Shown one piece after another: positions 1-64,000 of a stretch of 64,000 nucleotides of DNA (position 1 is the stretch's first letter; each line of letters starts with the position of its first letter). The stretch is from positions 54,249 to 118,248 of the IMG/VR virus record IMGVR_UViG_3300025141_013870; one strand, given 5' to 3'. Position numbers and translations under genes: made by a program. The notes below the pieces were generated by a model. That model was not told the origin of the DNA. It did not search any database and was given only the letters and a program-made list of their open reading frames with translations. Source of the DNA: a virus.

Positions 1-345
1 GTTGGATTTAAAACTTTATCAAAAAGATTTCCAGATTTTTCAAAAAGAACGCCACTCATGATACAGGACATAGTAGATTTGTGCGATGACATGATCAAAG
101 AGGGCGTAAAGCTAAAAGCCATCACTAACATATCAGAGTCAAAAGATCTAATTAAGAGAAATTGGAAATTGATCTATCTAGATACAATAAGCTTATCATC
201 AGATCAAATTTCTAAAATAAACTATTTGATTGATAATTTATGTGTCTCTAGAGATAAAGTTACTATGATGAGAATTTTCATAAGAGAAGGAATTCAAACA
301 TTCAATGTGGATAGATTTTTTCTATCTTTAAATCATATTAGGTAG
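1..345 (+). CDS. 5'-3' exonuclease / RNase H (T4 Rnh/FEN-like), C-terminal part, truncated by window edge
   Basis: Frame 1 is open from base 1 (VGFKTLSKRFP..), resembling the end of the H3TH motif; directly upstream of helicase. Confidence 0.55.
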   Translation, partial: VGFKTLSKRFPDFSKRTPLMIQDIVDLCDDMIKEGVKLKAITNISESKDLIKRNWKLIYLDTISLSSDQISKINYLIDNLCVSRDKVTMMRIFIREGIQTFNVDRFFLSLNHIR

Positions 346-348
346 GGT

Positions 349-1737
349 ATGAGCGAGACAACATCACATTTCAGTAGATATGGAAAGTCCTTTCAGGAAA
401 AGATTTTCCAAGCATTTATCACAGATCAAAACTGGGCAGCACAAATGACAGAGGTGATGGACTCTTCATTTTTTGAACAGAAATATTTACAATATTTATC
501 TAAAAAATATTTTGATTATTACTGTAAATACAAGTCATTTCCAACTCTTCCGCTATTGATAACAATAATAAGAGATGACCTTAGAGAGGGAAGTGACATT
601 ATCTTAAGAGATCAAATTATTGAGTTTCTTCATAGAATTAAGGTAAATCCTGATGTGGGAGATCTTGAATTTGTTAAAGAGAAGTCACTTGATTTTTGTA
701 AAAAACAAGCTCTTAAAAATGCCCTTGAGGTATCTGTTGATTTGATAGCAACAGAGAAATATGAGTCAGTCATAGAAGTTATGAAAGATGCCATATGCAA
801 AGGGATGCCTTCATCTATTGGTCATAACTTTTTTGAGGATTATGAATCACGATTTACGAGATTTAGTCGTGTCACTTGCCCAACTGGGATACCAGAAATA
901 GATAAAAAAGATATATTAAATGGCGGTCTCGGAAGAGGCGAGATAGGTGTCATAACTGCTCCCACAGGTGTCGGGAAATCTCATTTTTTGGTTCATGTTG
1001 GATCTGAGGCACTAAGAGTTGGTAAAAATGTCATACATTATACGTTTGAACTATCAGAGAGAGCTGCAGGATTAAGATATGATAGTAATCTTTGCGACAT
1101 ACCCAGCAATGAAGTGATAGATAGAAAGGATGAGGTCTTAAAAAAGTATGATGATTCAGATTTTGGAAGGCTTATTATCAAGGAGTACCCTACTGGATCT
1201 GCTACAGTTACAACTATTAGAAATCACATTGAAAAACTTTTACTCAAGTCTTTTGTTCCCAGCTTGATAATTATTGATTATGCAGATATCATGCGATCAT
1301 CAAGAAAATATGACTCTCTTCGTCACGAGCTAAAGTTAATTTATGAGGAATTGAGGAATCTCTCTATGGATATGAATATACCAATCTGGACAGCAAGTCA
1401 GGCGAATAGAGATGCAGCAAATGCGTCAGTTGTCGGATTAGAAAATATGGCAGAGGCGTACGGGAAAGCAATGGTGGCAGATGTAGTTTTATCGTTATCT
1501 AGAAAACCTATGGAAAAAGCATCTGGCTGCGGAAGGTTGTTTGTTGCCAAGAATAGAGCAGGAAGAGATGGAATACTTTTTCCTATTCACCTAGATACAG
1601 CAAGGTCAAAAATCTATGTTGTAGAAAATGGTGATGAGATGTCATTAAGCGATGTTGTCAAAACTGACGCTAATGCCATGAAAAATCTTTTAAAGCAGAA
1701 GTGGAAAGAAGTTAACGGTGACAGCCGCACGCAGTAA
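349..1737 (+). CDS. dnaB: Replicative DnaB/gp41-like helicase
   Basis: Walker A APTGVGKS, IIIDYADIM, WTASQANR, KNRAG motifs. Confidence 0.9.
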   Translation: MSETTSHFSRYGKSFQEKIFQAFITDQNWAAQMTEVMDSSFFEQKYLQYLSKKYFDYYCKYKSFPTLPLLITIIRDDLREGSDIILRDQIIEFLHRIKVNPDVGDLEFVKEKSLDFCKKQALKNALEVSVDLIATEKYESVIEVMKDAICKGMPSSIGHNFFEDYESRFTRFSRVTCPTGIPEIDKKDILNGGLGRGEIGVITAPTGVGKSHFLVHVGSEALRVGKNVIHYTFELSERAAGLRYDSNLCDIPSNEVIDRKDEVLKKYDDSDFGRLIIKEYPTGSATVTTIRNHIEKLLLKSFVPSLIIIDYADIMRSSRKYDSLRHELKLIYEELRNLSMDMNIPIWTASQANRDAANASVVGLENMAEAYGKAMVADVVLSLSRKPMEKASGCGRLFVAKNRAGRDGILFPIHLDTARSKIYVVENGDEMSLSDVVKTDANAMKNLLKQKWKEVNGDSRTQ

Positions 1738-1758
1738 AAATTATTATCGGAGAATTTT

Positions 1759-4218
1759 ATGAAAGTGTCTTTTAATAAAGCTCTGTCAGAAAGTATTGAA
1801 TATTTTGGTGGTGATGAACTTGCTGCTAATATTTTTGTAACAAAATACGCACTTTGTGATGAAGCTGGAAATTTTTATGAAAAGACGCCTGATGATATGC
1901 ATAAAAGACTTGCATCTGAGTTTCATAGAATTGAAAAAAATTATCCCAATCCGATGACAGAGGATGAAATATATCATCTTTTTAAAGATTTTAAATATGT
2001 TATTCCACAAGGAAGCCCGATGGCTGGAATTGGAAATAACTTTAGAATTCAGTCTTTGTCAAATTGTTTCGTCATAGAGTCTCCACATGACTCATATGGT
2101 GGAATTCTTAAGTCAGATCAAGAGCTAGTACAAATAGCAAAAAGAAGAGGAGGAGTAGGCTTTGACATTTCGACAATACGACCAAAAGGGTGCACGACAT
2201 CAAATGCTGCCAGAACTACTGACGGCATCGAAGTATTTATGGATAGATTTTCAAATTCGTGCAGAGAAGTGGCTCAGGGTGGACGCCGCGGAGCCCTTAT
2301 GCTTACTATCTCTATTCATCATCCTCAAGTTAGAGATTTTATAAGAATTAAAAGAGATCTTTCTCGAGTGACAGGTGCCAACATATCAGTAAGACTAACA
2401 GATGAATTTATGAATGCTGTAGAAAATAAATCTGAAGTTGAGCTAAGATTTCCAGTTGATAGTGAATTTCCTGAAATGTCAGAGTCTGTAGACGCATCCG
2501 AGCTTTGGGATGAGATAATAGAGTCAGCACATGAATCTGCTGAACCAGGAATTCTTTTTTGGGACACGGCGAAAAGATTAACACCTTCCGACATCTATGA
2601 AAAAGAAGGGTTTGGGTCAACATCTACAAATCCTTGCGGCGAGATAATTTTAAGCCCTGGAGATTCGTGTCGACTGATGCTAATAAATCTACTTTCATTT
2701 GTTGTCAATCCATTTAAAGATGATGCATTTTTTAATTTTAACAAGCTATCAGATATCACCACAAAGGCGCAGAGGCTCATGGATGATATGGTCGATCTTG
2801 AAATAGAACAGGTTGATAAGATACTTGAAAAAATATTTGCTGATCCCGAACCTGAAAAAGTAAAAAAGATAGAAAAAGATCTATGGAAAAACATCAAAGA
2901 GCAGGCAATTAGAGGCAGAAGAACAGGATTGGGAATAACAGCTGTAGGTGATACACTCGCAGCGCTTAATGTAAGATATGGTTCAGATGAGTCAATTGAT
3001 ATAATTGAAAACATATACAAGACTCTTTGTGTCAATGCATATAGATCATCATGTGTGATGGCAAAAGAGAGAGGGGCATTTCCAGTTCATGATTTTGCAA
3101 AAGAGACATATCATCCATTTTTAAGAAGAGTGTGGGAAGAAGATCCAGAACTCTTACAAATGAATGAAAAGTGGGGAAGAAGAAATATATCTCTTACAAC
3201 TACCGCACCTGCAGGATCTGTGTCTACATTAACGCAAACAACATCCGGAATAGAGCCTGCCTATCTTCTTAAGTACACTAGAAGGAAGAAGATAAACCAA
3301 TCTGATGAATCTGCATCTGTTGATTTTGTCGATGCTGTGGGAGATTCATGGCAAGAATATGATGTTTATCATCACGGATTCAAAAAGTGGATGGACATAA
3401 CAGGAAAAACATCAGTTAAAAAATCACCATATTGGAAATCTACATCAAATGATATTGACTGGGTCTCTAAAATAAAAGTTCAAGCTGCAGCACAGAAATG
3501 GGTATGCCATGCAATATCAAATACAACAAATGTTCCAGCAGACATAGACGTTGACACTGTTAAAAAAATCTATATTGATGGATGGAAGCTAGGTTGCAAA
3601 GGCGTAACAGTATATAGAGAAGGATGTAGATCGGGCGTTCTTGTTCCTACGGTTAGAGAAGATAAAAGTTTTGAATCTCATGATGCTCCATCTAGACCCG
3701 ATGAGCTAGATTGTTCTATTCACCACGCGACAATTAAAGACGAGGCATGGACAATTCTTGTAGGATTACTAGATGGAAGGCCATATGAGGTAATGGGAGG
3801 TCTCCAGAAGTATATTGAAATTCCGCGCAAGTACAAAGATGGAACAATTATCAAGCATCACTATAAGACAAAAAATTCTAGATATGATCTTCGTATTGGA
3901 AAAAACGGAGATGAAATTTTGATAAAGGATATTGTTTCAGTTTTTGATAATCCTAATCATGCTGGGTATACTAGGACGATATCCCTTGCACTTCGTCATG
4001 GAGCAAACATACATTATGTTGTTGAACAGCTGCAAAAAGACAGAGAGATGGACATGTTCTCATTCTCAAAGGTTATTGCTAGAGTTCTTAAGAATTACAT
4101 CAAGGATGGAACAGTACCAGGAAAGACGACATGTCAAAATTGTGGCGCTGAAGATACGCTGAGATATCAAGAAGGGTGTGTCATGTGCACAGCATGCGGA
4201 TCATCCAAGTGTGGATAA
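1759..4218 (+). CDS. nrdJ: Ribonucleotide reductase, class II (B12-dependent), with C-terminal Zn-ribbon
   Basis: SNCF, TNPCGEI, TTAPAGS, CKGVTVYREG; C-terminal CxxC..CxxC; no NrdB beside it. Confidence 0.85.
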   Translation: MKVSFNKALSESIEYFGGDELAANIFVTKYALCDEAGNFYEKTPDDMHKRLASEFHRIEKNYPNPMTEDEIYHLFKDFKYVIPQGSPMAGIGNNFRIQSLSNCFVIESPHDSYGGILKSDQELVQIAKRRGGVGFDISTIRPKGCTTSNAARTTDGIEVFMDRFSNSCREVAQGGRRGALMLTISIHHPQVRDFIRIKRDLSRVTGANISVRLTDEFMNAVENKSEVELRFPVDSEFPEMSESVDASELWDEIIESAHESAEPGILFWDTAKRLTPSDIYEKEGFGSTSTNPCGEIILSPGDSCRLMLINLLSFVVNPFKDDAFFNFNKLSDITTKAQRLMDDMVDLEIEQVDKILEKIFADPEPEKVKKIEKDLWKNIKEQAIRGRRTGLGITAVGDTLAALNVRYGSDESIDIIENIYKTLCVNAYRSSCVMAKERGAFPVHDFAKETYHPFLRRVWEEDPELLQMNEKWGRRNISLTTTAPAGSVSTLTQTTSGIEPAYLLKYTRRKKINQSDESASVDFVDAVGDSWQEYDVYHHGFKKWMDITGKTSVKKSPYWKSTSNDIDWVSKIKVQAAAQKWVCHAISNTTNVPADIDVDTVKKIYIDGWKLGCKGVTVYREGCRSGVLVPTVREDKSFESHDAPSRPDELDCSIHHATIKDEAWTILVGLLDGRPYEVMGGLQKYIEIPRKYKDGTIIKHHYKTKNSRYDLRIGKNGDEILIKDIVSVFDNPNHAGYTRTISLALRHGANIHYVVEQLQKDREMDMFSFSKVIARVLKNYIKDGTVPGKTTCQNCGAEDTLRYQEGCVMCTACGSSKCG

Positions 4219-4257
4219 ATTTTCAAAAAATAATACATAGTGCTAGGGGGAAAATTT

Positions 4258-4644
4258 ATGTCGTATTCAGATAAGGTATTAGATCATTTTAGCAACCCCC
4301 GTAATGTCGGAGCGATGGATAAAGATGATATCAATGTAGGCACAGGTATGGTCGGTGCTCCAGCGTGCGGCGATGTGATGAAGCTTCAGCTCAAGATCAA
4401 TGACAGCGGCATCATCGAGGATGCCAAGTTCAAGACATTCGGCTGCGGTTCTGCTGTTGCATCAAGCTCTTTAATAACAACATGGGTAAAAGGATTGAAT
4501 ATAGCAGAGGCTGAGAAGATAAAAAATTCATCAATTGCAGAGGAGCTTTGCTTGCCGCCTGTGAAGATTCACTGTTCAGTTCTTGCTGAAGATGCTATAA
4601 AGGCTGCGATTAAAGATTACCGGATCAAGAATGACAAGAAGTGA
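4258..4644 (+). CDS. iscU: Fe-S cluster scaffold IscU
   Basis: YSDKVLDHFSNPRNVG, GAPACGDVMKL, FGCGSA, LPPVKIHCSVLAEDA. Confidence 0.95.
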   Translation: MSYSDKVLDHFSNPRNVGAMDKDDINVGTGMVGAPACGDVMKLQLKINDSGIIEDAKFKTFGCGSAVASSSLITTWVKGLNIAEAEKIKNSSIAEELCLPPVKIHCSVLAEDAIKAAIKDYRIKNDKK

Positions 4645-4897
4645 TATACAAAAGCTCATTGATGAAGAAATCAACTCTGCCTTATCAATGCACGGAGGCC
4701 ATGTTTCAATTCATGAATTTGACGAAGAGAGCAAATCTTTGAAATTAAAAATGGGCGGTGGGTGTCATGGATGCTCATCATCAAGAATGACTATGAAAGT
4801 GGGAGTTGAAAATCTTCTCAGGGAGGTGTTTCCTGATATTGGAGAAATTGAGGATGTCACTGATCATTCAACAGGTGAAAATCCATACTATGACTAA
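4631..4897 (+). CDS. NifU-like (Nfu C-terminal domain) Fe-S carrier
   Basis: HGGHV..LKMGGGCHGCSSS (CxxC) motif; between iscU and iscA. Confidence 0.85.
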   Translation: MTRSDIQKLIDEEINSALSMHGGHVSIHEFDEESKSLKLKMGGGCHGCSSSRMTMKVGVENLLREVFPDIGEIEDVTDHSTGENPYYD

Positions 4898-4906
4898 GGA
4901 ACAAAT

Positions 4907-5233
4907 ATGGCAATAACAGTTACAGAGAAAGCAAGAATCAAAATAAAATCTCTGCTTAATCAGCGTCAAACTCCTGATCATTTTCTAAGGATAGGGTTAA
5001 GAGGAGGTGGCTGCTCTGGGTTTATGTATAAATATGAATTCATCGACAAGACAGATGAGAAAGATAAGATATTTGAATTTGATGACATTAAAATTTGCAT
5101 CGATATAAAATCCTATTTATTTCTTAATGGAATAGAGATAGATTATCAAGAAGACTTACTAAAGTCAGGCCTTGTGTTTAATGCTCCGGGAGCATCGCGA
5201 ACGTGTGGCTGTGGTGAGTCAGTAACATTTTGA
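4907..5233 (+). CDS. iscA: A-type Fe-S carrier IscA/HesB
   Basis: GGGCSG and C-terminal CGCGES motifs. Confidence 0.92.
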   Translation: MAITVTEKARIKIKSLLNQRQTPDHFLRIGLRGGGCSGFMYKYEFIDKTDEKDKIFEFDDIKICIDIKSYLFLNGIEIDYQEDLLKSGLVFNAPGASRTCGCGESVTF

Positions 5234-5240
5234 GGTATTG

Positions 5241-5843
5241 ATGAAGTGGATTACAAAAGTATCTCCATTAATTAAGGAAATTGAATTAAGAAAAAATCCA
5301 GTAGTCATACGTGTTAATAAGTTTGATGAAAAATCATCAAAAGAATTTGATAATCAAGTTGCTTTAGCGCATAATACTGGGCAAAAGGTTATTCCTATTG
5401 TCATTGACTCTTACGGCGGACAGGTTTATAGCTTGATGTCAATGATAAGTGCCATTAATCATTGTGAGATTCCAGTTGCTACAATAGTAGAAGGGAAGGC
5501 AATGTCATGTGGAGCTATACTTTTTTCATGCGGTGAGCAAGGCTTAAGGTTTATGGATCCTGATGCGACAGTCATGATTCATGATGTTTCATCTATGGAG
5601 TATGGAAAAGTTGAAGAGATAAAAGCGTCAGCTGAAGAAACAGAGAGGCTTAATCAAAAAGTCTATACAATTATGGCTAGAAACTGTGGAAAAAAAGACG
5701 ATTATTTTTTAAAGCTCGTTCATAAAAAAGGACACGCAGATTGGTTTTTAGATTCAACAGCTTGCAAAAAACACGGACTGGCTAATCAGATTCGTGTACC
5801 AAAGTTTAATATCAGCATTTCTGTTGATATAGATTTCGAATAA
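5241..5843 (+). CDS. clpP: ClpP-like serine protease
   Basis: IDSYGG, GKAMSCG (catalytic Ser), VMIHD (His). Confidence 0.85.
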   Translation: MKWITKVSPLIKEIELRKNPVVIRVNKFDEKSSKEFDNQVALAHNTGQKVIPIVIDSYGGQVYSLMSMISAINHCEIPVATIVEGKAMSCGAILFSCGEQGLRFMDPDATVMIHDVSSMEYGKVEEIKASAEETERLNQKVYTIMARNCGKKDDYFLKLVHKKGHADWFLDSTACKKHGLANQIRVPKFNISISVDIDFE

Positions 5844-5853
5844 GGTAATATAA

Positions 5854-7401
5854 ATGTTATTTCAAGATTTGAATATAGAAAAACAAGATACAGATATTTT
5901 AAGCGACGACGCTGTAAAATTTTTATCTGATCTAACAAGAATGTTTAGACAAAGTCTGATATCACTTCTTCAAAGAAGAAACCTGCGTCAGGCATTTTAT
6001 GATGAGAATCACTTTCCTAATTTTTTATCTGAGACAGTAGCTGTTAGACAGGGTGACTGGTCTGTTTGTGACATTCCAAATAGCATAAAAGATCGTCGAG
6101 TTGAGATAACGGGCCCTCCCGATAGAAAGATGATAATCAACGCTTTAAACTCTGGAGCAAAAGTGTATATGGCGGACTTTGAAGATTCAATGTCACCAAC
6201 ATGGGAAAATGTCGTCGATGGTCATGTAAACTTAATAGATGCAACAAGAAAGACCATAACATACGAACACCCAAAAAAAGGAATGTATGAACTTAATGAC
6301 GACGTAGCAGTGCTCTTTGTAAGGCCAAGGGGTCTTCACTTAAATGAATCTAATTTTATAGTTGACAATAAGCCGATTCCAGCATCATTATTTGATTTTG
6401 GATTATTTTTATTTTACAATGGGAAGCTTCTAGCTGATAAAGATGAAGGACCATATTTTTACATACCAAAATTAGAACACTATCTTGAAGCTAGATGGTG
6501 GAATGAGGTATTCACATGGTCACAAGAGGCTTTGGGCATACCGCATGGATCGATAAAGGCAACAGTTCTAATAGAGACTCTACCGGCAGCATTTCAGATG
6601 GATGAGATACTATATGAGCTAAGAGACCATTCAGCTGGCTTAAACTGCGGAAGGTGGGATTATATCTTTAGCTATATAAAGACATTGAGAAATCATGATA
6701 ACAGAATTCTACCAGATAGAAATACTGTCACGATGAATACACATTTTATGAACTCATATGCAAAATTGTTGGTAAAGACATGCCACAAGCGCGGTGCACA
6801 TGCTATGGGTGGAATGGCTGCACAAATTCCCATAAGAGGAGATCAGGAAAAGAATATTAAGGCATTGAACAAAGTCCGCGGAGATAAGATAAGAGAGGTT
6901 AATCTTGGACACGATGGAACGTGGGTCGCTCATCCAGGACTTGTAAAAATTGCAAAAGATGTATTTGATGAATATATGCCAGATGAAAACAATATTGAAA
7001 AGAAGATAGATTTTGTATGCTCAAGAGAAGACCTTCTTGATACACCCCAGGGTGAGATAACAGAGGAATGTTTAAGAAGCAATATCAATATCGGTATTCA
7101 CTATATAGCAGCGTGGCTATCTGGCCAGGGATGCGTTCCTCTTTATAATCTAATGGAGGATGCAGCAACTGCAGAGATATCTCGGGCTCAAACTTGGCAG
7201 TGGCTAAAACATGACAAGATTAGTATTGATAGATTTGAAGAAATTTTTATTGAAGAAATTAATAAAATAAGACATGAAGTTGGTGATTTAACATTTAAAA
7301 ATTCTAATTATGAAAGCGCTTCACAGCTATTCGAACGCTTATCTGTATCTGATGAGCTTGATAATTTTTTAACCTTAAAGGCCTATGAGCTAATATCCTA
7401 A
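5854..7401 (+). CDS. aceB: Malate synthase A
   Basis: [49 protein letters not shown]. Confidence 0.97.
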
Positions 7402-7412
7402 GGATCGTCTAT

Positions 7413-8651
7413 ATGACAACAGTCAAAAGAGATTTACCCCCCATTAAGAGAACCTGGAACCAGGAAGATGTCAACAACCTCAGGGGTAATGTTAAAATTG
7501 AATATTCACTAGCCAGGTCAGGAGCTAACAAGCTATGGAATCTACTTCTAGAAGATGATCCCGTTACTGCGCTAGGAGCGTTAACTGGAAACCAGGCAAT
7601 TCAACAAGTCAGAGGCGGCTTAAAGTCAATATATCTTAGCGGATGGCAGGTAGCAGCTGATGCAAATCTTTCTGGTAACATGTATCCAGATCAAAGCCTA
7701 TATCCGGCAAATAGCGTGCCATCAGTCGTGAAGAGAATAAATCAAGCTCTGCAAAGAACAGATCAGGTTGAGAGCGTTGAAGGGAATATAACTAGAGACT
7801 GGATGGTTCCCATAGTTGCAGATGCTGAAGCTGGATTCGGAGGGCCTCTAAACGCGCATGAGCTTATGAAAGGAATGATCGAAGCCGGCGCAGCAGGTGT
7901 ACACTTTGAGGATCAATTATCTTCAGAAAAGAAATGTGGGCACCTGGGCGGAAAGGTTCTAGTTCCAACATCACAGTTTGTAACAACGTTAAAGGCTGCT
8001 CGTCTAGCTGCTGATGTTATGGACGTACCGACCGTTTTAATTGCAAGAACAGATGCAAATAGCGCAAGATTAATGACATCTGACATAGATCCATATGATC
8101 ACCAGTTTATGACAGGAGAAAGAACGCAGGAAGGATTTTATCGAATCACAGGCGGAATCAATCAGGCAATATCCAGAGGGCTGGCATACGCACCATACGC
8201 AGACTTGCTTTGGTGTGAGACATCTACTCCTGATCTTCACGAAGCTAAACTGTTTGCAGATGCAATTCATGAGAAATTTCCAGGAAAGATTCTAGCATAC
8301 AATTGTTCACCATCGTTTAATTGGAAGAAAAATCTTGATGATGAGACAATAGAGATATTTCAAAGAGAGCTAAACGGTATGGGATATAAGTTTCAATTTG
8401 TAACTCTTGCTGGATTCCACTCACTTAACTACTCAATGTTTGATTTGGCTGATAGATATCGAGATGGCGGAATGACAGCGTACGTTCAGCTTCAGGAGAG
8501 AGAATTTTCAGCAGAGGAAAGAGGATACACGGCGACAAAGCACCAGAGAGAGGTAGGGACTGGATATTTTGATGCAGTTAAGAATGCTCTGTCTGGGGGA
8601 GACTCTTCAACTCTTGCTATGACTGAATCTACAGAGTCTGATCAGTTTTAA
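7413..8651 (+). CDS. aceA: Isocitrate lyase
   Basis: [18 protein letters not shown], catalytic [21 protein letters not shown]. Confidence 0.97.
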
Positions 8652-8653
8652 TT

Positions 8654-9586
8654 ATGGATAAGGACTTTTACAACAAGTCGAGCTCAGACAGCCTTGGGTG
8701 GAAACCTGAGTGGTTCGGGTGTAAATATTTCGATGAGGATCTTGTTAAAGCTGTAAGAAAGTGGCAGCGGGAGAACGGATTAACAGGCGACGGTCTTGTT
8801 GGTCCGATGACATATAGAAGAATATGGACAGAGAGAGAATCTCAAATTGATGAATTTAGACCCTATATCTATAGCCCCAAAGACAGTGCTTTCATAGTTC
8901 ATAATGGAAAATTTATTCCTATAGACTGGGGAAAGGTGATTCTATGGTCTGATACGGGTGGTCTCAAAGCTGCACCAGGAGCCTACTATAGCTATGGGGG
9001 ATCAGAAGATAGAAATCCAACAATGTTTGTAAACCACTGGGATGTCTGTCTATCAGCTGAGAGCTGTGCGAAGGTTCTTGCTAGAAGGGGCGTCTCAGTT
9101 CATTTCTGCATAGACAATGATGGAACGATCTATCAACTTCTTGATACACAGCATGCAGCGTGGCATGCTGGAAATTCAAAGGTAAACAGAGCTAGTGTAG
9201 GTGTGGAAATCTCAAATGCATATTACACAAAATATCAGGACTGGTATGAGAGACACGGGTTTGGAGAGCGACCACTATGGACAGACGCAGAGGTCCACGG
9301 AAAGACGCAGAAACCATTTTTAGGATTCTATGACGTTCAAATAGAGGCAGCTAAAGCTCTATGGAGAGCTATTCATGACGGGCTAGGCATTCCGCTAGAG
9401 TGCCCAGTAGATTCTTCTGGAGATATGGTTACAACAACAGTGAGCGAAGTGGCTTCTGGTAAGTTTAAAGGATTTATTCATCACTTTCATGTAACAAGAG
9501 GAAAGATCGACTGCGCAGGATTCGATCTAAAGAATCCTCTTGATGAAGTTAGAACAAGTAGAAAATATTGTATTGATAAGGAATAG
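8654..9586 (+). CDS. N-acetylmuramoyl-L-alanine amidase with N-terminal peptidoglycan-binding domain (endolysin-like)
   Basis: AVRKWQRENGLTGDGLVGPMT PG-binding motif; Amidase_2 motifs VNHW, SVHFCID, AWHAG, SVGVEI. Confidence 0.85.
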   Translation: MDKDFYNKSSSDSLGWKPEWFGCKYFDEDLVKAVRKWQRENGLTGDGLVGPMTYRRIWTERESQIDEFRPYIYSPKDSAFIVHNGKFIPIDWGKVILWSDTGGLKAAPGAYYSYGGSEDRNPTMFVNHWDVCLSAESCAKVLARRGVSVHFCIDNDGTIYQLLDTQHAAWHAGNSKVNRASVGVEISNAYYTKYQDWYERHGFGERPLWTDAEVHGKTQKPFLGFYDVQIEAAKALWRAIHDGLGIPLECPVDSSGDMVTTTVSEVASGKFKGFIHHFHVTRGKIDCAGFDLKNPLDEVRTSRKYCIDKE

Positions 9587-10636
9587 ATGAAAATGAGACA
9601 TATGAAGATAGAATATGTGTGGATCGATGGTTGCAACCCATGGGGATTAAGATCAAAGGTGAAGGTTTTAAAATTGTCAGATGCCAACTTTAATGACACA
9701 ATAGAAGGGAGCATTGATAACATTCCTGAGTGGGGGTTTGATGGATCGTCAACTGAGCAGGCGTCTGGCGGCGACTCTGATTGTCTTCTACGGCCTGTCA
9801 GGTGTGTCGTAGACTCAATAAGAAACGACTACACCTCAGCAATAGTCTTATGTGACGTTCTTATGGGAGATGGATTTCCCCACCCAACAAACAATAGGTC
9901 GTCACTACTAGAGACATCAAGGCTGTGTGAAAGTCACAAGCCTTTCTTTGGTATCGAGCAGGAGTATACAATAATGAAAGATGAGAGGCCTCTCGGATTT
10001 CCTCCGTCTGGATACCCGGCTCCCCAAGGAAAGTATTATTGCTCAGCGGGCGGAGATAGATCATATGGAAGGAACATATCAGATGAGCATCTAGATGCGT
10101 GCATAGCATCTGGTCTCAATATTACAGGAACAAATGCCGAGGTCATGCCAGGACAGTGGGAATATCAGATAGGGGGACCAGGCGTAGGGCCCGTGGAAGC
10201 GAGTGACGAGCTCTGGATATCTAGATGGATTCTATTAAAGGTAGCAGAGAGAAATGGAATGACTGTCACGTTTGAGCCAAAGCCCATGCTTGGTGACTGG
10301 AATGGCGCAGGATGTCACACAAATTTTAGCACAGAGAAGATGAGAGAGGAAGGCGGCATGAGACACATTGAGCAGGCATGCAAGAAGATGTCAAATAACA
10401 TCCAGCCTCATCTTGACGCGTATGGTGACGGCATAGAGTTTAGACTGACAGGAATGCACGAGACCTGCTCATATAGTGAGTTTAAGTGGGGCGTGGCTGA
10501 TAGAACAGCGTCAATAAGAATACCAAGGGGTGTATCAAATGATGGTCGAGGATATCTCGAGGATAGAAGACCCAATGCCAATTGTGATCCATATCAGGTC
10601 TGTAAGGTGATATTAGAATCGACGTGTATAGATTAA
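9587..10636 (+). CDS. glnII: Glutamine synthetase type II
   Basis: EYVWIDG, FDGSST, GQWEYQIG, GDWNGAGCH, RLTGMHET, GYLEDRRP. Confidence 0.93.
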   Translation: MKMRHMKIEYVWIDGCNPWGLRSKVKVLKLSDANFNDTIEGSIDNIPEWGFDGSSTEQASGGDSDCLLRPVRCVVDSIRNDYTSAIVLCDVLMGDGFPHPTNNRSSLLETSRLCESHKPFFGIEQEYTIMKDERPLGFPPSGYPAPQGKYYCSAGGDRSYGRNISDEHLDACIASGLNITGTNAEVMPGQWEYQIGGPGVGPVEASDELWISRWILLKVAERNGMTVTFEPKPMLGDWNGAGCHTNFSTEKMREEGGMRHIEQACKKMSNNIQPHLDAYGDGIEFRLTGMHETCSYSEFKWGVADRTASIRIPRGVSNDGRGYLEDRRPNANCDPYQVCKVILESTCID

Positions 10637-10669
10637 ACGACTTGGATAAGATACATCATCTTATCCCAT

Positions 10670-10677
10670 ATACTTAT
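10670..10677 (+). promoter_or_regulatory. Putative late promoter motif ATAnTTAW (leaderless start)
   Basis: ATACTTAT 4 nt before ATG 10682, no SD. Confidence 0.45.
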
Positions 10678-10681
10678 TAAC

Positions 10682-10909
10682 ATGAAAACGTATATCACCT
10701 CTGATCTGCCCGTAGCAGCTTTTCTCATGATGAGAGGCCTGGCATTAGTCCGCGCTGATAGGCAGTCTGGTAGGTTTGTATTCGAGCTAGAGGATCCTGA
10801 CGGAAAGGCTGCAAAGTTTGCAATAGAGTATCTAAACAGCGACTTTTGTAAGTTTGATAACTACATAAGAAATTTAAAAAGTGTGCTGTATCAGAATAAA
10901 AAACCTTGA
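10682..10909 (+). CDS. Small hypothetical protein (DUF5659-like)
   Basis: TSDLPVAAFL..RFVFELED pattern. Confidence 0.5.
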   Translation: MKTYITSDLPVAAFLMMRGLALVRADRQSGRFVFELEDPDGKAAKFAIEYLNSDFCKFDNYIRNLKSVLYQNKKP

Positions 10910-11084
10910 GTAGATTCTCGGCTCACGAATATATAATACTAAATCAGTCAGTATTGTAGGTATTCCTTAGAAAGTTAAAAAATGTTAATGATGGTTTGAT
11001 CTGTTTATCTTGCGTGTGTGATAGAAAGAAACGGTCAGTAAAAAAACTTAAACCATTTTTTTAATAACAAAAAGGAGATAAATA

Positions 11085-13529
11085 ATGGCTATAAAATCAC
11101 AAATTAGAGTACAGCAGGTAACAGGATCTATTATAGATATTGCATACTCTGGCTCACAAACATCGGCTACAAGCCTCACATCCGTCGATGATGGGGATCT
11201 TGGTAGTCTTTTAGGTCAGTTTGCTGGCGCAATCGGTAGAATATCCGGTTACAACGGTTCGGCGGCGACTGGGTTCACAAACGCAGCAGCCGGTACATTT
11301 GCTCAGGATATTATTCCGGAAGCAGACGGAACACGTGACTTAGGTTCCTCTACGAGAGAATGGGCAGAGGTTCACGCTAATGCGATTAACTCTGCTGCTA
11401 CACTTGTCATCAGCGGCACTACTGGTCTTACACTTGATGCAACAACAGTGTCAATCGATGGTATTGACGATTCTAACATCACTGTAACAGCATCTGGAAA
11501 GGACTTAAATATCGGCGTTGCTGGCGGCGGAGCTCAAGTACTCAAGCTAGATTCAGCTGGTACAGGTACTGACGCTATTGACGTTAATGCTTCTGCTGGC
11601 GGAATTGACATCGACGCATCCGGTGCAATCAGTTTAGACTCTTCAGCTGGATCAATCGACATCAATGTAGTGGACGGCCAGACGGTGAGCGTCGGCCTAA
11701 ACGGGGCAGTCGAGACAATATGGACGCCACATGCCACTGCAGGTAACGAGAAGTGGTCAACGACCAACACTGCTGGTACCGCGACTGATGCAATTGCGCT
11801 CACTGCGACTGCTGGCGGTGTTACAGTTGATGGCGGAGGTGGTGTCAATATTGTTGGTAACACTGCTGAGGTTGATATTACGACGACAGGTGCACTTGAC
11901 CTAAATTCAGGCGCTTTTACCTTGAATGGATCTACTGTTGGAATTGATGGTACAAGTGTCTTGACTCTGGGTGCAGCTTCAATGAATATTGATTCTGATG
12001 GTGGAGCAATTGATATGGATGCATCAACCACAGTTACCATTGGTGGCTCCAACGCAACCGGCGTTACAATCGGTCGAGCAGATAAGAACGTTACAATTCC
12101 TGGAAACCTGATAGTTAACGGTACTGCAACTTACATTAATACAAGCGAGTTGATGGTAGAAGATAAGCAGGTGGTCATCGGTATTCCTGGTGGCATGACA
12201 GACCCCGGAACTGCTACATACGCTCTAACTTCAGATGTTGTCACGGTAACAAGCGAAGCCCACGGGTTGACGAACGGACAGTATGTTCTCATATCTGATC
12301 CAGCCGCAACGCCACTTATCCCTGAGGGAGTCTATCTGATTACCTCTGTTGCTGATGCTGATACATTCACATTTGCATATGTCAGGGCTAATGTTCCCGC
12401 TGGTACTGCTATCGATCACTCAGTGAACGATGTAACAGACGCTACTGCTAGTGGATCTGGAATAATGCTTGCACCTGCATCAGCTGTACCGACCTTGCTT
12501 AAGTGGGATTCGACGACTGGTTGGCTCTTAGGCGGACCTGCTTCGTCAACTGCTGGCCTTTCACCAAATGTCGACGGCTCAGGAGCTCTTGGTGCTCCAG
12601 CTAAACGATGGGCAGATCTCTTCCTCGCGGAAGGTGGTGTTATCAACTGGGATAATGGTGATATGACCATGACTCAGGCTAGCGATGTTCTTACTGTTGC
12701 TGGCGGCGATATCCTTATGGATACCACTCAGAAGATTACTTTTGGTAACGCTAATAACGCTATCAATCTTAATACTGATCTCGTCATTGATGCTGCTGCT
12801 GACATCACTCTTGATGCCGCTGGTGGAAATGTTAAACCTGCTTCGAATGATCAGGCTGCTCTCGGTGTTAGTGGAACGGGTTGGTCAGACCTATTCCTTG
12901 CTGATGGTGCTGTGATTGACGTTAATGCTGGTAACTCCACTCTCACGGGTGGAAGTGCTGCTTGGGTTTCAAACGTTAAGTTCCAGGCTACAAGACTACA
13001 AGTTGATGGTGCTAATGACTATCTTGATGTCAACACTGATTTCACTATGACTGCTGCTGCAGATATTCGCCTTGCGGCGGGTGGTGCAGATGTTCAGCTT
13101 CGAGGCAGTGGAACCAATGACTTCATCTCCTTACAGAGAGCTAGTACAACAATTCAATACATGAACTTTGCAGCTGATGATTCTTCTGCAGCTCCTGGTG
13201 TTGCTGCAGCCGGTTTCGGTTTCCGCAACAATGCTGGGACCATGCAGTTCAAGAATAGCGCTGGATCATGGCAGAACATCGCTGCTGGAACAGGTGAAGC
13301 TCGTGTTAAGGATGTCGTAACAGTTGCAGCGACAGCGACAGCAGTTACATCCACATCTAGTGGATTCCTAGCATTGGCTCCAAATGATCTTGATGTCTAC
13401 CTAAACGGACAGCTGATGGCATCTGGATCTGGAGGTACTGGTAATGACTATAACGTCACAGCAACAAGTGTGGTTACATTCACATTTAATGTTGAGCCAG
13501 ATGACACCGTAACGTTTGTCAAGCCCTAA
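11085..13529 (+). CDS. Virion structural / tail-fibre-like protein
   Basis: 814 aa G/A/T/D-rich; three P..D....LG....W repeats; strong SD AAGGAG; own terminator. Confidence 0.7.
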   Translation: MAIKSQIRVQQVTGSIIDIAYSGSQTSATSLTSVDDGDLGSLLGQFAGAIGRISGYNGSAATGFTNAAAGTFAQDIIPEADGTRDLGSSTREWAEVHANAINSAATLVISGTTGLTLDATTVSIDGIDDSNITVTASGKDLNIGVAGGGAQVLKLDSAGTGTDAIDVNASAGGIDIDASGAISLDSSAGSIDINVVDGQTVSVGLNGAVETIWTPHATAGNEKWSTTNTAGTATDAIALTATAGGVTVDGGGGVNIVGNTAEVDITTTGALDLNSGAFTLNGSTVGIDGTSVLTLGAASMNIDSDGGAIDMDASTTVTIGGSNATGVTIGRADKNVTIPGNLIVNGTATYINTSELMVEDKQVVIGIPGGMTDPGTATYALTSDVVTVTSEAHGLTNGQYVLISDPAATPLIPEGVYLITSVADADTFTFAYVRANVPAGTAIDHSVNDVTDATASGSGIMLAPASAVPTLLKWDSTTGWLLGGPASSTAGLSPNVDGSGALGAPAKRWADLFLAEGGVINWDNGDMTMTQASDVLTVAGGDILMDTTQKITFGNANNAINLNTDLVIDAAADITLDAAGGNVKPASNDQAALGVSGTGWSDLFLADGAVIDVNAGNSTLTGGSAAWVSNVKFQATRLQVDGANDYLDVNTDFTMTAAADIRLAAGGADVQLRGSGTNDFISLQRASTTIQYMNFAADDSSAAPGVAAAGFGFRNNAGTMQFKNSAGSWQNIAAGTGEARVKDVVTVAATATAVTSTSSGFLALAPNDLDVYLNGQLMASGSGGTGNDYNVTATSVVTFTFNVEPDDTVTFVKP

Positions 13530-13566
13530 TAAGATCTCTTCTAATTAGATTAGATTTTAGTTTCCT

Positions 13567-13607
13567 GGCGGGGTCCTTTTTATAAGGACCCCGCCTTTTT
13601 ATTTTTT
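13567..13607 (+). terminator. Rho-independent terminator
   Basis: Perfect 12-bp stem GGCGGGGTCCTT/AAGGACCCCGCC, 5-nt loop, followed by TTTTTATTTTTT. Confidence 0.9.
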
Positions 13608-13642
13608 CTATCGTTAGTGTTATTATATGCCTGTTGTTATAA

Positions 13643-14167
13643 ATGCCTGGAGTAAACATGACTTTTGAATTGGATGAGATAGGATTATTAATAGAAAAGC
13701 TTAGTAATGAAAGAAATGAGCTAGATGATAACGTGGTTACATTGTCTTCATCTGTTATTCAATTAAGTAACCTGGCCTCTGCGGCGGGAAATATTTCTAA
13801 TAACTTGCAGGTCTCACTTAGTGAATCAGATAATGAATCTGAGACATTAAATATACTGTTAGCTGGATTTAACAATCTTTCATCTCTAGTGAGTTCTCAT
13901 CCTAACGTAATATCACAATCGATAATTAGGATGCAAGCACAGCGCGAGAAGATAGAATCTGTGATAGAAAGTTTAAAAGAATCTCAAGAAAAAATTAACG
14001 TAAGAAATGCTGCACAAGATAAATTAATTAAAAAGCTCAAAGATGAGGGTACCTCATCTGGTGATAGAGAAGTAGGAACACACCCAGATGGTCTTTCAAA
14101 GATAAGAAAAGCTAAGTCAAAAATGAACAAAAAAGACGAGAAGGCCAATACACAGCTTGATACATAA
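13643..14167 (+). CDS. Hypothetical coiled-coil protein
   Basis: 174-aa ORF, heptad-like; start may be ATG 13658 after GGAG. Confidence 0.7.
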   Translation: MPGVNMTFELDEIGLLIEKLSNERNELDDNVVTLSSSVIQLSNLASAAGNISNNLQVSLSESDNESETLNILLAGFNNLSSLVSSHPNVISQSIIRMQAQREKIESVIESLKESQEKINVRNAAQDKLIKKLKDEGTSSGDREVGTHPDGLSKIRKAKSKMNKKDEKANTQLDT

Positions 14168-14185
14168 TATTAGGAGATATCTATC

Positions 14186-14407
14186 ATGTGTGAACTTTTA
14201 TTTGTCTACATAGTCTCTTCTATTCTATTTCTCTCTCTTTGTGTAGGAAGAATATCTGATTTAAAAACTATAGAGGCAACCACAAGAAATAGGGATACAA
14301 AGCTTTTCTGCAAGAGACTGCATGAAAAAGAAGTTGCTAGGTGTAAGACTTTTATTTTTTGGCCAGCTGCTATGTTCTACGAGGTCTGGAAGATTTTTAA
14401 AAAATAA
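14186..14407 (+). CDS. Small membrane-anchored hypothetical protein
   Basis: SD AGGAG; N-terminal hydrophobic stretch. Confidence 0.65.
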   Translation: MCELLFVYIVSSILFLSLCVGRISDLKTIEATTRNRDTKLFCKRLHEKEVARCKTFIFWPAAMFYEVWKIFKK

Positions 14408-15096
14408 TGTCTCAAATAAAAAATCTTCTTTTAAAGTTCAGATATCTTAAAAGTGAGCTTGAGAGAGTTGACACAATAGTTTCTGAATCAAAGAAGCAAT
14501 TTTTAGACAGATCAAGAAAAATTCAGAAGGATCTAAACGTTTATGACTCTGATTTTGATAGACCTTTTGAGAAAAGATCCGATGAATCTGATTATAAAAA
14601 AGACGATTCACCAGAGATAAATTGCGATCTCAATGATGATGTGGTTAAATCTGAAAAGCCAGCGTGGTCGAAAAAGCTTTTTAGAAAGATAGCCACTATA
14701 ACACATCCAGATAAGATACCAGAAAATCTAAGCGATGTAGTTAAGGATAAATTTTTAAATTTTTATAAATCTGCCACTGAATCATATGAATCTAATTCAT
14801 TTTTAGATCTCATAGATATTGGCGAGAATCTGGGAATAAAGATAGAAGACATGGGCAACATCGATATCTCAAGTTTAAACTCTAAAATTAAAACAATCGA
14901 AGATAGGATATTTGAATTAAAAAGCACAATTTTCTGGGAGTGGTGGCACATGAGCAAAGAACAAAAAAGGGAAGTCATCAAAAAATTTGTGAAAGATAGA
15001 GGGTGGGAAAGCGCTAGAGCACAATCTAAAAAATCTCGCCCCGGGCATCCGGGAACATCTATATCCCAGAGTAGGAAAAAGATGCAAAAAGATTAA
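14407..15096 (+). CDS. J-domain-like (HPD motif) protein
   Basis: KKLFRKIATITHPDK resembles J-domain helix II-HPD. Confidence 0.6.
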   Translation: MSQIKNLLLKFRYLKSELERVDTIVSESKKQFLDRSRKIQKDLNVYDSDFDRPFEKRSDESDYKKDDSPEINCDLNDDVVKSEKPAWSKKLFRKIATITHPDKIPENLSDVVKDKFLNFYKSATESYESNSFLDLIDIGENLGIKIEDMGNIDISSLNSKIKTIEDRIFELKSTIFWEWWHMSKEQKREVIKKFVKDRGWESARAQSKKSRPGHPGTSISQSRKKMQKD

Positions 15097-15180
15097 TTTA
15101 CGTTCTGGCGGATAGGTATTAATATCCGGGGCTGAATTATTGATTTTTGTTCTCTAGCTTCTATTAAGTCGTTTAGATTC

Positions 15181-15498
15181 ATGTTAAAGATGATTTTGAT
15201 TATGAATCTTATAGACGCTCTTGCCACCTTGGTGTGGATTAGGCTAGGGCTCGCTGAGGAAGAAAATCCAATGATGGCATTTGTTTTAGAAAATAATGAA
15301 TCAGCATTCATCATCATTAAGACAGCCTTGGTGATATTATCAATATTACTATTGTGGAGAATAAGAACAGAGATGCTGGCAAGAATTTTAATCATTCCTG
15401 TTTTTTTATCTTATGTGTATGTCATGATTTTGCATACATCTGCCACGATTAACGTTATTACCGGAGGTGCGTTATGGAATCTTTTAATATTGCACTAG
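15181..15498 (+). CDS. Membrane protein (DUF5658-like)
   Basis: NLIDALAT..EENPMM..F..IK pattern, three hydrophobic segments. Confidence 0.6.
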   Translation: MLKMILIMNLIDALATLVWIRLGLAEEENPMMAFVLENNESAFIIIKTALVILSILLLWRIRTEMLARILIIPVFLSYVYVMILHTSATINVITGGALWNLLILH

Positions 15499-15866
15499 CA
15501 TTTTTAGTGGGCTGCATTGTATCATGCATATTTTTTACGATTGGAAGATTCATAGGAAAAATAGAAAAAGAATCTAAAGATAGAGATGACAGGGTACAGG
15601 ATCTATTTGACGGAATCATTCATAATAATGAAGATGAATATGAACAAAGTTTTAAAAATTCATTTTCTGATGAGATGATAATTGACGCAGAGTATGAAGA
15701 TGTGGTTTTAGATCTTCAGGAATATAGAAAGAGAAAAATATCACAAGAAGAAAATTTTGATAGTCTTCTTGGCTATGAAATCATGTACCATAAGAAAAAT
15801 AATGAGTATATTAAAGTACCACGTGAGATTGCAGATCTCATAAAGTATCTTAAAAAGCACACATAA
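15474..15866 (+). CDS. Hypothetical protein with N-terminal TM
   Basis: 130-aa ORF, SD GGAGG. Confidence 0.7.
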   Translation: MESFNIALAFLVGCIVSCIFFTIGRFIGKIEKESKDRDDRVQDLFDGIIHNNEDEYEQSFKNSFSDEMIIDAEYEDVVLDLQEYRKRKISQEENFDSLLGYEIMYHKKNNEYIKVPREIADLIKYLKKHT

Positions 15867-15868
15867 TT

Positions 15869-16114
15869 ATGAATGAGAAAAATGTAGGAGAAATAGCAAG
15901 GGCTACATCTAAGGTTCTTGTCATAATCACATTGTGTATATTTTGTGGCTGGTGGATAAAGGAGAGGACTCTAACTCCAGATATCATGAAAGAGTGTAAG
16001 CTAACATGCGGAAACTTTTCAGGTTATGTCGAAGAGGTAACTGTGACAAGATGTGAATGCTCTCAAGAAAGAGCTAAAATTATTGAAAGTCCATGGGTTT
16101 TGCCAAAAAAGTAA
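15869..16114 (+). CDS. Small Cys-containing membrane-anchored hypothetical protein
   Basis: TM segment then CxxxC..CxC. Confidence 0.65.
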   Translation: MNEKNVGEIARATSKVLVIITLCIFCGWWIKERTLTPDIMKECKLTCGNFSGYVEEVTVTRCECSQERAKIIESPWVLPKK

Positions 16115-16121
16115 TACTTAT
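16114..16121 (+). promoter_or_regulatory. Putative late promoter motif (leaderless start)
   Basis: ATACTTAT 2-5 nt before ATGATG at 16124/16127. Confidence 0.45.
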
Positions 16122-16123
16122 TA

Positions 16124-16489
16124 ATGATGCGCATCTCTAGAAAAATACTCAGATCACTAATATTAAGAGAAGTTAAGCTGTCTTTAAATAATCTAGACAG
16201 ACTTATGGAGTCTGCGCTGGTATCTAAGATGATATCTGGGAAGGACCCTGCGGAAATAGCTAGCGGAATATCTAAGATAAAGGATCTTGATGGAATGATT
16301 TTGAATGCGCTAAAAGATAAAAGCGGGTTCAAGTCTGCTATATCAAAACTAGACGATGAACAATCTAACCTGCTTGTTAGTGTGCTTGGACAACTACGAG
16401 GTTCGCTGGCCCCAAGCACATTTACTAAATTAAAGAAAGAAATAATTGCATCTAAACCAGATTTAAAAGATAAGCTGTCTGCCATGTAA
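16124..16489 (+). CDS. Hypothetical protein with LRxLIxxE motif (putative virion internal protein)
   Basis: N-terminus MRISRKILRSLILREV. Confidence 0.7.
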   Translation: MMRISRKILRSLILREVKLSLNNLDRLMESALVSKMISGKDPAEIASGISKIKDLDGMILNALKDKSGFKSAISKLDDEQSNLLVSVLGQLRGSLAPSTFTKLKKEIIASKPDLKDKLSAM

Positions 16490-16512
16490 ATTAGATCTTA
16501 TACTTGTATTAT
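16485..16512 (+). promoter_or_regulatory. Putative TGTAWW-N16-TAnnnT promoter
   Basis: TGTAAA-N16-TATTAT, ATG 6 nt downstream. Confidence 0.5.
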
Positions 16513-16518
16513 TGTATA

Positions 16519-16959
16519 ATGATGAATTGGCGTCCTCCTAAATCACCGTACAATCTTATTCAGGAACATCTTTGGGAAGATCCCTGGAAGATATTTGTCG
16601 CGTGTATATTTTGCAATCTAACAAGAAGAGTCGACGCTGAACCGTATATGTGGAAATTCTTTGAGAGATATCCCACGCCAGACTCTGCATCAGAGGCTGA
16701 TGTCGATGACATAGCAGATATGATAGGCCCGCTCGGACTCTCTCAGAGACGATCTAAGACCCTGGTTAAGATGTCCTATGATTATATCAACGAGGACTGG
16801 AGAAGCGATCCTGCAGTTCTCTATGGGATCGGAAAGTATGCATCTGATGCGTATCGAATCTTTTGCCTCGGTGAATGGAGAGATGTTCGACCAAAGGATC
16901 ACGCATTAAATGATTATCATAACTGGTTAAAAAAAGAGAATCATAATACGTTGTTATAG
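16519..16959 (+). CDS. MBD4-like HhH-GPD DNA glycosylase (T:G/U:G mismatch)
   Basis: WRPPKSPYNLIQE..DPWK, LYGIGKYASDAYRIFC, RPKDH closely mirror the MBD4 glycosylase domain. Confidence 0.85.
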   Translation: MMNWRPPKSPYNLIQEHLWEDPWKIFVACIFCNLTRRVDAEPYMWKFFERYPTPDSASEADVDDIADMIGPLGLSQRRSKTLVKMSYDYINEDWRSDPAVLYGIGKYASDAYRIFCLGEWRDVRPKDHALNDYHNWLKKENHNTLL

Positions 16960-16974
16960 ATCAGTATTGATAGT

Positions 16975-16982
16975 ATATTTAA
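16975..16982 (+). promoter_or_regulatory. Putative late promoter motif (leaderless start)
   Basis: ATATTTAA 4 nt before ATG 16987. Confidence 0.45.
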
Positions 16983-16986
16983 TATC

Positions 16987-17148
16987 ATGCTGATAACAGA
17001 AAGAAGTCTAAGAGCTCTCATTAGAAACGAGCTACGCCTATATTCAAATAAAATACTTGAGGCGAGATTTAAGGGCTGGAGTCCAAGGGGAGATATTGGG
17101 GATTTGATTGACCAGAATCTTGAAGCTAAAGAAGATGACATAGCATGA
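16987..17148 (+). CDS. 53-aa protein missed by ORF track, LRxLIxxE motif
   Basis: MLITERSLRALIRNELRLYSNKILEARFKGWSPRGDIGDLIDQNLEAKEDDIA; stop overlaps next ATG (ATGA). Confidence 0.7.
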   Translation: MLITERSLRALIRNELRLYSNKILEARFKGWSPRGDIGDLIDQNLEAKEDDIA

Positions 17149-18002
17149 TTCTTTCAAGAAAAAATCTTAGGATGCTCATACACGATGTCATGCTTAAGGA
17201 GTCAAAGTATTTTGGCATGTCTGTGGAAGAGGTTCTTTCATTTTTTGATAAGTTTAGTCAAAATACGTGGATATTTTTTGATACAGAGACCACTGGTCTT
17301 CCACGGGATGTACAAAAGGGACAGATAACAGAGATAGGTGCGGTTGCTGTAAATCCTAAAAACTGGAATGACGATGCTGAAATTCTTGGTGAATTCAACG
17401 AGAAGATCACGTTAAATCCGGACACACTTGCAACAATTGAAAGACAGAGGCCTGATACAGAAAGTACACATACTAGTAGCAGGGTGTGGACAGTGGAAAA
17501 GGCACTTGAGATGACACGATATCATGAGTGGGATAGAGAATATAAAGATGAGCAGGATGTTATCAAAGGGTTTATAGAGTTTGTACAGTCATTTTCCAAT
17601 CCGGTTCTTGTAGCGCAGAACGCATCATTTGACATGAAGTGGATCTTCGCACGGTCAGAGACAAAGATGAATAGATACCCTGTTATAGACACAATGAAGA
17701 TAATGCAGCTATTTTTAATTCCGCTTCTTAAGACTTTGCGTGATAAGCATGGAGACGTTGAGGCTAGAGAATTTTTACAGCTGATTAGAAAAGGTAGAAT
17801 GTATTCGTCGTCTCAGGGCGTTGTTTCAGCTGCATATGGAATATCTACGGATAACTGGCATAGTGCAATTGGAGATGTTGAGATGCTCATGGATCTCTTT
17901 CAGCACGTAGTTGACACCCTTAGAGAGGGAGAAGGTGTGGACATAAGCGGAGAGCATGGAAAGACAGCTGCGTATGCGATGAAGAGAAAGAGAAGAAGAT
18001 AA
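17145..18002 (+). CDS. DEDDh 3'-5' exonuclease (DnaQ/epsilon-like) with N-terminal LRxLI motif
   Basis: FFDTETTG (ExoI), AQNASFD (ExoII), WHSAIGD (ExoIII). Confidence 0.85.
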   Translation: MILSRKNLRMLIHDVMLKESKYFGMSVEEVLSFFDKFSQNTWIFFDTETTGLPRDVQKGQITEIGAVAVNPKNWNDDAEILGEFNEKITLNPDTLATIERQRPDTESTHTSSRVWTVEKALEMTRYHEWDREYKDEQDVIKGFIEFVQSFSNPVLVAQNASFDMKWIFARSETKMNRYPVIDTMKIMQLFLIPLLKTLRDKHGDVEAREFLQLIRKGRMYSSSQGVVSAAYGISTDNWHSAIGDVEMLMDLFQHVVDTLREGEGVDISGEHGKTAAYAMKRKRRR

Positions 18003-18003
18003 C

Positions 18004-18660
18004 TTATTCGTGTTTCTTTAGTCTAGCAACTCCATCTACTATCGTCACATATGTCTGATGTGTGACCCAGTCTCCAGCATTTATATATGTTTTAATATCT
18101 TCGTCTGAATTAATCCACACGAGAGCTTCAGGAATATGCGTATGACCCATGATAAATACATCAACATCAGGATTATGTCTTAGTATATGAATCACGCTTC
18201 TAAGCTTGTGCTTTTTGATTTGCTTTTCTGTCCACCATGTAGTAAAGTCAAAATTAAAAGTAAATTCTAGTATATTTTGAATTACCGAAAGAATTATAAC
18301 AAATATTTTGTTGTGAAGGACACCCTTATCATATTCGTCACCATGCTCAATTCTAAAATTTCTACCGTGAGATTCAAAGTCATATCTCTTTACAAACTCT
18401 ACATTGTGAACATTTTTTCCTACAAGATTTAAAAGGCTCTGATCATGATTGCCTACAACATATATTATTTTTTTATTGTAATTGACTGCGCTTATAATCT
18501 CTAGACACCTTTCAGTGAATATAGGAATTTTAATAAAGTCTATGATATCACCTGCAAGTATTAATTCATCATAGCTTTCTGACTTTAAAAATGACAGAAG
18601 CTGCTCTGATTTGTAGAATTTACTTCCAATGTGTGTATCAGAGACGACAATTCTTTTCAT
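18004..18660 (-). CDS. Calcineurin-like metallophosphoesterase, LpxH-like
   Basis: SDTHIG, AGDIID, GNHD, EHGD, GHTH, NAGDW; only convincing minus-strand gene. Confidence 0.85.
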   Translation of the reverse strand: MKRIVVSDTHIGSKFYKSEQLLSFLKSESYDELILAGDIIDFIKIPIFTERCLEIISAVNYNKKIIYVVGNHDQSLLNLVGKNVHNVEFVKRYDFESHGRNFRIEHGDEYDKGVLHNKIFVIILSVIQNILEFTFNFDFTTWWTEKQIKKHKLRSVIHILRHNPDVDVFIMGHTHIPEALVWINSDEDIKTYINAGDWVTHQTYVTIVDGVARLKKHE

Positions 18661-18791
18661 TGAATAAGCGCCTTTATAATATGATTATAATCAAAATTTT
18701 GCCCTTGTTTTTCTATAAAAACAGAGAGATACACTTATAGTTTCAGTGTTTATAATAATGAATATCCGAAAGGAATTAACAGGAGAAAAAA

Positions 18792-19037
18792 ATGTATAGA
18801 ATGTCAGACGAAGTTATTTCACAAATTGCAAAGCTTGTTCAGCTTGCAATTATCACTGGAACAGATGTCGTAGATAATCTTAGAATGATAAGAGTTGAAC
18901 CGTCTGAGGAAGATGGCGCATGTCTTTCACTGACACAAGAGTACAGAGAGATTGGTGAAAATCAGATTAATAGTTTGCTGTCTGAGCTTGACAATGTCAA
19001 TACTTCAGATGAGGAAGTAGATGTCGAAATCGAGTGA
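18792..19037 (+). CDS. Hypothetical protein
   Basis: SD AGGAG, 81 aa. Confidence 0.75.
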   Translation: MYRMSDEVISQIAKLVQLAIITGTDVVDNLRMIRVEPSEEDGACLSLTQEYREIGENQINSLLSELDNVNTSDEEVDVEIE

Positions 19038-19404
19038 TAATCTAAAACACATGTTTGATCTAAGAGAGTCATTTATGGTATCTCTTAGAAAGAAGTTTTC
19101 TACTGAAAATCCTGAATGGCCACTAGATCTTTCTACAAAAGAACATCAACAATATTGCAGAGACATAGCACTGAGAGGTGTTGAAGAGATGTTTGAAGCT
19201 CTGCAGCATTTAAAAAACTGGAAGCCACATCGGACAACTGAGATAACTGAATTTGACAGAGATGAGTTTTTAGAAGAGGTAGTAGATGCTTTTAATTACT
19301 TTTTATCTTTGTTAGTTTTGACAGGCTTTTCATCAGAAGATTTTTACAAGATGTATGTCAAGAAGGATAAGATTATACATGAAAGACTCAAAGGCGACTA
19401 TTAG
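19021..19404 (+). CDS. All-alpha dimeric dUTPase/dCTPase (dUTPase_2 / T4 gp56-like)
   Basis: VEEMFEAL..KNWKPH, LEEVVDAFNYF, KK..I.ER...Y. Confidence 0.75.
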   Translation: MSKSSDNLKHMFDLRESFMVSLRKKFSTENPEWPLDLSTKEHQQYCRDIALRGVEEMFEALQHLKNWKPHRTTEITEFDRDEFLEEVVDAFNYFLSLLVLTGFSSEDFYKMYVKKDKIIHERLKGDY

Positions 19405-20332
19405 AGATTTATTTGAATTACAAAAAAGATTTAATGATATTTTCTATGATATGGATGATATCGGATCAAGAGAACGAGAAGAGATCACAAAATCTTTAGC
19501 GCTAGCATTACACACTGAGGTTAGCTCTCTTATATCTGCAATAAACTTTAAAGATCACAGGCAGAATAAAAAAGATGCTGATGAATACAAGATCTTGTTT
19601 GAAAGTGTAGATATATTTCGATATCTTATTTCTATTCTAAACATCTGGGATATCACGCCAGAAAGATTTACAGAGGCATTTCTTGATAAGGATTTGTTTC
19701 TTCATGCAAGATACAAGATCAATTCTAGCAAGTGGTCGGGACAGGATGTAATCATAGTAGATCTTGATGATGTAGTAATAGAATTTAGGAATGGTTTTCT
19801 AGAGTGGCTTAGTGATACATATAAAATATTTGTTGACCCTGATAGCAAAGAATACTATACAACTGCTGAATTAAAAAATGCTGGTGTTAATCCTGAAAAG
19901 GTATTTTCTAATTTTATTAAGAGTAGAGGATTAAGATCTTTAGAAAAAAATCAAGATATGATTGATGTAATTAACAAGCTGAGTGCAGACGGATATTGGA
20001 TTCAGCTTTTAACAGCTAGACCGCAAGATAATCTTGTGTGCCATTACGATACGTTTAGATGGATAGAAAGCTCTAATTTAAAATATGATAGATTAGATTT
20101 CAGCAATGAAAAATATAGATGGTGTACCCAGTCTGATTATTTTGATAGCAACAGTATCGTGTGTGCTATAGATGACTCAGCTAAGCATAGTGCTGAATAT
20201 GCAAAACACGGAATTCCAGTTTTTCTTCCTTCAAAAAGTTACAACACTGAAGTACACAATATGACCAATGTAACAGTGTTTGATGATCCGAGAGACGTGT
20301 GGGAAAAAGTTAAATCTCTTAAGAATAAGTAG
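19379..20332 (+). CDS. Fusion: divergent all-alpha NTP pyrophosphatase + HAD 5'(3')-deoxyribonucleotidase
   Basis: N-half LFESVDIFRY; C-half IIVDLDDVV, LLTARP, AIDDS. Confidence 0.7.
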   Translation: MKDSKATIRDLFELQKRFNDIFYDMDDIGSREREEITKSLALALHTEVSSLISAINFKDHRQNKKDADEYKILFESVDIFRYLISILNIWDITPERFTEAFLDKDLFLHARYKINSSKWSGQDVIIVDLDDVVIEFRNGFLEWLSDTYKIFVDPDSKEYYTTAELKNAGVNPEKVFSNFIKSRGLRSLEKNQDMIDVINKLSADGYWIQLLTARPQDNLVCHYDTFRWIESSNLKYDRLDFSNEKYRWCTQSDYFDSNSIVCAIDDSAKHSAEYAKHGIPVFLPSKSYNTEVHNMTNVTVFDDPRDVWEKVKSLKNK

Positions 20333-20352
20333 AATAGGATGGCTTACCTCAA

Positions 20353-21414
20353 ATGATAGATAGAAAATCACTAAGAGATATGATACATGAGATGTCTAAA
20401 TCATCACTATTTGAACAGGATGATACAAATGAAAGAATATCAGCAAGTGATTATGAAAAGATATATTCAGATTCACAGCAATACTTTAGAATCACGCTTA
20501 ACAAGTATGTGGAGAGAATTTCTTCAGAACAATATAAGAAAAAAATAAAAAATCAACTAAGGAAAGATGGATTTAAAGATAGCGAAATAGATGAATTTTT
20601 AGATGATAGTGACTTTCTAGACAGGGTTTCATCTGCAATAGAAAATGCTTCTATTGTTGTTGTCACAAACTCATCTTTTAATTATGACAGACTTGACAGG
20701 TGGTACGGGGCCGTACTTTCAGAAAGAAGCGAAAAATCATGGGCGCCAGATTTTAATAAGCTAAAGGATTCAATTAAAGATTCTGGAAGGATAGCGCAAC
20801 TACTTTTAAAGGTAAAAACATCTATAGGTGATTTTGTAAATCAGACTAGATCATTTGATAGTCCGATTATTCTTATAAGTTTTGAAAATTTTAAAGATGG
20901 AAAAGGAGATCTGAAAGGAACAGTTGAACATGAGGTAGACCATATTCAAGGCTTAATGGTTTCGAAAGCTAGAAAGATTATTAAAAAATCTCCTGATGAG
21001 CCAGAGACATTTTCATCTGCAGTGATATCTCTCGTAAGAGACCCGAGGATTGGAGGATGGGACGAGTGGGTGATTGATAGATTCCAAGGAGATAAAAGAG
21101 AAGCGTTTAATTTTTTAAAAGATTCATTTCAAGGAAATTTAGATCCTTCAAATCCTAGAGGAGTAGAGGAGTCCAGAAATAGATTTCGCGAGCTAAATGA
21201 TAAGCTCGGTGAATCTGAAGCTGCATTAAAAAAATTTCTTAGCAATGAAATTTCTAACCCTACGCCGCACATCCAGCTTGTCTCTAAGTACGGTAGAAGA
21301 ATTGCTCAGATAGTTCCGTTAATAAATTATGACTTGGGTGTGGATGAACTTGCGTCTATGATTTATGGAATAGCTTCTGCAGAAATGCCAGAAAAAAAAT
21401 CTAAAATAGTTTGA
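20353..21414 (+). CDS. Putative virion-associated zinc metallopeptidase-like protein
   Basis: N-terminal LRDMIHE..LFEQ motif; VEHEVDH (HExxH). Confidence 0.5.
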   Translation: MIDRKSLRDMIHEMSKSSLFEQDDTNERISASDYEKIYSDSQQYFRITLNKYVERISSEQYKKKIKNQLRKDGFKDSEIDEFLDDSDFLDRVSSAIENASIVVVTNSSFNYDRLDRWYGAVLSERSEKSWAPDFNKLKDSIKDSGRIAQLLLKVKTSIGDFVNQTRSFDSPIILISFENFKDGKGDLKGTVEHEVDHIQGLMVSKARKIIKKSPDEPETFSSAVISLVRDPRIGGWDEWVIDRFQGDKREAFNFLKDSFQGNLDPSNPRGVEESRNRFRELNDKLGESEAALKKFLSNEISNPTPHIQLVSKYGRRIAQIVPLINYDLGVDELASMIYGIASAEMPEKKSKIV

Positions 21415-21422
21415 TATTTTAA

Positions 21423-21450
21423 TGTAATTCAGTCGGTTATGAGGTATATT
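21423..21450 (+). promoter_or_regulatory. Putative TGTAWW-N16-TAnnnT promoter
   Basis: TGTAAT-N16-TATATT. Confidence 0.5.
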
Positions 21451-21475
21451 TGTTATGCATATAAAAGGAGGCTTT

Positions 21476-21733
21476 ATGCGCTATCTTCTCGTTTCTATTT
21501 TTCTAACTTTTACCTCAACTGCGCATGCAGACGACAAGATCAAGGAGGATCCCAAGGTTGTTTACAAGCAGCGTACTGAGATCGACTTTGAAGGTGTTGA
21601 AATCGCAGGCGAGCTTGTTCGGCCGCAAGGATCTCTCATCCACGAGCGGCGCCATGCAACTTTTAACCCTTTAATCAAGCTTCGTACTGACTTTGACGCA
21701 GAAATGTCACAGTCTGTAGACGAGATCAAGTAA
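21476..21733 (+). CDS. cglF: CglF/GltF-like adventurous gliding motility protein
   Basis: Signal peptide (..AHA|DD) then YKQRTEIDFEGVEIAGELVRPQG..FNPLIKLRTDFDAEMSQSVDEI, matching the myxobacterial CglF pattern as recalled; SD GGAGG. Confidence 0.75.
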   Translation: MRYLLVSIFLTFTSTAHADDKIKEDPKVVYKQRTEIDFEGVEIAGELVRPQGSLIHERRHATFNPLIKLRTDFDAEMSQSVDEIK

Positions 21734-21751
21734 AATATAAAGGATAAAGGC

Positions 21752-22732
21752 ATGCCGCAAAATTTTGACTTAGATCCTATTGTACTACCAATGGATTTAA
21801 AGTTTGATCAAGATCCTACTACAGAGTTTTATAATAATCTACAAGCACTAAAGGTAGAGCTGATTGATTATCCAACCAGAACTCAGGCTTTAAAGGTTGC
21901 ATGGCAATATGTCAAGGCTACGTGGGCTGATCATCATGATGAAACAACCACTGCTGGAATTGATCCAGCAGAGCTATCAAAAAATCTTGAAGATGTTATG
22001 TGCTTTAGAGCTCTTCCCACTCCAATGGAGTGTCTTGGGTTCACGTTTAAATTGAGCGGGCTTTCATTTCAAGAGGTCACGCATATTATTCGTCACAGAG
22101 CAGGATCTTTTGCTGCTCAATGCACGGGAGATAGAGATCTTAGAAGTGATCCGGCTGTAATTCCCGAGGCTGTTCAAAATTCTCCTGAGTTTCTTGAGAG
22201 ATGGAAGAATCTTGTCTTAGAGTCTAAACAGTTATATGCAGACATGACTGATAGTAAAGATGTTTCAATGATGGATGCCAGGATGGTTCTTCCAAAGTGT
22301 ATGACTTCTTTTTATCTTATGAGAATGAATTTAAAAGATTTGCTTGGATTTATTCGACAGAGGCAGGATAAGCAGATTCAGCCAGCTGCTGACAACATTC
22401 TCGCCGCATATATGGCTAGAGAACTAATTAATGTGCTACCAGAAGCATCTGTAGCTATTAGATTCGACTCACCTGACATGCACTATATCAAGACATTTAG
22501 AGTTAAAGAAGCAGGAAGATGGACAAGTAAGGGGACAAATCTATACTGGCCTGAGCCAAAGAATGATACATTTGAGTATCATCCAGACGACACCATATAT
22601 CAGGCTCGAAGAGAATCAATTAACGGAACAAAGAAGCCAGACGGTCCTACAGTTTTTGAAAGATTATGGGACGATGTTATGAATGATATTAGTTTCATGA
22701 AGACAGAATATAATAAAAACAAATTAGAATAA
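21752..22732 (+). CDS. thyX: ThyX-like flavin-dependent thymidylate synthase (divergent)
   Basis: HIIRHR motif, DARMVLP, NLKDLLGFIRQR. Confidence 0.75.
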   Translation: MPQNFDLDPIVLPMDLKFDQDPTTEFYNNLQALKVELIDYPTRTQALKVAWQYVKATWADHHDETTTAGIDPAELSKNLEDVMCFRALPTPMECLGFTFKLSGLSFQEVTHIIRHRAGSFAAQCTGDRDLRSDPAVIPEAVQNSPEFLERWKNLVLESKQLYADMTDSKDVSMMDARMVLPKCMTSFYLMRMNLKDLLGFIRQRQDKQIQPAADNILAAYMARELINVLPEASVAIRFDSPDMHYIKTFRVKEAGRWTSKGTNLYWPEPKNDTFEYHPDDTIYQARRESINGTKKPDGPTVFERLWDDVMNDISFMKTEYNKNKLE

Positions 22733-22802
22733 TAAATTTTAAAACAATCATAAAAATCTTATCAAGTTTTGATTATAATAATAGGCCAGATTTGGAGGAA
22801 AT

Positions 22803-23243
22803 ATGAAGGCATATATAGCAAGTTCGTGGTTTAATCCTGTAGCTAATCAGGAGGTAAACGATATTATTAGCTCTCTAGCAGAAAATAATTTTGAATTTTT
22901 TTCACCTAGAGATTTTTTTGTGTGTCCACCAGGCGCTGACCTAGAGACTCAAAAATCAACATATGAAGGAAATCTTGAACATCTTCACAATTGTGATTTC
23001 ATGATATGTAATACGCACGGAAAAGACATGGGATCAATTTTTGAGGCAGGATACTTTAAGGCACTAGATAAGCCTATTGTTTACTTTTGTGCAGGGTTGC
23101 CAGAGGGAGCATCATTTAATCTTATGCTAGCTCAAAGCGGTGTGACTGTGTGCACGTCAAAAGATCAACTAAGTGACTATCTATCTAGGTGTAGTGATCA
23201 AGAGCAGCTTCTTTTTGAGCCATATTACGGCAGTATTGAATGA
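22803..23243 (+). CDS. Nucleoside 2-deoxyribosyltransferase / dNMP N-glycosidase family
   Basis: YIASSWF, FSPRD, DMGSIFEAGY..ALDKPIV. Confidence 0.8.
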   Translation: MKAYIASSWFNPVANQEVNDIISSLAENNFEFFSPRDFFVCPPGADLETQKSTYEGNLEHLHNCDFMICNTHGKDMGSIFEAGYFKALDKPIVYFCAGLPEGASFNLMLAQSGVTVCTSKDQLSDYLSRCSDQEQLLFEPYYGSIE

Positions 23244-23713
23244 TATTTGCTTTTTTGCAAATTATCTCTACATGGATTTATGGCCACGTACTAGAGTACT
23301 CAATTCATAGATGGCTTTTGCATAAGCTTGGAACTAAAAAAGGTAGAATTTTTTCATTTCACTTCTATGGTCATCATAGCTTTGCAAGACTAAATGAATT
23401 TTTTGATAAATCATATTCTGGTTTTCCACTTAGGTGGGATCCCGCTGGAAAAGAATTGCTATCACTTTTATTCTTGATGGCAATTCATATTCCTGTTATG
23501 ATTTATTTACCATGGTCTGCACCCGTTATAGTATTTTCACTAGCACAATATTATTATGTTCACAGGAAATCTCATAACAACCCACATTGGGCAAGATCTA
23601 GTCTTATATGGCATTATGAACATCACATGGGATTAAATCAAAATAAAAACTATGGAGTCAGAACAGATATTATAGATAGGATTGTTGGAACTAGAGTAAG
23701 GTACTATAGATAA
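23240..23713 (+). CDS. Fatty acid hydroxylase / sterol desaturase family membrane protein
   Basis: His boxes HRWLLH, HFYGHH, HRKSH, HYEHH. Confidence 0.8.
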   Translation: MIFAFLQIISTWIYGHVLEYSIHRWLLHKLGTKKGRIFSFHFYGHHSFARLNEFFDKSYSGFPLRWDPAGKELLSLLFLMAIHIPVMIYLPWSAPVIVFSLAQYYYVHRKSHNNPHWARSSLIWHYEHHMGLNQNKNYGVRTDIIDRIVGTRVRYYR

Positions 23714-23728
23714 TAGCTAGGTTTGTTT

Positions 23729-24772
23729 ATGAAAAAAGATTATTATGAAATATTAGGAGTTAATAAAGATTCTACGCCAGATGAGATCAAAAAGGTGTAT
23801 AGAGGACTTGCTTTAAAATATCATCCTGATAAAAATCCAGATGATAAGGATGCAGAGCAGATGTTTAAAAATATCTCTGAGGCATATGCAGTTTTATCAG
23901 ATAAAGAAAAACGATATAACTATGATAATTTCGGGCATCATGGGGACCAACAGTTTCCAGGAGGCTTTGAAGATATATTTGATCACTTTTCTGGAATGTT
24001 TGGAGGTACATTTGGATCTGAATTTTTCAATAGACAAAGAAGATCTGCACCTGTTGGGAACCCTGTTGCGATAAAAGTTCCTATTACTCTTGAAGAAGTT
24101 CTTTCCGGAACAGTAAGAGATATAAATTTTTCTAGAATAGATTCATGCGAAGAGTGTAGCGGGCGTGGATTCATCAACGATCATGATGTTGGAATTTGTG
24201 AAGGGTGTAGCGGAAGCGGTCAATCTCATCACAGTGTCGGGTTTGTCAAGGTCCAGATGACATGTGGTCAATGCGGCGGCACAGGAAAGAAAATAACTAA
24301 TCCATGTTCATCTTGTAATGGAAAAGGATTAAATCATAAGAAAGATAATGTGACTATAACAATTCCCCCTGGCGTCTTAGAGGGTGACCAGCTATGTATC
24401 TCTGGAAAAGGAAACAGGCCATCTAACAATCACGCACCTGGAGATCTTGTTTTAATCATGTCAATAGTAGGTGACAATAGATTTGAAAGAGATGGACCTC
24501 ATCTTTATAGCAGAGAGTCTATATCGTTCCCGCAAGCAGCACTCGGCACGTCTATTATAGTAGATTTAATAGACGGAAAGATAAACCTCGCGATACCGCC
24601 TGGTACACAACCAAACTCTATGATGAGCATTCCAAAAAGAGGGTTGCCCATCGATACGCAAAATTCCGAAAGGGGTCACCACTATGTCAGAATTTCAGTA
24701 GAAGTTCCAAAGTCATTAAGCGCCAGAGAGAGAGAAATAATAGAGAAACTTAGAGACATTGAAAGCGTGTAA
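23729..24772 (+). CDS. dnaJ: Chaperone DnaJ
   Basis: J domain with HPD, G/F region, four CxxCxGxG repeats. Confidence 0.95.
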
Positions 24773-24795
24773 AATTCTTTATTTAAGCCTATAAT
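24768..24795 (+). promoter_or_regulatory. Putative TGTAWW-N16-TAnnnT promoter
   Basis: TGTAAA-N16-TATAAT upstream of dnaE. Confidence 0.55.
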
Positions 24796-24818
24796 AAAAT
24801 AACAAACTAAGGTTTTAA

Positions 24819-27800
24819 ATGTCAGAGAAAAAGAATTTTATACTTCCTAAGAGATTTGTCGGCTTACACGCTCACAGCGGAACTGGATCTCCGTATGACG
24901 GTCTGGGATATCCAGATCAGCATATAGATTTTGTTCTATCTAATGATATGGATGCATGGGCATTAACTGATCACGGAAACGGAAATGGTCTTGCACATGC
25001 TCATGCGTATGCCAAGAAGTTAAAAAACAAGGGACAAAAATATAAACAGCTGTATGGTGTAGAATTTTATTTTGTTCCTTCTCTTTTTGACTGGAGAATA
25101 CAATATGAGAATCATAGAGAGGAAGTTCGTCAAGCTAGAACAGAAAAAAAGTCAAAAGAGAGAACAGATATCGATTCTGAAGACGAGGTGTCAGGCGGAC
25201 TTATTATAGAAAACGAAGAAGAGACAAAAGGTGATTTTGATAAAAATGTGTGGAAAAGACGATATCATCTCGTTGTCTTAGCTAAAAACAGCCAGGGTCT
25301 AGAGAATTTATTTACTCTTGTAAAAAGATCATACACAGATGGTTTTTATAGATTTCCAAGAATTGATTTTGATCTTCTTAATAAGTATGGTGATGGCCTT
25401 ATAGTAAGCACAGCATGCATTGGCGGATACCCATCATCGTTAATAGCAAGAGGTGAATCACATGGAAAGTCAAGCAAAGATATCATTCTTGATTTAGAAA
25501 ACATGTCTGATAGATTTATTGACGCAGTAGGAAGAGAAAATTTTAATCTCGAGATTCAATTCAATTCATTGTCTATGCAACATAAGACAAACAAATATCT
25601 TATAAAGCTTCATGAAAAAACAGGAATTCCTCTAGTTGCAACTGCTGATAGTCACTACTATAGCAGAAACATGTGGGAAGCAAGAGAGCTTTACAGAAAG
25701 CTTGGCAGAATGGGAGCTAGAGGAGATTCAATGCCTACACTTCCTTCTTTTGAAGATCTTAAATGTGAGCTTTATCCTAAGAATGCTAACCAGATGTGGG
25801 ATGAATTTAACGTTCACCTTCCTGAATATGAGTTTTATAAAGGAAAAGAACAGATTATTTCCGATGCAATTGAGAGAACATATGACATTGCATGGGAACA
25901 ATGTGAAGAAATATGGTTTGACGAAGATGCAAAATTACCAAATTTTGACTTGCCTGACAATCCTGCTATTACTCAGCTAGTATTTAGAGTCAAAAAAGCA
26001 CTTATTGATGAAGGTCTTCACGAAAAGAAAGAGTATGTAGAAAGAGCAACGATGGAGCTGAGCGACATCAAGCACCTTGGTTTTGAAAATTATTTTCTCA
26101 CAATGACAAAGGTTTTTGATCTAGCTTCAAAGAAAACTATTATTGGACCAGGAAGAGGTTCTGGAGCAGGATCTCTTGTAAATTATCTCTTAGGAATCAC
26201 TACGACAGATCCCATCAAGTATGGTCTTCTATGGGAGAGGTTTTTGCATAGAGCAAAAGCAGGATGGCCAGATATTGATACAGACGCTGGTGATAGAGAT
26301 GTCTTGATAAATGCGTCTAGAGAATTATTTGGAGATGAATCAGTTGTACCTGTTTCAAATTTTAATACTTTAAAATTAAAATCTCTAATAAAAGATGTTT
26401 CAAAATTTTATGGCATTGATTTTGGTGAGGTCAATGCAATGACAAATAAGCTTGAAAAAGAAGTCATGCATAAGGCAATGGGAGACCATGAAGAAAAATC
26501 GACTTATGTTCTAACTCATGAAGACTGTTTGAAATATTCTGATAACTATGTTGACTTCATGTCAAAATATCCAAAGGTATCCGAACAGGTTCAAAAGCTT
26601 TTTATGGAATCAAGATCTATTGGAAGACATGCAGGCGGAGTCCTGATATGCCCAAATCTAGAAAAATATATGCCACTTATTAAGGTAAGAGGAGAGCTCC
26701 AGACGCCATGGTCAGAAGGCATGAACTTTAGGCACTTAGAGCCTAATGGCTTTCTTAAGTTTGATTTTCTAGGTCTAACAACTTTAAAAATGGTTGAAGA
26801 TTGTATTCGACTTGTCTTGAGAAAACAGGGAAACACATCACCTTCATTTGATGACATTAGTAAATTTTTTGATGATAATATAAACTGTAGATATAATGAC
26901 TTAACTGATGATAAAGTTTGGGAACATGTTTATCACAAGGGAAGATTTGTACAGGTGTTTCAATTTACGCAGCAGGGCGCAAGAAATTTTTGCAGAAGAG
27001 CAAAGCCAAGAACCATAGAAGAGCTAGCAACAATTACGGCAATATATAGGCCGGGCCCGCTGGCAGCAAATGTTGATAAGAAATATGTCAAGACGAAAAG
27101 GGAGGCAGAAAATGGAAGCCCTATTCGCTATGATCATCCAGTGATTGAAGAGATACTGAGTGAAACATATGGTTTTATATCATTCCAAGAGCAATTCATG
27201 CTCTTAGCACAGAGGCTATCAGGATTTGACAAGGGGGAATCAGACAAGATGAGAAAGACACTTGTCAAGAAGTCTCTTGATTCAAATGCAGCAAAGGTGC
27301 AGGAAAGAATTGACTTAAGAAAGAAGTTTGTTGATGGAGCAGTTGAGCTATCTGGAATGAAAAGAGATATAGCAGAGACTCTTTACGAGACAATTGAGTA
27401 TTTTTCTGGATATGGATTTAATAAATCACATGCGATTTCGTATGCGATCGATTCGTATTATTCTGCGTGGCTGCATACTCATTATGAAAAAGAATGGCTA
27501 GCCACATGTCTTCAGACTCAAAACGGAACAAATAAGTTTGGAAAGGTTATCAATGAGATCAAGTCTTTGGGATACAAAATACTTCCTCCTGACATTAATA
27601 TTTCTTCTGATGTCTGGGTGTATAGTGATGAAAGAAACGGTTTTGTTCCGCCTTTAACTGCGATCAAAGGTGTTGGATCAGCTGCAGTTGAAGAGATCAT
27701 TGATCGCAGACCGTTTTCTAATATAGATGAAATGCTTTTTACAGAGGACGGAAAATGGAAGCCTTCTAAGATGAATAAAACATGCTTTGATTCATTGTGC

Positions 27801-28385
27801 AAGGTAGAAGCTTTTGGATCACTTGATGAGATGAAAAATAGAGCAATTAAGAATCATAGACAGCTATATGAAACAATTGTTGGAAATTATGATCTTTTAA
27901 AAAAAGGTCGATACGGAATAACAAAAACTGCGTATAAAAAGACTATTAAAGAAAGAGGTGATATTCCAAGATTTATAGATGAAAAAACAATAGAGAATTA
28001 TGATCTTCAAGATTGGACTCGTGAATCTAAAATATTATTTAGTGTTGACTTGATGGCAGGAGCAGATGAAACTCTTATCTTTCCTCCAAAGATAATGGAG
28101 AAGATTGAAAATGCCAATGTGAGACCTGCCTCTAGCCTGATGGGAAAGGAGAAAGATATAGTCTGGTTCTGTATTCAAACACTAGAGGAGAGAACAACGA
28201 AAAATGGAAAAATTTTCTACAGGATGAAAGTTATAGATAATAACTTCGAAAGTACGTGGATTCGTGTTTGGGGTGCATTTAGAGATATTCCAGATCTTTA
28301 CACCATGTGGATCGCTGAGGTTGCATCTACAGATTCATGGGGCTGTTCTACATCGTCATATAAAATGAAAAGGATTGATGTATAG
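24819..28385 (+). CDS. dnaE: DNA polymerase III alpha subunit (PHP domain with intact metal ligands)
   Basis: LHAHS, TDHG, GRGSGAGSL, PDIDTD, GRHAGG, KFDFLGL, GFNKSHA. Confidence 0.95.
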   Translation: MSEKKNFILPKRFVGLHAHSGTGSPYDGLGYPDQHIDFVLSNDMDAWALTDHGNGNGLAHAHAYAKKLKNKGQKYKQLYGVEFYFVPSLFDWRIQYENHREEVRQARTEKKSKERTDIDSEDEVSGGLIIENEEETKGDFDKNVWKRRYHLVVLAKNSQGLENLFTLVKRSYTDGFYRFPRIDFDLLNKYGDGLIVSTACIGGYPSSLIARGESHGKSSKDIILDLENMSDRFIDAVGRENFNLEIQFNSLSMQHKTNKYLIKLHEKTGIPLVATADSHYYSRNMWEARELYRKLGRMGARGDSMPTLPSFEDLKCELYPKNANQMWDEFNVHLPEYEFYKGKEQIISDAIERTYDIAWEQCEEIWFDEDAKLPNFDLPDNPAITQLVFRVKKALIDEGLHEKKEYVERATMELSDIKHLGFENYFLTMTKVFDLASKKTIIGPGRGSGAGSLVNYLLGITTTDPIKYGLLWERFLHRAKAGWPDIDTDAGDRDVLINASRELFGDESVVPVSNFNTLKLKSLIKDVSKFYGIDFGEVNAMTNKLEKEVMHKAMGDHEEKSTYVLTHEDCLKYSDNYVDFMSKYPKVSEQVQKLFMESRSIGRHAGGVLICPNLEKYMPLIKVRGELQTPWSEGMNFRHLEPNGFLKFDFLGLTTLKMVEDCIRLVLRKQGNTSPSFDDISKFFDDNINCRYNDLTDDKVWEHVYHKGRFVQVFQFTQQGARNFCRRAKPRTIEELATITAIYRPGPLAANVDKKYVKTKREAENGSPIRYDHPVIEEILSETYGFISFQEQFMLLAQRLSGFDKGESDKMRKTLVKKSLDSNAAKVQERIDLRKKFVDGAVELSGMKRDIAETLYETIEYFSGYGFNKSHAISYAIDSYYSAWLHTHYEKEWLATCLQTQNGTNKFGKVINEIKSLGYKILPPDINISSDVWVYSDERNGFVPPLTAIKGVGSAAVEEIIDRRPFSNIDEMLFTEDGKWKPSKMNKTCFDSLCKVEAFGSLDEMKNRAIKNHRQLYETIVGNYDLLKKGRYGITKTAYKKTIKERGDIPRFIDEKTIENYDLQDWTRESKILFSVDLMAGADETLIFPPKIMEKIENANVRPASSLMGKEKDIVWFCIQTLEERTTKNGKIFYRMKVIDNNFESTWIRVWGAFRDIPDLYTMWIAEVASTDSWGCSTSSYKMKRIDV

Positions 28386-29290
28386 TGTTATTGTTTCCTA
28401 CAAATACTCTTTTTATAGAAGGTCCTGACTGTTCTGGAAAGACAACTTTAATAAAGAACATTCACAATCTATCAAATTATTTGTGGCATATTCACGATAG
28501 ATCTCAAATATCAAGAAGCATATTTAATGAGCTTTATAATAGAGAAAATGATAACATAGAGTCAGATTTACATCTTGAAATTTCAAATCTCAATAATAGA
28601 TTCGTCTTGTTACTACCTGATATAAGGGTTGTTAGTGAAAGATTTATTAAAAGAGGAGATGACTTTCATAAAGACATGAAATCAATAGAAAGTGTTTATA
28701 ATATCTTTGAGAGAAAATTTAAATACCTAAGAGATTTTCCAAATACTATGATATATTCAAAAAGTCATCCAGATGAAATAGCATCAATTGTGCTCGCCAG
28801 GCTTCATCTTGTTGAACGATGCATGATTAGAGAGGTATCAGATCAGGTATTAAGATTTGTAGAGTGTAATAATAATGAGGCTTATCCCGTTAAGTTTACA
28901 TTATATGATGATGGTGAATTTGAAGAGGCTAGTGAATCAGTACTTGACTATAAGCCAGAAAGCGATTATTACAATTCCATATTTAATAAACTGCACACAA
29001 AAATAAGTGATGAGCTAGCGGGAAATAATGAATATAGCAGGGTTGAAGATACAACCTCTAGAAGATTTATTTATACAGATAATACATGTATATCGCTTAT
29101 TCATGTCGCAATTAGAGACAGAGTTATGGATTTTCATACAGTGATTAGATCATCTGATGTCGAAAACATTTTTCCTCACGATCTAAGATTTTTGTATTAT
29201 CTAGCTGCCACTTGTTATAATAGATTTTCAGATGAATGTGATAAGGTTAGAATGAGATTTAATTTAAACTCTGCTCACATAATATGTTAA
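28385..29290 (+). CDS. Fusion: dNMP kinase-like P-loop domain + thymidylate-synthase-fold domain (dCMP hydroxymethylase-type)
   Basis: EGPDCSGKTT and HDRS; C235, R255-S-S-D258, P-H-D266, C-terminal SAHI. Confidence 0.7.
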   Translation: MLLFPTNTLFIEGPDCSGKTTLIKNIHNLSNYLWHIHDRSQISRSIFNELYNRENDNIESDLHLEISNLNNRFVLLLPDIRVVSERFIKRGDDFHKDMKSIESVYNIFERKFKYLRDFPNTMIYSKSHPDEIASIVLARLHLVERCMIREVSDQVLRFVECNNNEAYPVKFTLYDDGEFEEASESVLDYKPESDYYNSIFNKLHTKISDELAGNNEYSRVEDTTSRRFIYTDNTCISLIHVAIRDRVMDFHTVIRSSDVENIFPHDLRFLYYLAATCYNRFSDECDKVRMRFNLNSAHIIC

Positions 29291-29316
29291 AATTTTGAAG
29301 TTAAAACGGAGAGACT

Positions 29317-30324
29317 ATGAAAAGAGCACTAGTAACAGGAGGATGCGGATTTATCGGATCCAATCTTTCAAAGAGACTTGTAAAAGACGGATGGGTTGTT
29401 GACATTGTAGATGATCTATCAAGTGGACATTTAGAGCTAGTTCAAGAATTAAAGATTAGAGTTATACCGGTAGACTTGTTATCACAATTTTATGATAATT
29501 TTGATAGAGATGAAGGAACAGTTCACATTTTGCAAGGTGATTTTTCACATGACAATGTGTTAAAAAATATCATTGATCAAAAATATGATTATGTTTTTCA
29601 TCAGGCTGCGATACCAAGGGTCCTTTTTTCTGTTGAAAACCCATCTTTAACAACAGAAGTGAATATAGCAGAAACGGTTAGGTTGTTTGAGGCATGCATA
29701 GGAAGTGTCAAGAGAGTCATATTTGCATCATCATCATCTGTTTACGGAGGCGCGGATGTTCTTCCCACACGTGAAAGTATGTCAAAAAATCCTAAGTCAC
29801 CATATGCGTGGCAAAAGAGCGCAGTTGAAGATATAGCGGAATTATTTTGTCAATTATACGATATTGATATCGTATGCTTAAGATACTTTAACGTCTTTGG
29901 ACCAGGCCAGTATGGCGACTCTCCGTACTCCACAGCAGTTTCTGCCTGGTGTCACGCACTTAAAAATGGATCGCCTATGAGAAGTGACGGTGATGGATCA
30001 CAAACAAGAGATATGTGCTATATTGACAATGTTATCCACGCTAACGTACTAGCTGCTGAATCTGATCGAACGAGATTTGATGGATTTAATGGAAGATGCT
30101 ATAATATTTCATGCGGAGATAGAACATCTAATTCTGAAATATTAGAATACTTTACAAAGAGATATTCTCACGCAGCTGTTGTCAATGCTCCCTGGAGACC
30201 TGGTGATGTAATGCACACCCAGGCAGATATATCAAGAGCAAGCGAAGAGATTGGATATGAACCTCTTGTGAGATTCTGGGACGGACTAGAAAAGACTATT
30301 GAATGGTGGGGTATAGATTCTTGA
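29317..30324 (+). CDS. NAD-dependent nucleotide-sugar epimerase/dehydratase
   Basis: VTGGCGFIGS, SSSSVYG, YAWQK (YxxxK), LRYFNVFGP. Confidence 0.92.
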   Translation: MKRALVTGGCGFIGSNLSKRLVKDGWVVDIVDDLSSGHLELVQELKIRVIPVDLLSQFYDNFDRDEGTVHILQGDFSHDNVLKNIIDQKYDYVFHQAAIPRVLFSVENPSLTTEVNIAETVRLFEACIGSVKRVIFASSSSVYGGADVLPTRESMSKNPKSPYAWQKSAVEDIAELFCQLYDIDIVCLRYFNVFGPGQYGDSPYSTAVSAWCHALKNGSPMRSDGDGSQTRDMCYIDNVIHANVLAAESDRTRFDGFNGRCYNISCGDRTSNSEILEYFTKRYSHAAVVNAPWRPGDVMHTQADISRASEEIGYEPLVRFWDGLEKTIEWWGIDS

Positions 30325-30755
30325 TGCTTTCTAAAAAACACGTAAAATCTTCCTGGGTTGTTAGAAAAAAAACAAACAGTGTTATAAACAAACCTTGGGG
30401 AACTGAAACAATATGGTCAGGATTTTTTGGAATTCATGGAAAAACATGTTTTATTAAAGCCGGTGCCAGATCAAGTTTTAAATATTTTCCAATAAAATCT
30501 GAAGTTTTATTTTTAAGATCTGGAAAGGCAGAGGTGACGTTTGGGGCTGAGGAGACACTATTGGATCCCATAGGCTATCCGTTAAAGAGTGAGATACTTT
30601 GCGAGGGAGACGTGCTAATGGTTCAATCTGGCTGCCCGTATAGGGTTAAAGCCATAACTGATTGTGAGATAATTGAGATAGGAAATAATTCTACAGATAA
30701 GCCAGTTAGAATAGAGGATGACTATGGAAGAGCTACAGCTAAAAAGAAATCCTGA
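30324..30755 (+). CDS. Cupin-fold protein (sugar isomerase-like)
   Basis: VINKPWGTE start and cupin beta pattern, though usual His ligands are not evident; ORF track start 30303. Confidence 0.6.
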   Translation: MLSKKHVKSSWVVRKKTNSVINKPWGTETIWSGFFGIHGKTCFIKAGARSSFKYFPIKSEVLFLRSGKAEVTFGAEETLLDPIGYPLKSEILCEGDVLMVQSGCPYRVKAITDCEIIEIGNNSTDKPVRIEDDYGRATAKKKS

Positions 30756-31305
30756 GTTTATAATTTTTACAGGGCCGATGTTTAGCTCTAAAACAACTAG
30801 ACTTCTTGCTACAATAGATCGATTCAGATATCAAAATAGAAATGTCGTCGCATTCAAGCCTTCTCTTGATGAACGATACTCGCAATCTAAAATTTGTACA
30901 CACAACGGAGGAGAAATAGAAGCACATGTAGTTAAGTCAGGTGACGATATAATTAAGTTAGTGAAAAACTACGATAAAAATATAGATGTCATCGCAGTTG
31001 ATGAAGCGTTTATGATAGAAGGAGTAGCTGTGTCGCTACTCGATCTTTTTAGATCTGGAAAAACAATAGTCATATCTTCTTTACAGCTTTCTGCAACTGG
31101 CAATGTATTTGAAGAGATTAGAGATATGATGCCGTGGGCAACAAAAATAGAAGTTTGCCCAGCAGTATGTACTATTACTGGTCTTGACGCATATTACACT
31201 CATAGAAAATTTAACAATATGGAAGAGATAACAGTCGGAGGTTCTGATTTATATGAACCTAGATGCTGGTTTTACCATAGTTTTATGAACCAGTCAGACA
31301 TTTAG
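30718..31305 (+). CDS. tdk: Thymidine kinase
   Basis: GPMFSSKTT, VDEAF, YEPRC. Confidence 0.9.
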   Translation: MTMEELQLKRNPEFIIFTGPMFSSKTTRLLATIDRFRYQNRNVVAFKPSLDERYSQSKICTHNGGEIEAHVVKSGDDIIKLVKNYDKNIDVIAVDEAFMIEGVAVSLLDLFRSGKTIVISSLQLSATGNVFEEIRDMMPWATKIEVCPAVCTITGLDAYYTHRKFNNMEEITVGGSDLYEPRCWFYHSFMNQSDI

Positions 31306-31311
31306 GAGATT

Positions 31312-32394
31312 ATGATGCTAGAGCCAACAAGTGTCGATTACGTTATTTATCACGCTAACTGTTCTGATGGATTTGGTGCAGCATATGCTGCATGGAAATG
31401 TCTAGGCAATAAGGCAACTTATCTCGCTGCAAAGCATGGTTCAACGCCTCCAGACATCACAGATAAGAATGTAGCTATTCTTGATTTTTCTTATGATAAC
31501 ACGACTATAAAAGGAATGATCGAAGAGGCAAATGATCTAATAGTTATAGATCATCATAAATCTGCGGTGGTAGAGCTTCATGATATTTCTAATACTCGCT
31601 TCGATATGACAAAGAGCGGTGCAATGTTATCTTGGGAGTATTTTCACCCTGGAAAAGAACCCCCGAAGTTCATACGATATATTCAGGATCGCGATCTCTG
31701 GAAGTGGGAATTAGATTATTCCAAGGAATTTAGTGCAGCATTTGATATGGTTCCGTTTGAATTTGAAGAATTTGTGAAATTTGAAGATGATTCAGTTTTT
31801 GATGACGCTGTAAAGCGTGGCTCATTTATTCTTGCGTATAGCAAAACAGTTGTAAAGAAAGTTTGTGAAAAGGCACGGCCCAGAAAGTATGGTGGTCTTG
31901 ATGTACTAGTCGTAAATTCATCTCACTGGATGTCTGAGATTGGTGCAAGATTATCCGCAGAGTGTGACTTTGCTGTAATATGGTATTATGATCATGAGGA
32001 AAGAAATATTCGAGTAAGCCTCAGATCATTTCATGATAATGTAGATGTATCAGAAATAGCTAAAAAATTTGGCGGCGGCGGCCACAAGAAGGCAGCTGGC
32101 TTTACACTGTCTGGTGAGACGATTGTAGATGATCTATTTGATAGAATCGAAGAACCTTTAGTTGATACTACTCCTGCCAGAGAGGAGCTTAAGAAAATTC
32201 GAGAAGTTCTTGAGGAAAAAGGCGATATTGACAAAGAGGAGGCGGTTGATCAAATGGAAGCTCTTTTAGATGGGCTTGAGGTTAAGGAAACAGATGAATC
32301 AGAAAAATTGCAAGAAGATAAGGGAGACGATACAGGAGTCAGCGAAGAAGCTAGAGGGAAAATTACCCTCATCCAGTCGTCATCCCAAGGGTAG
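31312..32394 (+). CDS. DHH/DHHA1 phosphoesterase with acidic tail
   Basis: CSDG, IDHH, SLRS, GGGGHKKAAGF. Confidence 0.85.
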   Translation: MMLEPTSVDYVIYHANCSDGFGAAYAAWKCLGNKATYLAAKHGSTPPDITDKNVAILDFSYDNTTIKGMIEEANDLIVIDHHKSAVVELHDISNTRFDMTKSGAMLSWEYFHPGKEPPKFIRYIQDRDLWKWELDYSKEFSAAFDMVPFEFEEFVKFEDDSVFDDAVKRGSFILAYSKTVVKKVCEKARPRKYGGLDVLVVNSSHWMSEIGARLSAECDFAVIWYYDHEERNIRVSLRSFHDNVDVSEIAKKFGGGGHKKAAGFTLSGETIVDDLFDRIEEPLVDTTPAREELKKIREVLEEKGDIDKEEAVDQMEALLDGLEVKETDESEKLQEDKGDDTGVSEEARGKITLIQSSSQG

Positions 32395-32521
32395 AAACCC
32401 ATACGCACACCTACCAAAAGTTATAAAGTCATTTTTTGGAAAGTCATATAAAGATTTATCAGATGATAAAATAGATGAAGTGATGTATATAATTGAATAT
32501 TGCACGGAGAATCCATTTTAA
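32294..32521 (+). CDS. Small hypothetical protein overlapping the DHH gene
   Basis: GRNPYAHL..FGKSYKDL looks protein-like; fills gap to next gene. Confidence 0.6.
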   Translation: MNQKNCKKIRETIQESAKKLEGKLPSSSRHPKGRNPYAHLPKVIKSFFGKSYKDLSDDKIDEVMYIIEYCTENPF

Positions 32522-32522
32522 T

Positions 32523-33272
32523 ATGTCATATCTTGGTTATATAAAATGCTTATCAAAGCTAATGTCACATATTAATGATCCTGTTATATTAGAGATAGGC
32601 GTTGACTATGGGCAATCTACTCTTCCTCTTGTTCATAACCTTATCTCATCTTGCGATCGTTTTTTATATACAGGTGTCGATATAAAGTTACGACAAGAGG
32701 TAATTGAACAAGCTGTTCAGATGAACGATGTTTTACTTTTAGGAAAGCCGGGCGTGCCTAAAGATTCTGCAAATGTTGTATTTTATACAGCTAACAGTCT
32801 TGAATTATTACCAAAGCTTAAAAGTCACGGTGCAAAATATGATTTAATTCTTATCGATGGAGATCACAATTACTTCACTGTTAAAAATGAACTTGATCAC
32901 ATAAAGGATATCGTGTATCCAAGCACAATAATTATGTGTGATGACTATAACGGTAGATGCGCTGAGTCAGACATGTTTTATTCTGATAGAAAAGAATATG
33001 AATCTATTGAAATCGCCACACCAAGAAAGCATACTGAGAAACAAGGAGTGCGCACGGCTGTCTCTGACTTTCTAAGTGAAAACCCTACGTGGGCAATTCT
33101 TGATCATGGTCTGGATCCTTGTTTTTTATTCCAGAAAGACTACGTTGATTTTAATATTTTTTCTCCTGAAGGCTCAACATCTCTTAGCGATTGTATTTTA
33201 GAGTTTAATCTCAAGTCACCTTCAGCATTGGCAAGGTTCAAGGAGAGCACAATTGCGTCCATCATGGAATAA
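32523..33272 (+). CDS. Class I SAM-dependent methyltransferase
   Basis: ILEIGVDYGQS, YDLILIDGDH, CDDY. Confidence 0.8.
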   Translation: MSYLGYIKCLSKLMSHINDPVILEIGVDYGQSTLPLVHNLISSCDRFLYTGVDIKLRQEVIEQAVQMNDVLLLGKPGVPKDSANVVFYTANSLELLPKLKSHGAKYDLILIDGDHNYFTVKNELDHIKDIVYPSTIIMCDDYNGRCAESDMFYSDRKEYESIEIATPRKHTEKQGVRTAVSDFLSENPTWAILDHGLDPCFLFQKDYVDFNIFSPEGSTSLSDCILEFNLKSPSALARFKESTIASIME

Positions 33273-33666
33273 AGTATGGATGGAGTTTGCGTATATAATA
33301 TCCAAAAGATCATATGATCTACGACATCAGGTGGGTGCTGTGATTGTGACTGATGATAACACTCAGGTTCTTGCAGTGGGATATAATGGAAACTATGCAG
33401 GAGGGCCAAATGAATCTGAATCACTTGAGCCAGGTCAGTCTGGAATGATACACGCAGAGATAAATGCTCTTTTAAAATGTGATTATAATTGCCCAAAAAG
33501 AAAAATAATGTATATCACTTTGTCTCCTTGCAGGATGTGTGCAAAGGCAATAATCAATGCGGGAATAAGTGCTGTAATTTATGATCAAGAATATAGAGAT
33601 TCATCAGGAATAGACTTGCTTCATAATGCAGGCATCTCTGTTGTTTCATTCAAAAATATTAGATAA
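33253..33666 (+). CDS. dCMP deaminase
   Basis: GYNG, HAEINAL, SPCRMC. Confidence 0.9.
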   Translation: MRPSWNKVWMEFAYIISKRSYDLRHQVGAVIVTDDNTQVLAVGYNGNYAGGPNESESLEPGQSGMIHAEINALLKCDYNCPKRKIMYITLSPCRMCAKAIINAGISAVIYDQEYRDSSGIDLLHNAGISVVSFKNIR

Positions 33667-33674
33667 TCTACATC

Positions 33675-33682
33675 ATATTTAA
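33675..33682 (+). promoter_or_regulatory. Putative late promoter motif within SD-occluding palindrome
   Basis: ATATTTAA inside TCATATTT/AAATATGA; SD GAGGTG at 33687. Confidence 0.45.
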
Positions 33683-33697
33683 ATATGAGGTGTATCT

Positions 33698-33970
33698 ATG
33701 AAGACCTTTTCCTCAAAAGATATCTTAGAGATCGTAAAAAAAATACATAATCAAAATGAAAATATTGATGTATTTGCAGGAAAAGGATCAGATAGAAAAA
33801 TAATAGTTAAAAAGGGCCTGAAGATACGTCACAAGCCATCAGGCCTAGTTTATACTGTTTTAAAGGTAATAATTCCAGATGGTAGCTCTGAACCTAAAAT
33901 TTTATGCAGAAGGCCTGGAAAGGAATTACTTATTACGAGAAATGAGTTTAAAGACTACGAGAGGCACTAA
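33698..33970 (+). CDS. Hypothetical protein
   Basis: SD GAGGTG; 90 aa. Confidence 0.75.
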   Translation: MKTFSSKDILEIVKKIHNQNENIDVFAGKGSDRKIIVKKGLKIRHKPSGLVYTVLKVIIPDGSSEPKILCRRPGKELLITRNEFKDYERH

Positions 33971-34680
33971 TGTCAGATAATAAGGATAAAGGATTGTTCA
34001 CACATAAAGATTTGAGAAAAAACATCAGAAAAAGCTTGAATCTTTGTGATGAGAGGCTAGATGAATCCTATGTTGCACAAGTGAAACAATTTAATCTACC
34101 AACAGAATTACTTAGCAAGTCAAGTAAAAAAAATCATATAGTGCTCTACGACAATTATGTAGCTGTATTTAATAGAATTAGCGCTGAGCTTGATACCGCA
34201 GATAGAGCTAGTTCAAATTCTGATCATTCTCAATTTAGAGATCTTAAAGTTGATGAGACATATAATATGAATTCATCTTACTTACATGAATTATACTTTT
34301 CTAACATTAGTGATCTTCATAGCGAGATATCGATGGATTCACTGTCTTATATGCGTCTCGCTAGAGACTTTGGCTCTTTTGATGATTGGCAAAAAGATTT
34401 TGTCGCTTGCTGCTTGGCTTCTAGGTGCGGCTGGGCGATTACATATTTTAATACTTTCATGCAAAGATACATGAATTGCTCTATTGATCTGCATAGTCTT
34501 AATGTTCCCGTGGGTGCTTATCCCGTCATAGTGATGGATGTGTGGCAACATGCTTATTATAGAGACTATCTTAAGGATGTAAAGACATATGTATATGGCA
34601 TGATGAAGCAGCTAAATTGGAAAGTTATAGAAAAACGATTTGAGAAAGCTGATGAAATTCAAAAAATACTAAGGGCATAA
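33970..34680 (+). CDS. sod: Fe/Mn superoxide dismutase family protein with N-terminal extension
   Basis: HIVLYDNYV, LHELYFSN, DVWQHAYYRDY. Confidence 0.8.
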   Translation: MSDNKDKGLFTHKDLRKNIRKSLNLCDERLDESYVAQVKQFNLPTELLSKSSKKNHIVLYDNYVAVFNRISAELDTADRASSNSDHSQFRDLKVDETYNMNSSYLHELYFSNISDLHSEISMDSLSYMRLARDFGSFDDWQKDFVACCLASRCGWAITYFNTFMQRYMNCSIDLHSLNVPVGAYPVIVMDVWQHAYYRDYLKDVKTYVYGMMKQLNWKVIEKRFEKADEIQKILRA

Positions 34681-34681
34681 T

Positions 34682-35338
34682 ATGAAAAATTCAGTTACTA
34701 GAACTATTAGATCTTTGATACTGGAACAGGTAGAAGATCTGTTTGTCAACCCTGCAGCTGCTGAGGAAACAACTCGACTCGAGGTAGATTCAGCAGATGA
34801 TCAAATTGATTCATTTATTTTGAAATTTGAAAAAGATTCAATATCAGAGGATGACAATGAGATCAATAGTCTAAATGAGTCATTATATAATCTGTCTTTA
34901 AAAGCTCTCCTAGAGCAGGAAGAGGACGAAGAAGCTGTTGAAGTAGATGAGGAAGAACCTGTCGAGGATGAGGGTGAAGAGTCTCCGGCTGGTGATGACG
35001 CTGCACCAGAAGATCCTGAACCTGCAGGAAGCGAAGATACAGATGTTGAACCTGCTGAATCTCTTCCAAGACCGCCACTAGACGTTGATTCCTTTACTAA
35101 GCGAGTCGCAAGACTGGCAATGAATCATGAAAACCTTTTAGATATAAAAACAGTTATCATAAACAGAGCTATGAATTTTCTTAAGGAGAATTATGATGAC
35201 GCACACGCCCTTGAGATGAAAGACATTCTTGATTCACAGTTTGATTTTGATCTAGACGGAGGGAAGGAAATACCTTCTGCACCATTTGCTGTAGGCGCCA
35301 ATCCTGCGGGTGCTGGAACTATGGGCGGCGGGGCGTGA
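34682..35338 (+). CDS. Acidic hypothetical protein (head core/scaffold-like)
   Basis: IRSLILEQ, LLEQ motifs, E/D-rich. Confidence 0.65.
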   Translation: MKNSVTRTIRSLILEQVEDLFVNPAAAEETTRLEVDSADDQIDSFILKFEKDSISEDDNEINSLNESLYNLSLKALLEQEEDEEAVEVDEEEPVEDEGEESPAGDDAAPEDPEPAGSEDTDVEPAESLPRPPLDVDSFTKRVARLAMNHENLLDIKTVIINRAMNFLKENYDDAHALEMKDILDSQFDFDLDGGKEIPSAPFAVGANPAGAGTMGGGA

Positions 35339-35628
35339 TGGCTAAGAAGACGTACATAGATTTCGAAACAAAGAAGACTATTCACTTTAACATAACAAGA
35401 GAAACCCATAGCAAAATTAGAATTATGTGTTTTAAAAATAGGCTTTCTTTACAAGAGGTATATGAAGAAATCTCACAAAGAATAGCATCAGAATCTCCTG
35501 AAATGATTTCTTTTTTAGAAGATCTTTCTCAAAAGAAAAGAGACAAGATTGTTAAAAAATTATCAGAAACGGATGCAGAATCACTATTTAATATTATAGA
35601 AAAAGAAAACCCGTTACGTGATGAGTGA
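35338..35628 (+). CDS. Hypothetical protein (possible RHH-type DNA-binding)
   Basis: KTIHFNITRETHSKIR..SLQEV strand-helix-helix pattern. Confidence 0.55.
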   Translation: MAKKTYIDFETKKTIHFNITRETHSKIRIMCFKNRLSLQEVYEEISQRIASESPEMISFLEDLSQKKRDKIVKKLSETDAESLFNIIEKENPLRDE

Positions 35629-35908
35629 GATGATTAAATATATTAAAAATTTATTTCGTAGAAGGAGAAGGCATCTCGATCATATCGAGACGCTAGAGGA
35701 GAGAATAATCTCTCTTGAAAAACATCTTTTAGAATCACAGCATATGCTTGCAAAACAGTCAGAGCTTCTATCAGTTGTAGCAAGCATTCAGTGTGATATT
35801 ATCGGAGTAATGTTTAAAGAATCTCCCAAGGCTATAAAGAAAGATAAAAAATCTTCGCAGAAAAGAACGCTTATAGTCATACCATCTGATGATGACTTTA
35901 TAAATTAA
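35618..35908 (+). CDS. Hypothetical protein
   Basis: Coupled ORF, 96 aa. Confidence 0.65.
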   Translation: MMSEMIKYIKNLFRRRRRHLDHIETLEERIISLEKHLLESQHMLAKQSELLSVVASIQCDIIGVMFKESPKAIKKDKKSSQKRTLIVIPSDDDFIN

Positions 35909-35932
35909 TCCTCCTATTTATATTAGGAGGAT
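35908..35932 (+). promoter_or_regulatory. SD-occluding hairpin containing late promoter motif
   Basis: ATCCTCCTA-tttatat-TAGGAGGAT perfect 9-bp stem covering AGGAGG. Confidence 0.65.
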
Positions 35933-35935
35933 CAA

Positions 35936-36130
35936 ATGCGAACTGGACTTGTAGATAGAATTCTAGGTAAAATCATTTCTAGAAAATTTACTGTCTTTGT
36001 AACAGCTACAGCATTAATGCTTTGGGCCGATCTCACTTCAGATACGTGGGGAATGATTGCGATAGTTTATATCGGGGGCCAAAGTGTTATTGATGCAGCG
36101 CTTTCTTGGAAGCACGGTAAAGATGACTAG
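35936..36130 (+). CDS. Small two-TM protein, holin-like
   Basis: 64 aa, ISRKF + two hydrophobic helices, charged C-terminus. Confidence 0.5.
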   Translation: MRTGLVDRILGKIISRKFTVFVTATALMLWADLTSDTWGMIAIVYIGGQSVIDAALSWKHGKDD

Positions 36131-36539
36131 TAGTTTAATATGGCTATCGATTAAAGCTCGATTAAGAAAAACATACGCGTGGTGCAAGAAGTACTGGCAG
36201 ATACTTGTTGGTGCTGCGATTCCGATTATTCTGATGATAATATTTAAAAAAAATAACGAAGCTGGAAAAATCTTAGACAGAGCAAGAGATGATTATAAAA
36301 AAGAGATAGACGTTATTAATAAGTCTCATAATAAGGAAATAGAAGATATAGAGGTCGCAAGAAAAATATATTTAAAATCATTAAAAGAAATAGAAGAAAA
36401 ATATATTGATGCCAAAGAGAGCCTCGACGATAAAAAGAAAAAAGAGATAGAGAAAGTCATACTAGAAAATGTTAATAATCCTGATGAGATAACAAGAAGA
36501 ATTTCAGAGATTACAGGATTTGAAATTCATGTATCATAA
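36123..36539 (+). CDS. TM-anchored coiled-coil protein (i-spanin-like)
   Basis: Single TM then long K/E coiled coil. Confidence 0.45.
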   Translation: MTSSLIWLSIKARLRKTYAWCKKYWQILVGAAIPIILMIIFKKNNEAGKILDRARDDYKKEIDVINKSHNKEIEDIEVARKIYLKSLKEIEEKYIDAKESLDDKKKKEIEKVILENVNNPDEITRRISEITGFEIHVS

Positions 36540-36557
36540 ACGATATTTTTTTAAAAT
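36530..36557 (+). promoter_or_regulatory. Putative TGTAWW-N16-TAnnnT promoter
   Basis: TGTATC-N16-TAAAAT. Confidence 0.4.
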
Positions 36558-36580
36558 GATATTATCTTTAAGGGAAAGCT

Positions 36581-37045
36581 ATGAATAAAAAAATTAATAT
36601 TATAACGGGACACTTCTCATTACTGTTTTTTATTTTCAATATATTATTTTTTCCATCTTTATCATACGCTGATGAAAAAGTTGTTACTGTTACAAAAGGT
36701 GAATCAGCTCCATTTTCCGGCACTCTTTTTAACACTGAGGCTGCAGCAAGGCTTTTAATAGATCTCGAATCAAATACCGAGCTTTGTGATATTGAATGTG
36801 GCAAGAAGATAGAGAAAAAAGAAGCAGAGTTAAAATTTGATTATGATATTTTAAAAGCGTCTCATGATGCATTGCAAATAAAATATGACGAGACACTTAT
36901 AATAAAAAATAATCAAATAGAATTTTTAGAAAAGCAGGCAACAAAGCCCAAGCTAGGTGGAGAATTAGTTTTTATTTTAGGTGTTCTGGGAGGCGTAGGA
37001 ATAACAATGGCGTCAGCGTATACTTTAAATCAAATTTCTAATTAG
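36581..37045 (+). CDS. Exported protein with coiled coil and C-terminal TM
   Basis: Signal peptide (SYA|DE), KGESAPFSGTLF, C-terminal hydrophobic helix. Confidence 0.6.
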   Translation: MNKKINIITGHFSLLFFIFNILFFPSLSYADEKVVTVTKGESAPFSGTLFNTEAAARLLIDLESNTELCDIECGKKIEKKEAELKFDYDILKASHDALQIKYDETLIIKNNQIEFLEKQATKPKLGGELVFILGVLGGVGITMASAYTLNQISN

Positions 37046-37088
37046 AATACTTTGGGTAGATGAGATATTTATTTGTGTGGAGCGATTC

Positions 37089-38975
37089 ATGAAAGTCATC
37101 GTTAATAGAAATGCATTAGAAACAGCTATCAAAAGCATGGTCGAGTCTCGAAGCATACAGTCAACAAGTATAGACACTATAGCTGGAGACATAGATGCCG
37201 ACGAAACTGATGAGCCAATACAGGCATCTGACATGATGTCTGTTCAGCTCGCAGTTGATAAGCCCCCTGTTGAAGATCCAGAGTTTGTTCCAACAACCCG
37301 ACAAGCGCTAGGAAGATCAGCATCAGCGATATCTCAAGAGGTTCCAGATGATCAGATAGATTTTTTCTATAGGAAGCTACATGATCTTTTAGATCAATCC
37401 CTAGATAGGCATGATGCTTCTAAATGGGAGGAGCCCACAGTTGAACAGGAAGATGAAGAAGCCGTGGAGGCACAAGATGAAGCCATACCAGAGGAAGAGG
37501 ATTCTATAAGAGAAGCTAAGTTTAGAAAAGCTGTGTCATTAATGCTTGAGGAAGATGATTCTTTTACAGAAGACGAACATGACAAGATAGTTGTTGCCAC
37601 AGAAGAGATAGTAGAATTTCTTGAGTCAATTAAATTTGGATATTCTACTAGAGAAAGAGTTTTAACTGCTGGAGAAATTCAGACATATTTTGCTGATGGT
37701 CTTATGAGACGAGCATTAGACGACATTCTTGATACAAATGATATGCTTCCAGAGATATCGTCAGCTATAGCTGACTTGTCAGATATCGAAAAAGACCGTG
37801 TGCTATCAAATGTAAGGGATCACTACATGAAGCTTTCAAGGTCAATTCCAACTCAGCAAGATGTTGACCAGATAGATGCGAATAAAGAAGTTGACATGGT
37901 TGCAAATTCAATGTTAAAATCTATGTCATCTGACGATGTTGCAAAATTCCTATTAAACAAGGCTAAATCTGAAAAAGATCCCTTAAAGAAAAATGCTTAT
38001 AATAATATAGCAACATTACTCTTGAAGAAGGGCGAGACAGCATTTGTTGATCCTGGGTACTATGGTGAAAAAGAAGAAGAGGAAGCACAATTATCTCCAG
38101 AAGATGCAGCACAAGTTGCACAAGAGAAGCTCGAGAGAGATTTAAAGAAGCTAGATGCTCTTGCAGCTGTCTTCGGTTTCAGCGCAGCAAGCGGGTTTAG
38201 ACAGTGGAGGATGAAATTTCCCGAACCTATTTTTAAAGCTGTCCTTGGATCAGAAGGTGGGATCTCTGAGTATAGAGGATTTTCTAATGAAGTCTATAAA
38301 TCTATGATACTTGCAATGAAAAAGGTGTCTGAGATGGTCGGTCTTCTCGTCGAAGAGGTTGAGGATGATTTAGAAGAAAACCCTGGAGACAAAGATCTTG
38401 AACAGATGGTAGAGGTGCTTCAGAAGATTGATATAGAGTTACTTGAAATTGGAGAGACAGTAACAGAGGATGGCGACTTTGACAGTGAAATGATTCACAA
38501 TACTCTTGGAGGAAAAGTTTTAAAACAGATATTTAGCACTCATTTTTATAAGCCTCCGTTTACTGAGTATGCTAGAACAATTAAAAAACACATGATATCG
38601 TTTCTTACCGGCCAGGGAATAGATCAGAAAACTGCATCAACGTTTGCCAAGATGTTCAACGGAGAGGTTGATCTGCTTCCTTATAATTCTCCAAAAATGC
38701 AAATGAATAAGGTTCGGCTGGGCGGTGTGACGATTCAAATTTATAGAGCTTCGCTAGCAGAGGCACAAAAATTTAATAGAGTATTTTTTGGAAAAGAAAA
38801 TAGAGAAAAAATTAGTGCTAATTTTGAAAAGATGCTAAGAGATCCACAAAAAATCACTCGAGCAATATTTGATTCAATTCCTGATGTATTAGAATGGTCA
38901 TCTACTGAGAGTGAAAATCCCCAATTACAGGTAACTGAAACTCGCATAAGAGATCTTATCTCAGGAATGATTTGA
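37089..38975 (+). CDS. Large acidic hypothetical protein with LRxxI motifs
   Basis: Long ORF (track start 37077); three copies of the recurrent motif. Confidence 0.75.
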   Translation: MKVIVNRNALETAIKSMVESRSIQSTSIDTIAGDIDADETDEPIQASDMMSVQLAVDKPPVEDPEFVPTTRQALGRSASAISQEVPDDQIDFFYRKLHDLLDQSLDRHDASKWEEPTVEQEDEEAVEAQDEAIPEEEDSIREAKFRKAVSLMLEEDDSFTEDEHDKIVVATEEIVEFLESIKFGYSTRERVLTAGEIQTYFADGLMRRALDDILDTNDMLPEISSAIADLSDIEKDRVLSNVRDHYMKLSRSIPTQQDVDQIDANKEVDMVANSMLKSMSSDDVAKFLLNKAKSEKDPLKKNAYNNIATLLLKKGETAFVDPGYYGEKEEEEAQLSPEDAAQVAQEKLERDLKKLDALAAVFGFSAASGFRQWRMKFPEPIFKAVLGSEGGISEYRGFSNEVYKSMILAMKKVSEMVGLLVEEVEDDLEENPGDKDLEQMVEVLQKIDIELLEIGETVTEDGDFDSEMIHNTLGGKVLKQIFSTHFYKPPFTEYARTIKKHMISFLTGQGIDQKTASTFAKMFNGEVDLLPYNSPKMQMNKVRLGGVTIQIYRASLAEAQKFNRVFFGKENREKISANFEKMLRDPQKITRAIFDSIPDVLEWSSTESENPQLQVTETRIRDLISGMI

Positions 38976-39370
38976 TGAAACTAGTAGAGCTACTAGAGAA
39001 ATCACAAGGCACTCAGTTGCCCACGACATCTGTTGGAATGGCTCTAGGAAATTTGCAAACAACGATTCCGGATACTGAACCTCCAATCAAAGCTGAGAGC
39101 TCTGACTGGACCACATTCACAGACCCTGAGAGGATATCTAGAACTTTTAATTTTGATAAATCTAATCATTTGAAATATTTTATCACAGAATTATTATCAT
39201 ACCAGGAAAAAGTTCAGCACCATGCAAAGATTACAATAGAACACGGAAGCGTTAGCGTAGAGACTTATACACATGATATTAACTCTGTTACACAACAAGA
39301 TATATCACTTGCAAAGTTTTGTGACGAGATATATGATGATGTAACTTTTCTTGACTGGTCTAGAAGATGA
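38975..39370 (+). CDS. Pterin-4-alpha-carbinolamine dehydratase family protein with N-terminal extension
   Basis: ISRTFNF, QHHAKI, THDINSVTQQDISLAKFCD. Confidence 0.8.
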   Translation: MKLVELLEKSQGTQLPTTSVGMALGNLQTTIPDTEPPIKAESSDWTTFTDPERISRTFNFDKSNHLKYFITELLSYQEKVQHHAKITIEHGSVSVETYTHDINSVTQQDISLAKFCDEIYDDVTFLDWSRR

Positions 39371-39750
39371 AAGAGATAGAATACGAAAATTCTAAAGTAA
39401 TGATTAGCGACTCTCTGGTAGACAAGATAGATCCCAGACAGTTCTATGATGACCCTGACAAGATAAGCGACTTAACAGTTATTGTCTATTTTGACTCTAC
39501 GTCGCTATCTGCATCAGTTAATAAAATAAAAATATCAAAAAATTTAATTCGTTTAAATTTTGTGTGTGAGTCTAAAGATGTGTGGCCTATAGTCTCTGGA
39601 GAAAAAATTAATAATTTTTCAATTTTAATGAACGATAATGATATAATTTTAAAGGATTATGAAGCGTTTGATATCTTGACAAGATCTGTAGCTGCGACAC
39701 AAGATAGTGTGTATGAATGTGATTTAGTTGTAAAGATGCATAATACATAA
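39367..39750 (+). CDS. Hypothetical protein
   Basis: Coupled ORF (ATGA overlap). Confidence 0.65.
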   Translation: MKEIEYENSKVMISDSLVDKIDPRQFYDDPDKISDLTVIVYFDSTSLSASVNKIKISKNLIRLNFVCESKDVWPIVSGEKINNFSILMNDNDIILKDYEAFDILTRSVAATQDSVYECDLVVKMHNT

Positions 39751-39765
39751 TAATAGAGGTTTAAG

Positions 39766-39945
39766 ATGAAAAATCCCAAGTTTAAGTTTGATAAATTTAT
39801 TGAAGATATTGATAAAAAAGAAAACGAAGGAAGGCAGAGGGTAAAGGACCACGCCGACAGAGATGAATTTCTCCCACAGCGAAGATACAATAGGCTTTAT
39901 AGGGAACATTGGCAAAATTCAACAAGATTTAGAAGTAAAAAATGA
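39766..39945 (+). CDS. 59-aa protein missed by ORF track
   Basis: SD GAGGT; MKNPKFKFDKFIEDIDKKENEGRQRVKDHADRDEFLPQRRYNRLYREHWQNSTRFRSKK; ATGA overlap with next gene. Confidence 0.7.
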   Translation: MKNPKFKFDKFIEDIDKKENEGRQRVKDHADRDEFLPQRRYNRLYREHWQNSTRFRSKK

Positions 39946-40619
39946 GTACAATAAAACTAGATACGTCAGATGATATCGTAACCTTTTTAAGGTTGCTGGC
40001 TGAGGAAAGCGTAAAAGATGCAAAAAAAACGATAGAGTCAGATCCAAAACAAGAATATTTTACTAGCAACATGAACAAAGACAACAAATTTTTTCATTCT
40101 CTTTCTGAACAGCCAGAGGCTGAGGAAGAGACTGAAGGGGAGCCTACAGAGGAAACAGAGGAGGAAGTTGAAGTTGAGGAACCGGAAGGTCCCCCAACAC
40201 TTGAAGTTTCTCTTGACAGTATATCAGATACAATCAAACAACTTAGAAGCGGTCGATCTGTAGATGATAGTAAGGTTAGAGATCAGCTTCGTACTTATTT
40301 TGATAGACTTGACGAGACTGAAAGACAGGCACTTCTTATATTTTTAAGGGCATTTTCTGGAATTTTAACTGGATCTCTACAAGGGGATGATGCTCCTGAT
40401 CCTGGAGATCCTCCATCGAGTATAACTATGGGTTCTGGCTCTGATGAAGTAGAAGAAGTCGAAGAAGAGGTTGAGGAAGAGTCTGGTGAGGAGACAGAAG
40501 AGGAAGGATTCGAAGAAGAGGAAGAAGAGGAAGAAGATACAACGCCGCCGATAAAAGCTGGTGAACCAGCTGAGCTTGCAGAAATAAGAAAGCGAGTCCG
40601 AGCGTTAATGATAAAATAG
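39942..40619 (+). CDS. Highly acidic hypothetical protein (head core/scaffold-like)
   Basis: Two poly-Glu tracts; LAEES and LSEQ motifs. Confidence 0.7.
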   Translation: MSTIKLDTSDDIVTFLRLLAEESVKDAKKTIESDPKQEYFTSNMNKDNKFFHSLSEQPEAEEETEGEPTEETEEEVEVEEPEGPPTLEVSLDSISDTIKQLRSGRSVDDSKVRDQLRTYFDRLDETERQALLIFLRAFSGILTGSLQGDDAPDPGDPPSSITMGSGSDEVEEVEEEVEEESGEETEEEGFEEEEEEEEDTTPPIKAGEPAELAEIRKRVRALMIK

Positions 40620-40622
40620 ACG

Positions 40623-40650
40623 TGTATTTTTAGTTATTTTTTGATAGAAT
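40623..40650 (+). promoter_or_regulatory. Putative TGTAWW-N16-TAnnnT promoter
   Basis: TGTATT-N16-TAGAAT, ATG 6 nt downstream. Confidence 0.5.
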
Positions 40651-40656
40651 ATATAC

Positions 40657-40917
40657 ATGGAAAAAAGAATAATAAAGCTACCAAAGGGTGGAGATCTTGA
40701 GGTCGATATGACTCCAAGGTTTTTAGATATTATCAAAGAGTATTTTGATCTCGATAGTACTGAGTCTATTACAGATGATCAAATTAGGATGTTTGTATAT
40801 GGAAGCACAAAGTCTGCTTTAGATACTGTTCCAGAGCATGGGTATGTTCCCGTACCAGGCCCTCTAGACGGTTTGGATGAGGACATAGATGCTGTTTCAG
40901 ATGAGCCTTTGAAATAG
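40657..40917 (+). CDS. Hypothetical protein
   Basis: 86-aa ORF after promoter-like motif. Confidence 0.7.
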   Translation: MEKRIIKLPKGGDLEVDMTPRFLDIIKEYFDLDSTESITDDQIRMFVYGSTKSALDTVPEHGYVPVPGPLDGLDEDIDAVSDEPLK

Positions 40918-40951
40918 AGATATCCTTTGTCATCATTTAGATTTTAAAATG

Positions 40952-40959
40952 ATATTTAT
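40952..40959 (+). promoter_or_regulatory. Putative late promoter motif
   Basis: ATATTTAT ahead of the NTase operon. Confidence 0.45.
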
Positions 40960-40974
40960 AATCAAGGATTTTAA

Positions 40975-42030
40975 ATGTTCGCCATGTCTTTATCTGAATT
41001 TCTTTTTGACAAGGATGCAGCTGTCCTTTTTGAGGGAGGGCTTAAGCTACCCGTCAACCAGAGGCATAGGCTAGCAGAGCTTACTCCTGACGTTGCAGAT
41101 CAAGCTATAAAGATATATGAGGATTTAATTAATAGGTGGAATGGATATCTTATCTCTATTGGAGAAGAACCCGTTAAAGCGCTTAGACCAACAGGTTCAG
41201 TTAGCTATTACCAGCTTGATATCTCGCAGAGCAAAGATAACGTGTATGGCGACATAGATTATCTTGTTGAGTTTCCTTTGGCAGTAGAAGGAAATGAATC
41301 TGAGATAAGGCAAGCAGATAGAAGAGCAGACAAAAAATACACAGAACTATTTATTAATTTTTTAAATACAAAGATGCCTGATATTGTAGATGTAGAAGCA
41401 ACCTTGGAGGGCAGGACACCCATGATGGTGATGATACGTCTGCCAGATAACAAGCTAGTTCAAGTTGATACTGTAAAAACATTTCCTAGATATTCATCTT
41501 GGATGGAGGGGCGCTATACGCCAGAGAGAGGATTAAAAGGATATACAACAGGAAATCTCTATAAGGCACTAGGGGACTACCTAGTAATGTCAATTGGAAC
41601 AGAAGGTGTAATAGTTAGATCAAAGATGGGTCAAAGAGTCCAGTCTAAGTTTTCACGAAGTAAAGGAGTCGAAACATCAAGCATTAGTCTTGATATAAGA
41701 AACTTTCTAAGAGATATAGCTAGATATATCATAGGATCCGATGACATAGAAGAAGACCCGCTTTTGACAAAAAATCCAGGAGTAGATCCTGTAAACGTGA
41801 AAATATCTGGAATTGCACGTGGAATCAAGGGTCTTGCAAGAACACTAGGGAAGTACGGTGTGTACGATACAGATGATATGCTAAGAGAGATTCACTCCAG
41901 CTATGTGGAAAATGTAAGAAAAAACATAGAAAATAAATTGAACAAGGGATTAGACGAGACAGCTTATCAAAAACTGTTACAGCTAAATGATCATGTGGCA
42001 GCTATAGTAAAGAAAGAGTTTGGTATTTAA
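40975..42030 (+). CDS. Pol-beta-superfamily nucleotidyltransferase
   Basis: TGSV..GDID (GS + DxD) and third Asp in LVQVD; LFEGG after short N-terminal peptide. Confidence 0.65.
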   Translation: MFAMSLSEFLFDKDAAVLFEGGLKLPVNQRHRLAELTPDVADQAIKIYEDLINRWNGYLISIGEEPVKALRPTGSVSYYQLDISQSKDNVYGDIDYLVEFPLAVEGNESEIRQADRRADKKYTELFINFLNTKMPDIVDVEATLEGRTPMMVMIRLPDNKLVQVDTVKTFPRYSSWMEGRYTPERGLKGYTTGNLYKALGDYLVMSIGTEGVIVRSKMGQRVQSKFSRSKGVETSSISLDIRNFLRDIARYIIGSDDIEEDPLLTKNPGVDPVNVKISGIARGIKGLARTLGKYGVYDTDDMLREIHSSYVENVRKNIENKLNKGLDETAYQKLLQLNDHVAAIVKKEFGI

Positions 42031-42682
42031 CGTGGATTATTTTATTTCAGATATACATTTTGGTCATAAGAACATTATAAGACTTTGTGACAGGCCGTTT
42101 AGTTCTGTTTCAGAGATGAATAGCGAGATTATTAAAAAATGGAATTCAATAGTCACAGATGCAGATAGGGTTTTTGTTGTAGGAGATGTTTTTTTGTGCC
42201 CTCTATTAGAGGTAAAGTCGTATATGAAAGAACTGAACGGGTACAAGATTCTCATAAAAGGTAACCATGATTTATCAAAATCAATGATGCTAGAGGCGGG
42301 ATTTGATGAATACCATAGGAGCTATGATTATACGATGCCAGATGGAAGAGTTGCACTTCTAAAGCATTATCCTGTTCCTGACTGCCTACTAGATATGTAT
42401 GATTTAATGATACACGGACACATACATATATCAAAGAGGCTACGAGGCAAGAAGATTAATGTGAGCTGTGATATATGGGATTTTACGCCTATAGGTGTAG
42501 ATGTTTTAAACGAGATGGATACGCGATCTATTTGCAAGGATGATTCAGAATTTGTTGAGGTATCTTTAGATGATGATAAAATGTTAACAATGAATGTAAA
42601 AATACCGATGCTTGATGTCTCAGGATTCATTGATCATATGTATAGACAAATGAATGGGAAGTGGCCGCGGAGTAGAGAATGA
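42020..42682 (+). CDS. Calcineurin-like metallophosphoesterase
   Basis: SDIHFGH, VGD, KGNHD, HYP, HGHIH; start may be GTG 42032. Confidence 0.88.
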   Translation: MVFNVDYFISDIHFGHKNIIRLCDRPFSSVSEMNSEIIKKWNSIVTDADRVFVVGDVFLCPLLEVKSYMKELNGYKILIKGNHDLSKSMMLEAGFDEYHRSYDYTMPDGRVALLKHYPVPDCLLDMYDLMIHGHIHISKRLRGKKINVSCDIWDFTPIGVDVLNEMDTRSICKDDSEFVEVSLDDDKMLTMNVKIPMLDVSGFIDHMYRQMNGKWPRSRE

Positions 42683-43482
42683 AATTAGGATTATTTGGCG
42701 GAGGATTCAAACCATTCACAACTGGTCACTTTGCTAAATTAGCAAATGCAATAAGAGATAATGATAAGGTTTATCTATTCTACGGAATTCAGGAAAGGAA
42801 GCCTCCAAAAATTGGAAAAAGAGGAAAGCCCCTAAAGTCCCAGCAAAAATTTAGACCCATAGGAGATAGTGGAAGATTCTATACGCCAGAGATATCTAGA
42901 GAAATTTTCGCCATATATGAGAGAGCAATTGAAAGAGAGCTTCCAATGGTAGAGGTTGAATCTACAATAGGCAGCACGCCTATGAGAAGAGTGTTTGAAA
43001 TTATTGAAGAGTTTGTAGAAAATCCAGAGATGTATGAGAAGGTTACAATCTACGGAGCTGGAGACACTATTAGAGAGTATCTTAGAAAGCTACCATACTT
43101 TGGAGATCTTATAGAGACTGGAAAGGTACAGCTAGGATCGATATCTCCGGAATCTGCAAATGATTATCTTGATGAAGAGAGGCTCGTGGATATAATAGGT
43201 CAAAGTGAAGAAAGTGCATTGTCATCTTTAGGTTCGTATTATCCAGACGCTTCACAAGAGGACATAGAAAGAATGCAGAGAATAAGGGGCACAGAGGTTA
43301 GGGATATTGCATCAACAAAATCAGGAATCGAAGAGGCAAAGAGATTCCTACCGCCATTTTTAAATAATGATGAGAAGCAGCAGGTGATAAATCTATTACT
43401 AGGAGAAATTTCACCTCCACAGGATCAAGCGCTATCTGAGCTTTATTTGAGAAGTTTTATAAGAGGGATTATAAGAGGTTGA
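42679..43482 (+). CDS. HxGH-superfamily (cytidylyl/adenylyltransferase-like) nucleotidyltransferase
   Basis: FGGGFKPFTTGHF; IRGTEVRD as KMSKS-equivalent loop. Confidence 0.7.
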   Translation: MKLGLFGGGFKPFTTGHFAKLANAIRDNDKVYLFYGIQERKPPKIGKRGKPLKSQQKFRPIGDSGRFYTPEISREIFAIYERAIERELPMVEVESTIGSTPMRRVFEIIEEFVENPEMYEKVTIYGAGDTIREYLRKLPYFGDLIETGKVQLGSISPESANDYLDEERLVDIIGQSEESALSSLGSYYPDASQEDIERMQRIRGTEVRDIASTKSGIEEAKRFLPPFLNNDEKQQVINLLLGEISPPQDQALSELYLRSFIRGIIRG

Positions 43483-43483
43483 T

Positions 43484-46400
43484 GTGGCTATAATTTTAAC
43501 ACCAGATATGATTGCGAGAGCATCTCATAAGTTTACTGCAAAGAAGTTTATAACAGAACAGGATGAGCCAGATCTTACAAAACATATCTGGCATTTTTAT
43601 GAAGATTTTGAGATGCCTCTCTCTGAGCTATTTGAATTAATTGATGCAGCAAAGGCGGGTGAGCTGCAAGACGTAGAGGAAAAACTAGATGGACAAAACA
43701 TAACCTTTACAGTTAGAGACGGAACTCTTCTCTTCTTTAATAAGGGCGGCAGTGGCCAGGGAAAAGATAGATCGGGAGTAATGTCTCACCCAGTCGAGAG
43801 CGTGAGAAATGCTTTTATTAAAGCATATGACGCAATTGAAGAGATAGCAATTCCTAGTGACGACCCTAGCAGGTGGCAGAACCTTTTTCAAAATGGTGCT
43901 GTGATGATTGAGAGTGCGATTCTCACGCCTGAAAATCCTAATACAATAGTATATGACACTCCTTCGATAAGATTTATCAAGACGTCTACGAGCAGTCCAG
44001 ATGTAAATTTAGCATTTTCTGAGTTTAAGTCTGTTGCAGACTCAACTGTTAATGAAGAGTTTTATATGGGACCAGTTCCCTATCTTAATCTAAAGGCATC
44101 TCTCGAAGCAACTGATCAGGAAGCGGATGACATCAAAGGAAATCTTTCACAATTAGTCTTTAGTTACGGAGTCTCTACGCAAGGGACAGTTGGAAATCTT
44201 ATTCACGCCATGGTTAGAATAAGATTAGAGAAGAGTGGCTTAGTTCCAGATTCTTTATTAGATCTAGCAGCTACACGAGTTTCGACTGGAAGAGGACCAA
44301 TAGGAAGAATGTTTCCAAAAATTGCTGGAAAAGATGCATGGGTAACATTTCAAACAGAGGTACTTAATAATAGGCAATCCTACCTTGCGGAATCTATAAT
44401 CCCTCTAGAGAGAATAATTCAAAGAGTTGGGTCCTTAGCATTTAGAAATCTTGAATTTACTCTTGAGGCAGGAAATAGAGATGATCTGATTCAGCAGGTA
44501 GCTGATACTAAAAGAGCATTTGAAGGTGGACACATACTCGCTAGCCCAAAGCAACTGGAAGGAATCAGAGTAGCTCTAGATAGGATAGGCATGTCATCAG
44601 CTGATGACATGGACAATAGATTTAGTAGAGCGACTGAAGGGATAGTCTTCCAGTGGAAGGGAAAGACAAGAAAGCTAACTGGTCTCTTTACACCTATTAA
44701 TAAGCTTAGGGGATTCTTCGCTTACGGAGAAAACAAGGCAACAATACAAGAGCCTGTCACTCCTAATGCACTACAAGAAGCTATTAGAAAAAATTTAAAT
44801 ATGCTTTTATTCGAAGGCGGTAATGCATTTAAATATCCAGACGGAACGAATGTAACAAGGCAAGAGAGAATACCACGTTCAGAGGTTGAACCAATCGTCT
44901 CAAATTTTGTGAAAGACATTCTTGAACCACTAGGAATGGATCATATAGGAGTAGGAACAACTGTGACTGATACCCCTGATGTCGGAGATGTTGATGTAGT
45001 AGTTAGTGCAAATAATTCTAGAAGCCTCTATTCTCAGTTGTCAGCTCATCCTGAATTACAGAGAGAGCTTTCTGAAGCCCCGGGTATAAATAGACTTTAT
45101 TCACTCCCCGGCGGTGCGGGAATCGCAGTATTATATAAAGTTCCATCTACAGGTGATCTGGTTCAGGTAGATGTAATGCCAAGCAAAGGTGTCGATCTTG
45201 AACATATTTCGTGGATGCTAGCAGGAGCTTCTGCAGGCGGTGCAAAGTCACGATATAAAAACATACTTCTATCATGGATAGCAAAAAACAAGAGTGAAAA
45301 AGAGTCAGCAGAGACTGGCCAGAATATTAAATACACATACGCGCGAGGGCTTTTGAAAAAGATAGACGGTATTCCAGAGCAAGGCGGTAGAGTTACTGAT
45401 CCTGATGTCTTTTTACCTATGTTAGGTATCACTGCATCAAAGGGTGCAGTAAGATCATTTGAAGGACTTGTTGATGAGATGAGAAAAGATACCTTCCTCA
45501 GTTCAATATTACCAAAATATAGAGAGTATCTTAATAATACAAGTCATCTATTAAGTCCAGACCCTAGGAGAGCAGCTGAGGCTGAGGAAGCTATGAGATA
45601 TATAGAAGGAGGATCTATGGATGAAGTATTTAGAAATATAATAAAACATCTTTTAGAAGAGGGAGAACAAATAAATTTATTTCCAGATACCGGCACACCT
45701 GATGGATCAGGAAAAGAAAGAATTGACTACAGGTGGCTTAATGACAACTCTGTAGAAGATCCATTATATGACCACGCTTCTAAAAAGCTTTATCCCGCTG
45801 GGTATGCTGCACTTCTTAAGGGCATGACAAGCGAGAGTGCTGGAAAGGAAAGGGTCGAAGGAGAGAAATTCGAGCATGGAATAATCGAATACGCCAAAGA
45901 GATCGGCGCAGGAAATATGAAACGAGTCGGAGGTCAAGGAGAGGATCTGCAAGGTGTCTCAGGCGCAGTGCAAGGTAGGTCATATGAGCTTAAAAAGACA
46001 AAGGCGTCAACGCCTAATTTAAAACTTAACTCATCATTTCCAAAACCAAAGGAAAAACACTATTATATGTTTGTGACAAATCTTCCAATGATTGATGAGA
46101 TGAAAGTTGGGATGGGGAATTTATCGCAGACAGGAAAAGATTTTGAAACATTTGAGGGAGAGCTTGATGAGTTAAATAGCTTCATTCAGGAAATAAATTA
46201 CTTTTCTAAAGCTTTAAGCGCAACTGAAAGAGAGTCTATAGTTAGACGTACTAAAGATAGACTAGAGATGTCTACAAGACAACAGACGTTGCCTCTTCCT
46301 GATCGTGAAACAAACGTTGTTACAGAGGCAGAAGCCCCTCAGCATAGTGACACAGTCGATAGATTTATTAATCTTATAGATAAAATTGGAAAGAAAAACT

Positions 46401-46909
46401 ATGATGACTACAATGAAAGTGATTCTGAAAGACTTGAAGTAATCAACAGCCTTGAGCATAATGGGAAGGTGTCTTCTGCTGCACTAAAAAGACAAATCAC
46501 AACTAAACTTGACGGATCTAAAAGTCAAACACAGCTTCAAAAAGAACTTACAAAAGTCTTTAGAAATATACTGGGCGATCTTAGATGTTGGGTAGTTCCT
46601 AGCACCGCACTAAGAGTTTCTCTTCTTGCATCTGCATTTAAGGGAGGTGACGGAAAGATATTTGACAAATCCACGGGAAACTTGTTACCCGGAGGAAAGA
46701 AACATATTGAAGAGGAGCTCAGAAATAAATTTGGAGATTTAGATTTAGCAGGCAAGCTAGCTGAGAAAATTTCTCCAGAAATTGTAAACCAAGCGCAGGG
46801 AACAGCGGTAAAGAAAAAGGAGTCTGAGTGGGACATACGATTGGGTCTGTTAAAGGTTAGGGTTAGCTTAAAAATAGAACCCCCTACTGTAAAAGGTGAT
46901 GATGATTAA
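43484..46909 (+). CDS. Multidomain protein: ligase-like adenylyltransferase + Pol-beta NTase + PD-(D/E)xK nuclease-like
   Basis: EEKLDG (K67), EGIVF (E385), KLTG; GTT..GDVD and LVQVD; GEKFE..EDL..YELKK. Confidence 0.6.
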   Translation: MAIILTPDMIARASHKFTAKKFITEQDEPDLTKHIWHFYEDFEMPLSELFELIDAAKAGELQDVEEKLDGQNITFTVRDGTLLFFNKGGSGQGKDRSGVMSHPVESVRNAFIKAYDAIEEIAIPSDDPSRWQNLFQNGAVMIESAILTPENPNTIVYDTPSIRFIKTSTSSPDVNLAFSEFKSVADSTVNEEFYMGPVPYLNLKASLEATDQEADDIKGNLSQLVFSYGVSTQGTVGNLIHAMVRIRLEKSGLVPDSLLDLAATRVSTGRGPIGRMFPKIAGKDAWVTFQTEVLNNRQSYLAESIIPLERIIQRVGSLAFRNLEFTLEAGNRDDLIQQVADTKRAFEGGHILASPKQLEGIRVALDRIGMSSADDMDNRFSRATEGIVFQWKGKTRKLTGLFTPINKLRGFFAYGENKATIQEPVTPNALQEAIRKNLNMLLFEGGNAFKYPDGTNVTRQERIPRSEVEPIVSNFVKDILEPLGMDHIGVGTTVTDTPDVGDVDVVVSANNSRSLYSQLSAHPELQRELSEAPGINRLYSLPGGAGIAVLYKVPSTGDLVQVDVMPSKGVDLEHISWMLAGASAGGAKSRYKNILLSWIAKNKSEKESAETGQNIKYTYARGLLKKIDGIPEQGGRVTDPDVFLPMLGITASKGAVRSFEGLVDEMRKDTFLSSILPKYREYLNNTSHLLSPDPRRAAEAEEAMRYIEGGSMDEVFRNIIKHLLEEGEQINLFPDTGTPDGSGKERIDYRWLNDNSVEDPLYDHASKKLYPAGYAALLKGMTSESAGKERVEGEKFEHGIIEYAKEIGAGNMKRVGGQGEDLQGVSGAVQGRSYELKKTKASTPNLKLNSSFPKPKEKHYYMFVTNLPMIDEMKVGMGNLSQTGKDFETFEGELDELNSFIQEINYFSKALSATERESIVRRTKDRLEMSTRQQTLPLPDRETNVVTEAEAPQHSDTVDRFINLIDKIGKKNYDDYNESDSERLEVINSLEHNGKVSSAALKRQITTKLDGSKSQTQLQKELTKVFRNILGDLRCWVVPSTALRVSLLASAFKGGDGKIFDKSTGNLLPGGKKHIEEELRNKFGDLDLAGKLAEKISPEIVNQAQGTAVKKKESEWDIRLGLLKVRVSLKIEPPTVKGDDD

Positions 46910-46924
46910 TCTGCTTTCTCTTTT

Positions 46925-47197
46925 GTGACAATGTCAACTGAAAAAATATTTGAACAGGTTAGGTTTGTCTCCTCTTATGTGGGTGACTGTGATGACTGGG
47001 TGACAGTTAAGAAACAGGTTATGTTAAATCTGCCGTCAGTGCTAAGAAAGAACTTCTCTACTAGAGATCCTAAAACTAAAGAGCAGTGGTTGAATGATTT
47101 TGAGAAGGAGCTGATTAATTACTATAGGGAGCTAACCGGAGTGACGCTAGTGTTAAGAACCCTTGCTCAGCGGAGAGAGATATTCGATGTCTTATAA
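46925..47197 (+). CDS. Hypothetical protein
   Basis: 90-aa ORF. Confidence 0.7.
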   Translation: MTMSTEKIFEQVRFVSSYVGDCDDWVTVKKQVMLNLPSVLRKNFSTRDPKTKEQWLNDFEKELINYYRELTGVTLVLRTLAQRREIFDVL

Positions 47198-48098
47198 TGA
47201 AGAACTTCTAAAAGAATTTATTCGAAGATCTATTGACAACAGAGTTGATGAGAGAATTAGATCTGATGCTGGAAAGGCTGCCGGAGATGTGCACATAGGT
47301 GCACCAAAGCACACAGCGTTTGGAGATAGGTGGGGATGGCACGGTACTGTTGAGAGATGTCCTGAGCGTGAGTGTGGAATACTTCACACCCTTGGTATGA
47401 CAAAAAGCACGTGGGAGTGGCCTGGAAAGATGAAGAATTTTTTCACAGCGTGGTGGGATCTTGCAACAAGCACAGGCCAAAAGTTTCTTGAAATTTTGGA
47501 GAGCACTGTGAATCCGAGCCCGGGATCTCAAAAGAACTGGGCGTTTCCACGAGTTCAAAAATTCGTAGATAAAGCAACTGGAAAAGGACCGAAAGGAAGA
47601 GCATCGTGGGGATCTTCATATGCCACTGCAAAGCCTAGATCTGGCGGAGATATTACCGGCGGGTCACTCTTTACAGGCGGCGAAGCTGGCATAAAAGAAT
47701 CTCTCAATAAACTCGATCCTCTTCTGGTGAGGTCTTTATTGTCAGAAGCTGCAGGTGACACTGAGTTTATATCGGCATTGACTGGAGATCTTGGTGACAT
47801 CGCTGCATTTGTTAATAATGTGAAAACAGGTCTGGATGTTATAGATACTGTCTCAACATGGAAGGAAAAAGTTGATACTAATGGATCTGTGACAGATCTT
47901 TCGGTTTCTAAAGAGGATCTTAAAGCTGATGATTTAGATGAGGGGCGGCTGATGCAGGAATTAATTGACGATGTTTTGTTGCCTTACATAAGAGAGATGC
48001 TAGATGAGATGCCTGCTGTTCTTTCAAAGATGGGCGTGCCAGATGATATGATGCCTGAGGTAGAACAAATGATAAGCGCTACATCTCAAAAGATTTAA
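47187..48098 (+). CDS. Hypothetical protein with LKEFIR motif (putative virion internal)
   Basis: YNEELLKEFIRRSI; LVRSLLSEA. Confidence 0.7.
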   Translation: MSYNEELLKEFIRRSIDNRVDERIRSDAGKAAGDVHIGAPKHTAFGDRWGWHGTVERCPERECGILHTLGMTKSTWEWPGKMKNFFTAWWDLATSTGQKFLEILESTVNPSPGSQKNWAFPRVQKFVDKATGKGPKGRASWGSSYATAKPRSGGDITGGSLFTGGEAGIKESLNKLDPLLVRSLLSEAAGDTEFISALTGDLGDIAAFVNNVKTGLDVIDTVSTWKEKVDTNGSVTDLSVSKEDLKADDLDEGRLMQELIDDVLLPYIREMLDEMPAVLSKMGVPDDMMPEVEQMISATSQKI

Positions 48099-48112
48099 AT
48101 GATAAACTTATC

Positions 48113-48502
48113 TTGAGTATTGTGTTATCATTAAATGATTCTAGGGAGATGCACATGTCAGATAACTGGATACCAGAAATACTATACGAAGAGGATGAAA
48201 CTGGTGGTTCATCAGCAATTCCTTTTATAATGGTGCCAGACAACGAGACAATGCCACGCTTGTTATATATTTTTGAGAGCCGAGATACTGGTGAATTTGA
48301 ACCTGGAAATGAAGGGGAAGAGCTCCCAGTCGTTCAGTGGGATCTTCATCAATATGCAGATATGGCTATTTTAAAGAGCTCTTTAGAGCCTACTGTATAT
48401 GATATTGTTCGAGACGTTCTTGGATTAGAACCACTAGTGTCAGCAGCTAAAAAGGGTAAAGAAATAACTGATTCAGTCAATAGAAGCGTAAACTCTAATT
48501 AA
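48113..48502 (+). CDS. Hypothetical protein
   Basis: Likely start ATG 48149/48155. Confidence 0.7.
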   Translation: MSIVLSLNDSREMHMSDNWIPEILYEEDETGGSSAIPFIMVPDNETMPRLLYIFESRDTGEFEPGNEGEELPVVQWDLHQYADMAILKSSLEPTVYDIVRDVLGLEPLVSAAKKGKEITDSVNRSVNSN

Positions 48503-48538
48503 TAACACTAAAACGTAAGCAGTTTCTTAATCTTGTTA

Positions 48539-48546
48539 ATAATTAA
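48539..48546 (+). promoter_or_regulatory. Putative late promoter motif
   Basis: ATAATTAA, SD GGAGG, ATG 48571. Confidence 0.4.
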
Positions 48547-48570
48547 ATTATGTGCGGAGGTTTTTAAACC

Positions 48571-49320
48571 ATGAAATTTAATGCAGATAGATTAGGTAAA
48601 TTAGCTGGTTTTCCTGTTACATCGAGAAGATCTCTCAATGAGGCTGGAAACAGAAGTCAGCGAGAAGATCCAGGTGAGCCAGATGATGTGGATTACCGCT
48701 GGGGAAAGAATCAGCTCAACGAAGAAGAAGATTTCCTTACCCTAGACACACCCATCCAGGAAGAAGACGGGTCAGAAGAGGGCGATGAGTCTGATACAGA
48801 TCCTGGCGAAGAGGACTATACCACTAAGAAGGGTAAAAAGAAGAAGACATCTGGGCAAGAACGCGGCACAAAGAAGGGTGATGAAGCAGATGTCAATGAG
48901 ACTTATGGAGAAGATTATCTCTCTCAATCACGCAGAGGCGGATCAGGCGAGATGGCAGATCCTTCTCTAGATTACACTGAGCTTGAAGAGCTTGGAACGA
49001 TGGATTGGAAAGGTGAAGGAGTTGAGGATGAAGTTGACGATGAGGAAAAAGACGAAGCTCCTGTAGAACCGCTGGATGAGATCATGCTGGAGCTTGACGA
49101 GAACATGCTCAGACGTGAGATAGTCAAGATGCGAAGACAGCGTCAGTCACGACTACAGGAATCTCGTCTTCGATCTGCTATTAGAAACGAAATACAAGGT
49201 ATTTTCTCAGAACTCGATCTTTATAAAACTGATAACAAGTGGGTATATGGAGATAAACAGCCTCGAAACAGCAGAGACGGATACGTGAGTCGGGGTTTTC
49301 CAGGTGTTGGATTTAGATAA
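48571..49320 (+). CDS. Acidic hypothetical protein (scaffold-like)
   Basis: RLGKLAG, LNEA/LNEE, LQESRLRSAIRNEI. Confidence 0.7.
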   Translation: MKFNADRLGKLAGFPVTSRRSLNEAGNRSQREDPGEPDDVDYRWGKNQLNEEEDFLTLDTPIQEEDGSEEGDESDTDPGEEDYTTKKGKKKKTSGQERGTKKGDEADVNETYGEDYLSQSRRGGSGEMADPSLDYTELEELGTMDWKGEGVEDEVDDEEKDEAPVEPLDEIMLELDENMLRREIVKMRRQRQSRLQESRLRSAIRNEIQGIFSELDLYKTDNKWVYGDKQPRNSRDGYVSRGFPGVGFR

Positions 49321-49345
49321 ACCGCCGCATTATATGCTAAATTAT

Positions 49346-49374
49346 GTGGGTCGCTTAGTCGACCCACTTTTTTT
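49346..49374 (+). terminator. Rho-independent terminator
   Basis: GTGGGTCG/CGACCCAC 8-bp stem, 6-nt loop, T7 tract. Confidence 0.88.
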
Positions 49375-49412
49375 ATAAACTTTTATCTAGTTCATATTGT
49401 ATAATCATCTGT

Positions 49413-49868
49413 ATGAAGGTGAGCACTGTGAATTATAAAGTTGGTCAAATTGTCTATCTCCTGTCTAGAAAAGACATAAAAATATTCCCGGCACAGGTAA
49501 TAGAGGAGATAAGAAGAAAGACACTAGATAAAGAGATTATCTCTTACATACTTCGTCTTCCCAATAAAGATAGATCTGAGGTTCTTTTAGATGAAATAAA
49601 CGCTGATGTTTTTACTTCTCTTGAAGACGTTGACAGTAAAATGAAAAAGAACGCGCATGAGCAAATAAATGGATTTTTAAAGAGAGCAAAAGATATGGAA
49701 TCAATTTTTAATCCACCGGATCTTGATACAGAAGATAAAGAAAAAGAACGTTCTAGCACAGAAGATCATCAGCTTGTTTCACATGAAAACAATGATAAAT
49801 CGCTCGCTGAGGTTGATCTAGGAAATGGCATGAAAGGAAAAATTAATCTTAGTGAGCTTCCCGTATAG
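49413..49868 (+). CDS. Hypothetical protein
   Basis: 151-aa ORF, YKVGQIVY beta-rich N-terminus. Confidence 0.7.
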   Translation: MKVSTVNYKVGQIVYLLSRKDIKIFPAQVIEEIRRKTLDKEIISYILRLPNKDRSEVLLDEINADVFTSLEDVDSKMKKNAHEQINGFLKRAKDMESIFNPPDLDTEDKEKERSSTEDHQLVSHENNDKSLAEVDLGNGMKGKINLSELPV

Positions 49869-49876
49869 GAAAAAAC

Positions 49877-51665
<1,789 letters not shown>

Positions 51666-51668
51666 AAT

Positions 51669-51702
51669 CACCACCGATATTGAATAGTTATATCTGATGG
51701 TG
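51669..51702 (+). promoter_or_regulatory. Imperfect SD-occluding hairpin with late motif ATAGTTAT
   Basis: CACCA..GATAT / ATATC..TGGTG; motif at 51684-51691. Confidence 0.45.
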
Positions 51703-51707
51703 TTAAT

Positions 51708-52085
51708 ATGAACTCTAAGTCTATTTTAAAAGAATATGTGAATCTTCTTTTAGAAGTTGATGAAACTAGATTGAAACATGAACAGATGAAGATTGGTTGT
51801 CATCTTATCATGAATCCCGATGCACATGTGCCAGATACGCTTACGCGAATAAGAGCTCTTGCAACAGTCACTGTTGTAGGACAGCAACAGCCTGTCAATA
51901 GAACGTCTATGGGAAACACTATTCTTGATGTCTACGTGAAATTTCTTCCTTCGTCTGGGAGCACATATAAGAATCTCGTATCTATAGCAAAGCTTATTAA
52001 GTCATTGCCAGGAATTAGAATAGTCAAGGTAGTTTCTGTCGGTGGAAAACCAATTCTGTATAAGGGTGAACATATAGTTTTATGA
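51708..52085 (+). CDS. Hypothetical protein with LKEYVNLLLE motif
   Basis: 125-aa ORF. Confidence 0.7.
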   Translation: MNSKSILKEYVNLLLEVDETRLKHEQMKIGCHLIMNPDAHVPDTLTRIRALATVTVVGQQQPVNRTSMGNTILDVYVKFLPSSGSTYKNLVSIAKLIKSLPGIRIVKVVSVGGKPILYKGEHIVL

Positions 52086-52309
52086 CTATAAAAAAACAAA
52101 ACAGTAAAAAAGCTACGATTATAGCTGGGTATAGTGAAGATCTTTCGCTAGTCTTAAACTGGCTACGGCTTAATAAGGCGATTACGCAGGTGGGTAATAG
52201 AAGAGAACTAGAGAGAGGATTTGCAGTCAGCGTGAAAAGCAAACTAAGCAAAAAAGATCTTAATACCATGGTCAAAGATAGGTTTGGAATTTTTGCAAAA
52301 GTGATATAG
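52082..52309 (+). CDS. Hypothetical protein
   Basis: Coupled ORF. Confidence 0.6.
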   Translation: MTIKKQNSKKATIIAGYSEDLSLVLNWLRLNKAITQVGNRRELERGFAVSVKSKLSKKDLNTMVKDRFGIFAKVI

Positions 52310-52314
52310 TTTCA

Positions 52315-52342
52315 TGTAAATTTAAGCCATACGTGGTAGAAT
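52315..52342 (+). promoter_or_regulatory. Putative TGTAWW-N16-TAnnnT promoter
   Basis: TGTAAA-N16-TAGAAT. Confidence 0.55.
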
Positions 52343-52642
52343 ATGTTTATGATTTCAAATCATAGATTCACAGGGCTTAATAAAATGAACAAGATAAATA
52401 CTGATGATCTAGAAACCATGTCTGATCACGATGTTGACTACCTTTATAGACAAATTAAATCAAAAATATATCGTCTTCGAGAAATGATGAAAAAAATTAA
52501 TGATGCCTCGATGATAAGTGATATGATGTTTTTTCAGGTTGAGTATTGTTATGTGAAAAGAGAACACAATACAAGAATCGAAAGAAAGAAATCACATGAA
52601 ATTTATATGAAAAATTTACATAAGAATGAGAAACGTTTTTAA
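52343..52642 (+). CDS. Hypothetical protein
   Basis: 99-aa ORF. Confidence 0.65.
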   Translation: MFMISNHRFTGLNKMNKINTDDLETMSDHDVDYLYRQIKSKIYRLREMMKKINDASMISDMMFFQVEYCYVKREHNTRIERKKSHEIYMKNLHKNEKRF

Positions 52643-52711
52643 AATTTTCCTTTTCTTATAAAAAAATGTGATTAAATATAGATTACCAACTTAATACCAA
52701 TCAAAAGCTCA

Positions 52712-52739
52712 TGCATTTATGCCTTTTGCGTGGTATAAT
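52712..52739 (+). promoter_or_regulatory. Putative promoter of sigma gene
   Basis: TGCATT-N16-TATAAT; SD GGAG then TTG 52761. Confidence 0.5.
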
Positions 52740-52760
52740 TTATTCAATGGAGATTAAATT

Positions 52761-53516
52761 TTGAATAATTCCTTAGATCCTTATTTTAAAAACGTCGGTA
52801 GAAGAAAGCTTCTTACAAGAGAAGAAGAGGTATATCTATCACAGAAAATAGAAAAAGGAGACGAGCTAGCAAGAGCTCATATGATTGAAGCGAATCTAAG
52901 ATTAGCAATAAGTATAGCCAAAAAATATTATTATAGTGGCTGTAATATGGATGATCTTATTCAGGAATCTAATATCGGCTTGATGAAAGCAGTTGAAAAG
53001 TTTGACTGGAGGAAAGGATTCAAGTTTAGCACGTATGCAAGCTGGTGGATTAGACAATCAGTATGCAGGTACATTAGCTCTCACAAAAACACAATTAAAA
53101 TTCCTGCTCACGCTAGCAGTCTTTCATATAAAATAAAAAATCTTATTAGTGAATATGAAGATGAGTTTTCCCAAAAGCCAACAATAGAAGAGATTTCTGA
53201 AATATTGGGAGTAACTCAGAGCATGGTTAAGGATAGCTTTGACTCTATAAAATTACAATATATGGTCCAGTATGATGCTAAGATTGGAAATGATGATACC
53301 GGTAGACGTATCTTTGAGACGATTCCAGATGAGCATATCACTCTCCCAGACGATGAGCTAGATAAGAAAAAGCTATCTAATATTGTCGCATCATCTCTTT
53401 CTCGTTTAACAAAGAGAGAAGAACAGGTGATGAGATTAAGGTTTGGGCTATTCGAACTTGATGATGATAACTTTGCTGTAACTGAAGAACAGCTAAATAA
53501 TATAAAGGAGCAATAA
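52761..53516 (+). CDS. Sigma-70 family factor (RpoD-like regions 1.2-4.1, no 4.2 HTH)
   Basis: ANLRLAISIAKKY, DLIQE.NIGL.KAVEKFD, TYASWWIRQ, LTKREEQVMRLRFGL then stop. Confidence 0.9.
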   Translation: MNNSLDPYFKNVGRRKLLTREEEVYLSQKIEKGDELARAHMIEANLRLAISIAKKYYYSGCNMDDLIQESNIGLMKAVEKFDWRKGFKFSTYASWWIRQSVCRYISSHKNTIKIPAHASSLSYKIKNLISEYEDEFSQKPTIEEISEILGVTQSMVKDSFDSIKLQYMVQYDAKIGNDDTGRRIFETIPDEHITLPDDELDKKKLSNIVASSLSRLTKREEQVMRLRFGLFELDDDNFAVTEEQLNNIKEQ

Positions 53517-53519
53517 AAC

Positions 53520-53804
53520 ATGTCAATGCCAAAGGGCCACAAATCGAAGCACGGCTACGCAACTGTCTCTTCTATGGACGGGGGACTCGGGTATAGAGAA
53601 ATAGCTGAGAAGATGACTGATCTAGGTGATAAGATGAATCATTCCACTGCGAGAAATGTATTCCTAGCAGGTATGAGAAAGATAGCTAGAGACTCTTGTG
53701 TTTTTAGCGGAGTCTCACCTAATGATGAAAATCTTAAAAGGATATCTTCTGATCCCAGATTTCAATCAGGCATAATAGATATTCTTAGAGGTATTGATGT
53801 TTGA
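53520..53804 (+). CDS. HTH protein resembling sigma region 4.2
   Basis: GLGYREIAEKM..KMNHSTARNVFLAGMRKIA; own SD AAGGAG. Confidence 0.6.
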   Translation: MSMPKGHKSKHGYATVSSMDGGLGYREIAEKMTDLGDKMNHSTARNVFLAGMRKIARDSCVFSGVSPNDENLKRISSDPRFQSGIIDILRGIDV

Positions 53805-54090
53805 CAATGTCATGTCTTTATTTTTTGGTCTCTCATATGAGACAGCCATACTTGAAGCGTGCGACTGGGATGAGGAAAGAGCCGAAGACGTAGCTAAGAT
53901 CTTTAGTCACACGCTCGCCAAATGTATCACATCAGGCCTGACTAATAAAGAAGATGCACTAGAAAGAGTTCGTGAAAATCTTTATGACTCAACAAACGAG
54001 ACAGAGAGAGAAGCTTTAATAGAATTATTAAAAGAGTCATTCAGCAATATATCTTTACTTATAAATTCGAGCGATGGGTATGAAAATTGA
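53794..54090 (+). CDS. Hypothetical protein
   Basis: SD GAGGT. Confidence 0.65.
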   Translation: MMFDNVMSLFFGLSYETAILEACDWDEERAEDVAKIFSHTLAKCITSGLTNKEDALERVRENLYDSTNETEREALIELLKESFSNISLLINSSDGYEN

Positions 54091-54292
54091 CATTAAGAAA
54101 GGCAGTCTTGTCAAAAATATTAGAAGTGATGAGATAGGAATGATTGTTGAGGAGAATATGGAAATTAACGATTCACAGTATTACAAAGTATTGCTAGACG
54201 GTAAGATTGTAAGCTGGTTTAAACCAAATATTGAAACAGTTGAGAAATCTGATGAACGAACCTACAGAGATAGCAGAAGGAATCTGGCTTGA
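54074..54292 (+). CDS. Small SH3/KOW-like hypothetical protein
   Basis: KGSLVK..GMIV..YYKV pattern. Confidence 0.55.
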   Translation: MGMKIDIKKGSLVKNIRSDEIGMIVEENMEINDSQYYKVLLDGKIVSWFKPNIETVEKSDERTYRDSRRNLA

Positions 54293-54500
54293 TATCGTAA
54301 CAAATACGGTTATAGTTGGAATAAATGAGAAGATAACTATTTCATTTGAAGTGCCAGAGTTTTGGGACTTTTGTGAGATGATATCTGATGCACAGACAGA
54401 GATTAAAAATAATAAGGATTTTGTCATAGGGACGTATGACGATGAAGGTATCACAAAGACTCAGCTGTTTTTAAAGTCTGATACAGGTGATGTTAATTAA
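54252..54500 (+). CDS. Hypothetical protein
   Basis: Coupled ORF. Confidence 0.65.
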   Translation: MNEPTEIAEGIWLDIVTNTVIVGINEKITISFEVPEFWDFCEMISDAQTEIKNNKDFVIGTYDDEGITKTQLFLKSDTGDVN

Positions 54501-54513
54501 TAAAGGCATGTGA

Positions 54514-55011
54514 ATGGAAATTGTAAAGTGGCCCAGCAATATATTGATGAAAAAGTCTGACATCGTTAGTGATGTCAAAGATGTTCATGATGTATTTGAC
54601 GAGATGAAGATTCTTATGAGATCTAATAACGGTATAGGATTAGCTGCTCCTCAGGTGGGCATCTCAAAAAGATTCTTTATTCTTGATGAATCTATTCTAG
54701 CAGATGTTGACAAAAGAGATAAGACATGTGATGTCTTGGTCATGGTCAATCCTGAGATAGTTGACGGTTTAGGAGAGATTGTTGTTGAAGAGGGGTGTCT
54801 ATCTATTCTGGGAGAGACGTTTAGTGTTCAACGAGCTCCCTGGATTTTAGTGAGATTTACAGATGAGAACGGAGATAATCACGAGAAAGGGTTTTCTGGA
54901 TTGACAGCGATAGCAATTCAGCATGAGTGTGATCATCTAGATGGTAGGATTCTCGTTGAGAGAGCTACACTTGAAAGAAGAAATGAAATTAGAGAGAGGT
55001 TAACAGCTTAA
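54514..55011 (+). CDS. def: Peptide deformylase
   Basis: GIGLAAPQVG, EEGCLS, QHECDHLDG. Confidence 0.95.
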   Translation: MEIVKWPSNILMKKSDIVSDVKDVHDVFDEMKILMRSNNGIGLAAPQVGISKRFFILDESILADVDKRDKTCDVLVMVNPEIVDGLGEIVVEEGCLSILGETFSVQRAPWILVRFTDENGDNHEKGFSGLTAIAIQHECDHLDGRILVERATLERRNEIRERLTA

Positions 55012-55049
55012 TTCGTGAGAATTAGAATGGACTTAATCTATTTTATTTA

Positions 55050-55057
55050 ATAGTTAT
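55050..55057 (+). promoter_or_regulatory. Putative late promoter motif
   Basis: ATAGTTAT, SD AGGAG, GTG 55077. Confidence 0.45.
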
Positions 55058-55076
55058 TGCTGTATAGGAGATACCA

Positions 55077-55535
55077 GTGGGACTTAAGCAACAGATTGGA
55101 CCAGGTGTTAATTTCACACCAGCATACCAGGCGTCAGGAACGCCATGGGTAAGAACATACCAGGGTTCTGGAGCAAACCCAGCTATAGATGATAACGCAA
55201 TCAGAGTCACATTTCCATATGTGACAAGATGGATAATGATATCAGCTAAAGATAATGCCTTTGGACAGATTCGAATAGGGTTTTCAGAAAACGGCGTAGA
55301 CGGCACACCGAATGCTGACTATTTTCTTTTAAATCTCGCAGAGGGTACAGGGCTTGATGACGCTTCTTTTTATATGGGTCAGACTCCAAGGCTAGAGCTC
55401 AGATGTAAAGAGATATGGATTCGCGCTGAGAGCACTGGGATTCAATTTGTATCTGTCATGGCAGGTCTCACTGGAATCACAGAGGGAGCATTCCCGACTC
55501 TATCAGGTTCAGCTGGATTTGAAGGAATCGGATAG
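55077..55535 (+). CDS. Hypothetical protein, probably virion structural
   Basis: G/A/T-rich beta-type composition, late motif upstream. Confidence 0.6.
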   Translation: MGLKQQIGPGVNFTPAYQASGTPWVRTYQGSGANPAIDDNAIRVTFPYVTRWIMISAKDNAFGQIRIGFSENGVDGTPNADYFLLNLAEGTGLDDASFYMGQTPRLELRCKEIWIRAESTGIQFVSVMAGLTGITEGAFPTLSGSAGFEGIG

Positions 55536-55590
55536 GCATTAACGAAACTGAGCGTTGCATTATACTTGACATATAGATTCGAGATAAGGT

Positions 55591-55806
55591 ATGTCACGAG
55601 GCTCTTTAGTTAAATTATCAGAAACAGCTAAGATATCAATTTGTATTGATTCACCTAATGATGTTTGCGGGCTTGTTCTAGGTCTTGTAGATTTTTATGA
55701 TGTTACGGGCATACGTGATCCTAAGCCCGTGTGCTATTCTGTGTTTTTAGAGTCTGGATTGACTGAAACATTTTATGAAGAAGATTTGGAGGTGATCTGT
55801 GAGTAG
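55591..55806 (+). CDS. Small SH3-like hypothetical protein
   Basis: RGSLVK..GLVL..YSVF. Confidence 0.55.
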   Translation: MSRGSLVKLSETAKISICIDSPNDVCGLVLGLVDFYDVTGIRDPKPVCYSVFLESGLTETFYEEDLEVICE

Positions 55807-56269
55807 AAAGATAATAGCTGTTAGCGGCGGATTTGATCCTATTCACGTAGGACATGTGAGAATGATACTAGATGCTGGTACTCATGGAGACGTTATCATT
55901 ATTTTGAATACCGATGAGTGGCTTATGAGAAAGAAAGGATATACATTCATGAACTGGGAGGAGAGGGCTGAGATCCTTCGAAGCATACGTGGAGTTATGA
56001 ATGTCGTTGCTGCAAAAGATGATGATAACACTGTGTGTGAAACTTTGCGAAATCTTAAGGTTGATATTGATCTTAATACATTTGCAAATGGCGGTGATAG
56101 AGTCACGTCAAATACACCTGAGATGGATACATGCAAAGATCTAGGGATCTCATTGTTGTGGAATTGCGGAGGCGGAAAGATTCAGAGCAGTTCATCTCTT
56201 GTTGACACAAGGGTCTGGAGTAAGGATGGCATATGGAACAGATCTACAAAGAAAAAGGACAAAGAGTAG
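55799..56269 (+). CDS. Cytidylyltransferase-like (TagD/RfaE family)
   Basis: SGGFDPIHVGH, FANGGDR, KIQSSS. Confidence 0.88.
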   Translation: MSRKIIAVSGGFDPIHVGHVRMILDAGTHGDVIIILNTDEWLMRKKGYTFMNWEERAEILRSIRGVMNVVAAKDDDNTVCETLRNLKVDIDLNTFANGGDRVTSNTPEMDTCKDLGISLLWNCGGGKIQSSSSLVDTRVWSKDGIWNRSTKKKDKE

Positions 56270-56272
56270 AGA

Positions 56273-57871
56273 ATGTGCGGCTTTTTAACTTACTTTGGTT
56301 ATGACTATGATCTTTTTCAATTGGAAGAGTCGTCTAAGAAAATAAGCTATAGAGGTCCTGATACATCATCATACAAGACAATATCGCCTAATGTTGTGAT
56401 GACATTTCACCGGCTTGCCATAATGGACACATCATCTTTAGGTGATCAGCCTTTGTTTCACCCTGAGGATGCTAGCCTATCCTTGGTGTGCAATGGTGAG
56501 ATCTATAATTATAAAACTTTAATAGATGAGCTTGGGTTTCAAATGAAATCTAATTCTGATTGTGAAGTCATTTTGCATCTTTATAAAAAATACGGTATAG
56601 AAAAAACAGTTGAGATGCTTGATGGAGTTTTTGCATTTACACTATACGATGGAAAAAAGAATATCTTATTTGCATCTAGAGATTCATTTGGTGTGAGGCC
56701 TTCGTTTATAGGATGGGATAACCGCGGTGGCGTTGCGATTGCTAGCGAGATAAAAGCTTTAGTTGATATTTGTGATAAGAGTATAATTCCCTTCCCGCCA
56801 GGATCATGGTGGGCTTCTGACGTTCCTTATGCATTTACAGGGTTTAATGTACATTTTGATAATAAATTTCAAAAGGGCGATGAAAAAGAATTTTGTAAAA
56901 ATATAAAAAATCTTCTAACTAATTCTGTTAAAAAGAGAATGATGTCTGATAGGGAGGTAGGATGCTTGTTATCTGGTGGACTAGATTCCAGCCTGATATC
57001 AGCATTAGTTGCCTCGATGACAGACGACAGAAAAAAATTAAAAACATTTTCAATTGGCATGGAAGGAAGTCCAGACTTAGATCATGCAAAAATAGTTGCA
57101 GATCACATAGGATCTGATCATCACTCAATTCAATTATCTCAACAGGAATTTCTTGATGCTATAGATGTTGTTATTTATAACATCGAATCATATGATACAA
57201 CGACAGTTAGAGCATCAGTGGGAAATTATCTAGTTTCAAAATACATTAGAGAGAACACAGATGTTAAAGTTGTATTTAATGGTGACGGAGCAGATGAGGT
57301 ATGTATGGGATATGTTTATAATAAGCATGCTCCCTCTGTAGATGATTTTTACAATGAGAACATTAAGCTAATTGATGAAATTTATATGTTTGATGTATTA
57401 CGATCAGATAGATGCGTGAGCTCTAATGGACTTGAAGCCCGCACACCATTTCTTGATAAAAAATTTGTAGAATATTATATGTCAATTCCGCCTGAGATGA
57501 AGATGTTCGGTAGCAACAAAAGACCTGAAAAATATCTTTTACGCAAGGCATTTGAAAAATCTAATCTTCTTCCTGATGAAGTTTTGTGGCGTCGCAAGTG
57601 TGCTTTTTCAGATGGTGTGAGCAGTATTGAAAATTCATGGCACAAAACGTTGCAAAAGTTTATAAATTCTCAGGTCACAGATAAAGAGTTTGAGAGAGAA
57701 AGGGCAAAGATCGAGCACTGTTCTCCTATTTTAAAAGAAAGTTACTATTATAGGAAGGTTTTTAAGACGTTTTTTGGAGATAATTCTCATATTATTCCTC
57801 ACTTTTGGATGCCAAATTGGTCAGATACAGTTGATCCTTCTGCTAGAGAGTTATCTGGATATAAAGAATAG
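56273..57871 (+). CDS. asnB: Asparagine synthase (glutamine-hydrolysing)
   Basis: N-terminal MCG, RGPD, CNGEIYN, LSGGLDSS, GDGADE, LEARTPFLD. Confidence 0.93.
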   Translation: MCGFLTYFGYDYDLFQLEESSKKISYRGPDTSSYKTISPNVVMTFHRLAIMDTSSLGDQPLFHPEDASLSLVCNGEIYNYKTLIDELGFQMKSNSDCEVILHLYKKYGIEKTVEMLDGVFAFTLYDGKKNILFASRDSFGVRPSFIGWDNRGGVAIASEIKALVDICDKSIIPFPPGSWWASDVPYAFTGFNVHFDNKFQKGDEKEFCKNIKNLLTNSVKKRMMSDREVGCLLSGGLDSSLISALVASMTDDRKKLKTFSIGMEGSPDLDHAKIVADHIGSDHHSIQLSQQEFLDAIDVVIYNIESYDTTTVRASVGNYLVSKYIRENTDVKVVFNGDGADEVCMGYVYNKHAPSVDDFYNENIKLIDEIYMFDVLRSDRCVSSNGLEARTPFLDKKFVEYYMSIPPEMKMFGSNKRPEKYLLRKAFEKSNLLPDEVLWRRKCAFSDGVSSIENSWHKTLQKFINSQVTDKEFERERAKIEHCSPILKESYYYRKVFKTFFGDNSHIIPHFWMPNWSDTVDPSARELSGYKE

Positions 57872-57874
57872 ATT

Positions 57875-58168
57875 ATGATAAAAGCAGTGCGGAATAATAT
57901 AAAGCACAAGATATTATTTTGGAAGATTCCTAATCTAAAAGATCTATTCATTAAATACGGATTACCCTTTTTTATAATTTTAATAGTGTGGGAGATAGTT
58001 GAAGACGTTATATTTCCAATAATATTTTTATTTTTAGGAAAAAATTACGATCCTATCTTTTATACATTTATACCAGCTTCGTGGATTATATGCCTTCATC
58101 CAATAGCTGTTCCGCTATTGTGGTCTGTATGGTGTTACTTTAGAAATAGAAAAGATAAACAAAAATGA
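57875..58168 (+). CDS. Membrane hypothetical protein
   Basis: Hydrophobic, WEIVED, CLHP. Confidence 0.65.
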   Translation: MIKAVRNNIKHKILFWKIPNLKDLFIKYGLPFFIILIVWEIVEDVIFPIIFLFLGKNYDPIFYTFIPASWIICLHPIAVPLLWSVWCYFRNRKDKQK

Positions 58169-58365
58169 GCTTAACTCTTTACAAGGTGATAGCGTGGAGA
58201 ATGGTATCTACTATAATTGGAACTTTTGTTACAATTCTATACACAGGAAACGTTAACAAAGCAGTTACTTTAGTTTTATTATTAACAGTTATTTTAACTG
58301 GAGTACACTACATTTTTGAAAGATTGTGGGAAACTCTTATCATAGGAACAAATAATGGAAAGTAA
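58165..58365 (+). CDS. Small membrane protein (DUF2061-like)
   Basis: KVIAWRMVS..HYIFERLW. Confidence 0.6.
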   Translation: MSLTLYKVIAWRMVSTIIGTFVTILYTGNVNKAVTLVLLLTVILTGVHYIFERLWETLIIGTNNGK

Positions 58366-58537
58366 TGAAGTAGAAAAGATGGTCATGCTTAGGCAATTTG
58401 TGATAGATGCATTTAATTCACTGGACGGAAAGAGTGAGCCTCTTTCAATGATTAAGCAGCAAGACGTAGCTTATACGCTATCGAGTGTGATTAAAAGCAT
58501 TGATGAACTACTTGTCGATTATGTAAAATTTGATTAA
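58355..58537 (+). CDS. Hypothetical protein
   Basis: 60 aa, coupled. Confidence 0.6.
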   Translation: MESNEVEKMVMLRQFVIDAFNSLDGKSEPLSMIKQQDVAYTLSSVIKSIDELLVDYVKFD

Positions 58538-58554
58538 TCTAGAATAAAAAACTT

Positions 58555-58579
58555 AACCCCTATATTTAATATAGGGGTT
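58555..58579 (+). promoter_or_regulatory. Perfect 25-bp palindrome containing late motif and SD
   Basis: AACCCCTATATT-T-AATATAGGGGTT; ATATTTAA at 58562; GGGG 9 nt before ATG 58587. Confidence 0.65.
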
Positions 58580-58586
58580 TACATTT

Positions 58587-59570
58587 ATGATCAGCTGGAT
58601 CAAATCTCTCCTATATGATAGGAAAGATATGAAGCATAGAGAATTTAGTTCTCATGCTAATGTAAACTTACACAGCATGATGAACAAGGGAAGATATTTG
58701 ATAATATCTTCCTTTTTTATTTTTCTAGGCTGCCAAAGCGATATAACTGTCACAAGTCAACAAGAGACAGCCGTGATTATAGATTCTGTTTTTCAGTCTG
58801 ATCAGATTGGAGAGCTTGATGTTTTAGTTGCACTAGATACATCTGGCTCAATGAGAGACAACGATGAGGCTGTGGGAACAGGTATAGAATTATTTAGAGC
58901 AGACGTGGAATCTTTAACAAATCAATATCAATTTGGATTCATCACTATGGATTCTAATTATTTGAACTATGTAGGGCCTTACGATCGTTCTTCGTCATCA
59001 ATTGATCTTATGCTTGCGCCAAGCTTGCTTCCTTCTACGTCTGGAGAGGCTGGCTTTGAAGCATCTTATATATTTTTAATGAGCGAAGATGGGCTTGATT
59101 TCCGACGCCCAGAAGCTGATTTTTTGTTATTTCTAGTATCAGATGAAGAAGAGCAAAGCTCTATAAGTGCACAGATATTTTATGAGTGGTTGCAAGAGTT
59201 TTTTCAAGATGTCAGACATGATGTAACTGTCATCACAACAACTCCTGAAGGAGACTGTAGTGATGACTGGGGCCAGGGAACGGGAATAGGATACAAATAT
59301 ATTGAGCTTTGTGATCTGTACACAAAGGATACAATTGATATTTGTGATGAAGATTGGGAGGTATGGCTTGCAGATAGCTCTTTTTTAACACAGATGATTA
59401 GCTCTGTTCATCTGAGTCAAACTCCAATCCAGGAGTCAATTATAGTATATGTTGATAGTGAGTCAATATACGGGTGGTCATATGATGAAGAATCCAATAT
59501 AGTTCATCTAGATCATACACCAAATTATGGATCTCTAATTGAGGTTGGATACAAAGTACTACTAGAGTGA
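58587..59570 (+). CDS. vWA-domain lipoprotein
   Basis: Lipobox-like FLGC; MIDAS DTSGS; VSDEEEQS. Confidence 0.75.
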   Translation: MISWIKSLLYDRKDMKHREFSSHANVNLHSMMNKGRYLIISSFFIFLGCQSDITVTSQQETAVIIDSVFQSDQIGELDVLVALDTSGSMRDNDEAVGTGIELFRADVESLTNQYQFGFITMDSNYLNYVGPYDRSSSSIDLMLAPSLLPSTSGEAGFEASYIFLMSEDGLDFRRPEADFLLFLVSDEEEQSSISAQIFYEWLQEFFQDVRHDVTVITTTPEGDCSDDWGQGTGIGYKYIELCDLYTKDTIDICDEDWEVWLADSSFLTQMISSVHLSQTPIQESIIVYVDSESIYGWSYDEESNIVHLDHTPNYGSLIEVGYKVLLE

Positions 59571-59579
59571 GGTGAGATT

Positions 59580-61229
59580 ATGAGATTATTGTTTATTTTG
59601 ATAGCTATGATAACATCATGCAGTGACTATAATCTCACAAAATATACAGAGGAAATAGAGCCTGGAATATTAGAGCCTGAAATAGAGGTGACGCCTGAAG
59701 AACACGACTTTGGGAATCTTAATGCTGATGGTGAAACTGACAATCTTATCATTAGAATATCTAATGAAGGATCTGATACGCTTTCTCTTGACGCAGCGTA
59801 TCTAATTGATGGAAATGAAAATTTCACCATGACATCTTTACAGGCGGGAGCGCTAGAACCTAATGATTCAACTGAGCTAATCATCACGTATGACCCAGGT
59901 ACATATGAATCTAATAGTGACATTGTAAGCATATGGTCCAATGACTCTGATGAAACAGAGGTTCAGATACCAATTGGTGGCGCCGGTGACGCTCCGGTTA
60001 TTAGAGTCACACCTGAGACTTATGATTTTGGTGCGGTGTTTGTGGGATGTGATGACTCTTTAGGGATCCTTATTGAAAATGTGGGAAATGTTGATTTAGA
60101 AATTTCTGATCTTGAATATTTTGCAAGCCTACCTGTTGACTTCTCTATCGAGGATTATAATTCATCAGAGGGTCCACTGCCGTGGACACTTTCGCCCTCA
60201 GATTGGATTCACCTAAGAGTTGAATACACTCCTCTTGACGATCTAGATGATGGAGCATGGGTGGAAATAACTTCAAATGACCCTGTAAATTCTTTATCTA
60301 CTTCAATGCACGAAGGCATTGGAGACTATGAGGCTTGGGTACAAGATAGCTTTACGCAAGATGGCGATGCAACAGTTGATATACTTTTTGTTGTCGACAA
60401 TTCAGGTTCAATGTCAGCCAATCAGTCGAATCTTAAAAATAACTTTGATGATTTTATGGCAGTTTTTGTGAGTGCTGGCGTTGATTATCAAGTCGCAATT
60501 ATCACAACAGATCAATCAGAGTTTATAGGAGATATAATAACACCTCTAACATTTGACCCTGTTACAGAGTTCGGAAATCAAATAGATCTCGTAGGATACG
60601 GCGGCTCAGCTATTGAAAAGGGTCTTTGGTATGCATATGAATCAACAACAACTGGAGATGCTTCATCATCATCTTCAGTAGGGTTTTTAAGAGAATCAGC
60701 GAGGCTCGTACTAGTTTATATTTCTGATGAGCCAGATGCTTCTACAAGCTTAGCTTACGGCGGAGGCTCTTCGACAATGACGCCTTCAGATTACTCTGCA
60801 AGCCTTTTATCACTCAAGACTTCTTCTAGTCTAGTAGTGGCTCATGCAGTTGCAGGTGATTACCCGTCTGGCTGCTCTGGCAATGGACACGCTACATTTG
60901 GAGATGGATATTATGATGTGGTTAATGATTTAGGTGGTACGTTCATGTCAATTTGTGCCGAGGACTGGAGTGTGACAATGGATACTCTAGCTAGAGAATC
61001 TATGGCTCAACACTTGTTTAATCTTACAGACAATCCAATCGAAGATACAATTTCAGCTACAGTTGATGGCTATGCGTCTACTGACTGGTCTTACGATAGT
61101 TCATTGAATGCAGTTATATTTAGCGTAGCACCTTCTGACGGAAGTGTGATTGAAATAGAATATGCAATATTATCTGATTGTGAATCAGAGAGCGGTGATA
61201 CAGGCAGTGCTGACACGAGTGGCGAGTAA
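59580..61229 (+). CDS. Lipoprotein with two Ig-like (ASH/choice-of-anchor D-like) domains + vWA domain
   Basis: ITSC lipobox; two repeats I.V.P...DFG..I.N.G...L; DILFVVDNSGSM MIDAS. Confidence 0.8.
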   Translation: MRLLFILIAMITSCSDYNLTKYTEEIEPGILEPEIEVTPEEHDFGNLNADGETDNLIIRISNEGSDTLSLDAAYLIDGNENFTMTSLQAGALEPNDSTELIITYDPGTYESNSDIVSIWSNDSDETEVQIPIGGAGDAPVIRVTPETYDFGAVFVGCDDSLGILIENVGNVDLEISDLEYFASLPVDFSIEDYNSSEGPLPWTLSPSDWIHLRVEYTPLDDLDDGAWVEITSNDPVNSLSTSMHEGIGDYEAWVQDSFTQDGDATVDILFVVDNSGSMSANQSNLKNNFDDFMAVFVSAGVDYQVAIITTDQSEFIGDIITPLTFDPVTEFGNQIDLVGYGGSAIEKGLWYAYESTTTGDASSSSSVGFLRESARLVLVYISDEPDASTSLAYGGGSSTMTPSDYSASLLSLKTSSSLVVAHAVAGDYPSGCSGNGHATFGDGYYDVVNDLGGTFMSICAEDWSVTMDTLARESMAQHLFNLTDNPIEDTISATVDGYASTDWSYDSSLNAVIFSVAPSDGSVIEIEYAILSDCESESGDTGSADTSGE

Positions 61230-61230
61230 A

Positions 61231-61398
61231 ATGTTTGGACTTAAAAGAAAGACATTTTGGACAATATTAGTAGGAATCAATATGACATCTGCTATGATTT
61301 GTATATTTTCAAGAAACTCTGTGGGCGGAATGTTTAGCTTGATATCTGTTGTAGCTTGTTATTATATGTTGACACTTTGTGAAAAAGAAGACAATTAA
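61231..61398 (+). CDS. Small membrane hypothetical protein
   Basis: Two hydrophobic segments; ATG 61231. Confidence 0.55.
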   Translation: MFGLKRKTFWTILVGINMTSAMICIFSRNSVGGMFSLISVVACYYMLTLCEKEDN

Positions 61399-61447
61399 TA
61401 TATAAATCTTTGCCTGTTATGATTATAATCTAATAGGAAGCTAAACA

Positions 61448-61723
61448 GTGAATAGAAAGCAAAGAAGAGAGATTCAGTCTCTCGCTAGAAAGTCAGGAAA
61501 CAAAGACATAGAAGAAAAGATGAAAATCTTCTCTAAGCTATCTGATAAATGCAGGGCGTGTGAATCTCCATTTGATAAAACAAATATAGATCACCTCTCA
61601 GATTGGATGGTAATTGTAAGAGAAAGCGAAAGAAAGATTAATCTTTATTGTCCATCATGTTGGGATAAAGCAAAAAATGCTGTTGAAGATTTAAAAAATA
61701 TGACAACAACAGAAGAAAAATAA
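61448..61723 (+). CDS. Zn-binding hypothetical protein
   Basis: CRAC and CPSC. Confidence 0.7.
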   Translation: MNRKQRREIQSLARKSGNKDIEEKMKIFSKLSDKCRACESPFDKTNIDHLSDWMVIVRESERKINLYCPSCWDKAKNAVEDLKNMTTTEEK

Positions 61724-61732
61724 AAAAGAGGG

Positions 61733-61760
61733 TGTACACTATTAAGATGGTGTTTATCTT
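61733..61760 (+). promoter_or_regulatory. Putative promoter of dnaK
   Basis: TGTACA-N16-TATCTT; SD AGGAG at dnaK. Confidence 0.35.
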
Positions 61761-61819
61761 TTACGTACAACAAATTCTTAATTGGATTTTTATTTGCACT
61801 AAAAATAACAGGAGTATAT

Positions 61820-63715
61820 ATGAGCAAAGTAATAGGGATCGATTTAGGCACAACAAATTCTTGTGTCGCTGTAATTGAAGGAAATCAACCAAAAGTCATT
61901 ACAAATGAAGAAGGGAATCGTACGACGCCTTCTGTAGTTGCTTTTGACAAAGAGGGAGACAGACTTGTTGGAGTTGCTGCACGTCGCCAAGCAGTTACAA
62001 ATCCTGATTCTACGATTTATTCTGTAAAGAGATTTATGGGAATGCGCTTCAAAGAGGCGAAGAAAGAAATCAAAAATGTTCCATACAAAGTGACGCAGTC
62101 AAGCGATGGTGATTGTAGAATTTCAGTAAATGGTAAGAATCTTGCTGCAGCAGAGATTTCTGCACATGTCTTATCAAAGCTCAAGCGTAGTGCTGAATCT
62201 TATCTTGGTCACAAAGTGACTGAAGCTGTTATCACGGTTCCCGCTTACTTTAATGATTCTCAGCGTCAGGCTACAAAGGATGCTGGAAAGATAGCTGGCC
62301 TGGATGTAAAGCGTATTATTAATGAACCTACAGCTGCAGCGCTTGCATATGGTTTTGATAAAAAAGGTGAGCAGAAGATAGCTGTATTTGACTTAGGCGG
62401 AGGAACTTTTGATATCTCTATTTTAGAAATTTCTGAAAATGTTGTTGAAGTTTTAAGTACAAACGGTAATACACATCTTGGCGGTGATGACATTGATCAA
62501 ATTTTAATTACGTGGCTTATTGATACATTTAAATCAGACACTGGTCTTGACATAAGCGACGATAGTATGGTAATTCAAAGGTTGAAAGATGCAGCGGAAA
62601 AAGCTAAGATAGAGTTATCTAGTGCGCCGACAACTGAAATTAACTTGCCTTTTTTAACAGCTGACTCTACAGGGCCCAAGCACATAGCAGTTAATCTATC
62701 TAGATCTGAATTTGAAAAGATGATTGATAAATTTTCAAAGAAGACGCTTGTTCCTGTTCGAGCTGCTTTGAAAGATGCAGGATTGTCAAAGAAGTCTATT
62801 GATGAAGTTATAATGGTAGGAGGATCAACAAGAATCCCTCTGATAAGAAACACTGTAGAAAAATTCTTTGGAAAGAAGTCTAACAACTCTGTAAACCCCG
62901 ATGAGGTCGTTGCTCTTGGTGCAGCTGTTCAAGGCGGCGTATTCTCCGGAGAGGTCAACGATGTGCTTCTTTTAGACGTAACTCCGCTATCTCTGGGAAT
63001 AGAAACGCTGGGAGGAGTAATGACACGACTAATAGATAGAAACACTACAATCCCATGTCAAAAGAGCGAGATATTCAGCACGGCTGCAGACAATCAGCCA
63101 ACAGTAGATATACATGTCTTGCAGGGTGAACGTAGATTTTCAGATGACAATAGAACCTTAGGAAGATTTCAACTTGATGGAATTCCCCCAGCGCCAAGAG
63201 GGATACCTCAAATTGAGGTGACATTTGATATTGATGCAAACGGTATCGTAAGTGTTGCTGCAGCAGATAAGGCGACTCAAAAAGAGCAATCCATTACAAT
63301 TACTTCTGGAAACTCTCTATCTGAAGATGAAATACAGGAAATGGTAGCTGAAGCAAAGGAAAATGAAGAGAGAGACAAAGAGAAGCAAAGAACAATCGAA
63401 GCTCGTAATAAGCTAGATAGCCTCACTTATCAAAGTGAAAAGACAATCAATGAGAATGGTGAAAAGATCCCAGAAGAAACTATTCAGTTGATCAAAGATG
63501 AGCTATCTTCAGCAAAAGAAGCACTTGATTCTGATGATGTCGATGCTATGGAGGCAGCCTTTAAATCTCTTGAAACGGTGTTTCATGAAACAGTAAAGTC
63601 TCTATACGCAGATTCTGTGAAGGAGTCCATAGAAAATACGTCTGACATAGATTTTTCTAATATTGGAAATGATACGAAAGCATCTACGGAGGCCGCTACT
63701 GAGCCTAATGCCTAG
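61820..63715 (+). CDS. dnaK: Chaperone DnaK
   Basis: [38 protein letters not shown]. Confidence 0.97.
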
Positions 63716-63736
63716 CAATGTAGAATGTTAAAATTT

Positions 63737-63774
63737 CGCAAGATAATAGACCAGATAGCTTCTATTATCTTGCG
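63737..63774. terminator. Perfect 14-bp hairpin after dnaK (terminator or processing site)
   Basis: CGCAAGATAATAGA-N10-TCTATTATCTTGCG; weak U-tract. Confidence 0.55.
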
Positions 63775-63904
63775 TCATTTAATTACAGCCAAATCTTTTA
63801 TGATAAGATTTTTAGAAGTTAAAAATCCATTTTTTCTTTTAATTTCTACTATCTTGGCATATGGTATATGGCGGTATGTTAAAAATAATGGCATTTTATA
63901 GTGA

Positions 63905-63912
63905 ATATTTAT
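63905..63912 (+). promoter_or_regulatory. Putative late promoter motif
   Basis: ATATTTAT, SD GAGGA, ATG 63932. Confidence 0.45.
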
Positions 63913-63931
63913 TGATAGCACCGGAGAGGAC

Positions 63932-64000
63932 ATGCCAACAGAAATTAGAGGCGGACAAATAAAAGATGAATCGATTGATTCTGTTGATATAGCGTCCGGA
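63932..64000 (+). CDS. N-terminus of probable virion protein, truncated by window edge
   Basis: MPTEIRGGQIKDESIDSVDIASG; SD GAGGA. Confidence 0.55.
   Translation, partial: MPTEIRGGQIKDESIDSVDIASG

Follow-up and report, generated by a model that had tools for sequence, protein, structure and literature searches.

A phage protein with three enzyme modules and predicted prohead protease sites at its joints

The stretch of DNA analysed here (the window: 64,000 nucleotides, positions 54,249 to 118,248 of IMG/VR record IMGVR_UViG_3300025141_013870) contains a long reading frame, P0001, which raises the question why one phage chain should join three enzymes through helices that end in the motif cut by T4-type head proteases. 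An earlier note on this DNA had proposed that the protein is packaged whole and cut during head maturation into a ligase-like, an NTase and a nuclease-like enzyme. P0001 is translationally coupled to the upstream gene and comprises the following features (window numbering; ↓, predicted cleavage site or its counterpart):

43484..46909, plus strand: P0001, reading frame of 1141 aa and 128 kDa, GTG start 1 base past the upstream stop
43484..43558, plus strand: leader, the N-terminal 25 residues, helix 7-25, ending ITE25↓Q
43586..44728, plus strand: ligase-like covalent nucleotidyltransferase module, about residues 35-415, with K67-L-D-G-Q-N, E385-G-I-V-F and K393-G-K-T-R-K397
44762..44815, plus strand: joint 2, amphipathic helix 427-442 and LFE444, then G445-G446, pLDDT <50
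44816..45613, plus strand: family-X polymerase-like NTase module, palm and thumb, residues 445-710, G501-D502-x-D504 and D563 invariant
45617..45661, plus strand: joint 3, amphipathic helix 712-726 (VFRNIIKHLLEE) with the end L724-E725-E726, pLDDT about 48-50
45662..45727, plus strand: disordered linker 727-748 (GEQINLFPDTGTPDGSGKERID), acidic, low-complexity in relatives
45728..46885, plus strand: PD-(D/E)xK nuclease module, about residues 749-1134, with E797 (helix), D821 and E835-L-K837 (strands)

The source of P0001 is a giant T4-like marine phage that is uncultured. The protein collection holds one sequence 100% identical to P0001 and full-length homologues at 33-81% identity. No close cultured relative turned up when 50,697 phage records were searched by megablast and tblastn, the single weak match being to an uncultured 484-kb phage. 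Pfam and PHROGs gave almost no matches to P0001, a PDB sequence search gave none, and a PDB profile search returned Pol lambda alone (E about 0.6). A scan of prokaryote genomes yielded two small MAG fragments only, so that cellular relatives are not at hand as a protease-free control.

The three enzyme modules and their limits, as the earlier note had drawn them, are borne out, since the domain ends match the positions where homologues end, and all three have intact catalytic sets. The first module is RNA-ligase-like and lacks an OB domain. Its motifs I (KxDG, catalytic K67), IV (EGhhh, E385-G-I-V-F) and V (hKxK, K395/K397) are invariant in 29 sequences. The RNA_ligase family PF09414 reaches 13.8 bits with P0001, under its cut-off of 27, and E<=0.05 in 15 of 29 homologues (best 9e-5); a whole-chain search gave a weak fold match of the module to ASFV ligase (Z 5.8). 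A language-model search also pointed to DUF6267, which in cyanophage S-SZBM1 is the neighbour of a virion cytidylyltransferase, but this kinship was borne out neither by the family HMM nor by hhalign nor by Pfam scans of distant members, and we keep it as a lead.

The earlier description of the second module as an NTase can be refined by fold matches to a family-X polymerase-like palm and thumb. VIA-align gave Z 10.0 over 174 aligned residues of the Pol beta palm-thumb, Z 9.7 to Thermus PolX and Z 8.1 to ASFV PolX (161/176 aa), with palm and thumb both aligned to family X, whereas other NTases match the palm alone, and Foldseek returned Pol lambda (prob 1.0). The catalytic Asp residues D502, D504 and D563 are invariant columns of the alignment. 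Ahead of residue 445 neither an 8-kDa lyase nor a fingers domain was found, and the make-up resembles the minimal ASFV PolX; the module may also be a non-templated NTase. The E-G-G-N-A-F block at its start is strongly conserved and might have a structural or catalytic role within this module.

The nuclease-like third part is a PD-(D/E)xK nuclease with its catalytic set in place: E797, D821 and E835-x-K837 are invariant across 16 sequences and the core is alpha-beta-beta-beta by secondary structure. A long helical insertion (about 870-1030) is missing in the homologue P0013, where it appears as a gap in the HMM. VIA-align gave Z 5.8 to RecU, 5.5 to Hjc and 5.2 to the restriction enzymes NhoI and 3ndh, Foldseek with this module gave no match at E<=0.001, and the nearest language-model neighbours are clusters of R.HinP1I/ThaI/PvuII type (0.83-0.87), which we treat as a lead. 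An HMM of the module, run over related loci, detected no stand-alone or otherwise fused copies.

The joint motifs lie where they had been placed by the earlier note: KKFITE25↓Q, NMLLFE444↓GG and, at the third joint, KHLLEE726↓G. At this third joint the motif holds, but the choice of Glu does not, as the conserved P1 residue is E726 and the predicted new N-terminus G727. In the AlphaFold model pLDDT is <50 over residues 19-34, 400-445 and 711-744; the joints are thus not buried, which confirms the expected disorder of the linkers and refutes their burial in folded domains. The leader is homologous to the linker by which, in fused relatives, a HIGH-type NTase module is attached to the ligase. 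Its site (E25) is the least conserved of the three, column 25 being E in 33 of 41 sequences and part of hydrophobic-x-E in 30 of 41; relatives have hh-x-E at this place or else begin at it.

The mere presence of [LI]xE motifs in P0001 is not significant, as there are 19 of them compared with 14.2 +/- 3.3 in shuffled sequences. When such motifs are ranked by conservation in an alignment of 41 sequences, the order is 444 (33/35), 51, 726 (24/27), 531 and 25 (25/41), i.e. the joints take the 1st, 3rd and 5th ranks among about 1140 positions. At the level of the aligned sequences the placement and conservation of the motif at the joints is non-random, unlike its raw count. LFE51, an equally conserved LxE, lies inside the folded ligase and shows that a cut site cannot be read from the motif by itself.

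The joints also coincide with the borders at which relatives differ. Some homologues stop at about q423-436, having the ligase only, others at about q708-724 (ligase and polymerase X), and some have an additional 250-aa N-terminal module; gene splits thus fall exactly at the joint positions of P0001, the outcome of a comparison that the earlier note had proposed. Relatives swap modules, having a kinase or an unknown module in place of the nuclease, or an added HIGH-type NTase. E444 is found in 46 of 46 aligned fused proteins, while six stand-alone polymerase-X genes have Met at this column, followed by GG in five. E726 is present in 34 of 35 proteins that continue past joint 3 but in none of the 16 that terminate at it (Fisher p 2e-12), its state has changed independently at least six times on the tree, and it is retained before nuclease, kinase (P0017) or unknown modules. 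In these alignments the joint Glu thus behaves as a junction-specific residue, kept only where the chain continues. The ligase module of a distant clade is found behind a wide variety of N-terminal parts, to which it is linked by a joint hh-x-E↓GGAAGH, and stand-alone ligases begin with MGG(I/V/L)(A/G)GH; other stand-alone ligases have leaders of the form M(M)IRQLIREMLMLE↓NGPEAH.

A serious rival, in our estimate rather unlikely, is an ordinary multidomain repair enzyme that stays uncut, its helices being flexible linkers or docking helices and the Glu capping the helix where the chain continues. Fusion and fission of co-operating enzymes are common, cutting, filling and sealing would suit a single chain as in bacterial LigD, and the split relatives L011, L013 and L017 carry a copy of the helix on either side of the split, C-terminal in one protein and N-terminal in the following one, as would be expected for docking. 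A helix cap, however, explains neither the L or I found nearly throughout at P3 of the joints, nor the lack of the Glu in all proteins ending at joint 3, nor the start of stand-alone proteins exactly at M-GG, nor the occurrence of h-x-E↓GG before two unrelated folds, i.e. the ligase of the distant clade and polymerase X in P0001.

If the joints are cut, a suitable protease is at hand. The phage does encode a T4-type S77 enzyme, as the head-protease reading of the earlier note requires: a gp21-type Peptidase_S77 (PF03420, 88 bits, E 2.6e-26) lies at 19545-19988 of the contig and adjoins the portal and capsid genes. This protease is present in 26 of 48 related fragments and in all three that are at least 75% complete. 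Its own start, ...LLTE↓W, recalls LLIE↓TW of T4 gp21, and an acidic protein encoded before the capsid gene starts with ...EAIAE↓A (cf. EQLIAE↓A of T4 gp22). Similar leaders are found on other enzymes of the phage and on small proteins beside the protease gene. T4 gp21 cleaves after I/LxE, and N-terminal propeptides direct T4 proteins to the head, with Alt being cut at both ends (PMC9026906, PMC12991175). An Asp at P1 prevents processing in T4 while leaving targeting intact, and the IPIII tag has served to test loading of fused protein into T4 proheads. As the joint motif is that of the phage's own head protease and lies exactly where relatives split the gene, P0001 is probably cut into three. 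From these sequence patterns we infer the cut and its agent, and cleavage of P0001 at the joints by the S77 prohead protease is the best reading, one that we consider evenly poised.

Another cutter, for example a Glu-specific enzyme of the host or a metallopeptidase encoded by the phage, appears very improbable. For polyvalent proteins, release by embedded metallopeptidases has been published (PMC5512222), and a distant relative, L039, has a weak match to Peptidase_M78 / DUF6782 (E 9e-4) just ahead of its LIVE↓GG joint. Against this, neither P0001 nor its close relatives gave a peptidase or MuF match in domain scans, the motif follows the gp21 rule exactly, and each near-complete contig has the S77 gene.

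Whether a cut by the S77 protease would take place in the head is a separate matter, on which the gene neighbourhood bears. The row of genes leading to P0001 is composed as follows:

40631..40637, plus strand: TAGTTAT, possible late-type promoter element (weak), 26 nt before the first ORF of the gene row
40975..42030, plus strand: stand-alone NTase P0043, 20-residue leader ending LFE20↓GG
42020..42682, plus strand: calcineurin-type metallophosphoesterase (PF00149, E 4e-5; phrog_547, E 2e-43), overlapping both neighbours
42679..43482, plus strand: HIGH-motif (GGFKPFTTGH) nucleotidyltransferase P0044 with the C-terminal helix LYLRSFIRGIIRG

The junction LFE↓GG is common to joint 2 and the stand-alone NTase at 40975 (MFAMSLSEFLFDKDAAVLFE20↓GG), as had been noticed before, and L085, 63% identical to P0043, has a different leader that still ends in YLRE↓GG. 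P0043 was considered as a candidate paralogue of the polymerase-X module, but BLAST between them was not significant beyond the LFEGG word. The counterpart of P0044 forms the N-terminal module of the ligase chain in many relatives (P0046 and others). TAGTTAT is found at equal spacing also before the tail tube and other genes, and the T4 late promoter word TATAAATA has three copies, all within genes and none before genes. P0001 is encoded amid genes for replication and nucleotide metabolism, at a distance of 80 kb from the head genes; the ip and alt genes of T4 are likewise located outside the head cluster. In the distant clade the ligase gene is found 1-2 kb upstream of the terminase gene, a synteny not kept in the P0001 phage.

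The location among replication genes would suit a cut without packaging, in which cytoplasmic cleavage by the prohead protease, or by a different late protease, would be a timing switch that frees or alters the enzymes late in infection. When expressed by itself, T4 gp21 cleaves a cytosolic host NTase in an exposed loop, at an LPE motif (PMC12991175), so that cutting alone is no proof of packaging. We nevertheless regard this as improbable, as T4 gp21 is normally held back by assembly and autoproteolysis (PMC12991175), and like leaders on other enzymes and on small protease-adjacent proteins fit a targeting tag better. A possible relative of such cargo is known from virions: CsCl-purified particles of S-SZBM1 contained a cytidylyltransferase (two peptides) whose leader, MRFRQFIIE↓A, obeys the rule seen in the P0001 phage (PMC9146016). 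This HIGH-type NTase carries PF01467 and matches P0001-family chains by phmmer (5e-8), presumably via the HIGH-type NTase modules fused to the ligase family; its distant kinship is to the neighbouring P0044 module, not to P0001. By analogy we infer packaging in the head and delivery with the DNA from the leaders on other enzymes, the possible late-type promoter motif and this cytidylyltransferase relative in cyanophage virions.

Thus, in the reading we prefer, P0001 would be the precursor of a sealing ligase, a gap-filling polymerase-X-type NTase and a PD-(D/E)xK nuclease, with exposed amphipathic helices ending in (L/I)-x-Glu linking successive enzymes. The gp21-like S77 protease would cut after Glu, most likely at E444 and E726 and probably at E25, and the released N-termini (GGNAFK...) would equal those of stand-alone relatives minus the start Met. 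The joint helices might double as capsid-targeting tags, by analogy with T4 internal proteins and Alt, in which case the chain would enter the prohead, be processed inside it and reach the cell together with the DNA. As a tentative extension, giant marine phages of the T4 type may fill their capsids with a variable set of enzymes for repair and protection (ligase, polymerase X, nuclease, HIGH-type NTase, DEDD exonuclease, superoxide-dismutase-like protein), for which a portable LRxxIRxxhhxE helix would be both loading tag and cut site, the polyproteins being cut at maturation and injected with the DNA.

Parts of this scheme have precedents. As in T4 IPI-III and Alt (PMC9026906), there is an S77 protease, short leaders ending in (L/I)-x-Glu occur on unrelated proteins, and the leader sequence varies while its end is fixed; Alt is likewise an enzyme, cut at both ends. 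P0001 differs in having the motif also between enzyme modules of one long chain, the putative cargo is ligase, polymerase X and nuclease, and its leaders reach a greater length than in T4, 13-25 aa, and belong to the LRxxIRxxhhxE type. Polyvalent proteins (Iyer et al. 2017, PMC5512222) similarly combine several unrelated enzyme domains in a chain and swap them between relatives, and for them, too, delivery with DNA and proteolytic release are proposals. In contrast to these, P0001 lacks both an embedded peptidase and a MuF/portal fusion and is not encoded in a head-gene context, the head protease would release its modules in trans at a joint motif that is constant, and its domains are a repair rather than a toxin/effector set. 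The giant phages phiKZ, 201phi2-1 and SPN3US (PMC9026906, PMC10052503) likewise have a gp21-related protease, which cuts after Glu and depends on little else in the sequence, and their heads contain numerous enzymes; their sites were mapped by mass spectrometry, whereas those in P0001 are predicted for an uncultured phage. The combination of end-cleaning, gap-filling and sealing is found in LigD (ligase, polymerase and phosphoesterase) and in ASFV PolX, ligase and AP-endonuclease, but the polymerase of LigD is primase-type while that of P0001 is family X, and no Ku was found in the 118-kb fragment.

To our knowledge no trans-processed enzyme polyprotein of this kind has been described for bacteriophages. 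If the joints are cut, P0001 would be the bacteriophage counterpart of a viral polyprotein, its enzymes linked by sites of the head-maturation protease, and phages would swap modules exactly at cleavage sites. A helix that forms a leader or linker and has (L/I)-x-E as its end, together with stand-alone relatives beginning at the residue that follows, would provide a simple rule for recognizing head cargo in uncultured T4-like phages, and the tag may be useful for putting foreign proteins into capsids. Taken together, the idea of capsid targeting in T4 would be widened from small internal proteins to a full cut-fill-seal repair set, suggesting that large ocean phages may carry their own repair machinery into the cell alongside the genome.

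The contig, 118,248 bp from an uncultured virus, has an estimated completeness of 37%, implying a phage genome of ~300 kb; the window is its right-hand 64 kb. T4-type head and tail genes, i.e. those for the large terminase, a gp20-type portal, a Peptidase_S77 (gp21-type) prohead protease, a gp23-type capsid protein and the sheath, lie in the left part of the contig. The window encodes functions in replication and nucleotide metabolism (DnaB, RNR, DnaE-type polymerase) and also GroEL. The gene for the multidomain protein P0001 is the last in a row of abutting or overlapping genes:

40975-42030, stand-alone nucleotidyltransferase (NTase; P0043)
42020-42682, calcineurin-type phosphoesterase
42679-43482, HIGH-motif nucleotidyltransferase (P0044), preceding the target ORF
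43484-46909, + strand, target ORF with GTG start, 1141 aa (P0001)

Two downstream ORFs of 90 aa (46925-47197) and 129 aa (48113-48502) probably belong to this row, since the same order follows the split genes of the related metagenomic loci L017 and L021. At 16504-16959 the phage has a further repair gene, a short ORF of 151 aa with a match (E 3e-6) to base-excision glycosylases of the HhH-GPD family.

Curated profiles gave almost no matches to P0001, and alignments and models were built from forty full or partial metagenomic homologues. The assignment of ligase, NTase and nuclease domains in the earlier note was correct, and invariant motifs and fold matches allow a more precise statement. 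Residues 35-415 carry the ligase/capping-enzyme motifs K67-x-D-G, E385-G-I-V-F and K395/K397, all invariant in the alignment; PF09414 (RNA_ligase) is touched by 15 of 29 homologues, and the module is without an OB domain. A language-model search placed it next to DUF6267 clusters (0.96, 27 of 30 hits), a kinship for which HMM and hhalign tests gave no confirmation. Residues 446-710 match palm and thumb of family-X polymerases (Z 10.0 for Pol beta, 9.7 for Thermus PolX and 8.1 for the minimal ASFV PolX, of which 161 of 176 residues are covered), other NTases aligning over the palm only, and with D502, D504 and D563 invariant. The layout of residues 749-1134 is of PD-(D/E)xK type with invariant E797, D821 and E835-x-K837; their fold matches are weak (Z 5.2-5.8; RecU, Hjc, restriction enzymes), and the long helical insert is absent from one homologue.

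Each module is preceded by a joint, ending at E25, E444 and E726, respectively, and the homologues respect these limits. Ligase-only proteins (411-434 aa) end at ~q423-436 (q, P0001 numbering), those combining ligase and polymerase X (about 700-720 aa) at ~q708-724, and further homologues carry an additional N-terminal 250-aa HIGH-NTase module, the counterpart of the separate upstream gene in this phage. The split genes anticipated by the cleavable-polyprotein reading of the earlier note do exist: ligase and polymerase X are separate in L010, L011, L013 and L014, and in L017 every part is a separate gene. Linkers buried in folds would have argued against that reading, but in the full-length model each joint consists of a helix and then coil, with pLDDT below 50 (19-34, 400-445 and 711-744), hence not buried. 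Other architectures occur as well: in the 1478-aa homologue P0017 a Pkinase domain (Pfam, from residue 740) takes the place of the nuclease directly behind an ILNE/G joint (slash, predicted cut). A distant relative of 1398 aa (L039:9101-13297, identical in L040-L042) consists of a weak Peptidase_M78/DUF6782-like part, a LIVE/GG joint, the ligase module, a PGDYG domain and a cytidylyltransferase, the architecture of a 'polyvalent protein' with an embedded peptidase.

The number of [LI]xE motifs in P0001 is unremarkable (19 vs 14.2 +/- 3.3 in shuffles). The best conserved across the family are at 444, 51, 726, 531 and 25, i.e. three of the top five are the joints. The joint Glu tracks the junction and neither neighbouring module. 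At joint 2 it is present in 46 of 46 aligned fused proteins; in six separate polymerase-X genes Met takes this position, and five of them have GG behind it. Of 35 proteins extending beyond joint 3, 34 have the Glu, whatever comes next (nuclease, protein kinase in P0017, unrelated modules), vs none of the 16 ending at it (Fisher p 2e-12); the state, continuing or stopping, changes at least six times on the polymerase-X module tree. A distant and much wider clade has the ligase module behind N-terminal parts of many kinds, joined as hh-x-E/GGAAGHLAHPFED (L or I at P3, two residues before the Glu), and stand-alone ligases of this clade begin MGG(I/V/L)(A/G)GH right behind the stop of the upstream gene. 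Other stand-alone ligases have leaders of 13-14 residues, M(M)IRQLIREMLMLE/NGPEAH, and P0043 and its relative in L085 have differing leaders that both end in L-x-E/GG. P0001 might instead be an uncut multidomain repair enzyme with the helices as linkers or docking elements, and split relatives indeed retain the helix on both partners; this explanation, a serious alternative that we consider less likely, leaves unexplained the junction-only Glu, L/I at P3 and the exact M-GG starts.

T4 gp21 cleaves after the Glu of I/L-x-E; short N-terminal propeptides with this motif at their end direct T4 internal proteins into the core of the prohead before being cleaved off, and the enzyme Alt is processed at both its ends (PMC9026906; PMC12991175). 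Among 48 related fragments, 26 have an S77 gene, including each of the three with a completeness of at least 75%. The phage protease has an N-terminal ...LLTE/W (T4 gp21, ...LLIE/TW), and the acidic protein upstream of the capsid gene begins ...YTEAIAE/A (T4 gp22, ...EQLIAE/A). Two small proteins directly behind the protease gene (contig 20081-20587 and 20632-20907) begin ...SIVKECLVEILQE/G and ...LKKIVLE/E and occupy the place of the T4 small prohead-core proteins. Based on the junction-specific Glu, the gp21 rule and the presence of the S77 gene, we consider the chances about even that the joints are sites for the phage's own S77 protease. Cutting there would yield modules with N-termini equal to those of the relatives' separate genes. 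Cleavage by another protease is very improbable, although a weak M78-like domain precedes the joint in L039.

Packaging of P0001 into the head is a further, more tentative step, suggested by leaders on other enzymes, the placement of TAGTTAT and a virion protein of cyanophage S-SZBM1. An LRxxIxxhhxE-type leader helix occurs on otherwise unrelated proteins (17145-18002, 33970-34680, 34682-35338, 47163-48098, 51708-52085 and 20353-21414 in the window) and on small proteins beside the protease gene. Its bearers include a DEDD/RNase_T exonuclease (Pfam domain from residue 43) and a superoxide-dismutase-like protein (Sod_Fe_C at 129-223) extended at the N terminus by an estimated ~35 aa; 18 of 34 matches to the strict pattern are no more than 40-50 residues away from a protein end vs ~31% expected in our tally. 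ATAGTTAT or TTAGTTAT, at contig 30231, 36582 and 50459 (left of the window) and window 51684, 55050 and 40631, lies 15-40 nt, mostly 24-27 nt, upstream of seven genes. TAGTTAT lies 24-27 nt upstream of the tail-tube gene and four others, one being the ORF that opens the gene row of P0001, as well as 40 nt upstream of the sheath gene and 15 nt upstream of another gene (6 occurrences in upstream regions vs 0.26 expected). It may be a late promoter element of this phage, which does not use the T4 late promoter word TATAAATA. S-SZBM1 virions contained a cytidylyltransferase with the leader MRFRQFIIE/A (PMC9146016), which is related to P0001-family chains, presumably via their HIGH-NTase module; the adjoining S-SZBM1 gene 141 (L091:7478-8671) encodes DUF6267 (E 4e-130). 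Cleavage in the cytoplasm without packaging is improbable, even if gp21 is able to cut a cytosolic loop (PMC12991175).

Among known systems, the closest are T4 internal proteins processed via CTS and gp21, the Glu-specific head protein processing of phiKZ-type giants and Iyer et al.'s 'polyvalent proteins', whose release is thought to be by embedded peptidases (PMC5512222); a full-text literature search for cleavage of phage polyproteins by a prohead protease yielded no description. After release, trimming would fall to the nuclease, filling to the polymerase-X module and sealing to the ligase, and 3' ends could be cleaned by the adjacent phosphoesterase. As substrate, DNA is favoured by the polymerase-X fold, the ligase type being compatible with DNA or RNA.
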